Translations under genes and position numbers: made by a program
Notes under the pieces: generated by a model
What the model was told of the DNA's origin: nothing
Database searches by the model: none
Seen by the model: the letters and a program-made list of their open reading frames with translations, nothing else
Shown: one piece after another, positions 1 to 64,000 of the stretch
How the letters are laid out: each line of letters opens with the position of its first letter
Position numbering within the stretch: position 1 is the first letter of the stretch
Virus record (IMG/VR): IMGVR_UViG_3300020122_000238
Location: 1-64,000 of that record
Direction: 5' to 3' (one strand)
DNA: 64,000 nt

Positions 1-1914
1 AGCAAGTACGCTCGGTATCTCCCGGAGCAACGACGGCGAGAAGTCTACGCTGAGACGGTGGCCCGGGTGGAAGGCATGCACTGCCAACAGCACCCTGCTT
101 TCGCCGAGGAGATCAAGGAGGCCTTCGACATCGTCCGGGAGAAGCGCGTGCTCCCGTCGATGCGTTCGATGCAGTTTGGGGGTGACGCCATTCTGGCCAA
201 CCACAACCGCATCTACAATTGCAGCTTCTCCCTCGTGGATCGGCTTGATGTCTTTTCCGAAGCTCTCTTCCTACTCCTCTCGGGGTGTGGCGTGGGCTAT
301 TCGGTCCAGTTCGATCACGTCGAGAAGCTCCCGACGATCCCGTACATCGACCCCACCAAGATCCGGCATCACGTCGTCGAGGATACCATCGAGGGCTGGG
401 CCGATGCGCTCAAGGCTCTGCTTCGGAGCTACATCGATGGGGTCTACCTCGAACTCAGCTACTACAAGATCCGGCCGGCTGGGACGCCTCTCCGGACCTC
501 TGGGGGACGTGCTCCCGGCCATGTGAAGCTCAAGGCATCCCTGGAGTACATCCGGGGGGTCATGAACTCCGTACAGGGGCGGAAGCTGCGTCCTGTCGAG
601 TGCCACAGGATCATGTGTCACGCCGCGGATGCTGTCCTCTCGGGGGGCATCCGTCGTTCGGCGATGATCTGTCTCTTCTCCTTGGACGACTCGGAGATGA
701 TCAACGTCAAGACGGGGGACTGGTATGTCCGTGAGCCCTGGCTCGCGAACTCCAACAACTCGGTCGTCCTCAAGCGTGATGACGTGCGGAAGAAGAGCTT
801 CAAGCGCATCTTCCAGATGACGAAGCAGTGGGGCGAGCCCGGCTTCTACTTCACGAGCGACTATGACTACGGGACCAACCCCTGTTGTGAGATTGGTCTC
901 AATCCAAACCTCAAAGTTACTCCTGAAATTCAAGCATTTCTTGCTCGGGAGTTTATCTTTACGGAAGTGGGCGATACCCTCACGGGGTGGGCCTTCTGCA
1001 ACCTCTGTGAACTCAATGCAGCCCAGTTCACGAGTCTCGAAGACTTCCTGGCAGCGGCAAAGGCAGCCACTCTCATCGGGACGCTTCAGGCCACCTACAC
1101 GGACATGCCCTACCTTGGGATCGTGTCCGAGCTGATCGCCAAGAGGGACGCGCTTCTGGGCATCGGGATGACGGGGATGCTCGATGCTCCCCACATCGCC
1201 TGCAATCCGGAATATCAGCGGGAAGTGGCGCTGAAGGTCGTCCAGTGGAACGCCGAGTACGCGGCCCGTCTGGGGATCGAGCCCGCAGCCCGAACGACGT
1301 GCGTCAAGCCCTCGGGGACGACCTCTCTGGAGCTGGGTTGCGTTGCCTCGGGGCATCATGCCCACCACGCCCGACGCTACATCCGCCGGGTGACTGCGGA
1401 CGAGATGGAGTACGTCTTCCAGGCCTTCCGGGCTATCAACCCACACATGTGTGTGCGTAAGCCTGATGGGAAGTGGGTGATCGAGTTCCCCGTCGAGGCG
1501 CCCGCTCTGGCAACGGTGAAGGACGACATTACGGCCCTACCCTTCCTCGACATGATCCGGTCGACGCAACAAAACTGGGTCATCCCCGGAACGGCGCGTC
1601 CCGAGTATTCTCCTGGTCTTACCCACAACGTCTCCAACACGGTGACGGTTCTCCCCGAGGAGTGGGACAAGGTTGCGGACTACCTGTGGGAGAATCGGGA
1701 GTTCTTCACGGGGGTCTCGATGCTTGCGGCCACGGGAGACAAGGACTACGCGTTCGCCCCCAACGAGGCGGTCACGACGCCTGTTGATGAGGCGAGGTGG
1801 AACGCCATCTTGGCCGGCTACAAGCCCGTCGACTACACGATGATCGTCGAGAACACGGACGACACCAACCTCAGCAATGAACTCGCTTGTGCTGCGGGTG
1901 CCTGTCTGATCTAG
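1..1914 (+). CDS. nrdJ: Class II (B12-dependent) ribonucleotide reductase, 5'-truncated by window edge
   Basis: Frame open from base 1 (SKYARYL...); GGIRRSA, TNPCCEI active-site loop, VKPSGT, C-terminal CAAGAC redox pair. Confidence 0.92.
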   Translation, partial: SKYARYLPEQRRREVYAETVARVEGMHCQQHPAFAEEIKEAFDIVREKRVLPSMRSMQFGGDAILANHNRIYNCSFSLVDRLDVFSEALFLLLSGCGVGYSVQFDHVEKLPTIPYIDPTKIRHHVVEDTIEGWADALKALLRSYIDGVYLELSYYKIRPAGTPLRTSGGRAPGHVKLKASLEYIRGVMNSVQGRKLRPVECHRIMCHAADAVLSGGIRRSAMICLFSLDDSEMINVKTGDWYVREPWLANSNNSVVLKRDDVRKKSFKRIFQMTKQWGEPGFYFTSDYDYGTNPCCEIGLNPNLKVTPEIQAFLAREFIFTEVGDTLTGWAFCNLCELNAAQFTSLEDFLAAAKAATLIGTLQATYTDMPYLGIVSELIAKRDALLGIGMTGMLDAPHIACNPEYQREVALKVVQWNAEYAARLGIEPAARTTCVKPSGTTSLELGCVASGHHAHHARRYIRRVTADEMEYVFQAFRAINPHMCVRKPDGKWVIEFPVEAPALATVKDDITALPFLDMIRSTQQNWVIPGTARPEYSPGLTHNVSNTVTVLPEEWDKVADYLWENREFFTGVSMLAATGDKDYAFAPNEAVTTPVDEARWNAILAGYKPVDYTMIVENTDDTNLSNELACAAGACLI

Positions 1915-1932
1915 GTGGTGTAGCGTGTCGGT

Positions 1933-2265
1933 ATGCTCCGTTATACTGACACAAATAAGATGTTGAAGGGTATCCGTGAATTCTCCCTTCAACATTCCGG
2001 TACGATTGTGTCGTCGAATGACGACGAAGCCAATATGTTGGTTGGCTTCGTCGCGATTGCTCCGGGGGTACTTCCTGAAGTTTTCACCATTCGAGCCCAA
2101 GACTTGAAACAGACCCTTCCGTTGAATGTCTACCAACGAGAAGCCATCCTGCATGCAGTGGGGAGAGTCGATTTGGCGAGTTCCTTGAGCAATTTGCGAT
2201 CGAACCAAGAGGTCGAACCGAGGGTTGACCCTCGGACATCTTGGGAGGTCCTCCTGGACGACTGA
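1933..2265 (+). CDS. Hypothetical protein
   Basis: 110-aa ORF filling the gap between nrdJ and ligA, preceded by the GGTGTA-N10-ATG motif. Confidence 0.65.
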   Translation: MLRYTDTNKMLKGIREFSLQHSGTIVSSNDDEANMLVGFVAIAPGVLPEVFTIRAQDLKQTLPLNVYQREAILHAVGRVDLASSLSNLRSNQEVEPRVDPRTSWEVLLDD

Positions 2266-2282
2266 CGGTGTACTCGTTGAGG

Positions 2283-4268
2283 ATGGATTTCGACGAGATG
2301 ATGGACCAGGCGAAGAACCAAATGGTTGACGTTCTGGAGAAGAAGATCAACCAGGCCCGCCTCGACTACTTCAACGGAACCCCCACGGTCCTCGACGCCG
2401 TCTTCGATGGCTGGATTGCCGAGCTTCGGGAAATCAAGCCCGATAGCACGGCGATCACGGCCATCGGAGCCCCCGTGCCGGTCGTCTCGGAGTGGAAGAA
2501 GGCTTCCCACGGGTACGTGATGGGAAGCCTCGACAAGGTGAACACGCCGGTTGAGATGAACCTCTGGGCTGCCACTACAGCCGGCAAGAACGAAGCTCTC
2601 TTCATCACGGAGAAGCTTGACGGGATCAGCATCGACCTTAAGTACGAGGACGGAATGCTGATCCAGGCGATCACCCGCGGGGATGGGATCGAGGGCGAGG
2701 ACATCACATCCAACGTTCAGCGCATGAAGGGCGTCTCGAAGTCGGCCGTGTATCGCTCCATCATGGGGTCTGAGCGTCCCTTCACGGGGGCAATTCGGGC
2801 GGAGATCGTCCTCCTGAAGAGCGACCTCAAGAAGCACTTCCCCACCTACGCCAACCCCAGGAACGCTGCCTCGGGGATCTCGAAGCGGTTCGATGGGACC
2901 GGCTCCGAGCACCTCTCGGTCATGGCCTACGAGATCGTCGAGGGCAACGTTCAGCCTGTGACCGAAGACGAGCAGTTCAAAATGCTCCGGATGATGGGGT
3001 TCGTGACGCCCCCCTACAACACCTACACCCCCGGGTCTGACGCTCGGGGCCCGGTCGAGTACTGGAAGGTCTACCAGGAGACGGAGCGGGCTCGTCTCGA
3101 CTACGAGATCGACGGGCTCGTGATCCGCATCAACAACCTCACCAAGCAACACGAGCTGGGGGAGAAGGATGGCCGTCCCAAGGGAGCCGTTGCTTTCAAG
3201 TTCGAGGCGGAAGGCAAGCTCACGACGATCACCAAGATCGAGTGGCAGGTTGGGGGGACGGGTCGAGTGACGCCCGTGGCCATCTTCAACCCTGTCCACG
3301 TCATGGGTGCGACGATCACCAACGCGAGCGTCTACAACCTCAAGTACATCCGTGACCTGGGGATCGGCGTCGGAGCCGAGGTCATGATCGTCAGGGCCAA
3401 CGACGTCATCCCGCGGGTCGCTGCGGTCCACCAGAAGCCTGAAGAGGTCGAGGAAGGCCCTCTCAACTGTCCTGTCTGCGGGACCAGCACGGAGATGGAG
3501 GGCGAGTACCTCATCTGCCCGAACACCCTTGAATGCTCCGCTCAGTCGGCGGGCCGGATCAAGCGCTACGTCCAGGTCCTCGACATCAAGGAATGGGGCG
3601 ATGGCCTCATCGAGAAGCTCGTGGATGGGGGCCACGTCAAGACGGTCATGGACCTCTACAAGCTCACGGTCGAGAAGCTCTCCAGCATCGATCGCATGGG
3701 GGACAAGAGCGCGTCCAAGGTCCACAAGCTCCTCTGGGCCAAGAACCCGATCCCCCTGGAGGAGTTCTTGGGAGCCATGTCGATCTCTGGTTGTGGGTCT
3801 TCGACCTTCCTCCTCTTGATGGACGCGGGCTACGACACGATGTCTGCGATCCAGGCGGGGAGCTTGGAGACGTCGAAGGCCATCGCGGGGAACCGTACGG
3901 GCCCCTTCCACTCCATCGCGGGCATCGGCCCGGTGAAGGCAGGCGACCTCGCCAAGTGGTTCACCAACCCCACGAACGAAGCCATGCTCCAGGAGATTCT
4001 GACCCTCGGGATCGAGATTCGGGGTCGGGTCAAGGGAACTCTCACGGGGCAGTCTTTCTGCTTCACGGGCAAGAGCACTCTCCCTCGGAAAGAGCTGGAA
4101 ACCCTCGTTTCCGACAACGGCGGTGTGGTAAAGTCTTCGGCTGGCAAGGGGGTCACATACCTCGTCATCGCCGACCCGGACTCGACGAGCACCAAGGCCG
4201 TCGCAGCTCGAAAGGCGGGGGTCTCGTGTATCTCTGAAGAGGCCTTCCTCAAGATGGCCGGTCGATGA
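2283..4268 (+). CDS. ligA: NAD-dependent DNA ligase
   Basis: EKLDG adenylation motif, TRGDG, NPRNAA, YEIDG, Cys zinc finger (CPVC...C...C), C-terminal BRCT (FCFTG); start placed at ATG 2283. Confidence 0.95.
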   Translation: MDFDEMMDQAKNQMVDVLEKKINQARLDYFNGTPTVLDAVFDGWIAELREIKPDSTAITAIGAPVPVVSEWKKASHGYVMGSLDKVNTPVEMNLWAATTAGKNEALFITEKLDGISIDLKYEDGMLIQAITRGDGIEGEDITSNVQRMKGVSKSAVYRSIMGSERPFTGAIRAEIVLLKSDLKKHFPTYANPRNAASGISKRFDGTGSEHLSVMAYEIVEGNVQPVTEDEQFKMLRMMGFVTPPYNTYTPGSDARGPVEYWKVYQETERARLDYEIDGLVIRINNLTKQHELGEKDGRPKGAVAFKFEAEGKLTTITKIEWQVGGTGRVTPVAIFNPVHVMGATITNASVYNLKYIRDLGIGVGAEVMIVRANDVIPRVAAVHQKPEEVEEGPLNCPVCGTSTEMEGEYLICPNTLECSAQSAGRIKRYVQVLDIKEWGDGLIEKLVDGGHVKTVMDLYKLTVEKLSSIDRMGDKSASKVHKLLWAKNPIPLEEFLGAMSISGCGSSTFLLLMDAGYDTMSAIQAGSLETSKAIAGNRTGPFHSIAGIGPVKAGDLAKWFTNPTNEAMLQEILTLGIEIRGRVKGTLTGQSFCFTGKSTLPRKELETLVSDNGGVVKSSAGKGVTYLVIADPDSTSTKAVAARKAGVSCISEEAFLKMAGR

Positions 4269-4432
4269 GCGACCGCGATCTCTGGTGCCTTTTCTACACG
4301 GCGGCCCTGACGAGGGAGCACCTTTCTGCAAAAGGTGCTGCCAATCGGGCGGATGAAGCTCTTGCCGAATTGAGGGCAAGGGACGCAAAGAAAGCCTTCG
4401 ATAAACCCGAGGGTAGTTACCGACAAGGGTGA
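4265..4432 (+). CDS. Small hypothetical protein (55 aa, MSDRDLWCLFY...)
   Basis: ATGA overlap with the ligA stop; fills the gap to recD2. Confidence 0.55.
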   Translation: MSDRDLWCLFYTAALTREHLSAKGAANRADEALAELRARDAKKAFDKPEGSYRQG

Positions 4433-4437
4433 GCTGA

Positions 4438-6720
4438 ATGGCGACTATCAGTGGCGTGGTTCTCTCCATGCGATGCAGGGGAGAGAACGGATTCTGGGTC
4501 TTCAAGATGGTGGTGGACGACGCTTCGCCCAGTATCCCTGAGACCACGGCAACGGTTGCTGGTCGTCTGTTCGGTCTTGTCCAGGTGCGCCCTGGAACGA
4601 CGGTCGGGTTTCAAGGTGAGTGGAAGTCTCATCAGAAGCACGGCCGTCAGTTCGTTCCTTCGGGGTGGCTCCCTTACACGAGACAGACACAGGATGTGGA
4701 GAGGTTCCTCTCCGATTGCATCGAGGGCTTCGCTGAGCCGGGCCTTGCGAAGCTCGTCGCGGATCGCTTCGGGATGGAGACCTACCAGGTCCTCTCGAAC
4801 GAACCGGACAGGGTTCGCCTACTCGCGGGGGAAGACGACCCCCTACGAGAGAAGCTCGACCGAGCCCTACTCTTGTGGGCGCAGTCAAGGTCGTTGAGCG
4901 GGCTCGCGGCCTTCCTCAAGGACTACGATCTTCCTTCCCAGCTCGTGGAGCAGATTTCGCGAGCCTTCGGGGTTGGGGCGCTGGAGACGATTCTACAGGA
5001 CCCCTACCGGCTCCTCGAAATCGCGGGCTTTGACTTCGCGAAAGCGGATCGTTTCGCCCTTCGCCTGGGGATCTCGATGGGGGACCCTCGCCGTATCGAG
5101 GGGGCCATCCTGTGGGTTCTTCGCAAGGCTCTGAACCAGGGCCATCTCTTTCTTCGCCGGGGAGACCTCCCCCAGAGCATTCACGAGATGCTCCAGGAAG
5201 AGCACGCTGAGCCTTTTGAGGGGCAGGACCTACCCACGACGGTGGCGGAGGGTCTCCTTCGCCTGGAGGCCCGCAAGACGGTTCGCGTGGACCCGGGCGT
5301 TGGGGTCTACCTTCCTCAGTCGTTCCTCTACGAGCGGGAGGCGGCGAACAAGCTCGCTCGCTTCAAGACGCCCGTCGACCTCCAGATCGATCTTGGGGGG
5401 TTCCTCGAAACGTACGAGAAGAATCAGCGGATTGGGTTGTCGGAGGCGCAGAGGGCTGGCGTTCTCCAGCTCATTCAGAATCGGGTCTTGGTTCTCACGG
5501 GACTCCCTGGTACGGGCAAGACGACCTTGGTTCGCTCGTTCGTCCACCTTTTCAAGGCGGCCGGGATCTCGCACATGCTCATGGCCCCCACGGGGATTGC
5601 TGCGAAGCGTCTGGCAGCCGTCACGGGAACGGATGCGATGACCATTCATCGGTCGCTCCGGTACGATGGAGATGGTTGGGGGTACAACAGCTACAACAAG
5701 CTCCTCGTCGGGGCTGTGGTTGTCGACGAGATGAGCATGGTGGATCAAGAGCTGTTCTATCGGCTCCTGGATGCCCTTGACCCGAGTGCCATGCTCGTTC
5801 TTGTGGGTGACGATGCACAGCTTCCTTCGGTGGGAGCGGGCAACGTTCTACGCGAGCTTCTCTCGTGTTCGGCGATCCCTCATGTGCGGCTCACACAGAT
5901 CCATCGTCAGGCTTTGACGAGTGAGATTGTGCAGGCGGCCCACAAGGTCAACCGGGGAGAGACCCCGACCCTCAACAGCACTCCGTCAGAGTTCCAGTTC
6001 GTGAACTGCTCCGATGAGAGCACGATCGCGGACCTCATCGTGAGGATGGCGGTCAAGCTCAAGGAACGAGACGCCAATTTTCAGGTGCTGTCCCCCAAGT
6101 ACGCTGGTCCTGTGGGGGTCGACAACTTGAACTCTTGCTTGAGGGAGGCGCTCAACCCAGCGGACGACAACAAGAAGGAGTACAAGCTCTTCGATACCCA
6201 TTTCAGGGTTGGGGATCGACTCATGGTCATTCGGAACAACTACGACCTGAGTGTCTACAACGGCGACATGGGCAAGCTCCATGATGTTCGCAAAGACGAA
6301 CTGGTTGTTCGGATCCACGGGGTGGGAGCTGGCAGCGTGGATATGTATGTCGACATCCCGAAGGAGAAGGCTCCCGAGATGCTCCGGCTTGCCTATGCAA
6401 CCACGGTCCACAAGAGCCAGGGCTCGGAGTACGACACGGTGATTCTACCTGTGGTGAAGAGCCAGGGGAGGATGCTGCAACGCGAGCTGTTCTATACGGC
6501 CATCACGCGAGCGAAGCGGAAGGTGTGGCTCATCGGGGAAGCTAATGCCGTTGAGCGGGCTGTGGCGAACGATCGCGTGGTTTTCCGGAACACGGTTTTC
6601 GGTAACGCCGTGTCGGAGGCTGTTCGAGCTTTCCTTGGTGTAGCTGTGGGCCATGAACGAAACGAAGACGGAACCGGACTCGCAGAAGCAGAGAAGCCCC
6701 CTGGACAGTCTCAATCCTGA
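4438..6720 (+). CDS. recD2: RecD2-like SF1B helicase
   Basis: GLPGTGKT, APTGIAAK, DEMSM, GDDAQL, YATTVHKSQGSEY, YTAITRAK; N-terminal OB/HhH region. Confidence 0.93.
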   Translation: MATISGVVLSMRCRGENGFWVFKMVVDDASPSIPETTATVAGRLFGLVQVRPGTTVGFQGEWKSHQKHGRQFVPSGWLPYTRQTQDVERFLSDCIEGFAEPGLAKLVADRFGMETYQVLSNEPDRVRLLAGEDDPLREKLDRALLLWAQSRSLSGLAAFLKDYDLPSQLVEQISRAFGVGALETILQDPYRLLEIAGFDFAKADRFALRLGISMGDPRRIEGAILWVLRKALNQGHLFLRRGDLPQSIHEMLQEEHAEPFEGQDLPTTVAEGLLRLEARKTVRVDPGVGVYLPQSFLYEREAANKLARFKTPVDLQIDLGGFLETYEKNQRIGLSEAQRAGVLQLIQNRVLVLTGLPGTGKTTLVRSFVHLFKAAGISHMLMAPTGIAAKRLAAVTGTDAMTIHRSLRYDGDGWGYNSYNKLLVGAVVVDEMSMVDQELFYRLLDALDPSAMLVLVGDDAQLPSVGAGNVLRELLSCSAIPHVRLTQIHRQALTSEIVQAAHKVNRGETPTLNSTPSEFQFVNCSDESTIADLIVRMAVKLKERDANFQVLSPKYAGPVGVDNLNSCLREALNPADDNKKEYKLFDTHFRVGDRLMVIRNNYDLSVYNGDMGKLHDVRKDELVVRIHGVGAGSVDMYVDIPKEKAPEMLRLAYATTVHKSQGSEYDTVILPVVKSQGRMLQRELFYTAITRAKRKVWLIGEANAVERAVANDRVVFRNTVFGNAVSEAVRAFLGVAVGHERNEDGTGLAEAEKPPGQSQS

Positions 6721-7087
6721 GCTGAGGGCAAAACTGACGAAGCTCCAGTCCGAAGTCTCTCTCAACAAGCTCACGACTTCATTTTCGATCGAGGAACGTA
6801 CGCAAGGCGGAAAGAAGAGCACCTTCTACTCCGCCACGGCCAGTCGGGGACACGGGGCTGAGGTAACCCAGTTCCACGCTGACGCCCCTTCGATTGGCTT
6901 CAACCCCGAAGAGGTCCGGGTGGTTCGGTGCCTTCTCGCCAAGCACGTTGTGGGGGCCACCTACGACGACGCGGCCAAGCGGGGGATTCTTGGTCGTAAG
7001 CAGGCGGCGGAGGAAGCCAAAGCCATCCTCAACGCCTACGATGAGGCCATCGTCAAGATCCTCACCCCCAACGAGACCAAGGCATGA
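6653..7087 (+). CDS. Hypothetical protein
   Basis: 144-aa ORF with GGTGTA-N10-ATG upstream and ATGA coupling to the next gene. Confidence 0.7.
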   Translation: MNETKTEPDSQKQRSPLDSLNPELRAKLTKLQSEVSLNKLTTSFSIEERTQGGKKSTFYSATASRGHGAEVTQFHADAPSIGFNPEEVRVVRCLLAKHVVGATYDDAAKRGILGRKQAAEEAKAILNAYDEAIVKILTPNETKA

Positions 7088-7857
7088 CCCCCGAGCAAAT
7101 CAAGGTCATTTACAGTACCATCACCAGGTTGACGATCGATCTCCACTCGGACCCTTCGTCGTTGGGTCCGAAGTACCTACAGGACGTCACGGCGACCTGC
7201 AACAACTACAAGAACGAGGTCTCGGGGATCCTCATTCAGTTGATGCAACAGAAGCACCTCGTCACCCGAGAGCTTCAGACTCGGATGTCCGCCTACCAGG
7301 TCTCCTTCGATGACCTTCTGGCGAACAACCAGCACGTCAGCCGGCTCCCGAACATCGAGGATCGCAAGGCAACGGCCAACGTGATGCTCCGGGAAGATCG
7401 TCAGGCCATCGCTCGGCTCGAAGCGGAGCAGAAGGACCTGGAGTCGATGGAGAAGGTCGTCCGACATCGCCACAAGGAGCTGTCGGACACCATGGCTGCC
7501 ATCAAGGTTCAACGATCGCTTATCAGGGATGAGCTTGACACGAAGTCCTTCTATGGGGACGAGCGGATCAACAAGCTGCCTGGAAGCGGTGGTGGATCGT
7601 CCTCTCCTCTCGGAGGGGATGACGTCAACGAAGAGGAGCTGCTTCTTCTCTTGGAGGGGGACACTGCAAAGGCTGTGGAGCCTGATGCAGCCGAGCCTGA
7701 GCCCGTGGTCGTGGTTCCCACCACGAATCGGTCTCCTGTTCTCCCCTCGGTCACGGCCGCAGAGACCTCCGACGAGCAAGCCATTCAGAACTTCCTCGGA
7801 GCCTCGCCGGCAATCGTCACTGAAGACGATTACGAGGACGTATTTTCAGGACTTTGA
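7084..7857 (+). CDS. Coiled-coil protein, possibly a UvsY-like recombination mediator
   Basis: Helical N-terminal half, acidic tail, located beside the SSB-like and RecA genes; function inferred from context only. Confidence 0.5.
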   Translation: MTPEQIKVIYSTITRLTIDLHSDPSSLGPKYLQDVTATCNNYKNEVSGILIQLMQQKHLVTRELQTRMSAYQVSFDDLLANNQHVSRLPNIEDRKATANVMLREDRQAIARLEAEQKDLESMEKVVRHRHKELSDTMAAIKVQRSLIRDELDTKSFYGDERINKLPGSGGGSSSPLGGDDVNEEELLLLLEGDTAKAVEPDAAEPEPVVVVPTTNRSPVLPSVTAAETSDEQAIQNFLGASPAIVTEDDYEDVFSGL

Positions 7858-8009
7858 TACGTCCGTAGGGTACAATCGGCGACCGGCAAAAACTGAGTCC
7901 TCTCAGTCGGAGTCGGTCGCAACAAGGGTTCAAACGTCGTCCTTCGCTACCCGTCGTAACCGACACATGTAGCAGTGAAGGCGATTTCACACCGAAAGAG
8001 TGCAGAGCG

Positions 8010-8900
8010 ATGAGCATCGATCCGTTCACTTACGATTCCTTCGACGATGACGTGGGTCTGGGCGAGGAGGACAAGAGCAACTTCAAGCAGCGCGAAGAGT
8101 GGCTGAAGATGACGAAGGGCCAGATCCTTCGCGGCTCCTTCGTGTACTTCCACTCTGCGGACGTGGTCGGGGTCCAGCGGGCCAACAAGGCTGCCAAGGA
8201 CAAGGGGGAGAAGAACACCCCCGAGCAGATGAGGGCGATCGGCCAGAAGATCCTGGCGGAGCGTGCCGAGTCTCTGGGCAAGAGCGTCGACCAGCTCACG
8301 CAGGTCGACAAGCTCTACCTCGACGAGTGCAAGTTCAAGCGCATGAGCTTCCACTACCAGCAGGGCATGGGCTACGTGCTGAGCCGTCTCGGCCTCGATG
8401 GGGCAGAGGCGGACTTGGTGTGGAAGCGGCTGGAGGCGCCGAAGACGGCGTACACCACCCTCCTGATTCTCTACCCCACCGACCGGAAGGGCGAGATCAA
8501 CAAGGCCGCTCTCGCGACCGACTGGCAGATCATCCCGTGGCGCTTCGGCCAGAAGGGGTACGAGACGATCTGGAAGCTGAACGAGGGCCTACGTCAGAAC
8601 AACATGGGCTTGCACACCCAGGATCTCAAGCTGGAGTGCAAGGACGCGCAGTACCAGAACATCGACGTGTCGTTCGTCGGTCAGGCCATCTGGCGGAAGG
8701 TCCCCAAGTTCCAGGCGGCGGTCCTGGACAAGGCTGTCAGCATGTACGACAAGCTGATGCCGTTCCGGGATATGACCACGGACGCGGTCCGTGCGAAGCT
8801 TGGGATGGGCGGGTCCTCGGTGTCGGACATCGGGGCTGGGGCTCTCGGCGCGGCAAACGCCAGCGTCGGGGACTTCACCGACCTTCTGGATCAGGTCTGA
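8010..8900 (+). CDS. Putative single-stranded DNA-binding protein
   Basis: About 300 aa, strongly biased codon use, acidic/hydrophobic C-terminus (GDFTDLLDQV), own terminator, replication context. Confidence 0.55.
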   Translation: MSIDPFTYDSFDDDVGLGEEDKSNFKQREEWLKMTKGQILRGSFVYFHSADVVGVQRANKAAKDKGEKNTPEQMRAIGQKILAERAESLGKSVDQLTQVDKLYLDECKFKRMSFHYQQGMGYVLSRLGLDGAEADLVWKRLEAPKTAYTTLLILYPTDRKGEINKAALATDWQIIPWRFGQKGYETIWKLNEGLRQNNMGLHTQDLKLECKDAQYQNIDVSFVGQAIWRKVPKFQAAVLDKAVSMYDKLMPFRDMTTDAVRAKLGMGGSSVSDIGAGALGAANASVGDFTDLLDQV

Positions 8901-8913
8901 TACCCTGGTAGGA

Positions 8914-8952
8914 GACGGGGGAGGAGCTTCGGTTCCTCCCCCGTCCTCTTTG
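8914..8952 (+). terminator. Rho-independent terminator
   Basis: Stem GACGGGGGAGGAGC, loop TTCG, stem GTTCCTCCCCCGTC, followed by CTCTTT. Confidence 0.8.
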
Positions 8953-9004
8953 GGTGCAACCATGCTGAAATGGCCCAACATTGGGGCACTCTAGGTTCCG
9001 AATC

Positions 9005-9658
9005 GTGATTGTTTTGGGCTTGGATCCGTCTTTGACTGCCCTGGGATGGTGTGTACACGACTCTGAGGCTGAAGGTCCTGAACGCATTGTTGGTCGAGGC
9101 TTGATCTCGACCGTCGCGAAGGACATCTTCGTTCAACGCTACATGACGCTTCGTGAGGGCGTGGGTGATCTGCTCGACAGATACTCCGCGATTGAAGCCG
9201 TGGGCGTGGAATCCCCTGCATTCGGAGAGCAGTGGTCTCCAGGGGCTTATGCCCTTTTCATCATGGTGAACGAGGCGATCTACACTCGACGCAAGGATGT
9301 GGTGTATTTCGATCCGGGCACTTTGAAAATGCTTACGAAGGTCGACCCCAAAATCAGATTGGGGAAGATGTTCAAAGCAGATATGGTGGACGCTGCCAAA
9401 GCGGACACTGGTCTCAAAGGGCGTATCACACATGATGAAGCAGATGCCTATCATGTGGCTCGGTTTGCCGCTCGTTTCTGGCTATTTCTCAAAGGGGCCA
9501 TCCTCGAAGACAGCCTATCTCCCGCAGAATATCAAGCATTCGCCAAGATACACACCTTCACAAAAGGGGATCGGGCGGGTCAGACGGTGATGCAGGGGGC
9601 GGCATTCAAAGAGAATCGTCGTTTCTTCCGCTTCTCTCAACTTGATACACCCAAGTAA
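9005..9658 (+). CDS. ruvC: RuvC-like Holliday junction resolvase
   Basis: VLGLDPSLTALGW, VGVES, HDEADA acidic motifs. Confidence 0.85.
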   Translation: MIVLGLDPSLTALGWCVHDSEAEGPERIVGRGLISTVAKDIFVQRYMTLREGVGDLLDRYSAIEAVGVESPAFGEQWSPGAYALFIMVNEAIYTRRKDVVYFDPGTLKMLTKVDPKIRLGKMFKADMVDAAKADTGLKGRITHDEADAYHVARFAARFWLFLKGAILEDSLSPAEYQAFAKIHTFTKGDRAGQTVMQGAAFKENRRFFRFSQLDTPK

Positions 9659-9681
9659 AAACATGTAAGTCTTGTGGGAAG

Positions 9682-10116
9682 GTGAAGCCTCTGGCGTCTT
9701 TCTACGATCACCCTCGTACGAAATTGGGGGTGGGAGTCAACTGCAAGCAGTGCATCAGTGAGAAAGGCCGAGGAACATACGATCCTCAAAAAGGACGCGA
9801 TAGTTACCAGAGGCGCCGGACGAGTATTCTTCTTCGGGTGAAGAATACTCGTGATACTCGTAAACACGAGTACATAACTCTCCTCGGAGGGCGGTGTAGA
9901 GATTGTGGGATTGCCCCTGGTAGTGAGTGGCCTATTGACGTGTTCGATTTCCATCATCTTGGAGTAGAAGACAAGGATATGGAGATAGGTCACATGCTTT
10001 CAAAAAAGAACCAAGAACAAGTTCGAGCTGAAGTTCTGAAGTGTGTTTTGCTGTGTGCAACCTGTCATCGACGCAGACACGCATGGCCAAATTTCTCCCA
10101 ACTGGAGTCTAAATGA
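9682..10116 (+). CDS. HNH endonuclease (homing-type); start uncertain
   Basis: CRDC...FDFHH...CVLLCATCHRRRH; N-terminal KPLASFY...CKQC knuckle; lower GC than its neighbours. Confidence 0.8.
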   Translation: MKPLASFYDHPRTKLGVGVNCKQCISEKGRGTYDPQKGRDSYQRRRTSILLRVKNTRDTRKHEYITLLGGRCRDCGIAPGSEWPIDVFDFHHLGVEDKDMEIGHMLSKKNQEQVRAEVLKCVLLCATCHRRRHAWPNFSQLESK

Positions 10117-11429
10117 CGACTGCGACGACCACGAAAGACAAGAAGGCCAAGGCTCCTGTTTCCTCTGCATCGGCAGTGGCGACCCTTGCCAGGGCCATGA
10201 TCCTCAAGACCACCAAGCAGCGGCCGATGACGGCCCAGCAAACGACTCTACCTCACGTTCCTTCGGGTTCGGTCATTCTCGACACGAGCATCGGGGGTTC
10301 GCGAACGGCAGATGGGAAGGGCTTCGTTTGCCCCGGTTACCCCCGGCGTCGCATCACGGAAATCTACGGTCCGGAGTCGAGTGGCAAGACGACGGTGGCT
10401 CTCACGGCCATCGCGAACGTCCAGAAGAATGGGGGGACGGCGATGTTTCTGGACTTCGAGCACGCCCTTCACCACGGCTACGCGAAGCAGATTGGGGTCC
10501 AGTTCGAAGACCTCCTTCTCTACGCTCCCGACACGATGGAAGATGGCTTCAAGATGATTCTTGTCGGCATCATGGCTGGCGTGGATATCATCGTCGTCGA
10601 CTCGGTCGCCTCGATGGTTCCTGCTCTGGAGTTGGAGAAGAAGATCGAGGACACCGCCAAGATCGGTGCGGTGGCGAAGAAGATGAGTGAGACCCTACCC
10701 AAGCTTGTCTTGTGGCTTGCCAAGTACCCGACGAAGGGGGCAGGGGAGAGCAAGATCTCTGACCCCGAGCGTCTCGGGACGGCCCTTATCCTGCTCAACC
10801 AGGAGCGAGCCACCATCAGCACGGGTGGTGGTCATGGTGCTCCTGAAGCCAACACGGCTGGAGGAAAGGCTCTCAAGTACTTCGCCTACGTTCGGCTGCG
10901 TCTCGCTCGGATTCTCTCCGAGCGTGTCGAGCGGAAGGACCCCGCCACGGGGAAGATCAAGAAGTATCCCTTTGGCAACCTCACCTCCGTGAAGGTCATC
11001 AAGGCAAAGGCCGACGCAAAGCAGGGACACGAAGCTACGATCTTCATTCGCTACGGCTTCGGGATCGACGACCTCTACAGCATCATCATGGCGGCTGAGG
11101 CCAACGGGATCATCAAGCGTGAGGGCTCGAAGTACACCTGTGCAGGCGAGTCCTTCATGGGGAAGGACAAGCTGCGCGCACACTTGATCGCCAACCCCAA
11201 GCTCGCAGCGGAGATCAAGGGGAAGGTTGTCGAGGCCATCTCTTCGGCAATCCCGACGGCGATCCCGGACGAGGATATCTCGGATGAGGACGCGATGCAG
11301 GCGGACCTCAGTGGCGAGCTGGGGGACGACGATGATGATGCGTCTGGGGGTGGGACGCAGGAAATCACGATCGACACTGACGATCCGATCATGGAAGATT
11401 CGGCCGAGGACGAGTCCGGCGGCGAATGA
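10113..11429 (+). CDS. recA: RecA recombinase
   Basis: EIYGPESSGKTT, DFEHAL, VVDSVA, LLNQER, GGKALKYFA; acidic tail. Confidence 0.95.
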   Translation: MTTATTTKDKKAKAPVSSASAVATLARAMILKTTKQRPMTAQQTTLPHVPSGSVILDTSIGGSRTADGKGFVCPGYPRRRITEIYGPESSGKTTVALTAIANVQKNGGTAMFLDFEHALHHGYAKQIGVQFEDLLLYAPDTMEDGFKMILVGIMAGVDIIVVDSVASMVPALELEKKIEDTAKIGAVAKKMSETLPKLVLWLAKYPTKGAGESKISDPERLGTALILLNQERATISTGGGHGAPEANTAGGKALKYFAYVRLRLARILSERVERKDPATGKIKKYPFGNLTSVKVIKAKADAKQGHEATIFIRYGFGIDDLYSIIMAAEANGIIKREGSKYTCAGESFMGKDKLRAHLIANPKLAAEIKGKVVEAISSAIPTAIPDEDISDEDAMQADLSGELGDDDDDASGGGTQEITIDTDDPIMEDSAEDESGGE

Positions 11430-12649
11430 TCTCGGTCGAGGTCTGCAACTTTCAATCGATTGAGCGTGTTTCATTCCAGATTGACGGCTTCACAGCTCTT
11501 GTGGGCCGGTCGAACATCGGGAAGAGCGCGCTCATTCGAGCGATTCGTTGTGCTCTCACTGGAGCGCCCGTGGCGGCATTCGTCCGTCACGGGCGCTCTT
11601 GCGCCCGCAAGCTGAAGAAGCAGAAGACGTGCAAGTGCCATGTTTCTGTGCATCTCCAGTCTGTGGACTTCGATCTCCTTTGGGAGAAGGGCGATTCGAT
11701 CAATCGTTACGTCTTCAATGGAGCGGAGTATCCCGCCGCCGAACGAGGGATGCCGGACTTCCTGATTGCGACCTTCAACGAGGTCAAAGTGGGGGACAAG
11801 AACGTCCTCCTTCAGGTCTCCGATCAATTCAACCCCATCTTCCTTCTCGACCAATCCCCTGGTGTGGTCGCGGATGTCCTCTCGGACATGGCCAAGCTCG
11901 ATCAGGTCAATCTCGCCATGCGGATGGTCGAGAAGGACAGGAGGGAGGCTACGGCTACACGGAAGGTCAGGGAGAAGGACGTTATCGAGGCTACGGCCCA
12001 GCTTGCGTCGTATGACGGGCTCGACACAGCTCTTCGAGACGTCAAGACCGTCAAGACGAAGCTGGGGGTTGTCCAGGCGACTCAAGCCAAGGTCACACAG
12101 CTCGACTACTTCATTGACGGGCGAGCTGCTCTCGAATCGCGGGTGGCGAGTCTTGAGGGTGTGGTTGCTCAGGCACCCCCAAATCCAACGGAGCTACAGG
12201 AAGGTCAGAAGACCTTCTCTCTTCTCCAGAGGCTATGTCTCCAGAACGCCACCCGAAGGGCATCCCTGGCTTCTCTCGATGGGGTGAGCAAGATCGAGAT
12301 CCCGAGTGTGACGGATCTTCGGACCTTCGCGGAGGTCACCTTTCAGCTCCTCGAAGGGTGGATCACCCGCCTTCGAGGGTTCAAGGAGAGCATGGGTCGT
12401 CTCAAGGATGTAAAAACCCTTGAGATGCCTTCCCTTGCTTCGGTTCATGCCGCGCACAAAAAACACGAAAACCTGATCGACTTCGCGGGGGATTACGAGG
12501 TGACTCTTCGTAATATCGCCACTTTGGAACGGGGGTGCAGCCTCGTCTATCTGGAAGAAGAGGTCCTCAATCGGGAGTGGGCTGAGCTGGGTGTTTGTTC
12601 GACCTGTTCCCGTCCTTTTCATTCCGATTCTCATCTCGAACAGGTGTAG
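11426..12649 (+). CDS. sbcC: Rad50/SbcC-like ATPase, N-terminal half
   Basis: NFQS, Walker A GRSNIGKS, Q-loop-like SDQF, coiled coil, C-terminal CSTC zinc hook; no Walker B. Confidence 0.85.
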   Translation: MISVEVCNFQSIERVSFQIDGFTALVGRSNIGKSALIRAIRCALTGAPVAAFVRHGRSCARKLKKQKTCKCHVSVHLQSVDFDLLWEKGDSINRYVFNGAEYPAAERGMPDFLIATFNEVKVGDKNVLLQVSDQFNPIFLLDQSPGVVADVLSDMAKLDQVNLAMRMVEKDRREATATRKVREKDVIEATAQLASYDGLDTALRDVKTVKTKLGVVQATQAKVTQLDYFIDGRAALESRVASLEGVVAQAPPNPTELQEGQKTFSLLQRLCLQNATRRASLASLDGVSKIEIPSVTDLRTFAEVTFQLLEGWITRLRGFKESMGRLKDVKTLEMPSLASVHAAHKKHENLIDFAGDYEVTLRNIATLERGCSLVYLEEEVLNREWAELGVCSTCSRPFHSDSHLEQV

Positions 12650-12660
12650 AGTGAGTGTGG

Positions 12661-13641
12661 ATGCCTCGACTATCCTTCCTTTTTAGGACCGACACCCACG
12701 TAGCGGATCGGAGCCCCGCGTCTTGGAAAGCAGACTACCCGTCGGAGATTTGGTCGAATCTCGAACAAATCGGGCAATTCGCGAAGAAGTTCGAGGTGAC
12801 GGCTGTACTCGACGGGGGGGACTTCTTTCACGTCAAGGCCGCAAGTCGGAATCCACATGGCCTGGTTGAGCGAGCTGCTCGGATCCATCAGGCCTACCCA
12901 TGCCCTGTGTGGTCCGTCGAGGGGAATCACGACATTGCCTACAACAACCTGGACACCCTGGCGAAGCAACCTCTCGGTGTGCTCCTAGCAACGGGGGTCT
13001 TCCACCATCTTCGAGAGCAGGTCTTTGAGGATGGTGGGGTTCGAGTACGGGTGGTGGGGGTTCCCTACAGCCCCCATCGAACCGTGGCGGAGCTGAAGAG
13101 GATCAAGAAGAAGCCGGGGGACGACTTCCTCATCGCTGTCGTTCACGCCCTCGCAGCTCAGGAACCACCCCCCAACGTCGAGGGCTTCTTCGGTGAGCCT
13201 GTCTTCCGGTACGGCGACCTCGTGACCGAGGATGGCCCGGATTCTTGGTGCTTCGGGCACTGGCACAAGGACCAGGGGATCGTGACCGTGGGGGGCAAGC
13301 AGTTCGTCAACCAAGGGGCTGTGAGCCGAGGGGCTCTCGTTAGAGAGAACACCTTGAGGACCCCCCAGGTGTCTCACATCGTGATCGAAAACGGTGTGCT
13401 TCGGATCTGGCCTGTCCCGCTGATCGTTGCCCCGGCGGAGGATGTCTTTGACATCGAACGCAAGGAACGAGAAGAGGCCGAAGACACGGCGATCGATGCC
13501 TTTGCAGCTCGTATCAAGGCCGACGCGATGTTCGATCCCTCCTTGGGGATCGAAGAATCACTGAATAGTCTTGACTATGCCCGTGATGTGCGTGATCTCG
13601 CACAGGGCTACTTGGAACGAGCGCGGGCGGAGGTTGGCTGA
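12661..13641 (+). CDS. sbcD: Mre11/SbcD-like metallophosphoesterase nuclease
   Basis: DTH, GGDFF, GNHD, GHWH motifs; adjacent to sbcC. Confidence 0.88.
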   Translation: MPRLSFLFRTDTHVADRSPASWKADYPSEIWSNLEQIGQFAKKFEVTAVLDGGDFFHVKAASRNPHGLVERAARIHQAYPCPVWSVEGNHDIAYNNLDTLAKQPLGVLLATGVFHHLREQVFEDGGVRVRVVGVPYSPHRTVAELKRIKKKPGDDFLIAVVHALAAQEPPPNVEGFFGEPVFRYGDLVTEDGPDSWCFGHWHKDQGIVTVGGKQFVNQGAVSRGALVRENTLRTPQVSHIVIENGVLRIWPVPLIVAPAEDVFDIERKEREEAEDTAIDAFAARIKADAMFDPSLGIEESLNSLDYARDVRDLAQGYLERARAEVG

Positions 13642-14546
13642 TGTATCTGTCGTATTCTGGGTTCAAATCGTACGACTCCTGTCCCAAGGCGTACTGGTAT
13701 CGCTACGTGGGCAAGACACCTCTCTCCGAACCGGAGAACAAGGTCAACTCCATCTACGGCAGCACGGTGGGCCGGCTCTTCGAGCTGTTCTACGCCAACC
13801 AGATCTGGAAGCAGTCGAACACAATCGAGACTCTTTTGGGGATGGTCGAGCCCGAGCTAGACGACACCATTCAGAAAGAGCGCCGGAACGGGGTCATCGA
13901 CTACACGGACAAGAGGTCGAACTACGCATCTCGGGATGCCCTGGTTGCGGACATCCGAGCGGCTATTCCCCGAGGGATTGCCATCATCAGGCACCACCGG
14001 CTGATCGGTGCTGATGCAGCGGCGGAGGTCAAGTACGACACGATGATCGAGGGGCACACGATTGGGGGTCGTGCTGATTTCGTTCTTCGTAGGGTTGCCC
14101 CCCACCGGGACCGAGTTCTACTCGATGGGAAGGGATCCCGGCATCGGGAGAAATACGTCGATGATCGCCAGCTCGTGTGGTACGCGATGCTTCATCGAAT
14201 TCGTCATGGATCTCCCCCCGATCGTTTGGGGTTCGTCTTCTGGCGGTATGAACCGGAGGAGAGTCTGGATTGGATCAACTTCACCGCGGCGGACCTCGAC
14301 GGGCTCCTTGCCCATGTCCTCAGCACGGTGCGGAAGATTGATGGGGGTATCAACACCCTCATCTCGGGGAGCAAGGAAGTCCAGAAACAAGTGATGGGGG
14401 ATGTGTTCCAGGCTCAACCTGGACAGGGCAAGTGCAAGCTCTGCTCCTATCTCGCAATCTGCCCTGAAGGCCAGAGCTTCACAGCGAAACATCAGATCCC
14501 CGTCTACGCTGGAGAGGGTGTAGAAGACGTGGGCATCGGGGATTGA
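13641..14546 (+). CDS. PD-(D/E)xK Cas4/RecB-like exonuclease
   Basis: LSYS...CPK, GRAD, LDGK, QLxWY, C-terminal CxxC-x5-C (Fe-S-type Cys set). Confidence 0.85.
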   Translation: MYLSYSGFKSYDSCPKAYWYRYVGKTPLSEPENKVNSIYGSTVGRLFELFYANQIWKQSNTIETLLGMVEPELDDTIQKERRNGVIDYTDKRSNYASRDALVADIRAAIPRGIAIIRHHRLIGADAAAEVKYDTMIEGHTIGGRADFVLRRVAPHRDRVLLDGKGSRHREKYVDDRQLVWYAMLHRIRHGSPPDRLGFVFWRYEPEESLDWINFTAADLDGLLAHVLSTVRKIDGGINTLISGSKEVQKQVMGDVFQAQPGQGKCKLCSYLAICPEGQSFTAKHQIPVYAGEGVEDVGIGD

Positions 14547-14556
14547 AAGGACACGT

Positions 14557-14829
14557 ATGACTCCTGACGAGATCAAGAAGAAGATCGAGGACCTATCGAG
14601 GCGAACCGAAGTCGTCTCGAAGAAGAAGTCGCAGTACGAGGGGCAGCTCCAGAAGGTCAAGGAAGACCTCGCGGATCTGGTCACCGAGGTGAAGGCTGCG
14701 GGCTACGACCCCAAGACTCTCTCCGCCGAGAGGGACAAGGCGGAGGCAAGTCTCCTTCAGGAGATTGCCGAGTACGAGACCAAGTTGCTGGCCGTGGAGA
14801 CTTCCTTGGCCGGCTACGACAAGAAGTAA
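14557..14829 (+). CDS. Small coiled-coil protein
   Basis: 90 aa heptad-rich, AGGA RBS. Confidence 0.75.
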   Translation: MTPDEIKKKIEDLSRRTEVVSKKKSQYEGQLQKVKEDLADLVTEVKAAGYDPKTLSAERDKAEASLLQEIAEYETKLLAVETSLAGYDKK

Positions 14830-14851
14830 CGACTCCCAAAATGAGGATGGA

Positions 14852-16132
14852 ATGAAAATCACGCTCAAGCTCGCCGACCTGATCAAGGCCCTCGCCATCG
14901 TTTCGATCGTCCCCCCGCGTCCCCTGACCCCGGCGGGCGGGGCCGGCTACCTCTTCGTCATCCGAATGGGAGGCCTCTGCTCGATCTACTCCCGCGACGC
15001 TCTTCACGTTGCTCGCGCCACGATCTCCTGTGATGAGAAGGAGACCGAGGGGTCCTTCATCTTCCCCTCGGAGTTCACGAGTGGTTTCCGTTTCCTTCGG
15101 GATGACGACATCACGATCGAGTCCAAGGTGGACTCGGACAACTTCACGGTTTCCTGGAGCACGAACTCGGGAGCTGGGGCGGATCGCGCGAGCTTCGATC
15201 CGAAGCTCATGGCCTCGTGTGATCGGGATCTCGCCGGAGCCAAGGATGAACGCTCCTTCCCCGTGGGCCTATTCAAGGAGGCGATGACGCTGGCCAAGCC
15301 CTTCCTTGGGAAGGCCGACGACACGCGGATCCCGGAGCACTTCAAGACGCTCCAGCTCTTCGACAAGTCCAAGCCCGAGTGGGAGAAGGGTTCCGGGCAT
15401 CTCTTCGCTGCGAACACCTTCCAGGCGTTCTGGTTCTACAGCGCTGCCTTTGTCGACAAGGGGTTCTCGATCCACGTCCAGCACATGTCCTTCTTCACAA
15501 GCTTCCTCGCGAAGTCGGATGGAGAGGTGAAGCTCCTGACGGGCGACAACATGATCTTCGCCGTCGACTCCAAGGGGAACGCGCTCGGGTGGGCGAAGCA
15601 CGAGTCCGTTCACGGGAAGTTCTCCTACTACTCGAAGGCGATGGACAAGCTCATCCTCGGGCTCCCCAAGTCGCTGACGGTGGACGCGCTCCGCTTCATG
15701 CGCTCAGAGCTGGATTCCAAGGAAGACAAGATCACTCTGGTCGTCAACGAGTTCCGTGACGTCGAGGTGGGCGAGAAGGTGCAACGCCAAGCAACGATGC
15801 TCTTCCGAGTGGCCGAGACGAAGGGCAAGGCTCGGAGCTTCCCGCTCCCGGCTGTCGTCATCGACGGCTCCGAGGAGCAAGAGATCACCTTCAACGTCAA
15901 CATCGACCGGCTCATCGACCTCATCGACGGCGTGAAGGGCATGGACGTCCAGCTTCGGATCGCGGTCATCAAGGCCGACGACAAGTCCCCCAAGGAACGG
16001 GCCATGTTCCGCACTATCGACGAGTTCCTCATGGACGACAACGGCAAGGTGGTCGGGGACATCACGGCGGAAAACCGGCCGGAAGGGTCGCACGAGTGCC
16101 GCGTAACCAGGTACATGCCCTCGAAGGACTGA
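14852..16132 (+). CDS. dnaN: DNA polymerase sliding clamp (beta-clamp-like)
   Basis: N-terminus MKITLKLADLIKALAIV resembles DnaN; about 430 aa; ends RYMP; dnaX nearby. Confidence 0.6.
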   Translation: MKITLKLADLIKALAIVSIVPPRPLTPAGGAGYLFVIRMGGLCSIYSRDALHVARATISCDEKETEGSFIFPSEFTSGFRFLRDDDITIESKVDSDNFTVSWSTNSGAGADRASFDPKLMASCDRDLAGAKDERSFPVGLFKEAMTLAKPFLGKADDTRIPEHFKTLQLFDKSKPEWEKGSGHLFAANTFQAFWFYSAAFVDKGFSIHVQHMSFFTSFLAKSDGEVKLLTGDNMIFAVDSKGNALGWAKHESVHGKFSYYSKAMDKLILGLPKSLTVDALRFMRSELDSKEDKITLVVNEFRDVEVGEKVQRQATMLFRVAETKGKARSFPLPAVVIDGSEEQEITFNVNIDRLIDLIDGVKGMDVQLRIAVIKADDKSPKERAMFRTIDEFLMDDNGKVVGDITAENRPEGSHECRVTRYMPSKD

Positions 16133-16134
16133 CC

Positions 16135-16371
16135 ATGCTTGTACGACCTAAATTGTGGCTTGAGGCGGAACGCATTACGACTGCGAAACAAGCGTCAAAA
16201 GTCACGATTCTTCCCCAAGTCATTGGCCCGCGGGGTTGGTCTGGTTTTGTTGGGGACTGGATCATCACGGCTCCGAATGGGGATACTTTCATTCGCCCAG
16301 ATGCCACTTTTGCAAAGGACTACGAGGTCAAGCATTGGTGGGATTTGTTGACCAAGGTGTGGGGGTTCTAG
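16135..16371 (+). CDS. Small phage protein (GDWII...F..DYE family)
   Basis: Motif VGDWIITAPNGDTFIRPDATFAKDYE is typical of a common small phage protein family. Confidence 0.65.
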   Translation: MLVRPKLWLEAERITTAKQASKVTILPQVIGPRGWSGFVGDWIITAPNGDTFIRPDATFAKDYEVKHWWDLLTKVWGF

Positions 16372-16375
16372 AAGC

Positions 16376-17035
16376 ATGAAAGACTGGGCTGCGAGGACTG
16401 AAGCTCTCGCATTGAAAGCAGCTCGTCTCCAGGCCCTCCGCGATCAAAAGCGGGCGGATCTGGAGTCGAAAAGCGCGGAAGTGACGGCTCTCTCGGCCCA
16501 GATCGAGAAGCTCTTCAAGGTGGGGGAGCTTCTCCGCATCCTTTTGGACAAGCTCGTCACGGACAGGGTTCGGACCCTGGAGGCTCTTGTCTCTGAGGGT
16601 CTGAAGACCATCTTCTTCGATCAGAAGCTCTCGTTCGAGGCAGCGATCGGACAGGCTCGGAACAGGGTCTCCATCGACTTCTTCATTCGTCAGGGAGACG
16701 AAGAGGCCGGCGTTCGTGGGCATCCCCTTGATTCTTTTGGGGGTGGTCCTGCGAGTATCGTTTCCTTGATTCTCCGTCTCCTTCTACTCCTCCGCTTGAA
16801 GCGGTTCCCCGTGCTCCTACTCGACGAGACGCTTGCGGCAGTCTCGGATGAGTACGTGGATGCAGCCGGACGTTTCCTTCAACGTCTCGCGGAATCGACC
16901 AACATCGACATTTTGTTTGTCACCCATAAGCAAGCCTTCCTCGAACACGCGAACATCGCGTACCAAGGATCTGAAGAGCTGGGTGCGGATGAGACGACGT
17001 GGCTAGACATTCGCCGCCTTCGGAGTCATCGGTGA
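16376..17035 (+). CDS. Rad50/SbcC-like ATPase, C-terminal half
   Basis: Short coiled coil, signature SFGGG, Walker B/D-loop LLLDETLAAVS, H-loop FVTH; no Walker A. Confidence 0.85.
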   Translation: MKDWAARTEALALKAARLQALRDQKRADLESKSAEVTALSAQIEKLFKVGELLRILLDKLVTDRVRTLEALVSEGLKTIFFDQKLSFEAAIGQARNRVSIDFFIRQGDEEAGVRGHPLDSFGGGPASIVSLILRLLLLLRLKRFPVLLLDETLAAVSDEYVDAAGRFLQRLAESTNIDILFVTHKQAFLEHANIAYQGSEELGADETTWLDIRRLRSHR

Positions 17036-17589
17036 GAACGCAATCTGAAATCATCGGTCGCATTCGTTTCCTGCTTGTGAAGGAGCTGGAGGATCGTGTG
17101 ACGGCTGCCAGGGAGAGGTTGCCCCACCGCTGCATGTACAACTACAGGCAACCCCTCGATGTTCGTCGAACTATCGACGACGAGCCCAACCCGAACTACA
17201 ACCGAATCACGATGGGGTCTGGGCTTGGGGGGCGCCACCTTCCCGTCCTTCAGACCATCGGTCTCTGCATGTACGGGGTCGAGGACATCATCTCCGCCGA
17301 GATCCGGATCTGTGAGGATCCCTCGGATGCACAGCAGTGTCCCTTGTTCGAGCCCACCCTCAACAAGCACCAGTTGTGGACGGAGTACGCGGAACAGATC
17401 GATAGTCCTGATTGGTTGCGAGAGAACATGCCCGAGGTTCACGGCCTCGCGTGGGCCCTGGGAGATGGAATGCCTCGGATCCCTTGGTGGGCACGTCTGT
17501 GGTTCCGCCTGACTCAGATTCGACCGGAGCCCATTCGAATCCCTACCGATCTCGTGAAGTACCTCCCGGACCCCAGCTCCCTGCAATGA
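17032..17589 (+). CDS. Hypothetical Cys-containing protein
   Basis: GTGA and ATGA overlaps at both ends. Confidence 0.65.
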   Translation: MRTQSEIIGRIRFLLVKELEDRVTAARERLPHRCMYNYRQPLDVRRTIDDEPNPNYNRITMGSGLGGRHLPVLQTIGLCMYGVEDIISAEIRICEDPSDAQQCPLFEPTLNKHQLWTEYAEQIDSPDWLRENMPEVHGLAWALGDGMPRIPWWARLWFRLTQIRPEPIRIPTDLVKYLPDPSSLQ

Positions 17590-18185
17590 GCTTCTCAATC
17601 CTGGAGCAAGTGCTGGTTGTCGACCGGCATCGACAGAGGGCTTCAGGTAAGCAGGGGTTCTCTACCCCCTACCTGTGCACTGCGAAGGTGATCCCCAGCT
17701 CGGTCCCATTGGTGGTCACCAATGCCCGGGGTGGCTTTGTTGGCACAAGGCCTTCCAAGGATGGGGACGCGAGGTATGGCTTCTCCCTCCTCTCAGAGGA
17801 AGGCGATCCTGATGTGCTCGTCCTTGCACTCTATCGGGATGTCCGGGGTCTTTCGACTCAGGGCAACTGGGGGAATCGGTGTAGCTCGGTCCTCGTGGCC
17901 ATGGAGCGTCTCCGAAAATCAGGACTCGAACCGAAGTCCCTCATTCTCTCCTCGGCCCTCCTCAAGGAGGTCTGCGGGGAGAAGGCGGCGTCGGTGAAGG
18001 GTGGATTCGTGACGACCCTGGAGGGCGGTCTCCAGGTCTTCGTTGCAGCTCTTCCGGATGGAGCAGCTCTTGTGCTTCCTTCGCCTGAAAAACTAGGGTT
18101 CTACACGCGAGTGCGTGATTACGTGGGGGTCATGATTCGGCGAGCTGACCAGACGATCATGGTGGTCGGCCGTGACCTGGCTTGA
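17586..18185 (+). CDS. Hypothetical protein with a weak MCP-like C-terminus
   Basis: ATGA overlap; C-terminal half aligns by eye with the MCP at 45652. Confidence 0.55.
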   Translation: MSFSILEQVLVVDRHRQRASGKQGFSTPYLCTAKVIPSSVPLVVTNARGGFVGTRPSKDGDARYGFSLLSEEGDPDVLVLALYRDVRGLSTQGNWGNRCSSVLVAMERLRKSGLEPKSLILSSALLKEVCGEKAASVKGGFVTTLEGGLQVFVAALPDGAALVLPSPEKLGFYTRVRDYVGVMIRRADQTIMVVGRDLA

Positions 18186-18897
18186 CGATTTTGTCGTTGA
18201 ATCTGGAGCTGAACTACCCGACCGTGTCAGGGAATCCTTGTGGGGTCGGGGAGTTACAGACGAGCAGATCAAGCAATTTCAAATTGGGTACATCGACCGG
18301 GTTTTACCAGCGATCAACTACCCCCAAGACTTCGTGTCTTGGTCGGGGGATGGGGGGAAGCTTGACGACTGCTACGTTCTTCCGATTACGAACACCATCG
18401 GTGAGCTTCGAGGCCTCCAATTTCGGCACGTCGAGAGGGAGCGTGGGGGCTACATGGACTTCATTCTCGCTCAGGATGAAGCTGTGGGGTTCGGGCTCGC
18501 TCAGGCAATGCCTACAGTGTGGGAGTCTGGGGAGATCCTTCTGGTAGAAGGCGGGTTCGACCTTCTACCCCTCCAGCGGTTCCTTCCCGGGATTGCTTCA
18601 ACGCTGACTGCTCGGGTCACCGAGGGATTTGTTCGGATCCTACGACGTCTTGTACGCCGCGTGTGGATCGGATATGATATGGATTCGGCCGGAAATAGGG
18701 CGTACGACAGGTTTCGCCAACAGTACGGCCGGGAATTCGATGTTCGTCGGGTAGTTTACCCCCGGGTCACTATGGTCGGCGGTAAGCTGGTCAAGGATCC
18801 TGGAGACCTCTGGGAGGCCTGGGGAGATGCCCGACTTGGTGAGTACCTCCGATCTCATGTGAGGTCGGGTAGCCTGATGGAGTTTCCCTATGGGTAA
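18172..18897 (+). CDS. dnaG: DnaG-type primase (catalytic core/TOPRIM, no zinc-binding domain)
   Basis: RG...FQIGY, VLPI, LVEGGFD, GYDMDSAG, KDPGD. Confidence 0.8.
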   Translation: MTWLDDFVVESGAELPDRVRESLWGRGVTDEQIKQFQIGYIDRVLPAINYPQDFVSWSGDGGKLDDCYVLPITNTIGELRGLQFRHVERERGGYMDFILAQDEAVGFGLAQAMPTVWESGEILLVEGGFDLLPLQRFLPGIASTLTARVTEGFVRILRRLVRRVWIGYDMDSAGNRAYDRFRQQYGREFDVRRVVYPRVTMVGGKLVKDPGDLWEAWGDARLGEYLRSHVRSGSLMEFPYG

Positions 18898-19381
18898 GAT
18901 TTACAGTGTGAGTGAGACGGTCGCAACCATTGCGAAGAACCTGATCCCCGGGTATCACCCGGAGCTGGCCACCGCACGGCTAAAGTACGCCTTCGTGGAC
19001 AAGGGTTCGACGAAGTCTGGCCGTCCCGTCCTCGGCAAGGCACGGAAGCTATCGGGCATCTCGCAGTTCTTCATCGACTGCGACTTCATCATCGAGGTCG
19101 CCGAGGACACCTGGAACGAGCTGACGGAGAACAAGCGAACGGCTCTCATCGATCACCTCCTGGAGCACTGTACGGGGGAGGAAGACGACAAGACCGGGGA
19201 CATGGTCTGGGTTCTCCGTACGCCGGACGTCGAGGAGTTCACCTCGATTCTCCGTCGGCACGGTGCCTGGAACGAGACCCTCACGGCGTTCGCGAGCGTC
19301 GCCAAGGCTATCGAGATCGAAGACATGGTGGACGACATCGTGATGTCGTCCTCCGAAGGGGAGTCCGCTCCGGCGCACTGA
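18890..19381 (+). CDS. Phage putative metallopeptidase-family protein
   Basis: LGKA, DFIIE...W...ALIDHLLEHC, PDVEEF..I.RRHG pattern. Confidence 0.7.
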   Translation: MGKIYSVSETVATIAKNLIPGYHPELATARLKYAFVDKGSTKSGRPVLGKARKLSGISQFFIDCDFIIEVAEDTWNELTENKRTALIDHLLEHCTGEEDDKTGDMVWVLRTPDVEEFTSILRRHGAWNETLTAFASVAKAIEIEDMVDDIVMSSSEGESAPAH

Positions 19382-19387
19382 AAACCT

Positions 19388-19618
19388 GTGTGGGACACCA
19401 ACATCATGAACATCACCCGTGCCGGACGGAAGCTGCCGTCCGGCAGCTCTCTCTTGGCGCGAGCCCCTCATTTGACTCAGGAGTGGAGTCCTGAGAAGAA
19501 CCGAGGGATCCAGCCGGAAGACGTTCATGGTGGTTCCCCATTCGAGGTGCGGTGGGACTGTACGGACATTCCTGGTTGTTTTCGAGAATGTCTCCGTTCA
19601 ATCTCAAGGGAAGTCTAA
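19388..19618 (+). pseudogene. Truncated treble-clef/zinc-ribbon domain (homing-endonuclease remnant)
   Basis: SLL..P.L..EWSPEKN..I.P.DV..GS...V.W.C repeat unit, then the frame degenerates. Confidence 0.6.
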
Positions 19619-19619
19619 C

Positions 19620-21080
19620 GTGTGGGATATTCGTTATCGTCCTCAAAAATTCTCGGACGTCCTCGGCCAGCGAGGCACTGTTCAGATCCTCCAGACGCGA
19701 CTTCGTGATGGGACGGCCCTCAGCAAGAACTACATCTTCGCTGGGGGTCATGGTCAGGGGAAGACGACGCTTGCTCGGATCATGGCCAGGGCCATGTTGT
19801 GCCAAGACCTCGACTTGACCAATCCCGAACCTTGTAACGAGTGCGACAACTGCCTGGAGATTCTCGCCGAAACTTCGCTCGCATTCGTTGAGCGGGATGC
19901 GGCGAGCTGCGGGACTGTCGACCACATGCGAGCCCTTGTCGAGGAGCTGCCCTTCGCGGTCTACGGGGCCTCGAAGCGGATCCACCTCTTCGATGAGGCG
20001 CATCGCATGACCCGGGATGCACAGGATGTTCTCCTCAAGCCGTTGGAGGAGAACAAGCTCGTCGGGATCTTCTGCACTACGGAGGTGGAGAAGATCCGAG
20101 CGACGATTCGGTCCCGGTGCGAAGACTACGTCATTCGAAAGGTGACCCGCGAAGACATCCTCGTGAGGATGAAGTCCATCCTCACAGCGGAAGGTGTCTC
20201 CTTCGAGGATGACGCTGTGCTTACCGTCATTGACTATTCGGGGGGACACGTTCGGGATGTCCTCAACCGGCTGGAGATGATCGGGCAAATGGGGGATGTC
20301 AATCTCGCCAACGTGCGGGAGTACCTTCGCCTCCCGCTCGTCTCGACGTACTACGAGATCATGCTCTCGCTTGGGAACCCCCAACGTGCGATCGAGTTGG
20401 TGGGACAGGCTTGTGAGCAGGTCTCTCCTCAAGATGTGGCTGATGGCATCGCCGAAGCGGCGATGAATTCCTACCGGATGGCGAACAACATGTTCGCCGA
20501 CTTCGTCTACGTTGACCGAGCGCTCGGTCAGAAGGTCTACGAAGCGTTCGGCGTGAGCACCCTCAAGCTCTCGGAGTACTTCCTTCAGCGGCGGAACACC
20601 ACAAGGGTGAACCTCTTCTGCGACATCCTCAATCTGGCCGGAGGTATCCCTGCTCCTTCGGCTGTTGGGGTTCCCATGGCACCTCCCATTCAGGTGGTAA
20701 CGGCAGCTCCGGTTCAGGCCACGGCTCCTGTTCAAGCTCCGGTGATCAGCTTGATCGACGCAGTGTCCGCACACCCCGGTTTGGCGGTCCCGGTTGGAAG
20801 CGTTTCGCCGGCTGTCCAGGTCTTGCCTGAAGTGAAGAAGCCGGAGAAGAAGCCCGACGGGACTCGGTTCGATGGGGTGGGCCCCATCGGTTCTGGCGAC
20901 GTCTGCGCCCTGACTGAGCTGGATCACAAGGGCGTCCCTGTGAACAAAGCTCGGGGCCGCAATCACGTCCATGTCCCGGTTTCTTTCCCCCGACGTGGGG
21001 ATCCGGCAGACGACCTTCGTATGTTGACTCCGGATGAATGGCGGCGAGAGTTCGAGCGAACTTGGCCCAGCCGAGGATAG
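19620..21080 (+). CDS. dnaX: DNA polymerase III gamma/tau clamp loader
   Basis: RYRPQKFSDVLGQ, GGHGQGKTT, C..EPCNEC..C, FDEAH, TIRSRC, GHVRD. Confidence 0.92.
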   Translation: MWDIRYRPQKFSDVLGQRGTVQILQTRLRDGTALSKNYIFAGGHGQGKTTLARIMARAMLCQDLDLTNPEPCNECDNCLEILAETSLAFVERDAASCGTVDHMRALVEELPFAVYGASKRIHLFDEAHRMTRDAQDVLLKPLEENKLVGIFCTTEVEKIRATIRSRCEDYVIRKVTREDILVRMKSILTAEGVSFEDDAVLTVIDYSGGHVRDVLNRLEMIGQMGDVNLANVREYLRLPLVSTYYEIMLSLGNPQRAIELVGQACEQVSPQDVADGIAEAAMNSYRMANNMFADFVYVDRALGQKVYEAFGVSTLKLSEYFLQRRNTTRVNLFCDILNLAGGIPAPSAVGVPMAPPIQVVTAAPVQATAPVQAPVISLIDAVSAHPGLAVPVGSVSPAVQVLPEVKKPEKKPDGTRFDGVGPIGSGDVCALTELDHKGVPVNKARGRNHVHVPVSFPRRGDPADDLRMLTPDEWRREFERTWPSRG

Positions 21081-21083
21081 TCC

Positions 21084-23060
21084 ATGGCATCACGCCAAAT
21101 CAAACCTGTCATTGACCTCACAAAGCCTTCGGAGTGGGTTGCTCTTGAGCTTGGGCCCAAGGCGGATGGTGAAGACCCGGATCTCATTAAGCAGTCCATT
21201 CGTCACCACCTCCGAGACGCGGACGTGTTCATTCCAGCGTCCGTCACTCAGGTGGGCGGGGACAGGGTCATTCAGTACCTCCTCGAAGGGTATGCTTTCA
21301 TTCGGCGGGCTCATGCTGAGGAGAAGTACTACCGGCTCGAAGGGAGCAAGTACGTTCAGGGGGTCATCAGCCACGTCGACCGAAGTCGCTTTCGGTCGAC
21401 ACGCCGGATTGCGTACGTCCCGGATCATGAGGTCTCCAGGCTACGACGGCAGATCGAGGCACAGGAGAACCAGGGGATCGAGGTGGGGGACCTCGTGCTC
21501 ATCCTATCGGGGCCTTACCGGCTGATCAAGGCGAAGGTCATCGAGGACATTCCAGAAAAGGACGAGGTCCAAGTTTACATTCAGCTCCGCTCCAAGGAGT
21601 CTCTCATCACCTTCCCCCGAGCTGGGCTCAGGCTTGTCGCGAAGGGGGAGAAGAATTTTCTGACCTACCAGACCCGATGGATGACCCTTCAGCAATGGGG
21701 AGAGGCTGCTTTCCCTGTCATGCAGTGGTCCTCGGATGGTTTTGATGGGATCCTTGATGGGCTGGCGTCCTACACAATGCTCGATGTGTGGACCACCAAA
21801 GAGCGGACTCTTCTCGATCAAGACTTGGTCGCTGGTTACGCGCTCGATTTCGACCCCCTTCGGTTGGAGCTACTCTGGGGGGAGCACGCCAAGCTATCGA
21901 CGTGGATTTCGGCGGGGCAGAAGCAGGTGAACTTCCTTCGAGCGATGTCTTCGACTCCTTCCACGGAGCATTTGCTTCAGCTTGGTGAAGAGGTCCAACG
22001 TCTCTCTAGATGGACTACGGCCGTCAACCAGTTGGTGACGGCCGTCCGAGCCTTCAACATAACCCCCTCTCTCACTCCCATCGAATCGCGGTATCTCGAA
22101 TTGGAGTGGCTCCAGGACATTCAGCTCCGGTTGAAGGCCTTGAGCGACAAGTTGACGGACATAGAAGACGATGTGGAAGACCCTGCAATGACCCAAAATC
22201 TCATCATCGACGGCAACAATCTCGCGGTTCGCTGTGGGCGGGCTCCTGGACTCGATCAGCTCAAGGATAAGCAGGGGCGTCCTTCTGGAGTGGTGACGGG
22301 GTTCCTTCGGAGCCTGGGGGCTCTTCGCAAGAGGTTCCCCAAGGCCACCATCTACGTTTGCTGGGACTACTCCTCGCAGCGTCGTATGAGCACCTTCCCC
22401 GGGTACAAGGCGGGGAGGACTCCCTTCGAGGGACGCGACCAGATCGAGTGGCTGAAGGCAGCCCTACCGTCTTTTGGGGTCGTCCAGGCCTACAACGAGG
22501 TGGAAGAGGCCGACGATGCCATCGCGACTCTCGTCTCGGGTCGCCTCAAGGAGGATGTGAACGTCATCCTCTCGAACGACCGGGATCTTCTCCAGCTCGT
22601 GACTGCAACGACGACTGTCCTCGCTCCTTCGAGTGGTCTCCGCCCCGAGAAGCTCTTCGATGTCGATGCCGTGAAGGAGGAATACGGGGTTCCTCCGGGC
22701 AAGATGGTCTACTTCCGGGCCATGTCGGGAGACAGCTCGGACAAGATTCCTGGTGTTTTCAGGCTCCAGGAGAAGACCATCGTGCATTTGATCCGTACAT
22801 ACGGATCCATTGATGGCGTTTTTTCATCTTCTCTGCCAGAGTTGACGAAATCTCAGCAAGAGAAGATTCGTGCCTCTGAGGCACAGGTCAGGAAGAACGT
22901 GGGGCTCATGGCCCTCGTCTCGAACCTGGACCTTACTTTCGTCCACCCGATGACGAACCCGGAGGCAGCCTCGAAGCACCTCCAAGATGTTGATGTGAAG
23001 GTCGAGCCGATGTTGACGGCGTTCTTCCGTCTGGCGGAGTCCCCTACGAATACAACGTAG
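21084..23060 (+). CDS. NusG-like (NGN+KOW) domain fused to a PolA-type 5'-3' exonuclease
   Basis: VFIP, EGYAFI, VGDLVLILSGPY (KOW); from 22188 IIDGNN, YKAGR, EADD, SNDRDLLQL, GDSSDKIPGV. Confidence 0.85.
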   Translation: MASRQIKPVIDLTKPSEWVALELGPKADGEDPDLIKQSIRHHLRDADVFIPASVTQVGGDRVIQYLLEGYAFIRRAHAEEKYYRLEGSKYVQGVISHVDRSRFRSTRRIAYVPDHEVSRLRRQIEAQENQGIEVGDLVLILSGPYRLIKAKVIEDIPEKDEVQVYIQLRSKESLITFPRAGLRLVAKGEKNFLTYQTRWMTLQQWGEAAFPVMQWSSDGFDGILDGLASYTMLDVWTTKERTLLDQDLVAGYALDFDPLRLELLWGEHAKLSTWISAGQKQVNFLRAMSSTPSTEHLLQLGEEVQRLSRWTTAVNQLVTAVRAFNITPSLTPIESRYLELEWLQDIQLRLKALSDKLTDIEDDVEDPAMTQNLIIDGNNLAVRCGRAPGLDQLKDKQGRPSGVVTGFLRSLGALRKRFPKATIYVCWDYSSQRRMSTFPGYKAGRTPFEGRDQIEWLKAALPSFGVVQAYNEVEEADDAIATLVSGRLKEDVNVILSNDRDLLQLVTATTTVLAPSSGLRPEKLFDVDAVKEEYGVPPGKMVYFRAMSGDSSDKIPGVFRLQEKTIVHLIRTYGSIDGVFSSSLPELTKSQQEKIRASEAQVRKNVGLMALVSNLDLTFVHPMTNPEAASKHLQDVDVKVEPMLTAFFRLAESPTNTT

Positions 23061-23071
23061 GCGGAAGGAAA

Positions 23072-23782
23072 ATGATGTCGACTGGATACGTGATTTCGGT
23101 AGACCCGGCTACTTTGGCCAACCGCTTTCCTTCTGGTCGAGGGAACGAGGAGGAAGACCTCCTCCTCGATCGTCTCCAGATTCTTGAGGACACGGCTGCG
23201 GGCCTCATTCAAGAAGAGGATGACGATGATCCCATTGCAGAGTTCCTCTACTCGGGGGACTACGAAGATCGTCTGGCTCCGCTTCTAGATCGCATCCCCA
23301 AAAGGGAAGCCGATCTCATCTACCTCTACTACATTCAGAAGAAGCGTCAGGCGGATATCGCCGAGATCTTCGACGTCACCCAAGCCGCCATCTCCTATCG
23401 TCTCGATCGGGGTCTTCAGAGGATCAAGTTCCTCCTGTCGATCCCCCAAGTCACTGAGACCGAGCTTCGGCGCGACCTTCCCCTCATTCAAGATGGTCAT
23501 CTCAAGCCTGCGTTCAAGGCCATCGATGTGGACATCTTGGTGGGGATGTGGTCGACGACCTGTCAGAGCGAAGTGGCGATGCGACTCGGCTTGACTCAGG
23601 GTCGAGTCCGGCATCGGTTCTTCAAGGCGGTGAAGCTTCTTGGTGAGGCCTCGGGGAAGGATGGTCGCTTCCTTCGCTATCACAAGGTCTTCGCTGCCAT
23701 TTCGAACAAGAAGTTCAACATCCTCCGTGAGGTGAAGCTCCCCCAGTGGGCGGACCGGGGAGGCGATGCTCTTGACGGGTAG
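23072..23782 (+). CDS. Sigma-70 region-4-like protein with two HTH motifs
   Basis: READLIYLYY...QADIAEIFDVTQAAISYR and QSEVAMRLGLTQGRVRHR. Confidence 0.75.
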   Translation: MMSTGYVISVDPATLANRFPSGRGNEEEDLLLDRLQILEDTAAGLIQEEDDDDPIAEFLYSGDYEDRLAPLLDRIPKREADLIYLYYIQKKRQADIAEIFDVTQAAISYRLDRGLQRIKFLLSIPQVTETELRRDLPLIQDGHLKPAFKAIDVDILVGMWSTTCQSEVAMRLGLTQGRVRHRFFKAVKLLGEASGKDGRFLRYHKVFAAISNKKFNILREVKLPQWADRGGDALDG

Positions 23783-24030
23783 GTAGCCCCTGAGAGGGCG
23801 GAAGGTACGCATCGGAACATCGCCTCCGTGATCCATGCCCTTTCCAAAGCAGACCCTATGCCAGGTCCAGAGACATCGGGGTAGCCTGGCATTTTCGTAT
23901 TTCGCTTCGTCTGAAGGGTGCTCTTGTCGCGGCACCCTGCCCCACTGGGGCATGAAATCTCGAAACACGGCTGTTTTCCAGCCAACATCAGTGTTTTCTT
24001 TTATCGTTTACGCAGAGATGAGGCCGAGCC

Positions 24031-24933
24031 TTGCCTATCTCTGCGTCCAATCTCCAAACCCAAGAATACCAGTTCAAAGTCCAGACCCCCTCCGGTCTGT
24101 GGCGGTGGACGACTCGCGTCGATCTTTCGCAGGCAACCCCTGCCTACCAGATCCGTGACATCACCACCCCCTACGGTCTTCTTCGAGACTCGGTCCCCCT
24201 TCCCGGCGCTGTGGTCCAGGAGATGGGCAATTCGATTACGCTGCTCCAGCAACAGTTCGCCCCGTCGATTCTGTTGGGGTTGTCGAGCCTGACTTTTGTG
24301 GTCGATGAGGGTCGAGGCTTCAGTCTCCCCCAAGATATACAGATCACCAACAACGGAGTCTTCGGGTCTCTCCTCGGAACGGTGCTTACAACCTCCGCTT
24401 CCTGGGTGACGGTGGACCCCCAACGGGTGGGTGGGCTTGCCTCGGGTTCTGCGGGAGCCTCAAGCGTTGCTGTGGACTCTACGACGCTCGTGTCTGCGAA
24501 CAGCCCCTATGCAGCCACGATCCTGATTCAGGACCCGTCTGCGGTGAACACTCCGCAGACGGTCTCTATCGCGATTGTGGTTCGGCCGTTGGCCATCATC
24601 AGCCTCAACCCCACTGCTCTCAACTTCGCTGTTGTGAAGCCGATCAGCGGTCCGTTTTCTGGGGTTCTGACCCAAACCTTCCAGATCACCAACACAGGTC
24701 CGACGGGATCTCTTCTCGACTACCAGATCCAAAAACTCTGTGGGTGTACGGATTGGTTGTTTTCCTTCAACCCCCCGTACAACACCCTTGCCTCTGGGGC
24801 CTCGCAAACGACAACGGTCAGGGTTCAGCCCCCGGACACGATGTGTCCGGGGACCTATACAGAGACCCTACGCGTGAGCGGGTACAGTCAGAACTACACT
24901 CAAGACGTCGTTGTGACTCTTGTCATTTCATGA
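24031..24933 (+). CDS. BACON/Ig-like domain virion protein
   Basis: Two beta-rich repeats (ITNxG...W...P....LASG.S...V......G.Y...I). Confidence 0.7.
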   Translation: MPISASNLQTQEYQFKVQTPSGLWRWTTRVDLSQATPAYQIRDITTPYGLLRDSVPLPGAVVQEMGNSITLLQQQFAPSILLGLSSLTFVVDEGRGFSLPQDIQITNNGVFGSLLGTVLTTSASWVTVDPQRVGGLASGSAGASSVAVDSTTLVSANSPYAATILIQDPSAVNTPQTVSIAIVVRPLAIISLNPTALNFAVVKPISGPFSGVLTQTFQITNTGPTGSLLDYQIQKLCGCTDWLFSFNPPYNTLASGASQTTTVRVQPPDTMCPGTYTETLRVSGYSQNYTQDVVVTLVIS

Positions 24934-24939
24934 GGATCC

Positions 24940-25206
24940 ATGGCCAACTTTGATCTCAGCCAAATTCAGATCTCCGGGGCATCTGGCTTCGATTCTCTGT
25001 TCGATCGGGAACCGCAGATCGTGAAGCCCCTCAAGACCACTCGGCGACGAGTGGCGTCCCTTCAGGACCTTAAGGGGTTCCAGAGGGTTTCTGAGGACAC
25101 GCTGGTCCGAAAGAGCGACAACGACCTCTGGGCGATCCGCAAGGAATCGAACGGGTCCTTCTTCATCGAGCGCTTGTTTGATGATGTCGAGCCTGTGAAG
25201 GGGTGA
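24940..25206 (+). CDS. Hypothetical head-region protein
   Basis: GAGG RBS; 88 aa. Confidence 0.75.
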   Translation: MANFDLSQIQISGASGFDSLFDREPQIVKPLKTTRRRVASLQDLKGFQRVSEDTLVRKSDNDLWAIRKESNGSFFIERLFDDVEPVKG

Positions 25207-26255
25207 GCGGATCCATGGTGGCGTACAAGAAGACGTTGGCGGCTCTCGCAAAGAACGAGCGTATGAGGCTCGCAGCGGGTCCTGTATTGCCTCCTGACCC
25301 CTCTGGGGCACCTGGCGGGGCACCTCCTGGCGGGATGGCTCCTTCTCCTTTCGCGGACAATGCGAAGCGGACCATCCCGGCGAACTTCAAGTTCGACCCC
25401 CATTCGCTCAAGCCTCTTGCGCAGACCCTCTGGGCCTTGTCGATCTCCCTTGGCCACACACTGACGGCACACCGTCAGTTCGCCCGGGTGAAGTCTGCGA
25501 CGGTATCTCCGGATGGGATGCTGGGTGGACGTGGGTACGTCATGGGGGTCAAGGACATTCGGCAGCGTCTCTACGAGGCGTCCGAAGCTCTTTCGGCCAT
25601 CTGCGACACGATTCACGACGAGATCAACGCGCCCCATTGGAAGCCCCGGCTTGCCGAGCTGGAGAAGGATGAGGCGGATGACCTGAAGCGCCTTCTCACC
25701 GACGCCGAAGACAATCTCCAGAATCCTGAAGAGGAAGCTGAAGAGGACATGGAGGCTGTTGAAAACGGTGAGAAGGACAAGGGGCCTGGGGGAGGCAAGG
25801 ACGTCTCTTGGAAGCCTGGAGGGGATGAGCGTTTCGACAAGCAGGAACCTGCCTCTTCGGTCCCTTCGGGAGGCGACCAGGAGACTCTGCATCGAGGCGG
25901 GCCCAAGCCTCCGAGCAAGAAGCAGGCGTCTTCACGCTACTCCTACGACTACACAGGCGGTCCTGTGGCGGAGTCGGGTCTCCCGAACGATGGCGAAGAC
26001 GCTGTTGATCGGGCCGATTACTACCGGGGGCCGAAGGGCAACGGAGTCGCAATGGGGCCCGTGTCTGAGTCCGAGCTTCCTTCGGCGGATGGTGGTCCGC
26101 CGAAGGAGGACATCGACCTCCCCAATACCAGCCTTCGTGGGAAAGACCCCAGCAACCAACGTCCGAACTGGGATTCTCCGGTACACGAAACGTACATTCG
26201 CGACCCTTATCAGAGGCTCGACGATGCGATGATGAGGAGGGTTCCCCGTGGGTGA
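25203..26255 (+). CDS. Hypothetical acidic/Pro-rich protein
   Basis: Overlap-coupled 350-aa ORF. Confidence 0.75.
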   Translation: MSGSMVAYKKTLAALAKNERMRLAAGPVLPPDPSGAPGGAPPGGMAPSPFADNAKRTIPANFKFDPHSLKPLAQTLWALSISLGHTLTAHRQFARVKSATVSPDGMLGGRGYVMGVKDIRQRLYEASEALSAICDTIHDEINAPHWKPRLAELEKDEADDLKRLLTDAEDNLQNPEEEAEEDMEAVENGEKDKGPGGGKDVSWKPGGDERFDKQEPASSVPSGGDQETLHRGGPKPPSKKQASSRYSYDYTGGPVAESGLPNDGEDAVDRADYYRGPKGNGVAMGPVSESELPSADGGPPKEDIDLPNTSLRGKDPSNQRPNWDSPVHETYIRDPYQRLDDAMMRRVPRG

Positions 26256-28503
26256 TCTTGGCGATCTCGGTTCGTTCCTGAAGGATGGTTCTCTCGCAAA
26301 TCTCGACTGGCTCAACGTGAATGAGTCGGACTACCGGGATCTCGACAACCTCCCCAAGCAGAACCTCGATGTGTCTCCTGACCTGGAGGCCCTCTGGGGG
26401 CATGACGGGTCGAACCCGACGAGTTTCGTACCCAACCGGGGAGATGCTCCTCGAACGGTGGGTGATCTCAGCGAGCAAGGGAACTTGCGAGCGGGGCCGG
26501 AGGATGTCGTGAAGGTTGCTCGGCTTGCGTTGATGCAGTCGAGCGACACACAGAAATTCCGAGCGGCTCTTGTGGGACGCTTTGACCAGAACACGCTTCG
26601 AGCGAATCGTGCGGTCATTGCTGGAGTTCTCGCCGAACGCGGGCTTCTGGGCAAGCTCTACATCTCTGCCGAGGACTTTCCTGGTTGCCATCGCGGCTCC
26701 AAGAAGCCCATCGAATTCGTCCGCAAATTCGCAGGGGATGCCAGGTTCGTCCTCGCGAAGCCGGCGTGCTCGGGCTGCATTCATTCCCAGAAGAGCCCTG
26801 TGGGATCCACACAGACTTGCTCTGTCTTCCACAAGGAGATCCAGATCGAGGTCCCGTACTCGGATGCTCTCGCGGCGGAAGTCGAGCAGATGCAGCGAGT
26901 AAAGGGGAAGGATATTCAGCACTTGGCCTCCGTCCCTCGGGAACGGGTGCGCCTCGCCATGCTGGCTCCGAACGTTCGTCTCGAAGGCCCGGCACCTCAG
27001 CCGAAGCCTGTAGAGGCAACGGACCGACTTCTTCGTCCGATCGAAGAGACGCCTCAGCTACAGCTCCCGGTGGACCTCACCTACATCCGGGCAACAGCTC
27101 GGGAGACGGCGGCAAAGGCCTTCACCAAGGGCGGGCTCACGGTCGCACAAGCACAGGACACCTTCTTCGCAATTGCTCATTCTCAGGACGAGAGCTTCCT
27201 CCTCAAGATGGCCGAACGCATGGCCGACCTCGCAGATGTCGAGCTGGCTCCTCGTGTCTACCAGGGGATGGGGGAGCAGGCGAAACCTCAGCTCATTGAC
27301 AGGACCGAAGCGGAAGCTCAGCTCATTTCCGTCGCCAACCTCACGAAGAAGAAGGAGGCGGCCACCAAGATGATGCTGTCCGCCGACCGAGCCAGGCCGG
27401 TTGTGGAGCTGCTTCGTCGGGAGATGCTCAAGGGCCGAACTGCTGAAGATGTGGCGAGCATCTTGAAGCAGTCGTTTCAGTCGACGGACCTCCAGGCAAC
27501 CAAGGACCACTGGGCACCCATCTTCCGTGAGGCGGGTGTTTTCGGCGTGCTCTACTCCACACAGGAGAGCTTCGACGATTGCCGGACCGGGCATGACTTC
27601 CTCGCGAAGCACAACCCCGGCATCAAGGTGATGGTCGCCGGCTCCAAGTGTGGCGGGTGCATCTACAACAAGATCGGCCGATGCCTCCTGTACGGGAGGC
27701 CCTTGGTGGCGTCCGCTGAAGCGGTTCTCACCTGGGATACGGCAGAGCGCCAGCTTCAGGAGCACAAGGCATCGGGGCGTATACAGCCCTGGGGTCCCAC
27801 GGCTTCGGAATGGGGTGCTTCTCCTCGGGAGGCTCTCCAGAAGATGCATCGGTCGGCTTCTCTGAAGAGCGGGGCCACCTCGGCACCTACTCGAATGGAG
27901 GTCGTCAAGGCCTACCACAGCAGGTCTCAGGCGGTTCGAACCAGTGCGCTTGTCCGTCGAGACATCGTGAAGGTGGCCTCCCGCTTCATGAATGAGGGGC
28001 TCTACGGCAAGGACCTCCTCATGGCTCTCAAGGGGCGGTTCGACTCGCGGGACTTGGCGGCATCGGCGGAGGACTTGAGGCCGGTCATTGCGGAGCAGGG
28101 TCTCCAGGGGATCTACTTCGTCGATCCGAGCATCTACGACGATTACGGCAAGGGCTGTGAGGAGGCCTCCCGGCTGCATCGGGCTCGCCTGGTCGAGTAC
28201 GTGAAGATCGGCTCACGCTGTGGGTCGTGCGTTCTTCAGACTCGTACGGGCTTCTGCTCGAAGCTCAACAAGCCTCTGGTCAACGAGCCTCCCTACTACG
28301 ACAAGCTTGCCCAGCAACGGGAGATCATGGCTTCGGGAGCGGCTACCGAGATCCCGTTTAGCCAGATCATGAACAACGGTCAGTCGATGATGGTCGAGTA
28401 CGAGATGCAGCACAGCCCGATGGACATCGACCTCAACCCTGTCACGACGGCGGCTGATGTCGATGTCGAGCTGGGGACGGCCAACCAGGGGTTCAGGCTG
28501 TGA
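26248..28503 (+). CDS. Hypothetical protein with three Cys4 repeats
   Basis: Three E.G..G.[LY][YF]...C...CxxC...C units. Confidence 0.8.
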   Translation: MGDLGDLGSFLKDGSLANLDWLNVNESDYRDLDNLPKQNLDVSPDLEALWGHDGSNPTSFVPNRGDAPRTVGDLSEQGNLRAGPEDVVKVARLALMQSSDTQKFRAALVGRFDQNTLRANRAVIAGVLAERGLLGKLYISAEDFPGCHRGSKKPIEFVRKFAGDARFVLAKPACSGCIHSQKSPVGSTQTCSVFHKEIQIEVPYSDALAAEVEQMQRVKGKDIQHLASVPRERVRLAMLAPNVRLEGPAPQPKPVEATDRLLRPIEETPQLQLPVDLTYIRATARETAAKAFTKGGLTVAQAQDTFFAIAHSQDESFLLKMAERMADLADVELAPRVYQGMGEQAKPQLIDRTEAEAQLISVANLTKKKEAATKMMLSADRARPVVELLRREMLKGRTAEDVASILKQSFQSTDLQATKDHWAPIFREAGVFGVLYSTQESFDDCRTGHDFLAKHNPGIKVMVAGSKCGGCIYNKIGRCLLYGRPLVASAEAVLTWDTAERQLQEHKASGRIQPWGPTASEWGASPREALQKMHRSASLKSGATSAPTRMEVVKAYHSRSQAVRTSALVRRDIVKVASRFMNEGLYGKDLLMALKGRFDSRDLAASAEDLRPVIAEQGLQGIYFVDPSIYDDYGKGCEEASRLHRARLVEYVKIGSRCGSCVLQTRTGFCSKLNKPLVNEPPYYDKLAQQREIMASGAATEIPFSQIMNNGQSMMVEYEMQHSPMDIDLNPVTTAADVDVELGTANQGFRL

Positions 28504-28988
28504 TACACCTTGCTCGTCGTGTCCTATCTCGATATCTGAAGCAGATTCGAGGGACAATGCCTGTTGAGGACTATTACGATGTGGTGCATTCGGAAGATAT
28601 AGGCCAACAGGAAGGTTTCGTATTCCGTTTTCTACTCGCGGATCAACCCGTTGGACAACGGAAGCGAGATCGCGAGCTTGCGACCCCCATCAACCGTACA
28701 CGGGGGATTGACGAGAAAATTCAAAAGGACAACGCGAGGACGGATGATAGCCACGATGATGCTGTGGAGCCGGATCGACGGGACATCTTGCCTTCGGATG
28801 TCTTCTCTCCTTCGCCTCGCAGCATGAGCGTTCGCAACTTCGCCGAGACAGGCGAAGACCAAGACAAGGTGCTTCGTACCCAGGTCCACAAGGACAAGGG
28901 GTGGGACACCGTCAAAAATCTCTCTCAGTACCTCATTCGGACCGAAGGCGGAGGGGACACCCCTCCAGCCGGGAAGAACCTGAAGTAA
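28500..28988 (+). CDS. Hypothetical protein
   Basis: GTGA overlap; 162 aa. Confidence 0.7.
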   Translation: MIHLARRVLSRYLKQIRGTMPVEDYYDVVHSEDIGQQEGFVFRFLLADQPVGQRKRDRELATPINRTRGIDEKIQKDNARTDDSHDDAVEPDRRDILPSDVFSPSPRSMSVRNFAETGEDQDKVLRTQVHKDKGWDTVKNLSQYLIRTEGGGDTPPAGKNLK

Positions 28989-28989
28989 A

Positions 28990-29676
28990 ATGGCAACTGC
29001 AACCGACGAAACCATCAAGGACGCGACACTCGAAGACGCTGCCGAGGATGCCTATGACGAGACGGATCCGGGGGCGGATCCGATCGAGCCGGATGATGTG
29101 GAAGAAGAGACCGAGGTCCTCCCGGACAACGTGCGGAAGCTCCCTCTGCACTCGCTCGCGGACAAGGACGGCATCATCAAGGTCAAGAGGAGTCGAGGTC
29201 GCCCGCGCACCGTTAACCGGAAGCCGGACATCTCGGACCTCGAATACCATGCCGAGATGAGCGAGGAGAAGCGGAAGTACATCGCCACGGATCCCGTCGT
29301 CATTGCTGCCAGTGGCCATGGCGAAGCGATGGTCATGCTCCGTGTCATTCGTTCCGAGATCGCGAAGGAGCAGGCTGCGCTGGCCTTCCAGCGAGGTGAA
29401 ACCGAGAAGTACGGCAAGGACACCGCACAGGTCTCCAGCCGTCGGATCGAGGCTCTCACCAAGATCGCCAACATCGAGCTGGAGATGAAGAAGCTTGGCG
29501 GGGACGTCGTCGACTTCCGCGGGGAGCGATTCCAGAAGGTCTTCCAACTGTGGGTTTCGACCCTTCAGGAAATCGCCGAGGAAATCCTCTCTCCGGAGCA
29601 GATCGACCTCTTCTTCAACCGCTTCGCAACGAAGATGGATGGTTGGGAGGACCGCGCTTCGAGCGTGGCACGGTGA
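28990..29676 (+). CDS. Putative terminase small subunit / DNA-binding protein
   Basis: AT-hook-like RGRPR, helical C-terminus, immediately upstream of terL. Confidence 0.5.
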   Translation: MATATDETIKDATLEDAAEDAYDETDPGADPIEPDDVEEETEVLPDNVRKLPLHSLADKDGIIKVKRSRGRPRTVNRKPDISDLEYHAEMSEEKRKYIATDPVVIAASGHGEAMVMLRVIRSEIAKEQAALAFQRGETEKYGKDTAQVSSRRIEALTKIANIELEMKKLGGDVVDFRGERFQKVFQLWVSTLQEIAEEILSPEQIDLFFNRFATKMDGWEDRASSVAR

Positions 29677-29679
29677 TCC

Positions 29680-32600
29680 ATGGCATCCCCCAAAACCAAA
29701 GCTGAGAATGCTGGGACGAGCCTTGCAGCGCTCGTTCGAACAGCAGGGCAGCAGGCAAAGACAACGGTTGTTGAGAACCTCGAAAAGGAGGCCCTCTCCC
29801 AAATCGAGGTCGTCGATGGGGACCCCCCGGCTCAAGTACGGCCCGCGACGGCTCGTATTTTCAGCATCCTCGACTACATCGAACAGCCTTGGGGGTTGAA
29901 TCTCACCCTCTATCCTGTCCAGAAATTCATCGTCAAGCTCTACTACCACCTACCGTTGGAAAGCAAGGTCAAGACCATTGAGGTCAAGGACATGTTCAAT
30001 ACGGTTCTGTTGCACCATTTCACCGAAGTGGAGTACCTCAAGTTCTTGTACGAAGATGGCCGTTGCAACATCGGCGTACAGGATCATATACGCCGAGAAC
30101 TCCTACTTTCCATAGGTCGTCGTGGGGGAAAATGTGTTACAGGTGACACATTGGTCCTCACCGACCATGGTATCATTCCTATTGAAGAGCTGGGTACAGC
30201 TTCGAAAGAGGACTTCTCTGAATTGAAAGTTGGTGTTGCTCAGGAAGGATCTACCTTGTCTGAGTCCTCCCACTTCTACAATGGTGGGGTGAAGCCGACA
30301 TACCGTCTTCGTACGAAGGCTGGGTATTCGATCTGCGGTACGGGAAATCACCGCGTTCGAGTCATGACTTCCTCAGGCAAAGTCGACTGGCGGTATCTCG
30401 ATGAGCTACGTCAAGGAGACTTCGTCGCGATCCATCGTGGGACGGACTTGTGGGCTTCCGAGAATCTCGACCTTGAGCCTTTCCACAACGGAGATGGTCA
30501 CAAGGATGTCAAGCTTCCTGGTGTTCTGGATGAGAAGCTTGGAAACCTGCTCGGGTATCTAGTCGGGGATGGTACTTGGGGGGACGGGCACGCTATCTCT
30601 CTCACGGTCGAGCACCACGAGACGTGGCGTCATCTTCGATCTCTCATTTCAGAAGTGTTCGGGGCTCCCCGCGTCCAGATGGACAAGCGGACGAAGAATA
30701 CAGGGCGGATCGAGTTCTGTAGCGTCCGAGCCCGAAGGTTCCTTGACGCATTGGGGTGGTCTCTCGATTGTACCCGAGACACCAAGATGATCCCTTGGGC
30801 CATCCTACGGTCTCCCAAGACGGTCGTCTGTGCCTTCCTCAGGGGTCTTTTTGAGACGGACGGCTGCGCTGAGTCTGGTGGGAGGAAGGTTACTTTCTCC
30901 ACCGCCAGCTTCCAGTTGGCTCATGAGGTTCAGGTAGTTCTCTTGAACCTTGGGATTGTGTCTAGTGTTCACCGTAAATGGAACACCAAGACTGAGCGTT
31001 ATTACGCTTATCTGAATTTGCTTGGGGTTCGATCTCGACGTCGGTTCGCAGAACTCGTCGGATTTGATTCGCTTAAAAAGCAACGCCCCCTGCTTGCATC
31101 TCTTCTCGTTGCTGAGGAAGGGAAGTCGGATACAGAGAGCATTCCTCATCAGTACCGAAGGGTGCGAGATCTTCTTGAGTCTATTCCCAAGCGGAACCCG
31201 AGTCGTGGCGAGATGGGCTGGGGTCGATCGAAGCTCCGCCAGGCTATTGGTAATACCTGCAAGCCTGGTTCTGGGGAAGACTTGACGTATCATCGTCTAG
31301 CCAAAGCAATCAAAATCGCAGATGAGCTGGCGGCGAGGCATACCGAGATTGCTCATTTCGAAGAGCTTCTTCGTCTCGATTACTTTTACGATCCAGTGAC
31401 TTCTGTGGAAGAAGGGGAGGATCAGGTCTACGATCTCTCTGTCCCTGTGGGTACATCCTTTGTTGCCAACGGGATGACGAACCACAACACAACATTATCG
31501 GGAATTTTCGCGAGCTATGAGGTCTACCGACTTCTGAATTTGGGGAACCCCCAAGGATACTACGGTCTTCCGAACGGTAACCGTATTCAGATCGTCAGCA
31601 TCGCGACGGACAAGGATCAGGCAGGTCTTCTCTTCAACGAGGTGACCTCACACTTGAGTCGTTGCGAGTACTTCAAGCCCTACATCGCCAACAACACCCT
31701 GAGCCACATTCAGTTCAGGACCCCCCACGACATCGAGAAGTACGGGGCGACAAGCCGGCACGAGAACGGCAAGTTCACCTCGTTCAACGGCAAGGCGACC
31801 ATGAGGGTCACCTTCAAGTCCTGTATCGCGAAGGGGCTTCGTGGCGCGGGTAATGCTGTCGTCATCATGGACGAGATGGCCCACTTCAAGGACACGGGGC
31901 AGTCGAGTGCGAAGGACATCTACGACGCCGTCACTCCTTCTACCGCCGCTTTCTCCCCGAAGGACCCCAACGACACGACGAAGCCAATTGGTGACGTCGA
32001 GGCTCGGGTTATCGCTATTTCGTCGCCTCTCAACAAGCAGGGGAAGTTCTACGAGCTGTATCACCAAGCAATGAGCGGAGGTGAGCCGGCCAAGAATATG
32101 ATCGCGATTCAAGCTCCGACATGGGAAATCAATCCCACGGTTCCTGCCGACTACTACCGGCAGAAGTACCACGCCGATCCTCTGGTCTTCATGACCGAGC
32201 ACGGGGCGCAATTCTCTGATCGTGTCCGTGGTTGGATCGAACGAGAGGTGGATCTCCTGGACTGCATTGATGCAAACCTACGTCCCAAGGAGGCGGGGCG
32301 TCCTCGTGAACCACACCAGATGGGGATCGACATCGGGCTCATGGGGGACGGGACGTCGATTTTCATCACTCATGTCGAGAACAACGAGATCGTTCTGGAC
32401 TACCATGAGTCGTGGTATGCTGGTGTGGACTGGCGTGAGACGAATTCCCATCTTGGGGGTTCCCCCTCGATGGCCTATGCCCGCGGCCTGAAGGACGTCG
32501 AGCGCCTGGACTTCGAGGAGATCGGGAACTGGATCGAGAACCTGACCAAGAGGTTCTTCATCACCGCCGGGATCTTCGACCGTTGGAACGGTATCCCGCT

Positions 32601-33072
32601 GGAGCAGGCTCTCAACAAGAAGGGGCTCAAGCAGTTCAAGTCGGAACACTTCAAGCGCGACTTGTCGAGCCAGATATACCAGAACACGAAGCTCATGATG
32701 TTCGACCGGAAGCTCCGTCTCTATGACTGGCCCAAGGCCACGGTCGGGAACCGGCACTCTCCTTTCATTCAGGAGTTGCTGGGCCTTCAGGCTGAACAGG
32801 TCTCTCGGAACTTGGTCATCGTCTCGGCTTCTGAGACGGTTGGCCAGCATGACGACATGGCTGACGCCTTCGTTCGAGCCGTGTGGCTGTCTGCTCAGCG
32901 CATGACGAATACCCGGCTCGCTCTTGGTCCTTCGGACAGTCGCGGTCAGACGGGGATGGGCATGTCGCTCGCTCGCTACCAGATGGCTCGAGCCCGCAAC
33001 CACGGTGGGTTCTCACAGCGGGTCGTGCCGAGGGGCAGCGGCATGGGGCTTCGGTCGCGAGGAGGCCGGTAG
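29680..33072 (+). CDS. terL: Terminase large subunit, intein-containing
   Basis: Walker A GRRGGK|TT interrupted by the intein, Walker B VIMDEMAH, ISSP, nuclease GIDIG...HDDMADA. Confidence 0.92.
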   Translation: MASPKTKAENAGTSLAALVRTAGQQAKTTVVENLEKEALSQIEVVDGDPPAQVRPATARIFSILDYIEQPWGLNLTLYPVQKFIVKLYYHLPLESKVKTIEVKDMFNTVLLHHFTEVEYLKFLYEDGRCNIGVQDHIRRELLLSIGRRGGKCVTGDTLVLTDHGIIPIEELGTASKEDFSELKVGVAQEGSTLSESSHFYNGGVKPTYRLRTKAGYSICGTGNHRVRVMTSSGKVDWRYLDELRQGDFVAIHRGTDLWASENLDLEPFHNGDGHKDVKLPGVLDEKLGNLLGYLVGDGTWGDGHAISLTVEHHETWRHLRSLISEVFGAPRVQMDKRTKNTGRIEFCSVRARRFLDALGWSLDCTRDTKMIPWAILRSPKTVVCAFLRGLFETDGCAESGGRKVTFSTASFQLAHEVQVVLLNLGIVSSVHRKWNTKTERYYAYLNLLGVRSRRRFAELVGFDSLKKQRPLLASLLVAEEGKSDTESIPHQYRRVRDLLESIPKRNPSRGEMGWGRSKLRQAIGNTCKPGSGEDLTYHRLAKAIKIADELAARHTEIAHFEELLRLDYFYDPVTSVEEGEDQVYDLSVPVGTSFVANGMTNHNTTLSGIFASYEVYRLLNLGNPQGYYGLPNGNRIQIVSIATDKDQAGLLFNEVTSHLSRCEYFKPYIANNTLSHIQFRTPHDIEKYGATSRHENGKFTSFNGKATMRVTFKSCIAKGLRGAGNAVVIMDEMAHFKDTGQSSAKDIYDAVTPSTAAFSPKDPNDTTKPIGDVEARVIAISSPLNKQGKFYELYHQAMSGGEPAKNMIAIQAPTWEINPTVPADYYRQKYHADPLVFMTEHGAQFSDRVRGWIEREVDLLDCIDANLRPKEAGRPREPHQMGIDIGLMGDGTSIFITHVENNEIVLDYHESWYAGVDWRETNSHLGGSPSMAYARGLKDVERLDFEEIGNWIENLTKRFFITAGIFDRWNGIPLEQALNKKGLKQFKSEHFKRDLSSQIYQNTKLMMFDRKLRLYDWPKATVGNRHSPFIQELLGLQAEQVSRNLVIVSASETVGQHDDMADAFVRAVWLSAQRMTNTRLALGPSDSRGQTGMGMSLARYQMARARNHGGFSQRVVPRGSGMGLRSRGGR
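30133..31488 (+). mobile_element. Intein with LAGLIDADG homing endonuclease (452 aa)
   Basis: Starts CVTGDT, block B TGNH, LLGYLVGDG and FLRGLFETDG, ends VYDLSV...ANGMTNHN followed by Thr+1. Confidence 0.95.
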
Positions 33073-33327
33073 GTGAACGATCGGCCCGACCCTCCTCGTG
33101 TCTTTGCGAATCGTGTCATCAGGCAGATGATTGATCACATGCTGGCGGAGGACATGATCGCAGAGCCCAAGGACTATCTCACCATGCGGACGGCCTTCCG
33201 AGCCAAAGGAGGGTCGTGGAGTGCGATTGGTGAAGGGTCGACGAAGGACCTGGAAACCCTCAAGGACATCGTCATTGAATGGGGGCAGATGCCCGACCGT
33301 GAGAAGGAATCGGACAGGGAAATCTGA
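33073..33327 (+). CDS. Hypothetical protein
   Basis: 84-aa ORF tightly packed after terL. Confidence 0.65.
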   Translation: MNDRPDPPRVFANRVIRQMIDHMLAEDMIAEPKDYLTMRTAFRAKGGSWSAIGEGSTKDLETLKDIVIEWGQMPDREKESDREI

Positions 33328-33848
33328 TGCCTGAGCTACCTCGTACCAGGGACTCCTATACCCTCTCGAAGGGGGATACATTCACCGTCACGATCACGGA
33401 CCGTATGGCTGTGGGTGGCTGGAAGGGTGGGCAGGGGGTTCAGTACACCTCCTCGGCCAAGGATGAGGTGACGGTCGATTACTCGGATGGGCTCTACGCG
33501 GGGTTCATGCTTTGGGGGTCCGACGAATCTTCGGACAAATTTACGGCGATGACGCAGAATCAGCCTGCGTACAAGTTCGTCGTTGTCGGGGCTGGGGGCT
33601 GGGTCATCATGACGACAACCTACGAGAAGTACACATACGCTTCTCGCATGGCAGGTCCTCCGTACGTGCCCATCGAATACCACGCCAGCGACCGGATGGT
33701 GTTCTCGCTTCGGGGGTACTGGACGAACGAGGATGAGTGGACTCTCTCGGGGGACCCGCGGGGAGCCAACAACTACTACATCGGCTTCCTGATCCAACGC
33801 CCTACTCCAGCTCGAAACGAGTATATGACACTCCAGGTCAGCATTTAG
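33327..33848 (+). CDS. Decoration-like virion protein, paralogue 1
   Basis: Shares GWxGGQ, WGSxE, TAMT, EKYTY, SLRGYWTxEDE with the next two genes. Confidence 0.75.
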   Translation: MPELPRTRDSYTLSKGDTFTVTITDRMAVGGWKGGQGVQYTSSAKDEVTVDYSDGLYAGFMLWGSDESSDKFTAMTQNQPAYKFVVVGAGGWVIMTTTYEKYTYASRMAGPPYVPIEYHASDRMVFSLRGYWTNEDEWTLSGDPRGANNYYIGFLIQRPTPARNEYMTLQVSI

Positions 33849-34364
33849 ATGGAAATCGAACGAACCCGTGACGTCATCGTACTCGTTTCAGGCACGGCCA
33901 ATCCCGTTGTCGTTGATGCCCTGATGGCCTCTCAAGGCTGGCCTGGGGGGCAAGCCGTAACGTGGAAAGACAGCCCTGACGACACCTTCATGGTCACGTT
34001 TTCGGACGGGACCTACGGGGGCTTCTTGCTGTGGGGGTCGAACGAGGCGGCCGACCAGCTCACGGCGATGACGGGGCAACAGTCGATCTACAGATACGCG
34101 ACCCTGTGCTCGGGGACCTGGATCATCTCGACTTCGACCTTCGAGAAGTACACATACACGAGTCGAATGGCTGGCCCTCTTGTCGAGAACCTGTACGTTG
34201 AAGGGGGGCGGTTGACCTTCTCGCTTCGAGGGTACTGGACTGTTGAGGATGAATGGACGCTTTCGGGGGACCCTCGCGCTCCCAACGACTACTTCATCGG
34301 GTATGTTGCTCAGGCTCCGAGCCTAATCACCAAAAACTACTTGACGGTTCAAACCTCGATCTGA
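33849..34364 (+). CDS. Decoration-like virion protein, paralogue 2
   Basis: Same motif set. Confidence 0.75.
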   Translation: MEIERTRDVIVLVSGTANPVVVDALMASQGWPGGQAVTWKDSPDDTFMVTFSDGTYGGFLLWGSNEAADQLTAMTGQQSIYRYATLCSGTWIISTSTFEKYTYTSRMAGPLVENLYVEGGRLTFSLRGYWTVEDEWTLSGDPRAPNDYFIGYVAQAPSLITKNYLTVQTSI

Positions 34365-34366
34365 CC

Positions 34367-34900
34367 ATGGACATCAACTTCCGAGGGATCGATATCATCC
34401 GGGGTCGTGACTGCACGATCTTCATCAAGGGGGATACCTACGCTGTGACTGTGGACTCTGCCCTGCTCGCGAATGGGTGGGTTGGGGGTCAAGGTGTGCA
34501 GTGGGTGGACTCGGATACGGATGAGCGAGTCGTTACGTATTCCAAGGGGTTGTACGGAGGGATTCTCATTTGGGGGTCCGACGAGCAGGGGGATCGCTAC
34601 ACAGCAATGACCCAACAACAGCTCGTCTACTCGACGGCTGTGATGATGGTGGGCCGGGGGCTCATCTCGACTCTTGCTTATGAGAAGTACACGTATGCAA
34701 GTCGACTGATGGGGCCTCTCGTCCCCATCGTCTACATGCCGCACGACATCTTGTACTTGTCCCTCCGAGGGTACTGGACGAACGAGGATGAGCTGACGCT
34801 GTCTTCCGATCCTCTGGCCCCCTGCTTCTTCACGGGATTCGTGGCTCAAGTTCCGAAGGTCAACAACCAATTCCAGCTCGGCATTCAGACTTCGATGTGA
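34367..34900 (+). CDS. Decoration-like virion protein, paralogue 3
   Basis: Same motif set; start at ATG 34367. Confidence 0.75.
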   Translation: MDINFRGIDIIRGRDCTIFIKGDTYAVTVDSALLANGWVGGQGVQWVDSDTDERVVTYSKGLYGGILIWGSDEQGDRYTAMTQQQLVYSTAVMMVGRGLISTLAYEKYTYASRLMGPLVPIVYMPHDILYLSLRGYWTNEDELTLSSDPLAPCFFTGFVAQVPKVNNQFQLGIQTSM

Positions 34901-34933
34901 GGCTGTTTGTCGCCCGAGAGCATGTGAGTTTCG

Positions 34934-35359
34934 ATGCCGCACCAAAATCCCGCTCGTATGGCTCCCGAGGAGATTGTTCGCGAGATCCGGACCCTACAGA
35001 GTGGGATCGAGCAGAACACCTTGCGAATCTCGGAGTTGTCCTTGTCCCTCTACAGCAGGGCTCGCCGTCGGAAGCTGGCTCTACCTGGGCAAGAGGAGCC
35101 GAAAGACACGGTCCCCTACATCGTGTTCGCGAACTCGTGGGCGAGGATGTCCAGCTCTCTTCGTAACGGCGTGCAGAGGATGGCACGCACCGATAGGGTC
35201 TTCACTCGGCATACCATCCCCGACCTGGAAGAGACCCCCAAAAAGGAACGCCCCGCTGTTCTCCCGGTCTTGGCCCCGGAGTTCGAGGACGACGATCCGA
35301 TGGAAGACCTTGTGTCCCTCTATGGTGGGGAGATCGTAAACGATGCCCGCCCGCGGTAG
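34934..35359 (+). CDS. Hypothetical protein
   Basis: 141-aa ORF before the portal gene. Confidence 0.65.
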   Translation: MPHQNPARMAPEEIVREIRTLQSGIEQNTLRISELSLSLYSRARRRKLALPGQEEPKDTVPYIVFANSWARMSSSLRNGVQRMARTDRVFTRHTIPDLEETPKKERPAVLPVLAPEFEDDDPMEDLVSLYGGEIVNDARPR

Positions 35360-37181
35360 AATTTCCAACGCCACCACGCGATTCACTTCGATGCCGTCGC
35401 AAAACCGTCGGCATACAACTCCACATATTGCGCAGGGGGAAGGTGGGGGTCGTACCCCGCTCACCCCCAACGAGCGTGAAGCCCGGCGGCAGCAACGTGC
35501 CATACGTCAAAACAACCGCACCGCGGCGATGAATGGCGCGTTCTCGGTGGACAACATCGGGGGCTCCAACACGGTTCAGGCTGGAGCACAGCAGACGTTC
35601 TCCGTCCAGATGTCCACGGACTTTCTGGAGCTTCCGCAGTCGATTCAAGAGAAGCGGGAGATTTACAAGCACTTTTACAACTCGGATCCGATCGTTGGGC
35701 AGGCTATCGACCTGCACACGGAGCTGCCTCTCTCGAAGGTTCGTCTGGCTACTCCGAAGCCCACCACAACTCCGAAGGGTTTCAAGAGCCCCGAGGACTA
35801 CGGCAAGTACATCCTCTCTCGCTTCGAGAAGATGTGTAGGAAGGTGAAGCTGTTCCAGCGACTCATCACGGCTGTCCACCACTACTGGCTCGACGGGACA
35901 TGCTGCATCTTCGCTGAGGACTCGGATGTCCAGGTTCCGTCTGAAATTGGGTATGACCGTCAAGTTGAGCTTCGAAGCTCGATCGATGACGAAGGCAACC
36001 CGATTGAAACGAAGGAAGACATCTGGGTTGAGCGTCCTGATCGAGAAGAGCAGGAACTCGCGCATTACCAGAAGAACTACAAGGGGTGGGACCGGCTGAT
36101 CGTTGTCCCTGTCGACCAGATCCGAGTCACGGCGTGGTCGTTCTCCGACCGCTTTCGTGTGGAGCTGATTCCCTCGGACCGTGATCGGGCAATCGTCGAG
36201 CAGGCTCGCATGGGAGACCCGGATGCCGAAGAGATGGCCTCCGACATCCCTGATGAGGTTCGCGAGCACATCGAGGATGGGCGGCTCATCCCTCTTGGAA
36301 CGGACCCCGACGAGGGGAGCTTTGCGTTCATCCTGACAGGACGCAAACAAGCAGGGGAAGAGCTGGGGGCGAGCATCCTCGATCGTTGTTTGAGAACTTT
36401 ATTTTACCGAGAGAAGCTCCGCCAGGCGCAGACGCAGATCGCCAGCCGGGCCATGACTCCGAAGCGCATCGTGTGGGCCGAAGACATCTCGGACGACGAT
36501 TGCGAGCAGCTTCGAGAGCAGGTCGACCTTTCGTTGGTCGACCCCGACTACTCGATCGTGGCCAACTACGAGATCCACTGGGAAGAGATGGGGTCGAAGG
36601 ACCGCCTCTTGGACCTCTCGGGGGAGTACGAGATCACGGATCGCCAGCTCCACGCGGGGCTTGGCGTCACGGAATCGCTTCTCTCGGGGGAGTCTCTCTA
36701 CTCGGGAGACCGGCTCAAGCTGGAGGTCATCAACACCCGCTACTTGTTCCTCCGGGAGATCCTTCAGGAGTACGTCGAGGAGTACCTGTTCAAGCCGGTT
36801 GCCCGTCGCATGGGCTTCGTCGAGAAGGATGAATGGGGCGAAGAGGTCGTGCTTTTTCCCAAGCTGTCGTTCACCCGGCTACCTCTTCGAGACAGCCAAG
36901 ACACGTACGACGCGCTCTTCAACCTCTATCAAAAGGGCTCAATCTCGATCGATGTCATCCTGGAAATGTTCAACATCGACCCGAACGACACCAAGCTCAA
37001 GATCGAAAAGGATATGTTTACCACCAACGACGCGACCTTCAACGAGGTCATGCGTGGCATCTATGGTGCGGTGGGGCAAAAGCTGGCTGACTCGACGGAC
37101 GTCACTGAGAAGATCGCTGCCTACCTCAAGCTCAAGATGACGGCACAGCCTGAAGGCGAGGGTGAGGATCGATTTGGTTGA
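35343..37181 (+). CDS. Portal protein
   Basis: FYNSDPIVGQAIDLHTELPLS, GASIL, LGV.ESLLSGE; size and position between terL and the head genes. Confidence 0.8.
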   Translation: MPARGRISNATTRFTSMPSQNRRHTTPHIAQGEGGGRTPLTPNEREARRQQRAIRQNNRTAAMNGAFSVDNIGGSNTVQAGAQQTFSVQMSTDFLELPQSIQEKREIYKHFYNSDPIVGQAIDLHTELPLSKVRLATPKPTTTPKGFKSPEDYGKYILSRFEKMCRKVKLFQRLITAVHHYWLDGTCCIFAEDSDVQVPSEIGYDRQVELRSSIDDEGNPIETKEDIWVERPDREEQELAHYQKNYKGWDRLIVVPVDQIRVTAWSFSDRFRVELIPSDRDRAIVEQARMGDPDAEEMASDIPDEVREHIEDGRLIPLGTDPDEGSFAFILTGRKQAGEELGASILDRCLRTLFYREKLRQAQTQIASRAMTPKRIVWAEDISDDDCEQLREQVDLSLVDPDYSIVANYEIHWEEMGSKDRLLDLSGEYEITDRQLHAGLGVTESLLSGESLYSGDRLKLEVINTRYLFLREILQEYVEEYLFKPVARRMGFVEKDEWGEEVVLFPKLSFTRLPLRDSQDTYDALFNLYQKGSISIDVILEMFNIDPNDTKLKIEKDMFTTNDATFNEVMRGIYGAVGQKLADSTDVTEKIAAYLKLKMTAQPEGEGEDRFG

Positions 37182-37208
37182 TGTGTATCCTTCTATCAGG
37201 CGTGTCTG

Positions 37209-40181
37209 GTGATGTTGCATTGGGCGACGAAGGATACGCATGAGCGGGAAGAGGAAGAGGCCGAGCGCCTTGTCCGTCCCGCCCCGAAGATCAAGCCTCC
37301 TCGGCGGGATCGTCGGCGGGAACAGGTGCGTCCTGAATCTGATCCGGACCTGAAGAACGAGTCCTCCAAAGACTTTTCCCTCAACTACAAGGGTTCTTTG
37401 AAGGGTCGTATCGTCGATCGCTTCCTCGAAGCCGCGAAGGACAACGGGAAGGTCAAGGTCGTCCGCAAGGAGACCGGAGAGACCACCTACATCAAGCCGG
37501 AGACGTTGAAGCAACGCTCCGACGAGTACTCCTTGCCCGAGGATGGGGACTCGGGTCCGGCATGGGCGCCCGAGGATCACGAAGCCCACATGCAGGGCAA
37601 GAAGCTCTGGGATGCTTCGAAGGCTGATCCCGAGCTGGCGTCGGTCTTCAAAGATCTGCTCAACCCGACCTCGCAAGGTGGCGGGTATGTGGCGAAGAGC
37701 ACCCCCAATCTGCCCGCAGAGATCATGATGCGGGGGCGTCCTCTCCCCGAAGGCGTCAAGACTCTTGGGCAGCTCGTCAAGGTCTTGAACCAGGGGAAGA
37801 AGAACCCCCCCAAGGCTCAAGAAGCACCCAAAGCTCCGGAGCCCCCCAAGGCGGAAGCTCCGGAAGCAGAGAAGGGTCCTGAAGAGGCTCCGAAGGGTCT
37901 TCCCCCTTCGGAGCCTCTTCAGGACCCTGATGAAGCTTCCGAGAAGCCCAAGGAAGACGCGAAGAAGCCCGAGAAGGCTCCTGAAGAGCCTCCGAAGGGC
38001 AAGGGGAAGACTCCAGAGCCGAAGAGGCGTCAGGCGGAAGAGTGGGAGCACATGGCCGCGAAGTCGGCCATTCTCGAAAACCTACCCCGTGGCGCCATGC
38101 GGGAGGGCTTGCTCGATGCGAACCTCCATCCGGATGATGTGGCGGATATCCTCGCGACCTACCATGCGGCCCGCTCGGGGGACATGGGGGCAAAGGCGGC
38201 GGAGAAGCTGCTCGGGAAGGCTCGGCATTGGTTTCAGCCGGACCCCACGAAGGTGTCTCTACCGAAGACGGGGAAGGACCAGGCTGGGAATGAGGTCCCG
38301 TTCGCCGAGCTTTCGCCTGATGAGCAGGCTGAGGCTGGGGCTCAACACCGAAATCGAACGGTGGCTTTGAGTCTTGCTGCGCATGACCAGGTGACTCGGT
38401 CGCTCACCCGTACGTTGGGGGCTCCCCCGGCGTTGGCTGACTTACTTTCCGCCTTCCTTCTACAGCAGAAGCCGCCGAAGGAAGGCGAGAAGGTCGACCC
38501 CGAGAAGGATGCTGCTCAGTCGAAAGATCTTGCCTCGAAGGTCTTCCAGAAGGTTCTGATGGAGGGCAAGGATGAGAAGATCGCCCCGGGGACGATCAAG
38601 AACGTCCTGGAGTTCACCCAGAGCAACCCGGCAGCTGAGCGTCTCGCGGTCTCCTACTTCCAAGCTCGTGACTACCAGACAGCTCGGTCTCGATTTCTAG
38701 ACCCATCGTCTCCCGAGCACATCTCGGAGCACCAAGGACCTACGGACATTGCTCGTGGGGTGGTCGATGGCAGCCGGTTCCTCATGGATCGCTCTCGGCT
38801 TTACCCGCCCATGGCTATCACACAGGACCCTGCGGGAGCTTTCCGGAACCGAGTGCTGAAGCATGTTCAGACGCTCAACCCGGAGAAGTACCCCTTCGTT
38901 CGGAATCATGTCGACAAGTACGAACGTCAGCTCTTCGATTCGGAGACTGCCCGTCACGAGAAGCTCGTGACGCGGACCATGGATCGGTACGAGAAGGTTG
39001 TTCAGAAGGTTCTCGACAAGCACGACAAGAGTATTGAAAAGCTCCGCTCGAAACATGAGGGGACCCTCGACGAGTACAAGGAGAAGGCCAAGGTCTTCGA
39101 CAAGGACTACCGAAAATACGTCAAAGAGAAGGTCAAGTTCCAGAAGTTCGTGCAAGAAGCCATGCGCAAGGGGAAGGACTATCGCGAGTCTCCTACCCAG
39201 GGGATGGAGCCGCCGAAGCCCCCTGAGCCGCCGAAGCCCCCGCCGGATCTGGACTTGCCTGACGTCCCTGAACTGCCTCCGGAACCGGAACTCCCCGAGC
39301 CTCCGGCGAAGCCGGTCCGGTATGGGTTGGGGGATGAAGACCAGGAAGAGGAGCGGGAACGACTCTGGGACGAGCAAAATCGCCAGATGACGGCCTCGTT
39401 TTCTTCTTATTCAGGGAGCAAGTCGATGGGTCTTCAGAACCGCCAGGCTGTCTATTGGGGGGTTGCCCCCTACCCGAAGGGGCATGAGGGCTTCGCCCCC
39501 TATACGAAGTGGAATCAAGTCCACGATCGTGATCTTGGGGAGAAGGATTTCACGAAGGTCCTCAAGTCGGCAAGGGAGTGGCTCAAAGCCCCTGTGTTGT
39601 CGAAGTCTGTGGAAGGGATTGAGCGGGACACCCAGCTACGGGCCGCTCTTGACCTCGCCATTCAAACGCTCGAAGACGGGAGGTACTCTGCGGGTTTCGA
39701 CCCCAAGACGTACAACTCTCTTCTCGCTCGGTTGGTTGGGAAGTCCGAAGACGAAACGCTGTTGACGGTCCATGCAGCCGCTGCTCACGGATCCGTTTAT
39801 GTTGCTACAGGAGAAGAACCCATGAGCGCATCCGCCGTAATCCGCAAGCAGGCCGCCGAAATGGCATCCACCAACCCCTCCGCCGCGTACGATCTCATCG
39901 TCCTCGCGGACAAGGTCGCTCAGGAAGAGCAACAGGAGAAGGCTCAGCAGTCCCAGGAACAGCAGAAGCAGGGTGGACAGGTGCCTCCCCAGTTCCTTGA
40001 GCACATGAAGGGCAAGGGGGACAAGAAGGACGACCAGAAGGACGACCAGGGTCAGGAACAGCAGAAGCAGGCTGCCTCCTACCGTGCCTTGAAGGCGTCG
40101 GTCATCGACTTCGCCACGAAGAACCCGGCGATGCGTCCCCACATCCGGCCGATTCTCCAGACCATCAAGAACCTCGGCTGA
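37209..40181 (+). CDS. Large Pro/Lys/Glu-rich putative internal head protein
   Basis: 990 aa with low-complexity linkers and multiple KxA motifs. Confidence 0.75.
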   Translation: MMLHWATKDTHEREEEEAERLVRPAPKIKPPRRDRRREQVRPESDPDLKNESSKDFSLNYKGSLKGRIVDRFLEAAKDNGKVKVVRKETGETTYIKPETLKQRSDEYSLPEDGDSGPAWAPEDHEAHMQGKKLWDASKADPELASVFKDLLNPTSQGGGYVAKSTPNLPAEIMMRGRPLPEGVKTLGQLVKVLNQGKKNPPKAQEAPKAPEPPKAEAPEAEKGPEEAPKGLPPSEPLQDPDEASEKPKEDAKKPEKAPEEPPKGKGKTPEPKRRQAEEWEHMAAKSAILENLPRGAMREGLLDANLHPDDVADILATYHAARSGDMGAKAAEKLLGKARHWFQPDPTKVSLPKTGKDQAGNEVPFAELSPDEQAEAGAQHRNRTVALSLAAHDQVTRSLTRTLGAPPALADLLSAFLLQQKPPKEGEKVDPEKDAAQSKDLASKVFQKVLMEGKDEKIAPGTIKNVLEFTQSNPAAERLAVSYFQARDYQTARSRFLDPSSPEHISEHQGPTDIARGVVDGSRFLMDRSRLYPPMAITQDPAGAFRNRVLKHVQTLNPEKYPFVRNHVDKYERQLFDSETARHEKLVTRTMDRYEKVVQKVLDKHDKSIEKLRSKHEGTLDEYKEKAKVFDKDYRKYVKEKVKFQKFVQEAMRKGKDYRESPTQGMEPPKPPEPPKPPPDLDLPDVPELPPEPELPEPPAKPVRYGLGDEDQEEERERLWDEQNRQMTASFSSYSGSKSMGLQNRQAVYWGVAPYPKGHEGFAPYTKWNQVHDRDLGEKDFTKVLKSAREWLKAPVLSKSVEGIERDTQLRAALDLAIQTLEDGRYSAGFDPKTYNSLLARLVGKSEDETLLTVHAAAAHGSVYVATGEEPMSASAVIRKQAAEMASTNPSAAYDLIVLADKVAQEEQQEKAQQSQEQQKQGGQVPPQFLEHMKGKGDKKDDQKDDQGQEQQKQAASYRALKASVIDFATKNPAMRPHIRPILQTIKNLG

Positions 40182-40238
40182 GGGCCTGAGTCGCTCAGGG
40201 ATCCTGAGCGACCCCCTTCCACCCCCGGAGAATTCTCA

Positions 40239-40616
40239 ATGAGCAACATGAAGTTCGCGTCCAAGGACGCCAGCCGTATCCTCGGGCGTCTCGACGTCCT
40301 CGCCAAGACCATCCAGGAGAAGTACGCCGACTTCGGTTTCTCCTTCGATGATGCCAAGGGGATGGTCAACGATCTCGACACCGTGGCCGATCGTGTCGAG
40401 ATCGACTCCTTCGGCAAGGAGTCGTTCACCTCTCGTCAGGCGGAGGTGCTCCAGAAGGAGTCCGACGAGCCGTACATGGGAACGTACAAGAACCCCATGC
40501 AGCCCATTCAGACGGAGTCCGACGAGCCGTACATGAAGGCTTACGGGGATGACCAGTCGTCGGCTGTGATTCACGGCAAGGCGGAGAACGGTCGGCCTCT
40601 CGCACAGGGCCACTGA
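40239..40616 (+). CDS. Hypothetical head-region protein with ESDEPYM repeat
   Basis: GGAG RBS; strong codon bias. Confidence 0.8.
   Translation: MSNMKFASKDASRILGRLDVLAKTIQEKYADFGFSFDDAKGMVNDLDTVADRVEIDSFGKESFTSRQAEVLQKESDEPYMGTYKNPMQPIQTESDEPYMKAYGDDQSSAVIHGKAENGRPLAQGH
40457..40535 (+). repeat. 22-bp direct repeat GGAGTCCGACGAGCCGTACATG x2 (coding)
   Basis: Copies at 40457-40478 and 40514-40535. Confidence 0.85.
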
Positions 40617-40710
40617 TCCGGCTCTGTCCCGAAATGAACTCCGACGAGAAGTCTTCAATGGGGTCGTCCCACGAAATGACCATCCTGGTGAAGTGGCGGG
40701 AAGGGCTGAC

Positions 40711-41424
40711 GTGAGTATCGATTATTGGGCATTGGCAGCCGACTTCAAGACTGGGGATACCGTGCAACGGTTCGCTCCCGGTCTTGGGGGTCTATCGCTA
40801 TCGCCCTTCATGGGGAGGGTGACGGCGGTCCACAAGGGCTTGGGAGTCCTCGATGTCCAGTGGCCCTATGGTGTGGAACGCATGTTTCCAGACGACATCG
40901 TTCGGGTCGACCCTCGTCTGTCCGTGTATCTTCCTCCGACGCTCGACCAGTCGTACTCCTCGTACGACACCCAAAAGCAAGCCTCCGCTGGGACCTGGCG
41001 CACGCTGGAGGTCCCTCCTGACTTCCACAGGCACCTCGCTCAGCTTTGGGCCCGCAAGGCGAGCGACGTTTTGGCTTACGACGAGCTGTGGAAGAAGTAC
41101 GGCTCTTCGGTCTCGGATGCCATTCTACAGAGTGAGGTGCAGAAGTTCTACACCGTTGCCTCAACTCTTGTGGATCTGCGGATTCAGCAACACGCCATCA
41201 AGACGGCGGCATACTGGGTTTCGCAGAATCGGCAGTATCGGGTGACGAGCGAGGAGCACAACAGCCAGAAGCCTCTCTGCCCTCGGTGCGGCAGCATGAT
41301 GAGGAAGACCACCTACAAGATGGACAAGGGGGCACGGATGCGCCTCTTCGCCTGCCCCAAGGACCTCTTCCTTGTCAAGCAAACGGACCTTCTCGGACCT
41401 GGTGGAGAACCCATCGAATGGTGA
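40711..41424 (+). CDS. Hypothetical protein with C-terminal zinc ribbon
   Basis: CPRC...CPKD. Confidence 0.7.
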   Translation: MSIDYWALAADFKTGDTVQRFAPGLGGLSLSPFMGRVTAVHKGLGVLDVQWPYGVERMFPDDIVRVDPRLSVYLPPTLDQSYSSYDTQKQASAGTWRTLEVPPDFHRHLAQLWARKASDVLAYDELWKKYGSSVSDAILQSEVQKFYTVASTLVDLRIQQHAIKTAAYWVSQNRQYRVTSEEHNSQKPLCPRCGSMMRKTTYKMDKGARMRLFACPKDLFLVKQTDLLGPGGEPIEW

Positions 41425-41690
41425 CAGGTGCTCGTGTTATCCAGCGCTTCTACCAAGAGAAGGCAGCCACCGAATCTGCTCAACTCGCTCAGCAGATCAA
41501 GGATCTGTTGGGTGCTATTGAGAAGGCTCAAAGCCAGGCTTCAAAAGCTGAGGCTGCGGGACAACTCGGTAGGGCAGATGGCCTTCGATCCAAGATCCGG
41601 GACTTCCGCCAGAAGCTCGAACGTGCTGAGCATGACCATGTGATGGCCTTGGACCGTGAGGCGCCCTTTGAGGCGGAGGAATCCAAGTGA
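41418..41690 (+). CDS. Hypothetical coiled-coil protein
   Basis: Overlap-coupled; N-terminal ARVIQRF. Confidence 0.65.
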   Translation: MVTGARVIQRFYQEKAATESAQLAQQIKDLLGAIEKAQSQASKAEAAGQLGRADGLRSKIRDFRQKLERAEHDHVMALDREAPFEAEESK

Positions 41691-42022
41691 GTACCGTTGA
41701 TGCGGGATGGTTCCACAAGGACCTGAAGGACTTGGGGGATGGGGAGGGGAACTCTTACAACCTCGTGGGTCGTAATGGTATTCGCTACCCCTTCGACCAT
41801 GGGATCGTGATCGAAGGGGTAGCGAAGGACGGTCTGTTCCATGTCCAACAGGCTGGAGACAAGCTGGGGGTGAAGAACTCCCTCGCGGAAGCCAAAGCTC
41901 TGGCTCTCTCCAAGGCGGACTTCATGAAGTACGAGTACATGACAGGGATCCTGGCGACTCGTGTCCTTGCTCGTTTTCAAGCTGAATCGAAGGACGGCAA
42001 GCACCTTCCCACTCAGAAATGA
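41687..42022 (+). CDS. Hypothetical protein
   Basis: GGAGG RBS, GTGA overlap; C-terminal TRVLARF. Confidence 0.7.
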   Translation: MSTVDAGWFHKDLKDLGDGEGNSYNLVGRNGIRYPFDHGIVIEGVAKDGLFHVQQAGDKLGVKNSLAEAKALALSKADFMKYEYMTGILATRVLARFQAESKDGKHLPTQK

Positions 42023-42030
42023 GCCACTAA

Positions 42031-43518
42031 ATGGCCTTCCTACGATACGCAAACGCAGCCATCGTCAAGCCGGACATCAAGTTCGCCGGCTGGGATGAGG
42101 TCAAGAGCAAGAGTCAGACGAAGGGGAACCCCTTTGCTGATCGTGCCGCTGCCAAGGTCGTCTTCCAGAAGTACGACCCTTCGAGCTTCATGCTCTCCCA
42201 CTGCACGATCATCGCCTCGGTCGACACAGAGGAGAGCCCGGCAGAGCTTGGGGATCAGGTTGTTGCGGGCTTCCCGATCAACCGCAAGTACAAAGATTGG
42301 CTGATCGCCCCCAAGACGTCGAAGTATATCAACAACAACCACGACGCCTGGGAGCGGAAGCTCCTCTTGTCGTGCTTCCGTACGTTCATCGGCGGGGAGA
42401 ACTACGTCGAACACATTCAGATCCCGGAGATGTCTCGCGGGAAGATCATCGATGCAGCGGCTCGGGACATCGGGGACTCCATATATGTGGACATTCTCGT
42501 GGCCACCGATAGGAAGCACCGCCCCCTCATCTCGGCCATCACGAGCGGGCAGCTTCAGACCCTCTCGATGGGGTGCCAGGTTGAGTTCACCGTCTGTACG
42601 AAGTGCGGCAACGTCGCCTACGACGAGACGCAGCTCTGCCCCGACATTCGTTACGCCAAGGGCAATGAATGGGTCGACGACTTCGGCAACAAGCGTCGAA
42701 TTGCAGAGCTGTGCGGGCACATCGCAGACGAACCCGGGAGCGTCAAGTTCATCGAGGCGAGCTGGGTTGCAAACCCAGCTTTCACTGGTGCCGTCCTCCG
42801 CAGCATCCTATCTCCCGAAGAGATTGCTTCTTATGGGGGTCAGATTCAGGCGGCATTCGCTGGGGGCACCCGGGTGGCAAATCCGGATCTCTTCCAGAAG
42901 GCTGCCTACAGCCTCATCCGGCAAGCTCAATTTGGGGGTGACGATACTCAGGAAAAGGAAGATGTCACCAAGCCGCCTACTCCCGCCCCCAAGGCACCGG
43001 AGAAGGCTCCCTTTGACAAGGCCGTTGATGACCTCGCAGCTACCCTCCAGGAGAAAGCTCTGGAGAAGGTGCGTGGGGACATGGCCAAGAGCGATTCCCC
43101 GATTGGGGACGCGAACAACAACGACAACCTCATCAAGTCCGCTCTCCGGAATCCTATTTGGAAAGAGGTGGCTCGTTCCTTGGTGGCGACTGTTGGGGGT
43201 GGTAGGTCTGCACGGCAAACCCTTTTGGGTCTCATCCTCCTCAAGACGGGTGGTTGGGGTGCCGTGCAAGCTTCGAAGATGCTCAGCGGACGTGAAATCC
43301 TGGCTGTTTCTCGTATTGTGGACCTTGCAAGCAAGCGAACCATGATGGCGGGAGAGGGTCGGATCTATCGAGCCGTGGTCGCGGTTGGGGGGACGTCCCG
43401 CTATCGTGATGTCACGCAATACATGACGGCTTGCTGTCATGCCCTCGGACGTGAGCCCTCCGAGGACGAGAAGAAGGCACTCTTGGTCAAGGGTCAACTC
43501 TTCTCGCTGGGTGCGTGA
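42031..43518 (+). CDS. Prohead (capsid maturation) protease
   Basis: NNNHD, NYVEH, GKIIDA, LSMGC (catalytic Ser candidate), EASWVANPA; directly upstream of scaffold and MCP. Confidence 0.75.
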   Translation: MAFLRYANAAIVKPDIKFAGWDEVKSKSQTKGNPFADRAAAKVVFQKYDPSSFMLSHCTIIASVDTEESPAELGDQVVAGFPINRKYKDWLIAPKTSKYINNNHDAWERKLLLSCFRTFIGGENYVEHIQIPEMSRGKIIDAAARDIGDSIYVDILVATDRKHRPLISAITSGQLQTLSMGCQVEFTVCTKCGNVAYDETQLCPDIRYAKGNEWVDDFGNKRRIAELCGHIADEPGSVKFIEASWVANPAFTGAVLRSILSPEEIASYGGQIQAAFAGGTRVANPDLFQKAAYSLIRQAQFGGDDTQEKEDVTKPPTPAPKAPEKAPFDKAVDDLAATLQEKALEKVRGDMAKSDSPIGDANNNDNLIKSALRNPIWKEVARSLVATVGGGRSARQTLLGLILLKTGGWGAVQASKMLSGREILAVSRIVDLASKRTMMAGEGRIYRAVVAVGGTSRYRDVTQYMTACCHALGREPSEDEKKALLVKGQLFSLGA

Positions 43519-43607
43519 TTCTGTTTATAATTCGTCAGCCTACGTAAAACACGGTCGAGAACTTCTTCTCATCGTCTTCGGAGGCTGTCCCGATAGGGAG
43601 TCAAGAC

Positions 43608-44885
43608 ATGCGTACACGCACCACCTGGAACCGAGATCAGATCAAGCAGGGGTCGTCGCGGACGGCAGAGGATCCCCGGTCCATGAATCAGGACCACCTC
43701 AGCCAACAGCCTTCGGCGGACAAGTACACCAACGGAGATCCGTCTTCATGGGCGGAGGACATTCACTCCCCCAATGAGTGGGAGAAGGAGTACTCGGGTG
43801 GGCAGACCAAGCGTGACGAGATCGGCATGCCGGAGAAGCGCCCCGAAACCTACAACCATCCTGAGAAGACGGCTGCGGCCGGGAACGAAGAGTTCTACAT
43901 GAAGAAGGCCGATTTCACCGTCAAGCTCGCAAGGATGATGCTCGGCAACACGGCACCTGAGTCGGCCATCGAGGATCAGGCGGTCAATCTGATGCATGTG
44001 CCGGATACGGCCCTCATCGCGACCTACGCCAGCCTCTCCGAGCGTCTCGCTCAGCAGGGTCAGTCACAGGAAGAGAAGGATCAGGAGCAGACTCAGCAGA
44101 AGCAGGCTGCCCTCCAGCTCCGCGCTCAGAAAGCCTTCCAAGCTGGTGATCTCGCCGGAGCCAAGCTGGCTCTCGATGAGGCCCTCGCCATGCCGGCCCC
44201 CACTGCGACGACTCCTGTCGACACCTCGACGGCCCCCTCGACCAGTGTCGCTGCGCCCGCGGCCATGCAGAGCACCCAGGCCCCCGCGGTGTCTGCGGAC
44301 ATCATGCAGGTTGTCCAGGCGGCTGTCACCGCTGCTCTCAAGCAGGCGGGTGTCCTTCGCGCGAACGATCAGCAGATGCCGCAACAGCAGCAGGTCTCGC
44401 AGCAGCAGATGCCCCAGATGCAGCAGTCGCAGCAGCAGATGCCGCAACAGCAGGTCTCACAGCAGGCTCCTCCGATGCAACAGCAGTCGGATGACGCTCT
44501 CCTCGACGACCTCATGGGCGGGATGGGCGGCGGCGACATGTCCGAGTCGGACATCGAGCTGGACGCCCCTCCGATGGACCTCGGCGATGGTGGGGAGATG
44601 CAGCTCGGTCCGGAGGACGACGTCCTCCGGACCCTCTTCGCAACCCAGGAGTCGCAGGACGCGGAGCAGGCACAGCAGGATCAGCAGGGCGCGCAACAGC
44701 AGAAGCAGGCTGGCATGGGCCGCACGGCTTCGACTCGCACGGTCGGGACTCGTCCCACGGGCGGCGTCTCGCGGGTCGGTGGCGGAGTGGCTGGCTCGGG
44801 CAATCGCTCAGGCAATGACATCGACAAGCTCTCGGCCCTCTGGCCCTCGGCTCCCGATGTTCGCGACGCCTTCAACATGAAGTGA
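43608..44885 (+). CDS. Putative scaffolding protein (Gln-rich)
   Basis: Low-complexity Q/A/D-rich protein between the protease and capsid genes. Confidence 0.6.
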   Translation: MRTRTTWNRDQIKQGSSRTAEDPRSMNQDHLSQQPSADKYTNGDPSSWAEDIHSPNEWEKEYSGGQTKRDEIGMPEKRPETYNHPEKTAAAGNEEFYMKKADFTVKLARMMLGNTAPESAIEDQAVNLMHVPDTALIATYASLSERLAQQGQSQEEKDQEQTQQKQAALQLRAQKAFQAGDLAGAKLALDEALAMPAPTATTPVDTSTAPSTSVAAPAAMQSTQAPAVSADIMQVVQAAVTAALKQAGVLRANDQQMPQQQQVSQQQMPQMQQSQQQMPQQQVSQQAPPMQQQSDDALLDDLMGGMGGGDMSESDIELDAPPMDLGDGGEMQLGPEDDVLRTLFATQESQDAEQAQQDQQGAQQQKQAGMGRTASTRTVGTRPTGGVSRVGGGVAGSGNRSGNDIDKLSALWPSAPDVRDAFNMK

Positions 44886-44981
44886 ACCAGCCGTCTGAAA
44901 GGACCTCTGGTGCGCCCTCACGGGCGGGATCGAATCGAATTAACACCCGAAATCACGCCACGCTAAGGGAGTAGATACAAA

Positions 44982-45614
44982 ATGAGTTCCTTCGCCATCG
45001 GCGGACAGTCTTCGGGTGACTTCAAGGAGACCGCAGCTCGGGTCCAGCTTCTCAACATCGTCACACGCAACAGCGTGGGTGTTCTGACGCCGGATTCGTT
45101 CACGCAGGCCAATCCCCCCGTCGTCACCACGCAGAAGTCCACCACCCTTTCGAACATCAGCAAACTCGGAGTGCTTGGAGGCAGCATCGCCTTCACTCGC
45201 TACGACTACGGCAATGGGTTCCACGGTGGACCTGTCAAGGTCTCGGGTGCCTACGACGCCAAGATCAAGCCGCTGGGCATCTACCTGAACGACAGCCTCG
45301 GGAACGCCTTCGAGAACACCCCTGGTGTCGCCTCGAACCGTGGTCCCTACGCCTGTGGCTCGGGGACGACTGTGGGCCTCTCGGTCTACGAGACCAAGAA
45401 GCAGCTCGCGACCACACCGGGTGATGTCATCACCTACGCGGCTGGCGATGCGGTCTACGCCTCGGTCAACGGACTCGTCACGAACGTCCTCGCGGACGCC
45501 TACGAGTACAACGTCTCTGGTCAGGGCTTCGTGTACTTCGTGACCCTGATCGGCATCGTGAAGGTGGCTCCGGACGCCAACTCGTCGCTCCTCGTGATCG
45601 ACCTGCGGGTCTGA
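44982..45614 (+). CDS. Capsid decoration/cement protein
   Basis: Immediately upstream of MCP; PLGIY.ND, YAAGDAVYAS.NG, IGIV..AP pattern. Confidence 0.7.
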   Translation: MSSFAIGGQSSGDFKETAARVQLLNIVTRNSVGVLTPDSFTQANPPVVTTQKSTTLSNISKLGVLGGSIAFTRYDYGNGFHGGPVKVSGAYDAKIKPLGIYLNDSLGNAFENTPGVASNRGPYACGSGTTVGLSVYETKKQLATTPGDVITYAAGDAVYASVNGLVTNVLADAYEYNVSGQGFVYFVTLIGIVKVAPDANSSLLVIDLRV

Positions 45615-45651
45615 TCCAACACCGGATTTCTGAGGAGCAAAAGAGGACGAC

Positions 45652-46533
45652 ATGAACAACCAGGTTTCCAACGAGCTGAAGCAGCAAATCATCAGCGAGT
45701 ACATCAAGACGGCCGCCGGCCGTGCAAAGCTCGCTGCGTCGATGATCCAGCCCCTTCGGCTGCGTCGTGACTACACCGCGGTCGGTCGCAAGACCTTCCT
45801 CGTCGAGCAGCTACCGGATGGAGCGTTGCCGATCTATGACAAGGACCCCGACGTCACGGCCTTCGTGGTCGGCGAGGAGGGTCAGAACATCCTCGCGATC
45901 CAGAAGCCGCGTCGGGTCATCTTCCCGCTGTTTGAGATCGCCTCGAACCCCGAGATCCCGCTCACGCAGATCAAGGAGCGTCGCTTCGACCTCATCGAGC
46001 GTTCGCAGGACCTCGCGAAGGCCCAGATCCAGGCCGCCGAAGATGAGCGCGTCTTCACGGTTCTCGACTCGATCGCCGTTTCCGGCTTCGACACCCTCCC
46101 CGGGCAGTCGAACCCTGACGTCGCGGTGGTGGCCCCCATCTCTCCGGCCGTCCTCGCGGACGCGTTCGCCGAGATCGAGCGTCACGACCTTCGGGTTGCC
46201 CGGATCTACATGAACGCGGTCGACTACGCGGACATCCGCAAGTTCGGCCGTGACATCCTGGACATCGAGAGCCAGGCCACCCTCCTCAAGACTGGCCTCC
46301 AGGCCGTCCTCTGGGGTGCGCAGATCATCACGTCGAGGCTCGTCCCCGTCGGGTTCGTCTACATCTGCGCGGAGCCCGAGAACTTCGGTCGCTTCCCGGT
46401 CCGCACGGAGCTGACGGTCCTCTCGGCCGACGATCCCAAGGCCCGCACGATCGGCTTCTCGTGTTTTGAGAACGTCGGCATTGGTGCCTTCAACCCCAAG
46501 GCACTCACTCGGGTGGTTGTGCAGCGTTTCTAG
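45652..46533 (+). CDS. Major capsid protein (HK97 fold)
   Basis: GAGG RBS, strong codon bias, follows protease-scaffold-decoration; IYMN...LWGAQI A-domain pattern, ends ENVGIGAFNPKA; followed by a terminator. Confidence 0.85.
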   Translation: MNNQVSNELKQQIISEYIKTAAGRAKLAASMIQPLRLRRDYTAVGRKTFLVEQLPDGALPIYDKDPDVTAFVVGEEGQNILAIQKPRRVIFPLFEIASNPEIPLTQIKERRFDLIERSQDLAKAQIQAAEDERVFTVLDSIAVSGFDTLPGQSNPDVAVVAPISPAVLADAFAEIERHDLRVARIYMNAVDYADIRKFGRDILDIESQATLLKTGLQAVLWGAQIITSRLVPVGFVYICAEPENFGRFPVRTELTVLSADDPKARTIGFSCFENVGIGAFNPKALTRVVVQRF

Positions 46534-46565
46534 TCGCTGAGCTGGCCTGAAAAGGCCAGAAAAGA

Positions 46566-46605
46566 AAAGGCCCTGCTCGGGAAACCGGGTGGGGCCTTTC
46601 TCTTT
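46566..46605 (+). terminator. Rho-independent terminator, probably bidirectional
   Basis: AAAGGCCCTGCTCGG-GAAA-CCGGGTGGGGCCTTT then CTCTTT; A-tract on the 5' side. Confidence 0.85.
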
Positions 46606-46693
46606 GGTGTATATTCGGGCGATGACGAAAGAAGAACTAGCCGCTCTCAAAGAGCAAATCTTTCAGGTGTGCACTTGCAGACTTGGGGTTGAG

Positions 46694-46969
46694 CTACTCC
46701 AAGAGTTCGAGCTGCTCCGGGCCGTCATCGACGACGTCCTTCTTCGAGCCCTTGCCCTTCTTGAACTTCACGGGTTTCTGACGCTGCTCTTCGATGAAGG
46801 AGCGGATCACCGTGATGCAGTCTTCCTTCGCAATCCCAGATCGCATACACGCATAGAGTGTGATCTTCCAGTTACCGGGGACCACCTTGGCAACTGCTCG
46901 TCCCAGCTCGCGAAGATCCTCGATCCCCTCGGCTCGCTTCTTCTGCATGATGGTGAGGAGGCTGTCCAT
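46694..46969 (-). CDS. Hypothetical protein with C-terminal QLELL motif
   Basis: One of three consecutive minus-strand ORFs with genome-typical codons. Confidence 0.6.
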   Translation of the reverse strand: MDSLLTIMQKKRAEGIEDLRELGRAVAKVVPGNWKITLYACMRSGIAKEDCITVIRSFIEEQRQKPVKFKKGKGSKKDVVDDGPEQLELLE

Positions 46970-46979
46970 GAGGTGCTCA

Positions 46980-47183
46980 CTACGCTGTCTTGAGGACAGC
47001 CTGAAAGTTTCTCTCCAGCTCGATGGTGTTGATCGGTCCCGTCGAGGTCTTGATGTACTTCAGACAGATGAGCAGGAGTTCGAGGGTGGTGGCCACGCCG
47101 TCGATCGCAGGAGCTTGGTCTCCTTGCTCCAGGCTATCGAGTTGAGCTTGAGCAACTTCTTGAACTGTATCGAGAGCGTCCAT
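46980..47183 (-). CDS. Hypothetical protein
   Basis: GAGGGG RBS. Confidence 0.6.
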   Translation of the reverse strand: MDALDTVQEVAQAQLDSLEQGDQAPAIDGVATTLELLLICLKYIKTSTGPINTIELERNFQAVLKTA

Positions 47184-47213
47184 TTCCCCTCTACAGGTCG
47201 CAGGCGTTGACGA

Positions 47214-47531
47214 TCAACCGACCGCTTCCGGGATGTCGTTCATGTCGGCCCACGTCCAGTAGCCTCCAGCCCCGACCCATTGCACGGTGGGGTTCCTCAC
47301 CTGCCTCAGAACGTCGTCAGGTCCGGCGTCAGGGTGTCCAGGGCGGACCTGATCTTGGCTGTAGCCGTTGGTGATGGAGTGGATCCGGACCTTGTAGGTC
47401 CGACCAGCCGGCGGGCGATCTGGGCCGGTCGATCCCAGTTTGGTGCCCTTGGGGATGGTCACCCATTGCCCCTTGCTCACCTGGAACTTGGTGGGGTCGC
47501 AAAAACCGACGAATTTTTTGGGGGTAGTCAC
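47214..47531 (-). CDS. Hypothetical protein
   Basis: In-frame GTG at 47531 preceded by GGTGTA-N9. Confidence 0.6.
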   Translation of the reverse strand: MTTPKKFVGFCDPTKFQVSKGQWVTIPKGTKLGSTGPDRPPAGRTYKVRIHSITNGYSQDQVRPGHPDAGPDDVLRQVRNPTVQWVGAGGYWTWADMNDIPEAVG

Positions 47532-47640
47532 GCCTCTACCTACACCTCTACCAGCTCCAAGATCAACCCCTCGGATGCGGTAGTACACTTATCCGTTTGC
47601 TCTTGATGGGGACCTACATCTTCTTCAGGAGAGCGGACAC

Positions 47641-48870
47641 ATGGCATCGGAACAGATTGCATTTCGACACGGCGAACTCCAGCACTTCATCACGACCCGG
47701 GGCTTCACGCTTGGCAACATCGGCAACGGGCAACCCTTGACTCTCTCGAAGGGGACGGATGTCATGTTTGATGGGACCACAGCCGAAGTGAATGGGGGTC
47801 GCTACCCGATGCCGCAGCTTCGGGGGGCGTTCAAGGCTGGCTGGCTCATCCGCGCACAGAACTACGACGAGTTCGATACGACGTCGGAGCGTCCGCGTTC
47901 GGCGAACATCCAGGTCAAGCATGCAGCGGATGGTGGCAACCCACTCCGACCGAACCAGTCGAACTTTGCACGGGCTACGAGCGAAGATGTCGACGAGCGT
48001 GAGGTGGGAAACGTCACGGTTCATGCGAACTCGATTCGGGATCGCAACAACGGGTATGTCCCCGGCCAGCGGGTGACGGGGCAGGTCATCATCGAGCCGC
48101 AAGACGGCGTCGAGGTTCGAGCTGGTTTTCAGACTCCTTCGGGAGATGAGGCGAACCGGCACGCCCTCAACAGGTCGCAGCTTCGTGGGGACAATGTTGG
48201 GGGTCTTCTGCATCACGCGAACAACGTGGGTCAGATTGCTCCTGGGGAAGGCATCTCCGAAGAGGAGTACCTGGCTCGCATGAGTCCTCGCCAGAGGGAT
48301 GAGTATCTCGCGCAGATCGAGATGCGCCGTTCGCAGTACGTCTCGGAGCCCCGTCAGTCCCAGCCGACGATGCTGGACAACAGTGGTTCTCGGGTGGTGG
48401 GTCGGGTTCAGAACCGCGGGTCGGAGACTCGGGAGGGGATCACTGCTAGCCTCTACACGGGCGGCGGGACCGAGACGGCCGACATGTCGGGGTATGACCA
48501 GGCTCCGGCTCGTTTGTCGACCATCACCCAGGATGGGATGACCTTCAGGACCACCAATGGTCCCCGAAGGGACGTCAACAACGTGGCCGAAGCCTCGGGA
48601 GCACCCACTCGGGTGGTCGCTTCGCTCAACCCTTCGCCGGCTGTGTCGGTCAAGGAAGCTCCGGCGAACGTTCGCCGGATGGTCGCCAAGCAGTTCTGTG
48701 CTGACTTCCCCGACAACTACGACTTCACGGTGTCCCCCCGGAAGAAGCTCGCTCGTCTCCAGGCCGACTACGAGGATCGTCACGATGTCCTCAAGGCCGT
48801 CTTCGCAGCCGAGGGCGACGACATGAAGGAGATGCTTCTTTCGGAGTTCCCCCAGGCTTTTGAGAGCTGA
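47641..48870 (+). CDS. Hypothetical protein
   Basis: 409 aa, AGGAG upstream. Confidence 0.8.
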   Translation: MASEQIAFRHGELQHFITTRGFTLGNIGNGQPLTLSKGTDVMFDGTTAEVNGGRYPMPQLRGAFKAGWLIRAQNYDEFDTTSERPRSANIQVKHAADGGNPLRPNQSNFARATSEDVDEREVGNVTVHANSIRDRNNGYVPGQRVTGQVIIEPQDGVEVRAGFQTPSGDEANRHALNRSQLRGDNVGGLLHHANNVGQIAPGEGISEEEYLARMSPRQRDEYLAQIEMRRSQYVSEPRQSQPTMLDNSGSRVVGRVQNRGSETREGITASLYTGGGTETADMSGYDQAPARLSTITQDGMTFRTTNGPRRDVNNVAEASGAPTRVVASLNPSPAVSVKEAPANVRRMVAKQFCADFPDNYDFTVSPRKKLARLQADYEDRHDVLKAVFAAEGDDMKEMLLSEFPQAFES

Positions 48871-48916
48871 ATCCCTAGTCCTCTTGTGAGCCGTCTCCCG
48901 GTGATGGAGATGGCTC

Positions 48917-49762
48917 ATGACAGAATCTAGCGGCGGTTGTTTGAGTCGCGCTGGACACGAAAAGAACGCTTCCGGCGTCGTCGTGTACCTCATTGAAGAG
49001 CTGGGAGACGCTCGTCTCCGTACAGCACAACTCAAGAAATACGTTCAAGAAGCTGTCGATCTCATCGACAAGGCCGAAAATCGGGACCAGCTCTTCGAGG
49101 TGGCGGGGCATTTGATCCACGGGATCCCCGACATGCTGTTCAAGCTTGACAAGGCTTTGGACGCATCGGCCATGGCTGCCGCTCGTCTCGACTACGAAGA
49201 AATCAAGCAAAACCTCAAGCCTGAGAAGGCGGAGGAACTTGAGGATGTCCTTCAAGACATCCGTCTACCATACTTGAAGCGTCGATCTGAGGATGCAACC
49301 CCCAAGTCGACTCAGATTGACAACGTGCAGAGGACTACTCCCATGAAGAACACGAAAGAAGCGGCTGCGGAACTGATCAAGATGGCAGAGATTGCCGATG
49401 CAACGGGCAAGGTCCCGGTGGCTCGTCTCGTCTCGCTCATCGCCCACCTGGAAGGGAATCAGCGCCAGGCTGGGGACATCTCGAAGAAGGCTTCACGCTT
49501 CTTCCAACAGGCGGCAACGACCCTGTCGACGCAGAAGAACCCGAGCCGGACGCAGCTCGCTTCCGTCCTTCGGAAGGTGCTCGCCGACTCGATGCAGATG
49601 GATGCGGCGACCATGCAGTCCGCCATCTTCCAACAGGCCAACTCTCGCGAGGAGGTCATGAAGGGCTTCCAGAAGGCCAACCCCAGCATGTCGGATGCTG
49701 ATGCCGAGAAGGCTGCCGATCAGTGGGAAAAGAACAAGAACGTCGTCAAGGACAAGCACTGA
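48917..49762 (+). CDS. Hypothetical helical head-region protein
   Basis: 281-aa ORF. Confidence 0.75.
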   Translation: MTESSGGCLSRAGHEKNASGVVVYLIEELGDARLRTAQLKKYVQEAVDLIDKAENRDQLFEVAGHLIHGIPDMLFKLDKALDASAMAAARLDYEEIKQNLKPEKAEELEDVLQDIRLPYLKRRSEDATPKSTQIDNVQRTTPMKNTKEAAAELIKMAEIADATGKVPVARLVSLIAHLEGNQRQAGDISKKASRFFQQAATTLSTQKNPSRTQLASVLRKVLADSMQMDAATMQSAIFQQANSREEVMKGFQKANPSMSDADAEKAADQWEKNKNVVKDKH

Positions 49763-49763
49763 C

Positions 49764-50330
49764 GTGTTCGGATGGGACCCTTCTGTGGCGGAGTACAAGC
49801 TCCCTGGAGGGGGTCCTTCTCCCCGTGGGATGTCTCTTGACAAAGACACCCCTTACCGAGAAGGTCTGACTGCCTTTTTCGTTGCCCACATGTTCTATAT
49901 GGAGCGGGCTCCCGAACGTCGGCTGACTGCCGCTCGTGTCGAGCATATAGAGCAGGGGTTGTCGCGTCAAATTCGAGATCGAGCGAAGAAGTGCCAGGTG
50001 ACTCTCAAAAGGGTGGACGCTGGCAATCTGCGTTGGATCTTCGCAGTCGATTCAGGCAAGGGTCCAAAGGTCGTTCGGCTCAAGGCAACCAGGCTTGGGA
50101 AAGTCGTCCGGTTGACCAAAATGGACCTTCATTTCGCGTGCTCGTGTCCTTCCTGGCAGTGGCAGGGTCCTGAATATCATGCGAAGCAAGAAGGATACAT
50201 TGATGGAAAGCCCAGAGGTACAGCCTCAGCTCCAAATGTCGCAGATCCAGAGCACGAAAACCGTGTGTGCAAACACGTAGCTGCCGTGCTCGATTTCGTT
50301 CGCAAATGGGAGGTCCCACCTCCGAAATGA
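49764..50330 (+). CDS. SWIM zinc-finger protein
   Basis: CSC...CKH motif. Confidence 0.75.
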   Translation: MFGWDPSVAEYKLPGGGPSPRGMSLDKDTPYREGLTAFFVAHMFYMERAPERRLTAARVEHIEQGLSRQIRDRAKKCQVTLKRVDAGNLRWIFAVDSGKGPKVVRLKATRLGKVVRLTKMDLHFACSCPSWQWQGPEYHAKQEGYIDGKPRGTASAPNVADPEHENRVCKHVAAVLDFVRKWEVPPPK

Positions 50331-50342
50331 AAAGGAATCAGA

Positions 50343-50753
50343 ATGCCTACCTACACGTCTCGTTGTCTTGGGTGCCAGGCCACCAACAACCTTCGTCTCT
50401 CTTTTTCGGATTACGAGGGGGTGAAGCTCGGGGTGAAGCTTCTGGAGTGTTCCTCTTGCCAAGGGAAAGTGGAGATCGTTTTCAGCCCGGGGGAGATCAG
50501 CTTTGTCCTGAAGGATGGTGAGAGTGGGGGTTGGCCTGGGAAGGCTCTCATCGAGAACAAGCTGAGGGCCCGGCGGCGAGAGATTCTCGCCAAGAAGGAA
50601 CAGGATCATGTCTTCAAGTCGCGGCTCATCCCGAACTACAAGGGGATGGATACTGGGACTTGGAAGGAAGCACAGGAGGTCGCTCGTTCCGAGAACGGTA
50701 ACCACCTCGCGGCAACGTATGATCCTCTTGTCCAGAAGGAGAAGGCAGGATGA
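50343..50753 (+). CDS. FmdB-type zinc-ribbon protein
   Basis: MPTYTSRCLGC...CSSC...F.LK...GW. Confidence 0.75.
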   Translation: MPTYTSRCLGCQATNNLRLSFSDYEGVKLGVKLLECSSCQGKVEIVFSPGEISFVLKDGESGGWPGKALIENKLRARRREILAKKEQDHVFKSRLIPNYKGMDTGTWKEAQEVARSENGNHLAATYDPLVQKEKAG

Positions 50754-51379
50754 ACAGAACGTTTTCAGTCATCAGGCGGCGAGCCCATATCGTCGATCTG
50801 GTCACTCCCTTGGTCGATGGGACTCAGACTTACCGTCTCAAGTGGGCGGCGAATTTCGATGGGTCCTTCACCACGTTCTTGGACTCGACGAACGTAGGCT
50901 TCCTGGACACGGCGATCGACATCGCCGTTGTGGGTGCTCAGCCGACTTCTGGACGTCAAGTTCGGATTGTCTTTGACCCTACGACCTACAGCATTCCGGA
51001 TGGTAAGTCATTTTGGCTTCAGCTTTGGCGAGTGCCTTTTGGGGGTAGTGAAGTCCAGGTGTCGGCTGCTGGTCTTATCTTGGCGGATTCTGCTCAGCAT
51101 GGTACGGGAGCAGTGGTAATTCAAGGTAATGCTCCTTCAGGTGTTGACAGCACGGACGCTCTTCAGCTCGATTTCCCTAGGCGTATGCAGGATTTTCGTA
51201 TTCAGCATACAGGTCCTTCTGGTACACTCTACGTGTCTACAGAGCAAGATGGGGATGAAGTTAACTTCTCTCCCAGTTCTGATACAGCATTTGGCTTAAA
51301 TGTGATGCAGGGGAGTTTGTGGGTACGAGGTGGGGGGGGACTAGTACCATTTTCCATCATCTGTACTTCTTCTCGTTAA
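50750..51379 (+). CDS. Hypothetical beta-rich virion protein
   Basis: ATGA overlap; 209 aa. Confidence 0.7.
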   Translation: MNRTFSVIRRRAHIVDLVTPLVDGTQTYRLKWAANFDGSFTTFLDSTNVGFLDTAIDIAVVGAQPTSGRQVRIVFDPTTYSIPDGKSFWLQLWRVPFGGSEVQVSAAGLILADSAQHGTGAVVIQGNAPSGVDSTDALQLDFPRRMQDFRIQHTGPSGTLYVSTEQDGDEVNFSPSSDTAFGLNVMQGSLWVRGGGGLVPFSIICTSSR

Positions 51380-51440
51380 CGATTGAGCTTCTTTTTATGA
51401 TTTCAGATCGACGATCCCACTTCAGAGGGGCAGGAGCACC

Positions 51441-52403
51441 ATGATTCGACTCATTCACGCACAGACTGTCTCTGGTGCCATCCTCGTCGATGATCTCGAC
51501 GATGGACTGCCCAACAAGCAAGTCCACCGGCTCGGGAGCACGGCAGACCCCAAAGCGTACAAGCGCGATGGGTACGCGAATGAGCCGAAGCAGCCTTGCT
51601 ACGTCCCTCGCACCAAGCCGGGCGATGCAACCCTCCCGGGCTATATCGACTTGCAGGAAACGGCTCGGGTCGTCCTCTCGGCCGGCAAGGGGAAGATCTC
51701 CAAGCTCGTCACGGCGGGGCTGATCACGTCGGTCTCGCTGGTTGCGTCGAGCCTTGCGACGCCCGTCATCACCAACGCTCAGGCGAACACCCCGACGGCT
51801 GGCGATGTGACCCTCACGGGTACTGGCTTCCTCTCGACGGCCCCCAACATCTCGTCGGTCATCCTCACGGGAAGCGGTGCGGTCACCCTCACGCAGGCTC
51901 AGATCCTCGCGGGTGGTGGGACCATCTCGAACACCTCGATCGTTATCCCCTCCGCCCTCATCCCGGCCGCAGTGGCGGCCACGGGCTCGATCACGGTGGT
52001 GGCTGGAGCCAGCTTGGTGGCCGCGCAAACGTTCACCCTCAACGACGGCGTCAACGCGGCCACGGTCTTCGAGTTCGATTCCGGTGGTGGTGTGACGGGT
52101 GCCCATGTCGCCGTGCCCTTCACCTCGGGTGATTCTCTTGCCACGGTGAAGGCGGCTGTCATCGCTGCGATCAACGGTGTCGGAGCTGGGCTCGCCATCA
52201 CGGCTTCGAGCGGAGCAACGGGAGTCGTCAACCTCGTGAACGACGCTCTCGGCGTGATCGGTAACGTGACGATCACGGAGACGGTCGTCAACGCTGGCTT
52301 CATCGTCTCGGGGATGTCTGGTGGTGGTGGTGCGGCGGCTACCTCGTCATCGGCGCAGGTCAAGTCGGACGACCACCTCTCGAACGTCTTCGTGCTGGTC
52401 TGA
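51441..52403 (+). CDS. Virion structural protein with IPT/Ig-like domain
   Basis: A/T/G/V-rich; PVIT...GDVTLTGTGF shared with 52818. Confidence 0.75.
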   Translation: MIRLIHAQTVSGAILVDDLDDGLPNKQVHRLGSTADPKAYKRDGYANEPKQPCYVPRTKPGDATLPGYIDLQETARVVLSAGKGKISKLVTAGLITSVSLVASSLATPVITNAQANTPTAGDVTLTGTGFLSTAPNISSVILTGSGAVTLTQAQILAGGGTISNTSIVIPSALIPAAVAATGSITVVAGASLVAAQTFTLNDGVNAATVFEFDSGGGVTGAHVAVPFTSGDSLATVKAAVIAAINGVGAGLAITASSGATGVVNLVNDALGVIGNVTITETVVNAGFIVSGMSGGGGAAATSSSAQVKSDDHLSNVFVLV

Positions 52404-52410
52404 TCGTGAC

Positions 52411-52779
52411 GTGCAGTACCGCCTTCTACGCGAAATCCTGGATCTGGAGGGGTCATCCTTTCAGCGGATTGAACGTCGTTGGCGGCCTACGGACCTGTTC
52501 TACCAACAGCAGGTCCGTGCTCTCCTCAACGACATCCGCTCACGGTACGATCGGATGTCGTTTGCGGAGGAAGAGCTTCGGACGTTGGATCGGTCGGACC
52601 TCTACATCCGTGCCATTCGGAGAATGCGGCTATTCACACGAGCGGCAAACTTCACTTGGAAGTCGGACCAGCTCATCTTTCTCCGGTCGATCTCTGGGTT
52701 CTACGAAAGTTACGGCGTCATTTTACGCCTTCTCAAAATCGACCAGGCGAGGGGACGACTCGCCGATAGCACAACGTAG
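52411..52779 (+). CDS. Hypothetical Arg-rich protein
   Basis: Fills the gap between the two structural paralogues; start uncertain. Confidence 0.5.
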   Translation: MQYRLLREILDLEGSSFQRIERRWRPTDLFYQQQVRALLNDIRSRYDRMSFAEEELRTLDRSDLYIRAIRRMRLFTRAANFTWKSDQLIFLRSISGFYESYGVILRLLKIDQARGRLADSTT

Positions 52780-52817
52780 GGGGTCCTCGAACCTCCGTAG
52801 ATTGGGAGTCTGAGACA

Positions 52818-53930
52818 ATGCGTATTGGTGTCATTCGCGGGGACCTTTCGGGGCCCATCTTCTTGGCCGATCTGGAGCCCACGTCCCAGACCGACTTCCC
52901 GGTCGAGCCCGCAGGCTCGACCCGGTACCTCTCGCGTCCGGATTCCACGGTTGGAGCATCAGCTCTGGCATTGGTTCCGGCGACTATCGCCAGCACGGGA
53001 GACATCACGTTCCCGTTGACGGTGAACGGGTCGAACAACGTCCTGAAGCTTCGTATTCTCAGCACGGGTCTTTACACCACGGTCACGATTGCCAGCGCGA
53101 CCTACGCCAACATCACGACGCTGCTCGCGGCGATCAATGCGGCTCTGGTGACGGCTGCTATCTCGGCTCACGCCTCGACGTCGATCGGTCTCAGCTCGAC
53201 CCTTCGGATTGCTCTCAGCACGACGGCTTCCTTCGGGCCCGGGGCAACCATCGGAATCGACTCGACCGGCAACGGCTCGATCGCCAACGCTTCTCTTGGA
53301 CTTGGCACCGCTGCCCGTGCGGTCACGGTGCCCACCGTGGCATCCATGGTCGCGGCTTTCCTCCCGGTGGGTGGGCCCCTCGACGTCTCGCAGGCAACGA
53401 TCCTCTCGACGGTCGGGTACGGTCTCTCCCTGGTTCAGGTCAAGGCCATCGCAGACGCCATCGCTCCGCAGTTCGTCGAGAGCAACGTCGCCATTCAGAG
53501 CCTCAAGAAGGGCAACCTGGCGGGGTTCCTGTCGGCGAGCTTCAATCCTGACGTGTACCGGCTCCCGGCCATCTCCGCTGGGGCGGCAATCACGGTCGTC
53601 CACGATGATGGGAGCACGGTCTTCTCGACGGGCCTTCCGGTTATCACGAGTGCAGCCATCAACACCCCGAATACGGGTGACGTGACCATCACGGGGACCA
53701 ACCTCGGCAACGCGGAGCAGGAACTCGTGACCGTCAAGTTCACGGGCCTGGTTCATAAGTCGATCGTTCAGAAGGTCCTGGAGACGACCAACACGGGTGG
53801 AACCCAGGGCTCCGTCTCGGCGACCTCGATTGTGATCCCGGCTTCTCTCATCCCTGGGGCGGCTGCGGCCACCACGAGCGTGCAGGTCAAGTACGACAGC
53901 TTCGCATCGGGGATCACGCTTCTCACCTGA
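52818..53930 (+). CDS. Virion structural protein with IPT/Ig-like domain
   Basis: PVIT...GDVTITGTNL and SIVIPASLIP shared with 51441. Confidence 0.75.
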   Translation: MRIGVIRGDLSGPIFLADLEPTSQTDFPVEPAGSTRYLSRPDSTVGASALALVPATIASTGDITFPLTVNGSNNVLKLRILSTGLYTTVTIASATYANITTLLAAINAALVTAAISAHASTSIGLSSTLRIALSTTASFGPGATIGIDSTGNGSIANASLGLGTAARAVTVPTVASMVAAFLPVGGPLDVSQATILSTVGYGLSLVQVKAIADAIAPQFVESNVAIQSLKKGNLAGFLSASFNPDVYRLPAISAGAAITVVHDDGSTVFSTGLPVITSAAINTPNTGDVTITGTNLGNAEQELVTVKFTGLVHKSIVQKVLETTNTGGTQGSVSATSIVIPASLIPGAAAATTSVQVKYDSFASGITLLT

Positions 53931-53964
53931 TCACGCCACGCTACAAAGATGAAATGAGGATGTA

Positions 53965-54213
53965 ATGCCTGTTGGAAACGCTCCCGAATTCCGTACGTCA
54001 GATCTCTACTTCGCGGCCTACTTGAAGACTGCGGGTGTCGAGATGAGGCGTGCGGAACGCTCTACAAACGGCAAGGTGCAATTCGTGTTCGACACGAGCA
54101 TCGCGAACATTGACGAATTGCAATCGGGTTGGATCAACAACTCGGGGAAGGTGCCTGCCAACACCTACGCCTTCAACATCAAGAGCTTGAAATCGATCTG
54201 TCACATGCAGTAG
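53965..54213 (+). CDS. DUF5659-like small protein
   Basis: TSDLYFAAYL...G motif. Confidence 0.65.
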   Translation: MPVGNAPEFRTSDLYFAAYLKTAGVEMRRAERSTNGKVQFVFDTSIANIDELQSGWINNSGKVPANTYAFNIKSLKSICHMQ

Positions 54214-54226
54214 GGCTCGGAGCACC

Positions 54227-54400
54227 ATGTCCGTCATCGAGTTGAATGCCGTCGTTCAGGGGGTGTCCGAAGTGAAGGCTGGCGTGGGGGTGTCGTTGTC
54301 CCTATATGCGTTTCTTCGCACTTTGAGTGTCCTCGGGGTGGGTCGTCCCAAACAAGCCGTTGAGAGCCACCCGAAGGCTCATGAGGAATCCTCAACGTGA
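54227..54400 (+). CDS. Small hypothetical protein (57 aa)
   Basis: GGAG RBS; stop overlaps the next GTG (GTGA). Confidence 0.5.
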   Translation: MSVIELNAVVQGVSEVKAGVGVSLSLYAFLRTLSVLGVGRPKQAVESHPKAHEESST

Positions 54401-54780
54401 ATCTTCGCTGGAGGCTCATTCCTACGAATCAGCCAGCTCTCGATCTGGCTGATATCTTCCAGGTGGACGGGTTCACCCGGATCACGGGCCTTTCTGCGTC
54501 GCAAGTCAGCGTCCAAGTCTTCTGCAACAATATCCCCCAGCCCTGGACGACCCTCAGTGGAGCCGGTTTCACTGATGCACAGCTTCTCACGGGACATGTC
54601 TATTGGCATGAGGTGGGGGCTGGAACGGGGTACTACAGCGTTCGTTGGCGGCCGAATGGGGTGGGTTTCTGGCGGGTACTCATCACCTATGCTGTGGTCC
54701 CCCAAGTCACAGCTCTGGACTACGACGTCGTGGCATTTCCCCCTGATAGCCAGGGGCTCAAGGTTTCATTTGTACCTTAA
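54397..54780 (+). CDS. Ig-like virion protein
   Basis: GYYSVRW.P...G.WRV pattern. Confidence 0.65.
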   Translation: MNLRWRLIPTNQPALDLADIFQVDGFTRITGLSASQVSVQVFCNNIPQPWTTLSGAGFTDAQLLTGHVYWHEVGAGTGYYSVRWRPNGVGFWRVLITYAVVPQVTALDYDVVAFPPDSQGLKVSFVP

Positions 54781-54800
54781 CGAGGGGAGGAGCCAGCGAC

Positions 54801-55184
54801 ATGCCCAAGAGCATATACCTCATCAATGAAGTTCTGAATTCGGTTCTACGGAACACCGCGTTCGTTGTCCCGACAACGTCCTACGTTGCTCTGTACACGG
54901 TAGCCCCGGGCATTGGTGGTGGTGGGACTGAGGTGACTGGCGGATCCTATGTGCGTCAGGCGGCCACGTTCGCCGCCCCTTCAGGGGGTGCGTCGGCAAC
55001 ATCTGCCGACGTGGTGTACCCCATCGCCACAGCAGACTGGGGTACGGTGGTGGCGTTCGCCCTCTTTGATGCGTCGACCGCGGGCAACCTCCTCTACTTC
55101 GCGAATCTTACGGTTTCCAGGTCCATTCTCACGAATGACCAAGTGAAGTTCCCCTCTGGGCAGCTCATCGTCACCGAGTCCTGA
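54801..55184 (+). CDS. Conserved phage tail/virion structural protein
   Basis: YVALYT..P...GTEVTGGSYVRQ...DWGTV....LFDA.TAGNLL family motif. Confidence 0.8.
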   Translation: MPKSIYLINEVLNSVLRNTAFVVPTTSYVALYTVAPGIGGGGTEVTGGSYVRQAATFAAPSGGASATSADVVYPIATADWGTVVAFALFDASTAGNLLYFANLTVSRSILTNDQVKFPSGQLIVTES

Positions 55185-55227
55185 TCGATGGTCTCCGGCC
55201 AAACTGTCTTCCAAGGTATTTGTCAAC

Positions 55228-55911
55228 GTGCATACAGTGTCGGGCACCTCGGATGGAGTGGGAGACTTTACTGGGACGCTGATTGATGTTGGCATGACTG
55301 GGGTTGTGTTCGGAGTGGGGGCTCTGCAAAGTTCACTCAGCATCGAGATCAACCCGACGGCTCATGTTTTTGGGGGTGTCGATCTGCAAGGTGACGGGGC
55401 CCTCCTTCGCTCGCTGATTGGGGACGTCTTCGGTCATGGTGGGCTCCAGCTATCCGAGCTTGAAGCTCTCGCGGGGATTGGGATCTTGGCGGGCTACCTG
55501 GATCTCGTACATGTCCCGAGGCCTATCCGTTGTCCCTGGAGGTCCAGGGATTTCCGGCTCGGTCATGTCTTCGGCCGTGGCGATTTGAGCTTCTTGTTGC
55601 GACGCGACGGGGCATACAGTTCGCCGTATCGAGTGACCTACAGTTTGTTCCAGGTGCATCCTGGGGGATCCCAACAGCTTGTGGGATCTCCTGAACGCTA
55701 CCCTGTTATGGCGGCGGTCGGGGAATACTACGCCACATTCCGGTCCGATGATGTGGGCCAGCCGGGGGATTGGTTGATCCGATGGCGGTATCAACTAAGT
55801 TCTTCTACTCAACAAGAGGTTGAGGACTACAGGTTCCGTATCCTCGATGCGGTTCTTGCGAAAGATCCAAACGATGGCACTCCCCGAAAGACACGACGCG
55901 GCTGGTTCTGA
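55228..55911 (+). CDS. Virion protein; C-terminal domain paralogous to the 56325 N-terminus
   Basis: GRGDL...VTYSL...VG.P.R.P....VGEYYA...G...IRW. Confidence 0.65.
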   Translation: MHTVSGTSDGVGDFTGTLIDVGMTGVVFGVGALQSSLSIEINPTAHVFGGVDLQGDGALLRSLIGDVFGHGGLQLSELEALAGIGILAGYLDLVHVPRPIRCPWRSRDFRLGHVFGRGDLSFLLRRDGAYSSPYRVTYSLFQVHPGGSQQLVGSPERYPVMAAVGEYYATFRSDDVGQPGDWLIRWRYQLSSSTQQEVEDYRFRILDAVLAKDPNDGTPRKTRRGWF

Positions 55912-56323
55912 TCTGACCTCCCGGGTGGCTCATCGCTACTCGGGGTCAAAGAAGGTCGCCCTCAACCAGGACTTCTGGTTGAACTCCGACGATGTTGCCG
56001 AGGTGTGCCCTCCTTGTGGGAAGCGCATGGCTTCGTTGGGGATCCGTCGCATCCGAGCATCAGTCATCTACGGGCAGGACATGCTCAAGCTCGCAGCCAC
56101 AGTTCATCTGGCTTCGGAGTGGAAAGACCTCCCTGAAGGTTGGACTGATGACTCCAGGAAGAAGTTCTGGGAGAGCATTGGGGGATCCGTTGCAAGGTGC
56201 ATCGCGAAGGTTCAGGGGCATGTGACTGACCCCCAGGCTTTCGCTGAGGCCCTCAAAGATCGCATCGAAGGCAAGTCGGGGTGGTCTGAGCCAAGGGCGT
56301 CAGAGTCTCCCTTGGAGGACTGA
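55874..56323 (+). CDS. Hypothetical head-region protein
   Basis: SRVAHRY motif, CPPC; start uncertain. Confidence 0.65.
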   Translation: MALPERHDAAGSDLTSRVAHRYSGSKKVALNQDFWLNSDDVAEVCPPCGKRMASLGIRRIRASVIYGQDMLKLAATVHLASEWKDLPEGWTDDSRKKFWESIGGSVARCIAKVQGHVTDPQAFAEALKDRIEGKSGWSEPRASESPLED

Positions 56324-56324
56324 C

Positions 56325-57224
56325 ATGGGCACAGCATTCTTCCGAGGACAACAGCTCGGGCGTAGCGATCTCAACATCTTCCTGGTCAACGCCTCGGGCA
56401 CGCCCACCAACGCCGCGGAGATCACGTACGCCCTCCTCGACTTCACGACGGGAGGGGAAGTCGTTGTGGGGCCTCCTCGAAGGAACCCCGCGAACCCTTC
56501 GGTTGGGGAGTACTACGCCAGCATCGTCATCCCCCTCGACGCCAATATCGGTTCTTATCGGATTCGTTGGACGATACGCGAGATAGTGGGGGCTCCCATT
56601 CAGCAGGTCGTCCAGGAGTTCGAGGTGGTGGACAAGACGACCGTGGGGGAGTGGGGCCCAGCGACGTACACCCTCATCGAGAGGGACCTCATGCGCCGGC
56701 TGCGCATGCTCCTTCGCGACAACAACCCGGATCGGAACTACCACTTCAGGCCGCCGTCACGGGAGACCACCGTGAAGCAGTACAACCGGGTCTTCGGGTA
56801 CATCTGGGAGGACGAAGAGCTGCAAGAGTTCATCGAGCGTTCGATGGACATGGTCATCGCCTCGCCTCCGAGGACCCCATTCGCGAACATCGACCAGATG
56901 TGCCGGGCTCGCCCCGAGTGGCGAACGCTGCTCCTCACGGGAGGAATGATCCATGCCCTCCAGGCCGTTCGCATCAACTGGATTGCCGACGAGTTCGATT
57001 ACTCGATTGGCGGGGTATCCCTTAACCTCGACAAGGCCAGCAAGTATGAGGGGGCTCTTCAGTCCTCTACCGAGCAGTTCGACAAGCAGCTCGAAAAGGC
57101 CAAGGCCACGGTCAACTACGTTCGAGGTCTCCAACAACCCAAATTCGGGGTTGGTATTCGGTCGGCCTTCGGCCCCTATACCGGAGCTGGCGTCCTGACC
57201 CCCAGGAAGTTCACGGGATTCTGA
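56325..57224 (+). CDS. Putative head-tail adaptor/neck protein
   Basis: Ig-like N-terminus; LRMLLRD...WEDEEL...FDYSIGGVSL pattern seen in head-completion proteins. Confidence 0.6.
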   Translation: MGTAFFRGQQLGRSDLNIFLVNASGTPTNAAEITYALLDFTTGGEVVVGPPRRNPANPSVGEYYASIVIPLDANIGSYRIRWTIREIVGAPIQQVVQEFEVVDKTTVGEWGPATYTLIERDLMRRLRMLLRDNNPDRNYHFRPPSRETTVKQYNRVFGYIWEDEELQEFIERSMDMVIASPPRTPFANIDQMCRARPEWRTLLLTGGMIHALQAVRINWIADEFDYSIGGVSLNLDKASKYEGALQSSTEQFDKQLEKAKATVNYVRGLQQPKFGVGIRSAFGPYTGAGVLTPRKFTGF

Positions 57225-57240
57225 TCCCAGGAGAAATCAC

Positions 57241-58149
57241 ATGGCATACGATCTAAATCACATCTTCACGTACCACCGTCCCACTGCGGATCAGCTCCCG
57301 AAGTACGAGATGATCCGAGATGCAGCGAAGACTTTCGCCTCGGTCGTTCTCGCGTGTACTCCCGCTGGGGAGGACCAGACGACGGCCATTCGGCACATCA
57401 GGGATGCGGTCATGACCGCCAACGCGGCCATCGCTTTGAAGGGCGTCCTGACCAAGGGTGAGACCTTGCTGAAGGCTCTGTCTAGCAAGGTCTATGCGTC
57501 CATCGAGCGGGATGATGTCCGTGTTGCTCGGCTCTACATCAACAACGAAGAGTACGTGACTCTCCGAACGGAGTGCTTGGCATCGTTCGATAGGACGTCC
57601 AACCGAGCAATCATTGAGGCAGGCATCATGGGGAGTCTGTTGGGCGCTCAGGTATACATCTCCGAAGCTGTTCCTCCGGGCTTCGCTTGTGGATTTGCGG
57701 ACGACGCCGACTTTCCCACCCTTGTGATCACTCCGGAGCTGATCCAGACGAAGCTCGTGAACCTCTGCGACTATGGGGATGCGGTTTCGGTATACCCCCG
57801 GCCGGATGCTGTGGCCCGAAAAGCGGCTGTGATGAAGGCCTACGCGGAGAGGGTCTTCGCTTCCCATGGGGCTGCGGGCAATAAGGTCGAGCACATCTAC
57901 ATGAACGCGTACGAGTATGCGGACATCCGCAAGTTCGGACACGATGTCCTGGAGATCGAAAGCCAAGCTATCATCCTCCGCAAGGGGATCATGGGGGTCT
58001 TCCACGGCGCACAGGTCCACGTCTCGCGGGAGGTTCCTCGCGGACAGGTGGCTGTTTTCGCGACGGGGGACGTGATCCCTGAGAAGGTCTCGGAGATGAA
58101 GTTCTTCACGCTGATGTACCCCGAGGAGCAGGGGTCGGCAGCGGTGTAG
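57241..58149 (+). CDS. Acb2/Tad1-like domain fused to two MCP-derived domains
   Basis: N-terminal FTYHxP...Q...Y..IR...AVMTANAAIA hairpin; two repeats similar to the MCP (20/25 identical in the best block); AGGAG RBS. Confidence 0.8.
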   Translation: MAYDLNHIFTYHRPTADQLPKYEMIRDAAKTFASVVLACTPAGEDQTTAIRHIRDAVMTANAAIALKGVLTKGETLLKALSSKVYASIERDDVRVARLYINNEEYVTLRTECLASFDRTSNRAIIEAGIMGSLLGAQVYISEAVPPGFACGFADDADFPTLVITPELIQTKLVNLCDYGDAVSVYPRPDAVARKAAVMKAYAERVFASHGAAGNKVEHIYMNAYEYADIRKFGHDVLEIESQAIILRKGIMGVFHGAQVHVSREVPRGQVAVFATGDVIPEKVSEMKFFTLMYPEEQGSAAV

Positions 58150-58158
58150 GGACGGAGC

Positions 58159-58536
58159 ATGCCCGCCTTTGTTCACCCCTGTATTTGCGGTTTTCTAGGG
58201 CGGGGCCTGAATCTGATGAAGCGGCATCGAGCCCGGTGCCGCTTGTGGAAGGACCGCCCGGACCCGCGGGGATTGTCGATCCAGCGCCGGAAGGCGGCTC
58301 TTCTTCGGGGTGGTGAGCCCAAATGCGCGGAGTGCCATAACCGGGTTGATGGCCATCTCTCGACATGCTCCCAGTCGTTGTCGGAGAAAGCACGCAAGGA
58401 TGCGCTTCTCCGCAACGGGATCAACCCGGCACAGTTCGAGGTGTTCCTTCGTCTCCTGGCGAAGAGGTACGAGGACGGGGGTCAGTTCAGCGACAGGGGA
58501 ACGGCCGGCGGCTTGAGCACCGCGCTGTCGAAGTAG
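58159..58536 (+). CDS. Hypothetical Cys/His zinc-finger protein
   Basis: CxC...H...C and CxxC...H...C; GGTGTA-N10-ATG upstream. Confidence 0.6.
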   Translation: MPAFVHPCICGFLGRGLNLMKRHRARCRLWKDRPDPRGLSIQRRKAALLRGGEPKCAECHNRVDGHLSTCSQSLSEKARKDALLRNGINPAQFEVFLRLLAKRYEDGGQFSDRGTAGGLSTALSK

Positions 58537-58739
58537 CAGGTCTTGTCCTTCGCGTCCGTGGCCATGAAGATCATGCGGAGGCCTCCAACTTCGGGGACGT
58601 TCACGACGTGCGGCGTCCACCCGGTCTGCTTGCAGATGTGGAAAAGGGCGTGAAGAGCCCCATCCGTGGCGAGGTTGATGGCCATTTCCACGTCCATCGG
58701 CATGGACAGAGGGACTTCGGTGCTTTGGTTCGTAGACAT
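58482..58739 (-). CDS. Hypothetical protein
   Basis: 85-aa ORF with genome-typical codons filling a gap. Confidence 0.5.
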   Translation of the reverse strand: MSTNQSTEVPLSMPMDVEMAINLATDGALHALFHICKQTGWTPHVVNVPEVGGLRMIFMATDAKDKTCYFDSAVLKPPAVPLSLN

Positions 58740-58780
58740 ACACGTCGTACAGGCTTCGAGCCTCGGCGATCAACAACGAG

Positions 58781-59068
58781 ATGGAAATGAGTAACGAAAC
58801 CGAGAAGAAGCTCACCGTGAACGACCCGGTCGATGCTGCCACCCTCAAGCACCTCGAAGAAGTGGACGGGGCTCGCAAGATGCTCGCGGCCCAGCTCCTC
58901 GAACTGGAGGAAGAGAAGATCCGCCTCCTCGTCGCCGCTCGCCCACTTCGAGATGAGCGGGACAAGGTCTTCCAGAAGATCCTCATGGATCGGGGTCTAC
59001 CCCCGGACTTCCCTGTGGATGTTGACGAGACGGGGAAGCTCTTTCCTTTGAAGCCCCTTCCGAAGTAG
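58781..59068 (+). CDS. Hypothetical coiled-coil protein
   Basis: 95 aa, strong codon bias. Confidence 0.7.
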   Translation: MEMSNETEKKLTVNDPVDAATLKHLEEVDGARKMLAAQLLELEEEKIRLLVAARPLRDERDKVFQKILMDRGLPPDFPVDVDETGKLFPLKPLPK

Positions 59069-59076
59069 GAGTAAAC

Positions 59077-59421
59077 ATGGAACGACGAGATTTCATTTCG
59101 AGTGTTTTGGGAATGGGCGCAGGCCTGACCCTGGGGTGTTCTATGCAGCAGTCGTTGCTGACGGCGGCTGCGTGGAGTCCCAGGTCGGACATCGTCCGGG
59201 GGATTCAAGAGCGAAAGTTATATCTTAACGGACGGAAAGGATTCGTTCGGGTCATGCAACATAACCCGATTTACAGGGACACACATGGGGTATGCTGTTG
59301 GAACATCAGGTGGAATGATCCCCCTCATCTTGAATGGCATGAGAGCAGTGAGACCTTTGAGGGCACCATGGGACTCGTGGACGAGCATCTGAGAAACCTG
59401 GGATTCACCTTGATCTCCTAA
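59077..59421 (+). CDS. Hypothetical protein with twin-arginine-like N-terminus
   Basis: MERRDFI followed by a hydrophobic stretch; AGGAG RBS. Confidence 0.6.
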   Translation: MERRDFISSVLGMGAGLTLGCSMQQSLLTAAAWSPRSDIVRGIQERKLYLNGRKGFVRVMQHNPIYRDTHGVCCWNIRWNDPPHLEWHESSETFEGTMGLVDEHLRNLGFTLIS

Positions 59422-59451
59422 TCCTCTTGTCTCCAGGCCCCTATAAGGGCC

Positions 59452-60792
59452 ATGCCGTACGCAACTCAACGAGATCGACCGATCACCAACCTGGAGATTT
59501 CCAGGGCTCCGTGGCCGGCTCCGCCGTTGAATCTCTTCCTCACCAGTGGGTACGAAGCGGGGATCTTCGACCTGGTGTGGGACGACCCTTCCCAGCTCAG
59601 CCGTAACGGGGACTTCATCCTTTTGGGGGTGAATGTCTACCGTAGTTTCGACAGCGAATTCGGGCCTTTCCAACGGCTGACGAACCTCCCTGTGGGGGCC
59701 ACCTATTGGCGGGACCGCACGGACATCGAGCTGATCGTCGAGGAAGATGTCTCGGCGAACTTCATCTTGAAGGGTCAGGCCAGCGTGAGCCATGATCTCC
59801 GTCGGTACGTATTCAAGACTCTTCACTACCCCATTGTGAAGTCTGGCTCGCAGGGTACGAACGCAGATAGCCCCGAGGATGTCCACGTCTACGTGGATGG
59901 GGTCCAGGCGGTCGTGAAAGCCGTCCGAGGCTTCGTGGGTGAGGTCGAGATCGACGGCTCTGTGCAGGCCGACGTGGCGACGCAGAAGGCGGTGCTTCCT
60001 GTGTACCCGAAGGAGGACAGCCATGTCCTCTGTTCCTATCGGCGGGTGAGGTCGCTGCTTCGTACGGACCTCTCTCAGCGGGTGTTCTACCGGGTAACGA
60101 CGGTCGGTATCTTGGCGAGCGATCCGTCAGGGGAAGTCGTCGAGACGCCTCTTGAGAACGCGATCTCAACGTCGAGCTTCGAGATCGAGAAACTCGACTA
60201 CATCTGGCGAGAAGCTGTCCATCGGAACCGATGGATCCTGGAGCAAGGTGGGGAGCGGGTGAAGGTCTTCCTCCGAAAGAATGTGGGGCTTCCTTGTCCC
60301 TGCATCGAGGATGACTTTCACAACCAGCCCATCAACGATTGCCTCATCTGCTTCGGGACTGGGATCGTCGATGGCTATGAGGGGCCCTACGACATCATCA
60401 TCGCCCCCGACGATGCAGAACGGAAGATCACCCAAAAGGACATCGGCCGTACGATCGAGCACACCTACGAAGCCTGGACGGGGCCTTCTCCGTTGCTCGC
60501 TCATCGTGACTTCTTGGTCAAGATCAACGGGGAACGGTACAGCATCGGGGCGGTTCGTATGCCGACGAACCGAGGCATGATCCTCCAGCAACACTTCAAC
60601 ATTGGGCACTTCGACGAGAAGGACATCAGGTACAAGGTGCCCATGGACGGCCCCCGGAGATTCCCTGCCGCCGGCTTCATTCCTTCGGGGCCCGAGGATG
60701 AGGCTGAAGCCACCCCCACCGATCATCAGGATGTCCCGGCGGAGGTACAGCTTCGCGGCCGTTCTTTGGCGTGGGAGAATACAACCTGGTGA
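59452..60792 (+). CDS. Putative neck/head-closure protein with FN3-like N-terminus
   Basis: GERV.VF.RK...CPC...C..CFGTG...GY motif; W..P...G.NVYRS. Confidence 0.6.
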   Translation: MPYATQRDRPITNLEISRAPWPAPPLNLFLTSGYEAGIFDLVWDDPSQLSRNGDFILLGVNVYRSFDSEFGPFQRLTNLPVGATYWRDRTDIELIVEEDVSANFILKGQASVSHDLRRYVFKTLHYPIVKSGSQGTNADSPEDVHVYVDGVQAVVKAVRGFVGEVEIDGSVQADVATQKAVLPVYPKEDSHVLCSYRRVRSLLRTDLSQRVFYRVTTVGILASDPSGEVVETPLENAISTSSFEIEKLDYIWREAVHRNRWILEQGGERVKVFLRKNVGLPCPCIEDDFHNQPINDCLICFGTGIVDGYEGPYDIIIAPDDAERKITQKDIGRTIEHTYEAWTGPSPLLAHRDFLVKINGERYSIGAVRMPTNRGMILQQHFNIGHFDEKDIRYKVPMDGPRRFPAAGFIPSGPEDEAEATPTDHQDVPAEVQLRGRSLAWENTTW

Positions 60793-61292
60793 GTACCGAC
60801 TTCTTCCGTGTCTCACGGGTCAATCTCAAGCCTATGTTGGGAGATCCTTTCAATGGAATTGACCCCCATCGGGCTTTGAATCTGCTACAGAGGACGCTTC
60901 TGAAGCAGATTCGGGAGAAGCTGATGCAGACGGCTTTCTCCCTTCGGGCTCGGAAGTCGCTATCAAAAGCACTGTCTCTCAAGGTGGGGGATAGCAGCCT
61001 CACGGTGATTGCAAATCACCCCGCTTGGGGACCTCTCGTCAGTGGGCAGAAAAAGGGGCCGATGACTTGGCTACAGAAGGCCAAGGGTCCCATCCCGATT
61101 GTCACGGAAACCGGGGAAGTCATTTTCCGGTCGGCCAACGCCAAGACGATGAAGAACGGGGCCTGGGTTCATCCCGGAAGAGGTCCCACCAACTTCATCG
61201 AAAAGGCGAAGAAAGAAGCCCGAGAGGCTATTCGTACAAGGCTTCTTCGGGATCTCACCAAACAGATTCAAGCAACATGGGCGAGGAAATAA
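60789..61292 (+). CDS. Putative tail-completion/neck protein
   Basis: Basic protein ending WVHPG....FIEKA. Confidence 0.5.
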   Translation: MSTDFFRVSRVNLKPMLGDPFNGIDPHRALNLLQRTLLKQIREKLMQTAFSLRARKSLSKALSLKVGDSSLTVIANHPAWGPLVSGQKKGPMTWLQKAKGPIPIVTETGEVIFRSANAKTMKNGAWVHPGRGPTNFIEKAKKEAREAIRTRLLRDLTKQIQATWARK

Positions 61293-62062
61293 TGTCAGGT
61301 AACGTCGTCGTTTTTGGGATTTCTCCGGACACGGTCATGCTGGAGGACATTCAGATGGATGTTCCTCACTCGACTTCCGTTACGATCCCGGAGGATCTCG
61401 CTCTCAAGTCGAAGGACCTGTGGCGGGCGCTCTCGCAGAGGAGGATCTTCCGTCTGACGAGTGATCTCAACCCCCACAAGGTGTTCACGGCCTCCCCGGC
61501 GCCTCTCCTCGTGAGTCCTCCGCCTTCGGACGACCAGGAGCGCATCACGTCTCTGGCTCATGGGTACAAGAAGCTTCAGGATGAAGTCGAGCGTCTCTTG
61601 CCGTTCGAGGCTGAGGCGGCAAAGCATACCGTCGCACTGGACGTCCTGGAGCACAGGAACAAGTACGCGCTCGATGAGAACGAGGGGCTCCGGCTTTCTG
61701 TGACCAGCCTTCAGGAGGAGAACGTTCGCTTGAAGTCGGGCAACGAGCTGCTCACGAACGACATTGCTCGGCTTCAGGGCCAGCTCGACCTCTACGAGGC
61801 TCAGATTGGTGGACGCGAGAAGCTTGATGAGATCCTCACGCTGCTCAAGGAGCGGCCTGTCGTGATCATGCAGAACACGGGTGGGCTCGGGATCCTGAAG
61901 GCTGTGACGGATGTGGTGGGTGGTGACGCTCCGGCATTCATCCCCTCGACCATCGCATCGAAGGACATGGATGCCCATGTCGAGGTTCAGTCGGAGACTT
62001 CGGAAGGGTCTTCGGTCTCGGAAGCCTCGGCCGCCCTCAAGAAGAAGCGTCAGGGTAACTGA
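61292..62062 (+). CDS. Hypothetical coiled-coil protein
   Basis: TAATG overlap; GAGG RBS. Confidence 0.7.
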   Translation: MSGNVVVFGISPDTVMLEDIQMDVPHSTSVTIPEDLALKSKDLWRALSQRRIFRLTSDLNPHKVFTASPAPLLVSPPPSDDQERITSLAHGYKKLQDEVERLLPFEAEAAKHTVALDVLEHRNKYALDENEGLRLSVTSLQEENVRLKSGNELLTNDIARLQGQLDLYEAQIGGREKLDEILTLLKERPVVIMQNTGGLGILKAVTDVVGGDAPAFIPSTIASKDMDAHVEVQSETSEGSSVSEASAALKKKRQGN

Positions 62063-62098
62063 TAACCTTCTTTCGTAGCATCACAGTGAGGAGTTAGC

Positions 62099-63061
62099 AT
62101 GCACCCCCGACAAGCCAATATTTTGAATGATGCCAACGAGTTGCGCGAAAAGCTCGCGGCCAAAACTGATCCCAAGCCCGGGGGTCCTGCTATCCTTTGG
62201 AAGTACACGGATCCGGAAGGGCGTGTCTTCTACCTGGAGGAACGCCTCACTTCGATCAAGTCTCCCTACAACGGCAAGACCTTCGCGGCCAAGCCGAAGC
62301 GCTTCACGCCGGCTCAGGTCGGACAGGAGATGCGCGAGGAGGGGCAGGAAGCCAAGAAGGCTCCCAAGGCTCCCAAGGCCCCCAAGGGGCCGAAGACCGC
62401 AGCCGATTGGGCTGTGACGGCTCTCGACTCGCGCAGTGAGGGCAAGTTCGATCGCCTGAACCGGGAAGGGGAGAAGATGGCAAAGGCCATCGCCTCATCT
62501 GTGGAAGATTACCAGTACGTCCTGGAGCAGCTCTCCGAGATCCCTGCTCTCCCTCCTGCTGTCATTTCAACGGCCAAAGAAGCCATGAAAGAAGCTGGGA
62601 AGGACCTTTCTCGATGGAAGGGCCTGATGGGGAGTTACTTTCCACTCATGGATCGCCAACTGGAGAAGGGCGAGTCCAAGGATCCTGATCTCAGCCAAAT
62701 GAATCGCAACCATATCATGGTTGCCAAGAAGGACCCTTGGGCCGCCTCGACTACCAAGACGGCTGAGGACTGGGTCTCGGATGGAAGCCCGGAAGAGAAT
62801 GAAAGCGAAGGTCTAGACACCAAGGAGTGGGAGAGCTTCCAGGCCAAGCACGAGCGAATTACGGTTTCTATCAGTCAGGACATCGAACAGTATTACTTCC
62901 TGATGGAGAACGTGCAGGACTACAAGTTCGCCCCCCCAAAGGTGAAGGCGTTCGCCAAGAAGTGCGAGGACATGGGACGGAAGGAAGAGAAGGTGTGGAA
63001 GGACACCTTCGATGATTTCAAGGTCATGGAGAGCCTCTTCGAGGAATCGCACAAGGAGTAG
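62099..63061 (+). CDS. Hypothetical protein with two internal repeats
   Basis: KTAADW... and KTAEDW... modules; GAGGAG RBS. Confidence 0.75.
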   Translation: MHPRQANILNDANELREKLAAKTDPKPGGPAILWKYTDPEGRVFYLEERLTSIKSPYNGKTFAAKPKRFTPAQVGQEMREEGQEAKKAPKAPKAPKGPKTAADWAVTALDSRSEGKFDRLNREGEKMAKAIASSVEDYQYVLEQLSEIPALPPAVISTAKEAMKEAGKDLSRWKGLMGSYFPLMDRQLEKGESKDPDLSQMNRNHIMVAKKDPWAASTTKTAEDWVSDGSPEENESEGLDTKEWESFQAKHERITVSISQDIEQYYFLMENVQDYKFAPPKVKAFAKKCEDMGRKEEKVWKDTFDDFKVMESLFEESHKE

Positions 63062-63070
63062 GGTCCAGAG

Positions 63071-63787
63071 ATGCGTCAAGGAGATCCGGAGCTACCTGAG
63101 CGAGAAGAGAGCGAACATGCGGAGGGGATCTTTGCAATGTGGCACGACCCCACGATGTATGATCCCTTCCAACACGGGCCTCCCTATCTTCCTGAGTCAA
63201 AGTCTCGAACGCCTGTGACCGCGGGGCAGAAGGAGGCGGATGCTCCGCTCATCATTCTGTCCCAGATCCTCCAGAAATTCGCAGCCGATTACGGGGGTGC
63301 GCCTCTTTCGGAGCTGGCGGCGATTCTCGCGTTCCTTCGAGCAGAGGCCATGGTTCACCAGTCTCACCACTGGCAGACCCGAGGGACGACGTTCTATGGG
63401 GATCATCTCCTCTACGACCGGCTTTATGACGACATCCAGAAGCTCATCGATCGCGTGGCAGAGCGGGCCGTTGGAGCTGGGCATCACGTTCTCGCCCACC
63501 CCATGTTGCATGCCTACCATGCGGCGGTTCTCGTTCGAGTCATGTATGAGGGGGCTCCCCTCGACCCTTCTCCGAGCGACTACGCTCTCCTCAGCTTGAG
63601 GATGGTGCATCGGTTTCTCGCTTTTGAGAAGATGGTCTACGCCATCCTCGAAGAACGCGGCCAGCTTTCCCACGGGACCGACAATCTCCTCCAGGAGATC
63701 GCCGACAAGCACGAGGAGCACATCTACGTTCTGAAACAACGAACCCGAACAGCGTCGTACGACCGTCGGGATATGGCAGTCAAATGA
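63071..63787 (+). CDS. Dps/ferritin-like protein
   Basis: HHWQTRGTTFYGDHLLYDRLY...IDRVAERA...HEEHIYVL. Confidence 0.8.
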   Translation: MRQGDPELPEREESEHAEGIFAMWHDPTMYDPFQHGPPYLPESKSRTPVTAGQKEADAPLIILSQILQKFAADYGGAPLSELAAILAFLRAEAMVHQSHHWQTRGTTFYGDHLLYDRLYDDIQKLIDRVAERAVGAGHHVLAHPMLHAYHAAVLVRVMYEGAPLDPSPSDYALLSLRMVHRFLAFEKMVYAILEERGQLSHGTDNLLQEIADKHEEHIYVLKQRTRTASYDRRDMAVK

Positions 63788-64000
63788 GAAAGAAGGATCA
63801 GATGGGACAGGATCGCACGGGATACAAGCCGGGGGTTGGGCTCGACATCGGCACGATGAACATCGTCAGCGCCCGTATGGCTGGCAACGACATCAAGACC
63901 AAGAGGATGCGGGACGCCTTCATCGACCTCGACTTGGAGGCCAAGAAGCAGCTCCGGCTCTCGAAGGTCAACTACGTCGAGAAGGACGGCAACCTGCTCG
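63784..64000 (+). CDS. Actin-like (ASKHA) ATPase, 3'-truncated by window edge
   Basis: ATGA overlap; phosphate-1 motif VGLDIGTMNIVSA. Confidence 0.65.
   Translation, partial: MRKKDQMGQDRTGYKPGVGLDIGTMNIVSARMAGNDIKTKRMRDAFIDLDLEAKKQLRLSKVNYVEKDGNLL

What the first reader, a model, noticed from the sequence alone, without database searches (positions are those of the whole stretch)
11426..17035. Rad50/SbcC split at the zinc hook into separate genes, possibly three pieces
Seen: 11426-12649 has Walker A and a coiled coil and ends just after a CSTC hook. 16376-17035 has only about 75 aa of coil plus signature, Walker B and H-loop. Five genes lie between them, including sbcD and a 90-aa pure coiled coil (14557-14829). 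Established: Rad50/SbcC/T4 gp46 are single chains folding back at the hook. Inference: the ATPase head assembles in trans, and the 90-aa protein may supply missing returning coil. No split-intein motifs are visible at the break ends.
Basis: partly seen in the sequence, partly recalled or inferred. Interest (0 to 1): 0.6.

Follow-up and report, generated by a model that had tools for sequence, protein, structure and literature searches.

The report
Phage Rad50 naturally split at hook
A huge phage encodes its Rad50/SbcC DNA-repair ATPase as two separate proteins cut just after the zinc hook, always with a small helical hairpin protein nearby; the same layout recurs in many phages and seems not to have been described, so it offers a natural test of what the Rad50 coiled coil and hook are for.

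Summary
Window 11426-12649 encodes a 407-aa Rad50 N-half: Walker A, Q-loop, coil, and an invariant CxxC 13 residues from the end. Window 16376-17035 encodes a 219-aa C-half: about 70 aa of coil, then FGGG signature, Walker B and H-loop.

The window is the start of a 275-kb huge-phage record, and both genes are under purifying selection. A profile search found 3245 cluster representatives of the C-half; the best 150 are all 88-324 aa.

A complex model joins the halves into one ABC head plus an antiparallel coil (N 145-220 with C 1-68). Its ipSAE is 0.69 against 0.00 for the best control.

- The N-half beyond residue 220 has no partner in the C-half. It is a tandem array of 41-42-aa repeats, with 2-5 copies across the family.
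- The 90-aa protein is a helix-turn-helix hairpin. It sits beside the C-half in every hook-bearing split lineage examined, including 0305phi8-36, phBC6A51 and Mvi-JY20. Its length does not follow repeat number.
- The fifth intervening ORF is an insertion specific to this genome.

Verdict: a new variant of Mre11-Rad50. Trans assembly of the head is well supported. The hairpin's role and the geometry of the distal arm are unresolved.

The parts
11426..12649 (+). Rad50/SbcC N-half (407 aa): ABC lobe I, ascending coil, tandem repeats, terminal zinc hook. Its start overlaps the recA stop (ATGA).
   Evidence: (phrog_16465 E 3.5e-18).
11504..11527 (+). Walker A / P-loop, GRSNIGKS (residues 27-34).
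   Evidence: G27, G32 and K33 are invariant in 59 homologues.
11588..11638 (+). H55-x3-C59-x9-C69-x-C71 cluster in lobe I; a possible second metal site specific to this family.
   Evidence: All four residues are invariant in alignment A1. The cluster is absent in LR745208 and 0305phi8-36 gp8. Metal binding was not tested.
11858..12085 (+). Proximal ascending coil (residues 145-220), modelled as antiparallel with C-half residues 1-68.
   Evidence: Heptad-spaced contacts in the complex model; dN/dS 0.04.
12158..12532 (+). Three tandem repeats of 41-42 aa (245-285, 286-327, 328-369), each a Pro-containing linker (GVxxIxVP) followed by a heptad-bearing helix.
   Evidence: hhalign between units gives 97% probability, E 6e-12 to 3e-11. 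Copy number is 2-5 across the family. dN/dS 0.22.
12596..12607 (+). CxxC zinc-hook motif (C391-S-T-C394), 13 aa before the stop.
   Evidence: Invariant in 59 of 59 homologues, consensus LGVCPTC. T4 gp46 has GGLCPTC at residue 288 of 560.
12655..13641 (+). SbcD/Mre11-like nuclease (328 aa) carrying the DxH, GDxxH, GNHD and GHWH motifs.
   Evidence: Pfam Metallophos E 8e-10; phrog_100 SbcD-like. dN/dS 0.03.
13641..14546 (+). PD-(D/E)XK (Cas4-like) nuclease, a conserved member of the block.
   Evidence: Pfam PDDEXK_1 E 1.2e-15; conserved gene order.
14557..14829 (+). 90-aa helix-turn-helix hairpin protein with a central AGYDPK turn; candidate third subunit.
   Evidence: Homologues lie next to the C-half in LR745208, 0305phi8-36 (gp7), phBC6A51 (BC1854), vB_BboS-125 (gp34) and Mvi-JY20. 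It belongs to virus-only clusters of unknown function.
14852..16132 (+). Beta-clamp-like protein (426 aa) lying between the hairpin gene and the C-half gene. Probably not part of the Rad50 machine.
   Evidence: phrog_947 E 6.5e-5 here; E 1e-22 for the LR745208 orthologue. It is absent from this position in phBC6A51, vB_BboS-125 and Mvi-JY20.
16133..16375 (+). Genome-specific insertion holding a small ORF (listed as 16096-16371; an ATG lies at 16135). Not part of the conserved module.
   Evidence: Absent from 97%-identical relatives L007 and L008 and from all other relatives.
16376..17035 (+). Rad50/SbcC C-half (219 aa): descending coil (1-68) and ABC lobe II.
   Evidence: phrog_15167 E 2e-18.
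16736..16747 (+). Signature motif F121-G-G-G124.
   Evidence: Invariant in 53 homologues.
16811..16828 (+). Walker B, VLLLDE (146-151).
   Evidence: D150 and E151 are invariant.
16922..16927 (+). H-loop, T183-H184.
   Evidence: T183 is invariant and H184 is conserved in at least 90%.

Best explanation
This is a phage Mre11-Rad50 (SbcCD, T4 gp46/47-type) end-processing machine whose Rad50 subunit is made as separate polypeptides.

The N-half carries Walker A, the Q-loop, the ascending coil, a tandem-repeat arm and the CxxC hook. The C-half carries a short descending coil, the signature motif, Walker B and the H-loop.

Modelled: the two halves associate non-covalently. Their lobes form one ABC head, and N 145-220 pairs antiparallel with C 1-68.

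Inferred from established Rad50 mechanism: two such heterodimers, together with an SbcD dimer, sandwich ATP between the Walker A of one head and the FGGG of the other. The two N-half CxxC motifs share a zinc ion.

Inferred from repeat modularity and the lack of any covarying partner: the distal N-half arm (residues 221-388, 2-5 repeats of 41-42 aa) has no intramolecular return strand. It most likely pairs with the same arm of the second N-half as a parallel rod clasped by the hook. I rate this at about 0.35.

Inferred from conserved linkage: the 90-aa hairpin is a third dedicated component, probably acting at or near the hook-proximal helix. I rate physical membership at about 0.45.

The overall confidence given for this explanation refers to 'a split Rad50 whose head assembles in trans and works with SbcD'.
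For: Motifs are complementary and invariant in each half.

The complex model gives ipSAE 0.69 in three runs against 0.00 for the best control. The mark was reached by 58 of 80 solved and 2 of 110 mismatched pairs (roughly, because my own alignments were used). Runs share at least 94% of contacts and partner pLDDT is 81. The interface combines a shared beta-sheet (N 15-29 with C 177-186) and heptad-spaced coil contacts.

The N-half lobe matches Rad50, SMC and RecF N-lobes. The best Foldseek hit is 1f2u_C (E 4.9e-3, prob 1.00), and VIA Z is 8-10.

Relatives' halves map onto the two ends of the phage SbcC-like profile phrog_77: gp8 onto 222-649/967 and gp5 onto 869-954/967.

SbcD, RecA, a RuvC-like protein and a PD-(D/E)XK nuclease are adjacent. 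Synteny is conserved in 9 family loci and 5 other lineages. Selection is purifying.

There is only one N-half and one C-half in the 275-kb record.

The best 150 of 3245 C-half relatives are all half-sized.

Repeat evidence: unit homology; copy number; periodicity in other lineages.

The distal arm is modelled as an extended rod with no compact-bundle match.

From my own knowledge: Hopfner et al. 2000 reconstituted an active P. furiosus Rad50 head from separately expressed N and C segments (PDB 1F2T/1F2U).
Against: There is no biochemical evidence. The complex score is a model's own confidence, and Rad50 and SMC heads are solved, so the pass may reflect likeness only.

Pfam SMC_N and AAA_23 hits for the window's own halves fall below their curated cut-offs. 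Neither half hit phrog_77 directly. PDB profile hits are weak: SMC at E 2.4e-4 for the C-half, and the Walker A region only for the N-half.

The distal-arm geometry and zinc binding are untested. Both AF2 monomer models have low pTM (0.37 and 0.33).

The record is only about 58% complete by CheckV, so a partner or a full-length Rad50 elsewhere in the genome cannot be excluded.
Confidence: 0.8

Rival explanations
1. A three-chain Rad50. The hairpin unfolds or docks along the N-half and supplies the missing descending strand between the hook and the start of the C-half coil.
For: The hairpin is linked to the C-half in every hook-bearing split lineage examined, and is absent from hookless Magritte, T4 and T5.

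In Mvi-JY20 the lengths roughly add up. The N-half coil is about 140 aa, the C-half coil about 70 aa, and the two hairpin helices about 80 aa together (my estimate from the sequences).

Hairpin helix 1 plus its turn resembles the pre-hook helix plus GVCP (hhalign probability 67%, E 5e-5; reversed control 0.8%).
Against: Hairpin length stays at 87-95 aa while the N-half varies by -1, +1 or +2 units of 41 aa. One copy therefore cannot span the distal arm in most members.

The near-invariant Pro of the central G-x-x-P turn argues for a folded hairpin rather than a single long strand.

In L009 the hairpin is fused in frame to the clamp-like protein.

Confidence: 0.25
2. The hairpin is a replication or clamp accessory, or some other neighbour, that only happens to lie in the block. 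Rad50 is then a two-chain protein and the distal arm is self-sufficient.
For: In the window's family and in LR745208 the hairpin lies directly upstream of the clamp gene, and in L009 it is fused to the clamp. No length covariation with the N-half is seen.
Against: In phBC6A51, vB_BboS-125 and Mvi-JY20 no clamp gene is nearby, yet the hairpin gene still lies directly upstream of the C-half gene. In 0305phi8-36 it lies between gp8 and gp5.
Confidence: 0.3
3. A broken or decaying Rad50 gene, or an assembly artefact, in which a single gene was disrupted by inserted genes.
For: Five ORFs separate the halves, and one small insertion in the interval is recent.
Against: There are hundreds of homologues of the same half sizes on independent contigs and in cultured phages. 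Order is conserved, dN/dS is 0.06-0.12, and the catalytic motifs are invariant.
Confidence: 0.02
4. The halves are joined after translation, by a split intein, or at the RNA level into a single chain.
For: None was found.
Against: Only 9-17 variable residues follow the CxxC, and the C-half begins with coil, so there is no room for an intein of about 100 plus 35 aa. Four to five genes on the same strand lie between the halves. The order N...C varies in distance and content between lineages, and the halves are 39 kb apart in Magritte.
Confidence: 0.01
5. Not a Rad50 equivalent but another SMC-like ABC machine, such as an RloC-, RecN- or Lamassu-like system, with a different task.
For: Sequence links to Rad50 proper are weak. 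The best PDB profile hit for the C-half is bacterial SMC. N-lobe matches include SMC, RecF, RecN, OLD and GajA.
Against: An SbcD-type nuclease is always in the block, and is fused to the N-half in 0305phi8-36. The hook is CPTC as in T4 gp46. Relatives hit the phage SbcC-like profile. The block lies in a RecA / RuvC / helicase / clamp-loader module.
Confidence: 0.08

Closest known systems
T4 gp46/gp47 (phage Rad50/Mre11) and E. coli SbcCD
   Same: An ABC head with Walker A and Q-loop in one lobe and signature, Walker B and H-loop in the other. An antiparallel coil leaves the head. The hook is G-x-C-P-T-C, as in T4 gp46 (GGLCPTC). A Metallophos nuclease partner is encoded nearby. The genes sit in a recombination/replication module, and in T4 the clamp gene 45 is also a neighbour of gene 46.
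   Different: T4 gp46 is one 560-aa chain with the hook in the middle, at residue 288. Here the chain ends 13 aa after the hook, and lobe II plus about 70 aa of coil is a separate gene 3.7 kb downstream. The distal arm is a tandem-repeat array with no return strand. A dedicated hairpin protein accompanies it; none was found in T4 or T5.
Engineered two-chain Rad50 catalytic domain (P. furiosus, PDB 1F2T/1F2U)
   Same: N and C segments on separate chains assemble into an ATP-binding head. 1f2u_C is the best Foldseek match for the N-half.
   Different: That construct is a laboratory truncation without coil or hook. Here the separation is natural, is conserved, and keeps the hook on the N chain.
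Mre11/Rad50 fusion proteins (Mimivirus R555; 0305phi8-36 gp8), Yoshida et al. 2011, PMC3175470
   Same: 0305phi8-36 gp8 belongs to the same N-half family (phrog_16465, E 6e-167) and ends KCPTC + 17 aa. The paper noted that one P-loop NTPase segment of SbcC 'was not observed' in the phage protein.
   Different: The missing segment is in fact encoded separately as gp5 (phrog_15167, E 2e-98), three genes downstream. In the window SbcD is not fused to the N-half.
PHROG families phrog_16465 ('exonuclease') and phrog_15167 ('ATPase'); GenBank names 'Exonuclease SbcC' (BC1852) and 'Chromosome segregation ATPases' (BC1855)
   Same: The window's halves are members of these families, at E 3.5e-18 and 2e-18.
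   Different: The databases treat them as unrelated families. I found no annotation or paper that links them as two halves of one ATPase.

Membership tests
Rad50/SbcC/gp46 (SMC-like ABC ATPase of the Mre11-Rad50 complex) | A complete ABC head: Walker A and Q-loop, plus signature, Walker B, D-loop and H-loop. | tested here: met
   All motifs are present and invariant, but they are divided between two genes. The lobes are modelled as one head.
Rad50/SbcC/gp46 (SMC-like ABC ATPase of the Mre11-Rad50 complex) | An antiparallel coiled coil emerging from the head. | tested here: met
   N 145-220 pairs antiparallel with C 1-68 through heptad-spaced contacts in the complex model. This is a model only.
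Rad50/SbcC/gp46 (SMC-like ABC ATPase of the Mre11-Rad50 complex) | A CxxC zinc hook at the far end of the coil. | tested here: inconclusive
   The CxxC is invariant (59 of 59), with the T4-like consensus GVCPTC. Zinc binding and dimerisation could not be tested.
Rad50/SbcC/gp46 (SMC-like ABC ATPase of the Mre11-Rad50 complex) | A single polypeptide that folds back at the hook, so both coil strands come from one chain. | tested here: not met
   A stop follows the hook after 13 aa, and the C-half is a separate gene. The best 150 C-half relatives are all 88-324 aa. N-half residues 221-388 have no return strand in the C-half.
Rad50/SbcC/gp46 (SMC-like ABC ATPase of the Mre11-Rad50 complex) | A cognate Mre11/SbcD nuclease partner. 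| tested here: met
   An SbcD-like Metallophos gene is adjacent. It is conserved in every locus and fused to the N-half in 0305phi8-36. Physical binding was not tested.
Rad50/SbcC/gp46 (SMC-like ABC ATPase of the Mre11-Rad50 complex) | Sequence-family membership (Pfam SMC_N / AAA_23; phage SbcC-like phrog_77). | tested here: inconclusive
   The window's halves score below the Pfam cut-offs (SMC_N 19.5 and 22.2 bits against 40) and do not hit phrog_77. The relatives gp8, gp5, the LR745208 N-half and Magritte gp2 do hit it, at E 9e-17 to 9e-5.
Split-intein-joined protein | An N-intein (about 100 aa) after the N-extein and a C-intein (about 35 aa, ending HN followed by C/S/T) before the C-extein. 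| tested here: not met
   Tails of 9-17 variable residues follow the CxxC, and the C-half starts with coil.

The most novel reading that the evidence does not exclude
A three-component Rad50. The hook-bearing arm is a single-stranded repeat rod of variable length (2-5 units of 41-42 aa) that zips in parallel with its twin and is clasped by zinc. A cysteine-less 'pseudo-hook' hairpin, possibly derived from the hook region itself, is an obligatory third subunit. Only a stalk of about 70 residues connects arm and head as a two-chain coil. If true, hook-to-head communication in an Mre11-Rad50 machine does not need a continuous intramolecular antiparallel coiled coil.
Probability: 0.3. Interest if true: 0.75.

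Novelty: new variant of a known kind. Interest (0 to 1): 0.62.

Why it matters
How the Rad50 coiled coil and zinc hook control the ATPase-nuclease head some tens of nanometres away is a long-standing question. Laboratory answers rely on truncations and hook mutants.

Here evolution has cut the chain exactly at the hook. It left the hook on a one-stranded, modular repeat arm and added a small hairpin protein, and this layout has been kept in a very large set of phages. Several of them are cultured: 0305phi8-36, phBC6A51, vB_BboS-125 and Mvi-JY20.

That gives a tractable natural system for three questions: which coil features are dispensable, whether arm length matters, and what the hairpin does.

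It also corrects annotation. The 'missing' ATPase segment of the 0305phi8-36 Mre11-Rad50 fusion is gp5, and thousands of 'chromosome segregation ATPase' or 'ABC transporter ATPase' calls of about 220 aa on phage contigs are Rad50 C-halves.

Tried and rejected
- The search for related loci with the single C-half found only two near-identical contigs. These were useful for dN/dS and for showing the insertion, but not for distant synteny.
- Profile searches of PDB sequences gave only weak SMC, Rad50 and OLD hits. A spurious leucine-rich-repeat hit was caused by the Leu-periodic repeats.
- Foldseek on the distal-arm model found nothing. VIA-align found only long single helices, with no Z of 8 or more. 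The arm's quaternary arrangement is therefore unresolved.
- I tested whether hairpin or C-half length tracks N-half repeat number. It does not.
- tblastn with 0305phi8-36 gp7 found only itself.
- The Atlas search for the hairpin gave only unnamed viral clusters.
- A self-BLAST for repeats returned nothing, and a first autocorrelation script timed out. A vectorised version worked.
- The hairpin profile gave one weak hit in SPO1, with stop codons inside it. I judged it spurious.
- I rejected the pseudogene/artefact, split-intein and independent-function readings. The reasons are given under the rival explanations.
Hairpin-N-half, N-half homodimer and SbcD binding were therefore not tested.
- No read mapping was attempted.


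Full report
**Setting.** The window is the first 64 kb of a 275.3-kb IMG/VR virus record, estimated about 58% complete, so it is a huge phage. Positions 9-21 kb form a same-strand replication/recombination module:
- RuvC-like protein, 8981-9658
- RecA/UvsX, 10113-11429
- the N-half, 11426-12649
- SbcD-like nuclease, 12655-13641
- PD-(D/E)XK nuclease, 13641-14546
- a 90-aa helical protein, 14557-14829
- a beta-clamp-like protein, 14852-16132
- a small ORF, 16096-16371
- the C-half, 16376-17035
- Toprim and clamp-loader genes downstream

- The 407-aa N-half has Walker A (GRSNIGKS, 27-34) and a Q-loop (Q130). Helices are predicted from 145 to 388. CSTC lies at 391-394, 13 residues from the stop.
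- In an alignment of 59 homologues, G27, G32, K33, Q130, C391 and C394 are invariant. The hook consensus is LGVCPTC. T4 gp46 has GGLCPTC, but in the middle of a 560-aa chain.
- The 219-aa C-half begins with a helix of about 70 residues. It carries an invariant FGGG signature, Walker B (D150, E151) and the H-loop (T183, H184).
- Neither protein could bind and hydrolyse ATP alone. The N-half lacks the signature, Walker B and H-loop, and the C-half lacks a P-loop.

**It is a real, conserved architecture.**
- Word-based searches found 209 C-half and 485 N-half homologues. All those listed are half-sized, 178-243 aa and 363-489 aa respectively, and many pairs share a contig.
- The exhaustive profile search with the C-half alignment found 3245 cluster representatives at E <= 1e-3 and 1378 at E <= 1e-10. 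The best 150 are all 88-324 aa, and none is a full-length Rad50.
- Gene order is RecA, N-half, SbcD, PD-(D/E)XK, an 87-95-aa protein, clamp, C-half. It is kept in every family locus fetched.
- Against a 97%-identical relative, dN/dS is as follows:

| Gene or region | dN/dS |
|---|---|
| N-half, whole | 0.12 |
| N-half head | 0.06 |
| N-half proximal coil | 0.04 |
| N-half repeats | 0.22 |
| C-half | 0.06 |
| SbcD | 0.03 |

- The record holds no second N-half or C-half.

**The same split occurs in distant and cultured phages**:

| Phage | N-half | C-half |
|---|---|---|
| Uncultured 485-kb LR745208 | ends DCPVC + 13 aa | 211 aa, 7 kb downstream |
| Bacillus phage 0305phi8-36 | gp8, an SbcD-N-half fusion ending KCPTC + 17 aa | gp5 |
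| Bacillus prophage phBC6A51 | BC1852, ends GVCPLC + 13 aa | BC1855 (SbcD is BC1857) |
| vB_BboS-125 | gp32 | gp35 |
| Microcystis phage Mvi-JY20 | 332 aa, ends CSQC + 14 aa | 205 aa |
| Microbacterium phage Magritte | gp155, no hook | gp2, 39 kb from gp155 |

- Relatives' halves map to the two ends of the phage SbcC-like profile phrog_77.
- Yoshida et al. 2011 (PMC3175470) noted that one SbcC P-loop segment 'was not observed' in the 0305phi8-36 fusion. That segment is gp5.
- I found no paper describing a naturally split Rad50 or SbcC.

**Trans assembly of the head.**
- The complex model of the N-half with the C-half scored ipSAE 0.69 (three runs, 0.68-0.69). The best of three controls scored 0.00.
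- The pass mark was reached by 58 of 80 solved complexes and by 2 of 110 mismatched pairs. These counts hold only roughly here, because my own alignments were used.
- Runs agree in at least 94% of contacts, and partner pLDDT is 81.
- The interface is a shared sheet (N 15-29 with C 177-186), contacts around Walker B (N 37, 130 and 131 with C 148), and a heptad-spaced antiparallel coil (N 145-220 with C 1-68).
- Because Rad50 and SMC heads are solved, the pass shows likeness rather than proof of binding.
- The N-lobe model matches Rad50, SMC and RecF N-lobes. The best Foldseek hit is 1f2u_C at E 4.9e-3, and VIA Z is 8-10.
- From my own knowledge, 1F2U is itself a two-chain reconstituted Rad50 head.

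- The C-half coil covers the N-half only up to about residue 220.
- Residues 245-369 are three tandem repeats of 41-42 aa. Each is a GVxxIxVP linker followed by a heptad-bearing helix. Profile-profile comparison gives 97% probability and E 6e-12 to 3e-11. The proximal coil is unrelated, at under 5% probability.
- Copy number varies: 2 units in proteins of 363-367 aa, 3 in about 405 aa, 4 in 447-452 aa and 5 in 487-489 aa.
- A similar 41-47-aa periodicity appears in the distal N-half of every hook-bearing lineage, but not in T4 gp46.
- Modelled alone, the arm is locally confident (pLDDT 89) with low pTM (0.33). It matches only long single helices and no compact bundle.
- Odd and even unit changes occur without any change in the C-half or the hairpin. 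A zig-zag fold-back or a fixed-length return strand is therefore unlikely.
- A parallel pairing of two N-half arms, clasped by Zn(Cys)4, fits best. This is inference.

**The 90-aa protein.**
- It is a helix-turn-helix with a conserved central G-[Y/V/I]-x-P turn; the Pro is near-invariant.
- Homologues lie just upstream of the C-half, or of clamp plus C-half, in LR745208, 0305phi8-36 (gp7; BLASTP E 2e-4), phBC6A51 (BC1854), vB_BboS-125 (gp34) and Mvi-JY20.
- No homologue was found in hookless Magritte, T4 or T5.
- Its first helix and turn weakly resemble the pre-hook helix plus GVCP (hhalign probability 67%, E 5e-5; reversed control 0.8%).
- In one relative it is fused in frame to the clamp-like protein.
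- Linkage to the split, hook-bearing Rad50 is therefore strong. Its role as a 'return coil' is neither shown nor excluded.

**Other rivals.** The pseudogene, intein-splicing and non-Rad50 readings are addressed under the rival explanations. All are disfavoured.

**Limits.**
- No experiment has been done and there is one complex model.
- The window's own Pfam scores are below the curated cut-offs.
- The genome record is incomplete.
- Zinc binding, SbcD binding, N:N pairing and hairpin binding are all untested.

**Verdict.** This is a natural, ancient and widespread variant of Mre11-Rad50. The Rad50 chain is cut at the zinc hook, it has a modular one-stranded hook arm, and a dedicated hairpin protein accompanies it.

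Noticed in passing
window 16133-16375: An insertion of about 235 nt between the clamp gene and the C-half gene carries a 78-91-aa ORF (MLVRPKLW...). It is absent from 97%-identical relatives L007 and L008 and from all other relatives, so it looks like a recently acquired small gene. It has no Pfam or PHROG match.
   Followed up: partly
window 11588-11638 (N-half residues 55-71): An invariant H55-x3-C59-x9-C69-x-C71 cluster sits in ATPase lobe I of this family only. It is absent in LR745208 and 0305phi8-36 gp8. It may be a second, structural metal site in the head.
   Followed up: partly
L009 8532-10037: In one relative the hairpin and the clamp-like protein form a single 501-aa open frame, reading ...AAYDKK-LGEQ-MKFK.... 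The stop codon between them has been lost.
   Followed up: partly
L017 (vB_BboS-125, NC_048735) locus 6971-7954: An SbcD-like ORF (tblastn E 6e-19) lies in a gap of about 1 kb between gp36 and gp37 that carries no annotation in the RefSeq record.
   Followed up: no
L001 (0305phi8-36) gp5, gp7, gp8: gp5, annotated 'chromosome segregation ATPase', is the Rad50 C-half that was reported as missing from the gp8 Mre11-Rad50 fusion. gp7 is the hairpin homologue.
   Followed up: yes
window 16999-17589 and 17412-18185: Two conserved ORFs of unknown function (196 and 257 aa) follow the C-half, with overlapping ends, and are syntenic in all family loci. The 196-aa ORF had no Pfam or PHROG match; the 257-aa ORF was not scanned.
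   Followed up: no
L021 (T4) genes 45, 46, 46.1, 46.2, 47: In T4 the clamp gene 45 is also a near neighbour of rad50 (gene 46), and two small ORFs (46.1 and 46.2) lie between genes 46 and 47. The whole-genome hairpin-profile search of T4 returned no match, so they are not hairpin homologues by that test.
   Followed up: partly

What the first reader, a model, noticed from the sequence alone, without database searches (positions are those of the whole stretch)
17586..18185. Possible second, degenerate MCP-fold paralogue inside the replication operon
Seen: AMERLRKSGLEPKSLILSS...LEGGLQVFVAALPDGAALVLPSPEKLGFYTRV..VGVMI aligns by eye with MCP AFAEIERHDLRVARIYMNA...LWGAQIITSRLVPVGFVYICAEPENFGRFPVR...VGIGA. 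The gene is translationally coupled among early/middle genes, just before the primase. Inference: an HK97-fold fragment expressed before true MCP could be a decoy or an exapted capsid fold. With 57241 this would make a small family of non-structural capsid mimics. Identity is low, so this is tentative.
Basis: inference. Interest (0 to 1): 0.6.

Follow-up and report, generated by a model that had tools for sequence, protein, structure and literature searches.

The report
Mini capsid-fold protein beside the primase
A 199-residue gene beside the primase of a giant soil phage is confidently predicted to have the HK97 capsid-protein fold, although it lies far from the head genes, which suggests a capsid protein reused for a non-capsid job.

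Summary
ORF 17586-18185 is a real gene under purifying selection (dN/dS 0.135). It overlaps the upstream 4-Cys gene by 4 nt and the downstream Toprim primase gene by 14 nt.

No shuffle out of 150 reached that score. The MCP is the best non-self hit among 65 other ORFs in the window.

An AlphaFold2 model built on 106 homologues (pLDDT 95, pTM 0.91) finds only HK97-fold capsid or encapsulin chains in the top 50 of an exhaustive search of 48,161 chains (Z up to 11.5). Bacillus phage G gp27, a relative of this phage's MCP, ranks second among viral models.

The protein is not a fragment: the matches span both the P and A domains, but there is no N-arm. It founds an unannotated family (181 clusters at 50% identity, all about 200 aa). 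The family always sits between the 4-Cys protein and the primase in megaphage replication operons.

Function is inferred only. The likeliest role is an exapted, non-virion, non-enzymatic accessory of the replication phase, possibly a primase adaptor. The decoy idea is untested. ORF 57241 is a separate, younger MCP derivative, not the same family.

The parts
17586..18185 (+). Gene for a 199-aa miniaturised HK97-fold protein, founder of an unannotated family of about 200-aa proteins
   Evidence: ORF and translation. 181 representative clusters at E<=1e-3, all about 200 aa. AF2 pLDDT 95.2, pTM 0.91. All top-50 fold matches are HK97-fold, Z up to 11.5. dN/dS 0.135. No Pfam, PHROG, NCBIfam or PADLOC family.
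16999..17589 (+). Upstream partner gene: 196-aa protein with four invariant cysteines (C45, C90, C105, C114). Probably a metal- or cluster-binding protein. Its stop overlaps the target's ATG.
   Evidence: Alignment of 8 orthologues. Always directly upstream of the target. In Tunturiibacter phage Tunturi_5 its homologue gp21 directly abuts the primase. The AF2 model is poor (pLDDT 64), so the fold is unknown.
18172..18897 (+). Downstream partner gene: 241-aa Toprim (DnaG-type catalytic core) primase without a zinc-ribbon domain. Its start overlaps the target's last 14 nt.
   Evidence: Toprim_2 1.5e-6, phrog_47 4.5e-14, TIGR01391 positions 244-358. No PF01807 zinc ribbon anywhere in the 275-kb record.
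45652..46533 (+). The true major capsid protein (293 aa, phage-G gp27 type): comparator and presumed parent lineage
   Evidence: phrog_2522 6e-52 and Pfam Phage_capsid. More than 2000 relatives at 85-95% identity. 39% identical to phage G gp27. Best hhalign hit of the target family in the window.
10113..19381 (+). The tightly packed replication/recombination gene run that holds the target. Order: RecA, SbcC N-half, SbcD, PD-(D/E)XK nuclease, 90-aa coiled coil, sliding clamp, SbcC C-half-like ATPase, 4-Cys protein, target, primase, PF18894 metallopeptidase.
   Evidence: Pfam and PHROG hits. The same order is found in 9 contigs down to 28% target identity.

Best explanation
Shown here: ORF 17586-18185 is a functional gene. 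Its 199-aa product is predicted with high confidence to have a miniaturised HK97 (capsid-protein) fold. The structural matches span the P-domain and A-domain core, but the roughly 60-residue N-terminal arm region of the phage's own 293-aa MCP is absent. It is an old, strongly diverged offshoot most likely of the phage-G-type MCP lineage. It is fixed as a single-copy gene between a 4-Cys protein and a zinc-ribbon-less Toprim primase in the replication/recombination operon of a clade of soil and sediment megaphages.

Inferred: it is not a shell subunit of the virion. It is an exapted capsid fold made with the replication proteins and acts as a non-enzymatic protein-binding module.

My most specific guess is an adaptor or scaffold of a split primase unit (4-Cys protein, this protein, Toprim core). 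Such an adaptor could replace contacts that a one-piece DnaG makes through its own zinc-binding or helicase-binding domains.

Rough odds:
- HK97 fold and homology to capsid proteins: about 0.9.
- Non-virion, replication-phase role: about 0.5.
- Primase adaptor specifically: about 0.25.
For: Fold:
- AF2 on 106 homologues gives pLDDT 95.2, pTM 0.91.
- The Foldseek PDB top 50 are all HK97-fold MCPs or encapsulins.
- VIA-align gives Z 11.5-9.0 with 145-156 of 199 residues at 2.9-4.1 A, covering model 1-198 against HK97 128-383.
- An exhaustive search of 48,161 chains, independent of Foldseek, gives a top 50 made only of HK97-fold capsid, encapsulin and GTA chains.
- ESM Atlas neighbours are all MCP clusters, TM by query 0.58-0.65.
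- BFVD rank 2 is phage G gp27 (E 3.1e-7, TM 0.58).

No shuffle out of 150 reached the score. The MCP ranks first of 65 ORFs.

Real gene: dN/dS 0.135 against a 91%-identical relative. 181 clusters of constant length.

Core gene of the replication module: identical gene order in 9 contigs, with overlapping starts and stops.

Not behaving like a shell subunit:
- It lies 28 kb from the head module (protease, Q-rich protein, decoration-position ORF, MCP).
- The MCP is 100% identical in two relatives where the target is 91%.
- Its divergence tracks that of the sliding clamp, another non-enzymatic binder. Target: 91, 52, 46, 35, 29, 28%. Clamp: 98, 72, 47, 42, 32, 28%.

Primase context: the Toprim protein has only the catalytic core. 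The record has no DnaG zinc ribbon, and the DnaB-type helicase is encoded 124 kb away. The upstream protein has four invariant Cys.
Against: - No direct evidence of function, binding partner, expression time or absence from virions. No RNA runs hold this phage.
- The operon mixes functions. For example, the clamp lies between the two SbcC halves, and a metallopeptidase lies between primase and clamp loader. Adjacency is therefore weak evidence for a primase link.
- In Tunturiibacter phage Tunturi_5 (MCP 48% identical) the 4-Cys homologue directly abuts the primase with nothing between them, and the family profile finds nothing in that genome. The primase pair can therefore exist without this protein.
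- The target has the highest dN of 15 module genes and is the most diverged in most comparisons. This would also fit a host-interaction gene.
- Family pI is near neutral (median 6.6), so there is no sign of general DNA binding.
- The structure is predicted, not solved.
Confidence: 0.5

Rival explanations
1. Anti-defence decoy or inhibitor. An early-made capsid look-alike binds host immune sensors that recognise HK97-fold capsid proteins (CapRel-type, Lit/Gol-type, or capsid-triggered CBASS/Pycsar, known from the literature). It blocks or titrates them before the real MCP appears.
For: HK97 fold with the exposed core kept. Position in an operon of replication genes, presumed early or middle. 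Highest dN of the module and fastest divergence. The same genome carries another MCP-derived ORF fused to an Acb2/Tad1 hairpin, a domain known from anti-CBASS and anti-Thoeris sponges.
Against: It is a fixed, single-copy, syntenic core gene across contigs whose clamp loaders are only about 50% identical. Known anti-defence genes are usually patchy. dN/dS of 0.135 shows plain purifying selection. Its divergence is only slightly faster than that of the clamp. An early capsid mimic would be expected to trigger abortive-infection sensors rather than silence them. There is no PADLOC or PHROG link.
Confidence: 0.15
2. A minor structural or assembly protein of the head that merely happens to be encoded outside the head module. 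Examples would be a vertex-type or capsid-modulating paralogue like T4 gp24 or the satellite Ccm protein.
For: Every characterised HK97-fold protein assembles into shells or co-assembles with one (review PMC11664910). The closest viral models are MCPs, including phage G gp27.
Against: It lacks the N-arm (matches start at HK97 residue about 128). At 199 aa it is shorter than every HK97-fold chain in the match lists (236-584 aa). It lies 28 kb from the head genes inside replication genes in all 9 contigs. It diverges while the MCP stays 100% identical. It is absent from the syntenic slot of Tunturi_5 and not found in phage G, whose capsid is built of gp27 and gp26.
Confidence: 0.12
3. It self-assembles into its own small shell or ring (a phage 'mini-encapsulin') that encloses or organises replication proteins.
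For: HK97-fold proteins with P and A domains are shell formers. Encapsulins are among the best matches (Z 11.5, M. xanthus EncA).
Against: It has no N-helix or N-arm, and no neighbouring gene stands out as encapsulin-type cargo. No shell-sized relatives are known. Nothing here shows self-association.
Confidence: 0.06
4. The resemblance is not homology: either a prediction artefact or a convergent alpha/beta arrangement.
For: Sequence identity to any capsid protein is 7-16% in the structural alignments. Foldseek global TM is only 0.3-0.45 on PDB chains. HMMER finds no capsid family.
Against: pLDDT is 95 from a deep natural alignment. All 50 of the top 50 in an exhaustive search are HK97-fold. 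Profile-level similarity to its own MCP, in the register expected from the fold, lies far outside the shuffle null. The two MCP-like ORFs of the window rank first and second of 65.
Confidence: 0.05

Closest known systems
HK97-type major capsid proteins of tailed phages (Pfam clan CL0373; HK97 gp5, Bacillus phage G gp27)
   Same: Same predicted fold over the whole protein (Z 9-11, about 150 residues aligned). Phage G gp27 is the second-best viral model. There is residual profile similarity to the phage's own MCP over the C-terminal 80 residues.
   Different: 199 aa against 280-580 aa. No N-arm. No Pfam or PHROG capsid hit in any of 106 members. Encoded in the replication operon rather than the head module. 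Diverges much faster than the MCP.
Encapsulin shell proteins, Families 1-3
   Same: HK97 fold with both P and A domains. M. xanthus EncA is the top match (Z 11.5, 156 residues, 3.7 A).
   Different: It is a phage protein, not a cellular one. It has no N-helix (matches start at encapsulin residue 26-29). There is no cargo enzyme or targeting-peptide context, and the neighbours are a 4-Cys protein and a primase. It is 60-80 residues shorter.
Family 4 'A-domain' encapsulins (heavily truncated HK97 fold, dimeric, not shell-forming; PMC11664910)
   Same: A precedent for a shortened HK97-derived protein that sits in an operon with enzymes and apparently does not build shells.
   Different: Family 4 keeps only the A-domain. 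Here the matches span the P-domain and A-domain core. Family 4 is found in Euryarchaeota and Bacteroidota rather than phages. No Pfam hit links the two.
Capsid-protein paralogues with special roles (T4 gp24 vertex protein; satellite capsid-redirecting MCP homologues such as SaPIbov5 Ccm, from my own knowledge)
   Same: A second HK97-fold gene beside the main MCP in one genome. T4 gp24 is among the matches (Z 7.5).
   Different: Those paralogues are full-length, recognisably similar in sequence to the MCP, encoded with morphogenesis genes, and enter the shell. None of this holds here.

Membership tests
HK97-fold major capsid protein | HK97 fold: P-domain sheet with spine helix plus A-domain | tested here: met
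   AF2 pLDDT 95. Z up to 11.5 over model residues 1-198. All top 50 of 48,161 chains are HK97-fold. Atlas TM is 0.58-0.65.
HK97-fold major capsid protein | N-arm (and scaffold or delta-domain link) at the N-terminus | tested here: not met
   Model residue 1 aligns at HK97 residue 127-130 and at encapsulin residue 26-29. Profile alignment places target 101 opposite MCP 167, so the target is about 66 residues shorter before that point.
HK97-fold major capsid protein | Extended E-loop | tested here: inconclusive
   Strands 11-15 and 30-34 with a conserved 14-residue connection lie where the E-loop comes in the chain order. Coordinates could not be inspected, so its geometry is unknown.
HK97-fold major capsid protein | Sequence membership in a capsid family (Pfam Phage_capsid and clan, PHROG major head) | tested here: not met
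   No capsid family hit for the protein or any of 106 members at E<=1. There is no PDB sequence hit with the profile. Only a sub-threshold hhalign link was found.
HK97-fold major capsid protein | Encoded in the head-morphogenesis module | tested here: not met
   It lies between a 4-Cys protein and the primase in all 9 contigs. The head module with the true MCP is at 42-46.5 kb.
HK97-fold major capsid protein | Assembles into capsomers and shells; present in virions | not testable with these tools
   This needs purification, electron microscopy or virion proteomics. The one complex job gave no verdict and is not evidence either way.
Encapsulin (Families 1-3) | Cellular shell protein with an adjacent cargo enzyme carrying a targeting peptide or domain | tested here: not met
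   The genome is a phage genome. The neighbours are replication proteins with no cargo-type family.
Encapsulin Family 4 (A-domain only) | Only the A-domain retained | tested here: not met
   Matches span both domains of HK97 (128-383) and whole encapsulins. The Family 4 definition comes from PMC11664910.
DnaG-type primase accessory domains (zinc-binding or helicase-binding domain) | Fold or sequence of the DnaG zinc ribbon or C-terminal helicase-binding domain | tested here: not met
   No such family hit. No primase chain appears among the top 50 fold matches. A role with the primase would be a new one, not membership.

The most novel reading that the evidence does not exclude
This would be the first HK97 capsid fold recruited into DNA replication. 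The mini-HK97 protein would be an obligatory subunit of a three-gene primase cassette (4-Cys protein, HK97-fold adaptor, Toprim core) in a clade of megaphages. Alternatively, it would build a small replication-phase assembly. Either way the HK97 fold would gain a function outside capsids and encapsulins.
Probability: 0.25. Interest if true: 0.8.

Novelty: new variant of a known kind. Interest (0 to 1): 0.62.

Why it matters
The HK97 fold is the most widespread capsid fold. So far it is known only from virus shells and encapsulin compartments; a 2024 review calls encapsulins the only non-viral assemblies with this fold.

Here a 199-aa version is shorter than every HK97-fold match found. It is conserved in 181 sequence clusters and is locked into a replication operon. 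It would show that phages themselves reuse their capsid protein for another purpose, and it would define a near-minimal HK97 core.

The family has no annotation in Pfam, PHROGs or NCBIfam. Naming it would improve the annotation of many megaphage genomes. It would also remove a risk of calling a false second 'capsid gene' in structure-based annotation.

Tried and rejected
- Pairwise BLASTP of target against MCP gave only a 23-aa piece out of register (E 0.027), so it is not evidence.
- Pfam, PHROGs, NCBIfam and PADLOC on the protein, Pfam on all 106 members, and the family profile against PDB sequences: no family.
- The word-index search found only family members, with no names.
- tblastn against 50,697 phage records found no match.
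The single protein gave two relatives at 91% identity.
- Self-association of four copies: 'no answer' (score 0.02).
- AF2 of the upstream 4-Cys protein on 8 sequences was poor (pLDDT 64, the Cys-bearing core under 50), so it was not searched. The protein-atlas feature search for it gave only an unnamed viral cluster at 0.77.
- The atlas feature search for the target gave weak leads only, with capsid-fragment clusters at 0.81-0.82.
- RNA evidence: no RNA run holds the region, and DNA runs from soil, sediment and mat hold only small shares.
- Promoter and terminator scan: counts at chance level.
- Searching the records behind L006, L008 and L014 for the MCP failed because those records are not held.
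- The family profile found nothing in LR745208.1, Tunturi_5 or phage G by whole-record search. A local look then showed a faint syntenic candidate in LR745208.1 and an empty slot in Tunturi_5.
- Four literature searches found no description of such a protein.
- No other genetic code was used.

Full report
**1. What is at the coordinates**

The window is bases 1-64000 of a 275.3-kb IMG/VR virus record, estimated 58% complete. ORF 17586-18185 (+) starts with ATG and encodes 199 aa. Its ATG overlaps the TGA of the upstream ORF 16999-17589. Its last 14 nt overlap the GTG start of ORF 18172-18897.

That downstream ORF is a DnaG-type Toprim catalytic core of 241 aa (Toprim_2 1.5e-6; phrog_47 4.5e-14; TIGR01391 positions 244-358).

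The gene sits in a closely packed run of + strand genes, in this order:
- RecA/UvsX
- an SbcC-like N-terminal half
- SbcD
- a PD-(D/E)XK nuclease
- a 90-aa coiled coil
- a sliding clamp
- an SMC-head C-terminal-half ATPase
- a 196-aa protein
- the target
- primase
- a PF18894 metallopeptidase
- clamp loader
- a NusG-like/flap-endonuclease fusion
- a sigma factor

Upstream lie an NAD-ligase and a RecD2 helicase.

The comparator 45652-46533 is the true major capsid protein (phrog_2522 6e-52). It is preceded by a head-maturation protease, a Q-rich protein, and an ORF in the position of phage G's decoration protein gp26.

**2. Is the by-eye alignment real?**

BLASTP of the two proteins finds only an unrelated 23-aa piece. 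The exhaustive HMMER search found 181 representative clusters (50% identity level) at E<=1e-3, and all listed hits are about 200 aa or shorter. I aligned 106 full-length members as A1.

- Against a low-diversity profile of 121 MCP sequences the score is 34.9, E 3e-4, probability 39%.
- 150 shuffles of the MCP gave mean 13.8, sd 2.4, maximum 21.0. The reversed MCP gave 11.3.
- Run against all 66 + strand ORFs of 150 aa or more in the window, the best non-self hit is the MCP. The second is ORF 57241-58149, the only other MCP-like ORF.

The similarity is weak but well beyond chance.

**3. Fold**

AlphaFold2 on A1 gave pLDDT 95.2 and pTM 0.91, with all five models at 94 or above.

- Foldseek against the PDB returned only HK97-fold capsid and encapsulin chains in its top 50. 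The best was HK97 prohead II (E 1.5e-4, probability 0.98), but global TM scores were low at 0.3-0.45.
- Re-alignment with VIA-align gave Z 11.5 for M. xanthus EncA (156 residues, 3.7 A) and Z 11.1 for HK97 prohead (148-151 residues, 3.2-3.4 A). 151 chains reached Z>=8. The matches span model residues 1-198 against HK97 128-383.
- The search that does not depend on Foldseek, over 48,161 representative chains, again gave a top 50 made only of HK97-fold capsid, encapsulin and gene-transfer-agent chains (Z 10.0-7.1).
- In the ESM Atlas the nearest clusters are all MCPs of 281-485 aa (TM by query 0.58-0.65).
- In BFVD the two best are the MCP of Achromobacter phage Motura (1.2e-7) and gp27 of Bacillus phage G (3.1e-7, TM 0.58). 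Phage G gp27 is the cultured relative of this phage's own MCP, at 39% identity.

The protein has the HK97 fold, and the matches span both the P-domain and A-domain parts.

It is not a fragment, but it is reduced. Nothing is left to form an N-arm or N-helix, because the matches begin at HK97 residue about 128 and at encapsulin residue 26-29. At 199 aa it is shorter than every chain in the match lists.

**4. The family and its context**

No member hits any Pfam family. The protein has no PHROG, NCBIfam or PADLOC family and no named relative.

Seven diverse members were traced to contigs, and two 91%-identical relatives were found in IMG/VR. In all nine the order is clamp, ATPase of about 225 aa, 4-Cys protein of 176-200 aa, target, Toprim primase, PF18894 metallopeptidase, clamp loader. 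Starts and stops mostly overlap or abut. The genome holds one copy.

Against a 91%-identical relative, dN/dS is 0.135. This shows purifying selection, so the gene is real. dN is nevertheless the highest of 15 module genes.

In deeper comparisons the target is the most diverged gene or ties for it, but it tracks the sliding clamp closely:
- Target: 91, 52, 46, 35, 29, 28%.
- Clamp: 98, 72, 47, 42, 32, 28%.

The MCP is 100% identical in the two close relatives.

The most conserved positions are R14, P28, P41, a near-invariant acidic position at about 75, G171 and R175. The best-conserved block is 171-181, in the C-terminal beta-hairpin. Family pI is near neutral, median 6.6.

**5. Range**

The MCP type links this phage to three records:
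- LR745208.1, an uncultured 485-kb phage (82% identical)
- Tunturiibacter phage Tunturi_5 (48% identical)
- Bacillus phage G (39% identical)

The family profile finds nothing in these records by whole-record search.

Looked at locally, LR745208.1 has a 180-aa ORF in the slot between its 4-Cys homologue and a 246-aa ORF in the primase's position. That ORF is the best hit of the family in the locus, though faint (hmmsearch E 0.0022; hhalign 25.4).

In Tunturi_5 the 4-Cys homologue gp21 (E 1.6e-10) directly abuts the annotated primase gp22, so the slot is empty.

The pairing of the 4-Cys protein and the primase is therefore older or wider than the target. The target is a lineage-specific but then stably kept addition, or else a loss in Tunturi_5.

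**6. How it most likely works**

Shown: the fold, the family, purifying selection, the fixed position, and the tight coupling to both neighbours.

Inferred from those:
- It is not a shell subunit. It has no N-arm, it is far from the head genes, and it diverges while the MCP stands still.
- It is made with the replication proteins.
- It is a non-enzymatic binder. It has no catalytic family, and its rate of change is clamp-like.

The primase here has only the catalytic core. The 275-kb record has no DnaG zinc ribbon, and the DnaB-type helicase lies 124 kb away. The upstream protein has four invariant cysteines.

I therefore favour a role as adaptor in a multi-part primase unit, at about 0.25. 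Tunturi_5's empty slot and the mixed nature of the operon speak against a strict requirement.

Rivals are an anti-defence decoy (0.15), a minor head or assembly protein (0.12), a shell of its own (0.06), and no homology at all (0.05).

**7. Comparison with what is known**

It works, as far as the fold goes, like an HK97-type capsid protein core. It fails the membership tests for MCPs (N-arm, sequence family, gene context), for encapsulins (cellular origin, cargo, N-helix), and for Family 4 A-domain encapsulins (it keeps the P-domain).

[quoted passage not shown] That is the nearest precedent for a reduced HK97 derivative placed in an operon with enzymes. Four full-text searches found no description of a capsid-fold protein in a phage replication module.

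**8.

That ORF (302 aa) has an Acb2/Tad1 hairpin domain at residues 10-65 (Pfam 3e-11, above the cut-off). It also has two tandem segments that are 34% and 49% identical to MCP residues 155-254. It is a recent, A-domain-only, duplicated derivative of the MCP.

The target's HMM does not find it, and hhalign gives only 25.2. The two are independent derivatives of the capsid gene in one genome, not one family.

**9. Verdict**

The HK97-fold reading is strongly supported by prediction and weakly but significantly by sequence. The functional reading remains inference.

I rate it a new variant of a known kind (a capsid fold in a new size class and genomic role), with interest 0.62.

Noticed in passing
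window 57241-58149 (+): This 302-aa ORF combines an N-terminal Acb2/Tad1 hairpin domain (Pfam PF24729, 3e-11, 43.8 bits against a cut-off of 27) with two tandem copies of an MCP A-domain-like segment. Segment 57475-57741 is 34% identical and 57802-58062 is 49% identical to MCP residues 155-254. The same ORF is present in two related records. A sponge-type anti-defence domain fused to capsid pieces deserves its own study.
   Followed up: partly
window 16999-17589 (+): This 196-aa protein has four invariant cysteines (C45, C90, C105, C114) and no known family. It is always next to the Toprim primase or one gene away, also in Tunturiibacter phage Tunturi_5 (gp21). The genome has no DnaG zinc ribbon, so this may be a detached metal-binding primase subunit. 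The AF2 model was poor.
   Followed up: partly
window 11426-12649 (+) and 16376-17035 (+): An SbcC/Rad50-like ATPase appears to be split into two genes. The N-terminal half (Walker A end; SMC_N profile positions 4-87) and the C-terminal half (SMC_N positions 53-208) are separated by SbcD, a PD-(D/E)XK nuclease, a 90-aa coiled-coil protein and the sliding clamp. The arrangement is conserved in relatives.
   Followed up: no
window 21084-23060 (+): This 658-aa protein joins a NusG/antiterminator-like N-terminal part (phrog_6386, residues 65-178) to a 5'-3' flap exonuclease (residues 354-619). A sigma factor gene follows at 23072-23782.
   Followed up: no
window 19420-19445 (+): A strong hairpin (10-bp stem with 8 G-C pairs) lies in the 145-nt gap between the metallopeptidase and the clamp-loader genes. 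It is the only sizeable gap in the operon, and the hairpin may be a terminator or attenuator.
   Followed up: no
whole window; MCP 45652-46533: The MCP is extremely conserved: more than 2000 relatives, the 120 best listed at 84-95% identity, on contigs up to 620 kb. It links this phage to a megaphage group that includes LR745208.1 (485 kb), Tunturiibacter phage Tunturi_5 (host is an acidobacterium from tundra soil) and, more distantly, Bacillus phage G. DNA runs with small shares of the region come from soil, sediment and microbial mats.
   Followed up: partly
own record G000:C1:93669-93785 (-), outside the window: A short stretch is 46% identical to MCP residues 32-72 and contains one in-frame TGA (E 1.8e-4). 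In the two related records an ORF elsewhere matches MCP residues 3-65 at 44% identity. These are further scattered capsid-gene pieces in these genomes.
   Followed up: no

What the first reader, a model, noticed from the sequence alone, without database searches (positions are those of the whole stretch)
21084..23060. NusG-family transcription factor fused to a PolA-type 5' flap nuclease
Seen: one uninterrupted frame holds NGN+KOW (about aa 15-185), a Trp-rich helical repeat linker, and a complete 5'-3' exonuclease beginning at an internal ATG (22188, MTQNLIIDG). It lies between dnaX and a sigma-like gene. Inference: the fusion could tether a nuclease to elongating RNA polymerase (R-loop or primer removal, replication-coupled late transcription). 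Alternatively it is a recent stop-loss fusion that still yields two products.
Basis: partly seen in the sequence, partly recalled or inferred. Interest (0 to 1): 0.6.

Follow-up and report, generated by a model that had tools for sequence, protein, structure and literature searches.

The report
Huge-phage NusG-like factor fused to flap endonuclease
A clade of very large environmental phages joins a NusG-type transcription factor to the phage's only flap endonuclease through a long tryptophan-rich helical arm, an old and conserved fusion that probably links transcription by the host RNA polymerase to DNA replication.

Summary
Window 21084-23060 (+) is one uninterrupted 658-aa ORF. Residues 1-190 are a NusG-type NGN+KOW module, supported by a family profile against solved NusG (E 4e-11) and by an AlphaFold model (pLDDT 93) whose top structural hits are all NusG/RfaH/Spt5. 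Residues 191-368 are an acidic, Trp-rich helical arm with no known fold. Residues 369-658 are a Pol I-type flap endonuclease with all acidic metal ligands invariant.

The fusion is not recent. About 100 full-length homologues (35-58% identity) exist, and 70 of 78 related viral loci are fused, on contigs up to 659 kb. The gene order is always clamp loader, NusG-FEN, sigma-region-4 protein.

A few lineages split the gene again, and those splits are nested inside the fused clade. Distant relatives keep a short stand-alone NusG-like gene next to the sigma-4 gene, with or without a separate FEN. One relative fuses a sigma factor to the same NusG-like domain.

Near-complete relatives encode no detectable RNA polymerase and no other FEN. 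An in-frame start codon is kept at the FEN boundary in most members, so a free FEN may also be made.

Tethering of the nuclease to RNA polymerase is inferred, not shown.

The parts
21084..23060 (+). Whole fusion ORF, 658 aa (P0001), stop included
   Evidence: about 100 full-length homologues
21132..21467 (+). NGN domain (about aa 17-128), with family-invariant P51, Y70 and F72 (the GY.F strand)
   Evidence: AlphaFold pLDDT 93; Foldseek NusG/RfaH/Spt5; profile against 2lq8 E 4e-11; invariants
21477..21641 (+). KOW domain (about aa 132-186), with conserved G135, V138, G143 and the L-R-S-K loop (S170 invariant)
   Evidence: (KOW in 61 of 93 members)
21654..22187 (+). Acidic, Trp-rich helical arm (aa 191-368): five long helices, conserved W205, W215, W236, W310, W342; no known fold
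   Evidence: purifying selection
22188..22190 (+). In-frame ATG (codon 369) at the position of the ancestral FEN start; possible internal initiation site, with a weak Shine-Dalgarno in this genome
22188..23057 (+). Pol I-type 5' flap endonuclease (aa 369-658): PF02739 at 22200-22688 and H3TH PF01367 at 22689-22940. Invariant D376, E475, D477, D478, D499, D501, D550, D553, K442, R445
19527..21080 (+). Clamp-loader ATPase, first gene of the three-gene unit; ends 3 nt before the fusion ORF
   Evidence: conserved synteny
23072..23782 (+). Sigma region-4 protein (a second HTH inferred from the alignment, no sigma-2), starting 11 nt after the fusion ORF; the constant partner of the NusG-like gene
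   Evidence: downstream of the NusG-like gene in 78 of 78 loci and next to stand-alone relatives
14852..16132 (+). Probable sliding clamp (426 aa) of the same replication module (context)
   Evidence: phrog_947 E 6.5e-5; conserved about 5 kb from the fusion gene in five relatives

Best explanation
The gene encodes a two-function protein that is ancestral to a clade of huge phages (contigs 0.14-0.66 Mb).

Shown:
(1) An N-terminal phage-specific NusG paralogue (NGN+KOW).
(2) A family-specific, acidic, Trp-rich helical arm of 122-209 aa.
(3) A catalytically intact Pol I-type flap endonuclease, which is the only such nuclease in near-complete relatives.
(4) A fixed operon position: clamp loader, this gene, sigma region-4 protein.
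(5) The NusG-like and sigma-4 pair is older than the FEN addition.

Inferred: the NGN domain docks on the beta-prime clamp helices of the host RNA polymerase, as NusG and RfaH do, and works with the sigma-4 partner as a phage transcription module. The helical arm keeps the flap endonuclease within reach of the transcribing polymerase. There it can cut 5' flaps and RNA-DNA junctions where transcription and replication share a template, such as R-loops, transcripts used as primers, or lagging-strand primers. Phage transcription and replication would thereby be coupled.

In many members, less clearly in this window, a conserved internal start probably also yields free FEN for ordinary Okazaki-fragment processing.
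For: Fold and homology of the NusG part.

Invariant NGN and KOW motifs (W18, P51, Y70, S170, P178; F72 in at least 90%) across fused, split, stand-alone and sigma-fused relatives. From knowledge of NusG/RfaH, the GY.F strand lines the pocket that binds the clamp helices.

Nuclease intact.

Fusion conserved: about 100 homologues; 70 of 78 viral loci; fissions nested within the fused clade.

All three parts are under purifying selection against a 95% relative. Substitutions by codon position are NGN 7/4/49, arm 11/7/28, FEN 6/3/27.

Arm: conserved Trp positions and helices, absent from the FEN-less relatives.

Link to transcription: the sigma-4 gene follows in every locus, and P0176 fuses sigma-2+sigma-4 to the same NusG-like domain.

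No RNA polymerase beta subunit was found in five relatives that are 94-100% complete, and each has a single PF02739 match, in the fusion gene or the split FEN.

Complex test, NGN aa 14-128 with E. coli RpoC 250-330: weak support. Score 0.57, best control 0.00. The mark was reached by 58 of 80 solved complexes and 2 of 110 mismatched pairs, but scores of 0.60 or under came from only 7 of those 80 and from both mismatches. Runs agree in at least 88% of contacts; partner pLDDT at least 84.

Internal start: in-frame ATG in 42 of 54 against 13% expected; Shine-Dalgarno pairing -5.1 against -3.1 background and -6.5 at real starts.
Against: No experiment or expression data exist; no RNA run holds the gene.

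The NusG match of the single sequence is below curated cut-offs.

The complex score is weak, may reflect memory of solved NusG-RNAP complexes, and used a non-host polymerase.

At least two lineages split the gene and persist, so the covalent link is dispensable.

If this is the only FEN, it must serve every Okazaki fragment, which sits badly with permanent attachment to RNA polymerase unless a free form exists. The window's own internal start has weak Shine-Dalgarno pairing (-3.3).

Very divergent phage RNA polymerases of the phiKZ type could escape PF00562, so reliance on host polymerase is not proven.

The arm model has pTM 0.29, so its reach and shape are unknown.
Confidence: 0.45

Rival explanations
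1. Co-encoded but functionally independent. The NusG-like module with its arm acts with the sigma-4 protein on RNA polymerase. The FEN acts at the replication fork, as the fused protein or as an internally initiated free form. The fusion persists because the genes were adjacent and co-expressed, not because tethering matters.
For: In outgroup relatives the genes are adjacent but separate (L083, L085, L087), or the FEN is absent from the locus (L084, L088, P0188, P0191). Secondary fissions are tolerated. A start codon is retained at the FEN boundary. It is the only FEN in complete relatives, so it is needed for replication anyway.
Against: A neutral stop-loss fusion would give a short joint, not a 122-209-aa helical domain with conserved tryptophans under purifying selection. 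The fused state was kept in 55 non-redundant lineages down to about 40% identity of the NGN-KOW part. In split forms the FEN stays immediately downstream, overlapping by 4-44 nt, which suggests matched co-expression.
Confidence: 0.3
2. Replication-coupled late transcription of the T4 type. The FEN domain recognises nicks or flaps, or binds the phage sliding clamp on replicated DNA. Through the arm it brings polymerase modified by the NusG-like and sigma-4 proteins to replicating genomes, switching on the structural genes that start just downstream.
For: The operon begins with the clamp loader, a probable clamp lies 5 kb upstream, and the cassette sits between the replication/recombination module and a downstream block of mostly unannotated genes (one Ig-like-domain protein; an intein-bearing MJ0330_N gene) that I take to be structural. 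By homology the NGN would bind the beta-prime clamp helices and sigma-4 the beta flap. From knowledge, T4 gp55 and gp33 use those same two sites together with the gp45 clamp. A sigma fused to the NusG-like domain exists.
Against: The FEN catalytic residues are invariant, which a pure DNA or clamp anchor would not need. No clamp-binding motif was established; the C-terminal L..FF stretch probably corresponds to the ordinary last helix of Pol I 5' nucleases. NusG-family factors are known as elongation factors, not initiation factors. No late promoters were identified.
Confidence: 0.15
3. RNA-directed role. The tethered 5'-3' nuclease cuts or degrades nascent RNA behind the polymerase (torpedo-like termination or transcript processing), as nucleases recruited through Spt5 do in archaea and eukaryotes.
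For: Archaeal Spt5 recruits the nuclease FttA to the elongation complex for termination (PMC11616081, found). Pol I-type 5' nucleases cut RNA flaps and RNA-DNA hybrids (knowledge).
Against: This family acts on structure-specific DNA or hybrid substrates and is not known to degrade single-stranded RNA processively. It is the phage's only FEN, which points to a DNA replication role.
Confidence: 0.06
4. Artefact: an assembly or sequencing error joined two genes.
For: None found. Raw reads of the source sample were not available.
Against: The same 1977-nt ORF is present in two other samples. Contigs from four studies cross the junction without indels. About 100 fused homologues exist. Third-position substitution bias runs across the joint.
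Confidence: 0.01

Closest known systems
Bacterial NusG and its specialised paralogues (RfaH, LoaP, UpxY)
   Same: Two-domain NGN+KOW architecture and fold. The signature GY.F strand and KOW glycines are conserved. The KOW is predicted as a beta-barrel, as in NusG. Like the paralogues, it is encoded by a mobile element with very long co-directional operons.
   Different: Below the curated NusG cut-offs. Carries a 180-aa helical arm and a nuclease after the KOW. Always paired with a sigma region-4 gene and a clamp loader. No recruitment site such as ops is known.
Pol I N-terminal 5' nuclease / stand-alone bacterial and phage FENs (M. smegmatis Pol I 6vde and FenA 6c33, Taq, Xni, SPO1-like phage exonucleases)
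   Same: Both Pfam domains, all acidic ligands, the Y-K-A-x-R arch residues and the H3TH G-D-x-S-D motif. E 3e-28 to 6vde. About 33% identity to SPO1-group phage FENs.
   Different: Attached at its N-terminus to a transcription-factor module instead of being free or preceding a polymerase. The phage family-A polymerase is a separate gene without this domain.
Stand-alone phage NusG-like proteins (phrog_6386; BFVD entries named NusG or RfaH from uncultured Caudovirales)
   Same: Same fold and weak profile match. The nearest stand-alone relatives sit in the same clamp loader, NusG-like, sigma-4 cassette.
   Different: 146-241 aa, with no arm and no nuclease.
Spt5-recruited nucleases (archaeal FttA/aCPSF1, PMC11616081; eukaryotic Rat1/Xrn2, from knowledge)
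   Same: A NusG/Spt5-family factor places a 5'-3' nuclease on the elongation complex. This is a resemblance in logic only.
   Different: Non-covalent recruitment, unrelated nuclease folds, RNA substrates, and a termination function. None of this was tested here.
T4 late transcription machinery (gp55, gp33, gp45 clamp, gp44/62 loader; from knowledge)
   Same: Small phage proteins expected to occupy the beta-prime clamp-helix and beta-flap sites of host polymerase, genetically associated with clamp loading. This is a resemblance in logic only.
   Different: No sequence relation. Here the clamp-helix binder is NusG-like rather than sigma-2-like, and a nuclease is attached.
T7 gene 4A/4B (internal start giving a truncated isoform; from knowledge)
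   Same: A phage replication gene that may yield a full-length and an N-terminally truncated product from an in-frame internal start.
   Different: Internal initiation here is only inferred from start-codon and Shine-Dalgarno conservation.

Membership tests
NusG/Spt5 family | NGN domain fold (alpha/beta with four-stranded sheet) | tested here: met
   AlphaFold pLDDT 93. Foldseek top hits are all NusG/RfaH/Spt5, E down to 3e-8, probability 1.0.
NusG/Spt5 family | KOW domain (five-stranded barrel with KOW glycine motif) following the NGN | tested here: met
   Strands at aa 137-186. KOW Pfam hit in 61 of 93 members. 2mi6 KOW aligned at rmsd 1.1.
NusG/Spt5 family | Score above the curated family cut-offs (Pfam PF02357/PF00467; TIGR00922) | tested here: not met
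   17.1 against 22.2 bits, 16.5 against 22.3, and 25.7 against 135.7. Best E among members is 2e-6 for each family. The family profile hits solved NusG at E 4e-11. It is a divergent paralogue, not an orthologue of housekeeping NusG.
NusG/Spt5 family | Binding of the NGN to the RNA polymerase clamp helices | tested here: inconclusive
   Complex prediction gave weak support: 0.57 against a best control of 0.00 (58 of 80 solved and 2 of 110 mismatched pairs reach the mark; scores at or under 0.60 are weak). The signature aromatic residues are invariant.
Pol I-type 5'-3' exonuclease / flap endonuclease (FEN) family | N-terminal PIN-like nuclease domain and H3TH domain above Pfam cut-offs | tested here: met
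   PF02739 95 bits (cut-off 34.3); PF01367 50.5 bits (cut-off 40).
Pol I-type 5'-3' exonuclease / flap endonuclease (FEN) family | Conserved acidic metal ligands and arch Lys/Arg | tested here: met
   D376, E475, D477, D478, D499, D501, D550, D553, K442 and R445 are invariant in 93 sequences. Aligned to Pol I 6vde.
Pol I-type 5'-3' exonuclease / flap endonuclease (FEN) family | Structure-specific 5' nuclease activity | not testable with these tools
   Needs an enzyme assay.
Specialised NusG paralogues (RfaH/LoaP/UpxY type) | Curated model match, and recruitment by a specific DNA or RNA element in target operons | tested here: not met
   LoaP model 21 bits against a cut-off of 125; UpxY 15 against 100. 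A recruitment element was not sought.
Sigma-70 family (for the downstream partner, 23072-23782) | Region 2 (core binding and -10 recognition) together with region 4 | tested here: not met
   Only region 4 was detected (PF04545 E 2.5e-13; SigF sigma-4 E 1.2e-7). A second HTH is present but no sigma-2, so it is sigma-4-like and not a complete sigma factor.

The most novel reading that the evidence does not exclude
The cassette (clamp loader, NusG-like-arm-FEN, sigma-4-like protein) is a replication-coupled transcription machine. It would be built from different parts than T4's, but on the same logic. The NGN takes the beta-prime clamp-helix site and the sigma-4-like protein takes the beta-flap site of host polymerase. 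The flap endonuclease reads nicks, flaps or the clamp on newly replicated DNA, so that late genes of a half-megabase genome are transcribed only from replicating templates.
Probability: 0.13. Interest if true: 0.85.

Novelty: new variant of a known kind. Interest (0 to 1): 0.6.

Why it matters
NusG is the only transcription factor conserved in all domains of life. In the papers I could search, no covalent union of a NusG-family factor with a DNA-replication nuclease has been described; only automatic JGI product names record both halves.

The fusion is old and is kept in dozens of huge-phage lineages. It sits in one operon with a clamp loader and a sigma-4-like protein. A separate fusion of sigma to the same NusG-like domain also exists. 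Together these give a concrete, testable handle on two questions: how phages with genomes of 0.3-0.6 Mb coordinate transcription by a borrowed polymerase with their own replication, and how conflicts or R-loops are handled on very long co-directional operons.

The Trp-rich arm is a new domain without a known fold.

If tethering turns out to be irrelevant, the locus is still a clean natural case of gene fusion, re-fission and possible internal initiation.

Tried and rejected
Linker fold: VIA-align wide search gave only generic coiled coils (Z at most 6.2). Foldseek against PDB gave no match at all. The Atlas feature search had no usable hit. Pfam, PHROGs and NCBIfam gave nothing credible. The fold is therefore left unassigned.

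Promoter and terminator scan of 18000-25500: counts were no higher than in shuffles. The hairpin at 19420-19445 upstream of the clamp loader is not conserved in position among relatives, so nothing was built on it.

Reads: no run holds more than 15% of the gene's words, and none is RNA. Only contigs of a ~93% relative could be laid, so expression, transcript ends and the internal start could not be examined.

DnaN family PF00712 in the own contig: none. A weaker PHROG hit suggests a divergent clamp instead.

Single-subunit RNA polymerase PF00940: no hit, but the control genomes did not ring either, so this negative result is uninformative.

dnaX-like -1 frameshifting at the A-runs of the split junction in L001 was rejected, because the FEN frame is +1 relative to the NusG frame.

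The C-terminal L..FF motif was considered as a PIP or clamp-binding motif. It was set aside because it lies where Pol I 5' nucleases have their ordinary last helix, and it is not invariant.

Cultured phages (INPHARED): only the FEN part finds relatives, and no fused gene was found.

Literature: five searches found no paper on such a fusion.

No alternative genetic code was needed or used.
Full report
OBSERVATION. Window 21084-23060 (+) is a single ATG-initiated ORF of 658 aa with no internal stop. The C-terminal 290 aa are an unambiguous Pol I-type 5' nuclease: PF02739 at aa 373-535 (E 5e-27), PF01367 at aa 536-619 (E 3e-13), and Pol I N-terminal models at E 5e-44. The closest solved relative is the 5' nuclease of M. 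smegmatis Pol I (6vde, E 3e-28). The in-frame ATG at 22188 is codon 369, four residues before the start of the nuclease domain.

For this one sequence the N-terminal NusG signal is weak and below curated cut-offs. It becomes firm at family level. A profile of 93 homologous N-termini matches Thermotoga NusG (2lq8) at E 4e-11 over both domains. Pfam finds KOW in 61 and NusG in 49 of the 93 members. An AlphaFold model of aa 1-190 (pLDDT 93, pTM 0.77) has only NusG, RfaH and Spt5 among its best Foldseek matches.

The middle part (aa 191-368) is predicted as five long helices (pLDDT 87, but pTM 0.29). It is acidic and Trp-rich: 4.5% here and 3.6% on family average, against 0.6-0.9% in the flanks. 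Tryptophans are conserved at 205, 215, 236, 310 and 342. It has no recognisable fold.

The neighbours are a clamp-loader ATPase 3 nt upstream and a sigma region-4 protein 11 nt downstream.

IS THE FRAME REAL? The record is an IMG/VR virus contig of 275,300 bp, about 58% complete, and the window is its first 64 kb. Two other samples hold a 95%-identical gene of exactly the same length (L011, L012). Contigs of a ~93% relative from four studies cross the junction without indels. The only indels are a +1/-1 pair six bases apart at 21433/21439. Differences from L011 fall mainly on third codon positions in all three parts: 7/4/49, 11/7/28 and 6/3/27. Raw reads of the source sample and RNA data were not available.

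HOW WIDESPREAD, HOW OLD. The word search found about 100 clusters of full-length homologues (35-58% identity, 96% coverage, 590-680 aa), many on contigs of 0.2-0.66 Mb. JGI's automatic names already read '5'-3' exonuclease/transcription antitermination factor NusG'. No paper in the held library describes the fusion, and no cultured phage has it.

An exhaustive profile search with the NGN-KOW part has no length filter. It returned the fused proteins, about a dozen proteins with NusG and arm but no nuclease (285-386 aa), and many stand-alone NusG-sized proteins of 165-190 aa.

In 78 related IMG/VR loci the order is invariably clamp loader, NusG-like, sigma-4-like:
- 70 loci are fused.
- 3 have NusG(-arm) and FEN as separate overlapping genes: L016 with an ATGA overlap, L029 and L058.
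- 3 distant loci have a short NusG-like gene followed by a separate FEN (L083, L085, L087).
- 2 have no FEN there at all (L084, L088).

A split form was found identically in two independent samples, so splitting is real. On a tree of the NGN-KOW domain the split-with-arm forms are nested inside the fused clade: L016 is sister to fused L017 with support 96, and L029+L058 sit inside a fully supported fused group. The short forms are the outgroup. Thus the fusion is ancestral to the clade and was undone at least twice. It is not a recent stop-loss.

WHAT THE NusG-LIKE MODULE IS TIED TO. Stand-alone relatives (P0188, P0191) also sit directly before a sigma-4 gene, and P0191 sits after metallopeptidase and clamp loader. 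One relative (P0176) carries sigma-2 and sigma-4 fused to the same NusG-like domain, which is 42% identical to the window's.

The sigma-4-like partner is highly conserved. It has a true sigma region 4 (SigF sigma-4, E 1.2e-7), what looks like a second HTH, and no sigma-2. The residues that mark the NGN and KOW are invariant in fused, split, stand-alone and sigma-fused versions alike: W18, P51, Y70 of the GY.F strand, the KOW glycines, S170 and P178 (F72 in at least 90%).

So the ancient unit is a NusG-like factor plus a sigma-4-like protein. That is a transcription module embedded in the replication gene block, which also holds RecA, an SbcCD-like pair, PD-(D/E)XK, a probable clamp, primase and the clamp loader. 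The FEN and the arm are a later addition in one clade.

WHICH POLYMERASE, WHICH NUCLEASE. Five relatives of 437-529 kb, 94-100% complete, have no match to the RNA polymerase beta subunit, and neither does the window's contig. Very divergent phage polymerases could escape this model. Taken at face value, though, the NusG-like domain must act on host polymerase.

Each of the five relatives has exactly one Pol I-type 5' nuclease match, and it is the fusion gene or the split FEN. The window's contig encodes a separate family-A DNA polymerase, and the only 5' nuclease domain found on the contig is the fusion gene's. All metal ligands, the arch Lys/Arg and the H3TH motif are invariant in 93 sequences, so the domain is an active enzyme and not a relic.

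ONE PRODUCT OR TWO. At the alignment column of M369, Met occurs in 39 of 93 proteins. In 54 non-redundant fused genes an in-frame ATG lies within nine codons of the nuclease N-terminus in 42, against about 13% expected from Met frequency. Some start codon is present in 52. The surrounding residues are otherwise poorly conserved.

Pairing to the anti-Shine-Dalgarno upstream of these codons averages -5.1 kcal/mol. That lies between background in-frame positions (-3.1; p 5e-8) and real gene starts (-6.5). In this window the value is only -3.3, against about -5.7 for neighbouring genes.

This is the position where free FEN genes and the re-split genes start. I read it as moderate evidence that many members also make a free FEN. 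It is weak evidence for this particular genome. The sequences are related, so the p-values overstate independence.

MECHANISM. Shown: the domain identities, their conservation, the operon, the age of the fusion, the link to sigma-like proteins, and the lack of another FEN.

Inferred by homology: the NGN binds the beta-prime clamp helices. The one complex job (NGN aa 14-128 with E. coli RpoC 250-330) gave weak support, with score 0.57 and best control 0.00. In the tool's calibration 58 of 80 solved complexes and 2 of 110 mismatched pairs reach the mark, but scores of 0.60 or less are weak. The result may also reflect memory of solved NusG complexes.

My best reading (0.45) is a polymerase-tethered flap endonuclease that couples transcription with replication on long co-directional operons, with a free FEN isoform in many members.

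The main rival (0.30) is that the two halves work independently and the link is convenient but not mechanistic. The structured, selected arm and the long retention of the fusion argue against that. The viable fissions argue for it.

A T4-like replication-coupled late transcription device (0.15) fits the clamp-loader and sigma-4 context and the position next to a downstream block of mostly unannotated genes that I take to be structural. It does not explain why catalysis is conserved.

A torpedo-like RNA role (0.06) rests only on analogy with Spt5-recruited nucleases (PMC11616081). An artefact is excluded for practical purposes.

COMPARISON AND NOVELTY. Each half belongs to a well-known superfamily. 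The N-terminal half is a divergent paralogue that fails the curated NusG, LoaP and UpxY models but has the fold and motifs. The C-terminal half is a regular member of the FEN family. New here are the architecture (NusG-like, Trp-rich arm, FEN), its fixed partnership with a sigma-4-like protein and a clamp loader, and its restriction to a clade of huge phages from sediment, microbial mat, soil and freshwater metagenomes. I rate it a new variant of a known kind, interest 0.6.

LIMITS. There is no expression or biochemical evidence. The host is unknown. The arm's three-dimensional arrangement is unresolved. The complex test used a surrogate polymerase. Start codons of neighbouring ORFs in the locus survey were taken by a first-start heuristic. 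Only sequences given by the tools were used, and table 11 throughout.

Noticed in passing
L090:3612-5237 (protein P0176): A 541-aa protein with sigma-70 region 2, region 4 and then the same phage NusG-like NGN-KOW domain (42% identical to the window's), on an 18-kb phage-like contig with a helicase and Ku. It is an independent fusion tying this NusG-like family to sigma factors.
   Followed up: partly
window 18890-23782; L001, L005, L006, L091 and L011-L088: The cassette metallopeptidase (PF18894), clamp loader, NusG-like, sigma-4-like is conserved far beyond the fused clade, including relatives with a 171-aa stand-alone NusG-like gene and no FEN.
   Followed up: yes
window 23072-23782: The 'sigma-like' gene is not a full sigma. 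It has an acidic N-terminus with a conserved G-Y-V-I-P-V-D-P motif, one true sigma-4 HTH, what looks like a second HTH (T-T-C-Q-S ... R-V-R-H-R-F-F) and a conserved tail (F-N-I-L-R-E-V-K-L-P-Q-W). It is more conserved than the fusion protein itself (43% mean column identity).
   Followed up: partly
window about 29680-33072: A 1130-aa gene with an MJ0330_N domain carries an intein (Intein_splicing plus LAGLIDADG) here and in L006, but the orthologue is 652-669 aa without an intein in L001 and L005.
   Followed up: no
L028:1278-3992, L038:1242-3980, L042:1234-4008: The clamp-loader ORF is about 900 aa in these relatives, against about 480-520 elsewhere. An insertion such as an intein is possible.
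   Followed up: no
L001:11100-11165: In one split relative the NusG-arm ORF ends and the FEN ORF begins (+1 frame, 26-nt overlap) beside runs of A (A5, A6). I cannot tell whether it is a true fission, an indel error or slippage. A different split form (P0137) is confirmed in two samples.
   Followed up: partly
window 21433-21439: The ~93% relative found in sediment and mat runs has a +1 insertion and a -1 deletion six bases apart inside the NGN. The frame is locally shifted for two codons and then restored.
   Followed up: no
window 14852-16132: A 426-aa ORF weakly matching a DNA polymerase processivity factor (phrog_947, E 6.5e-5), not detected by the DnaN Pfam model. It is conserved about 5 kb from the fusion gene in five complete relatives, and in G001 it matches as two pieces.
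   Followed up: partly
window 1-64000: Nearly all long ORFs lie on the + strand with positive cumulative GC skew, and no tRNA gene was found. GC is 54-63% (mostly 57-61%) throughout.
   Followed up: no
window 19420-19445: A 10-bp GC-rich hairpin followed by a T/C-rich tail lies in the 145-nt gap before the clamp-loader gene. It might be a terminator or attenuator ahead of the operon that encodes the NusG-like factor. The gap is absent in several relatives.
   Followed up: partly
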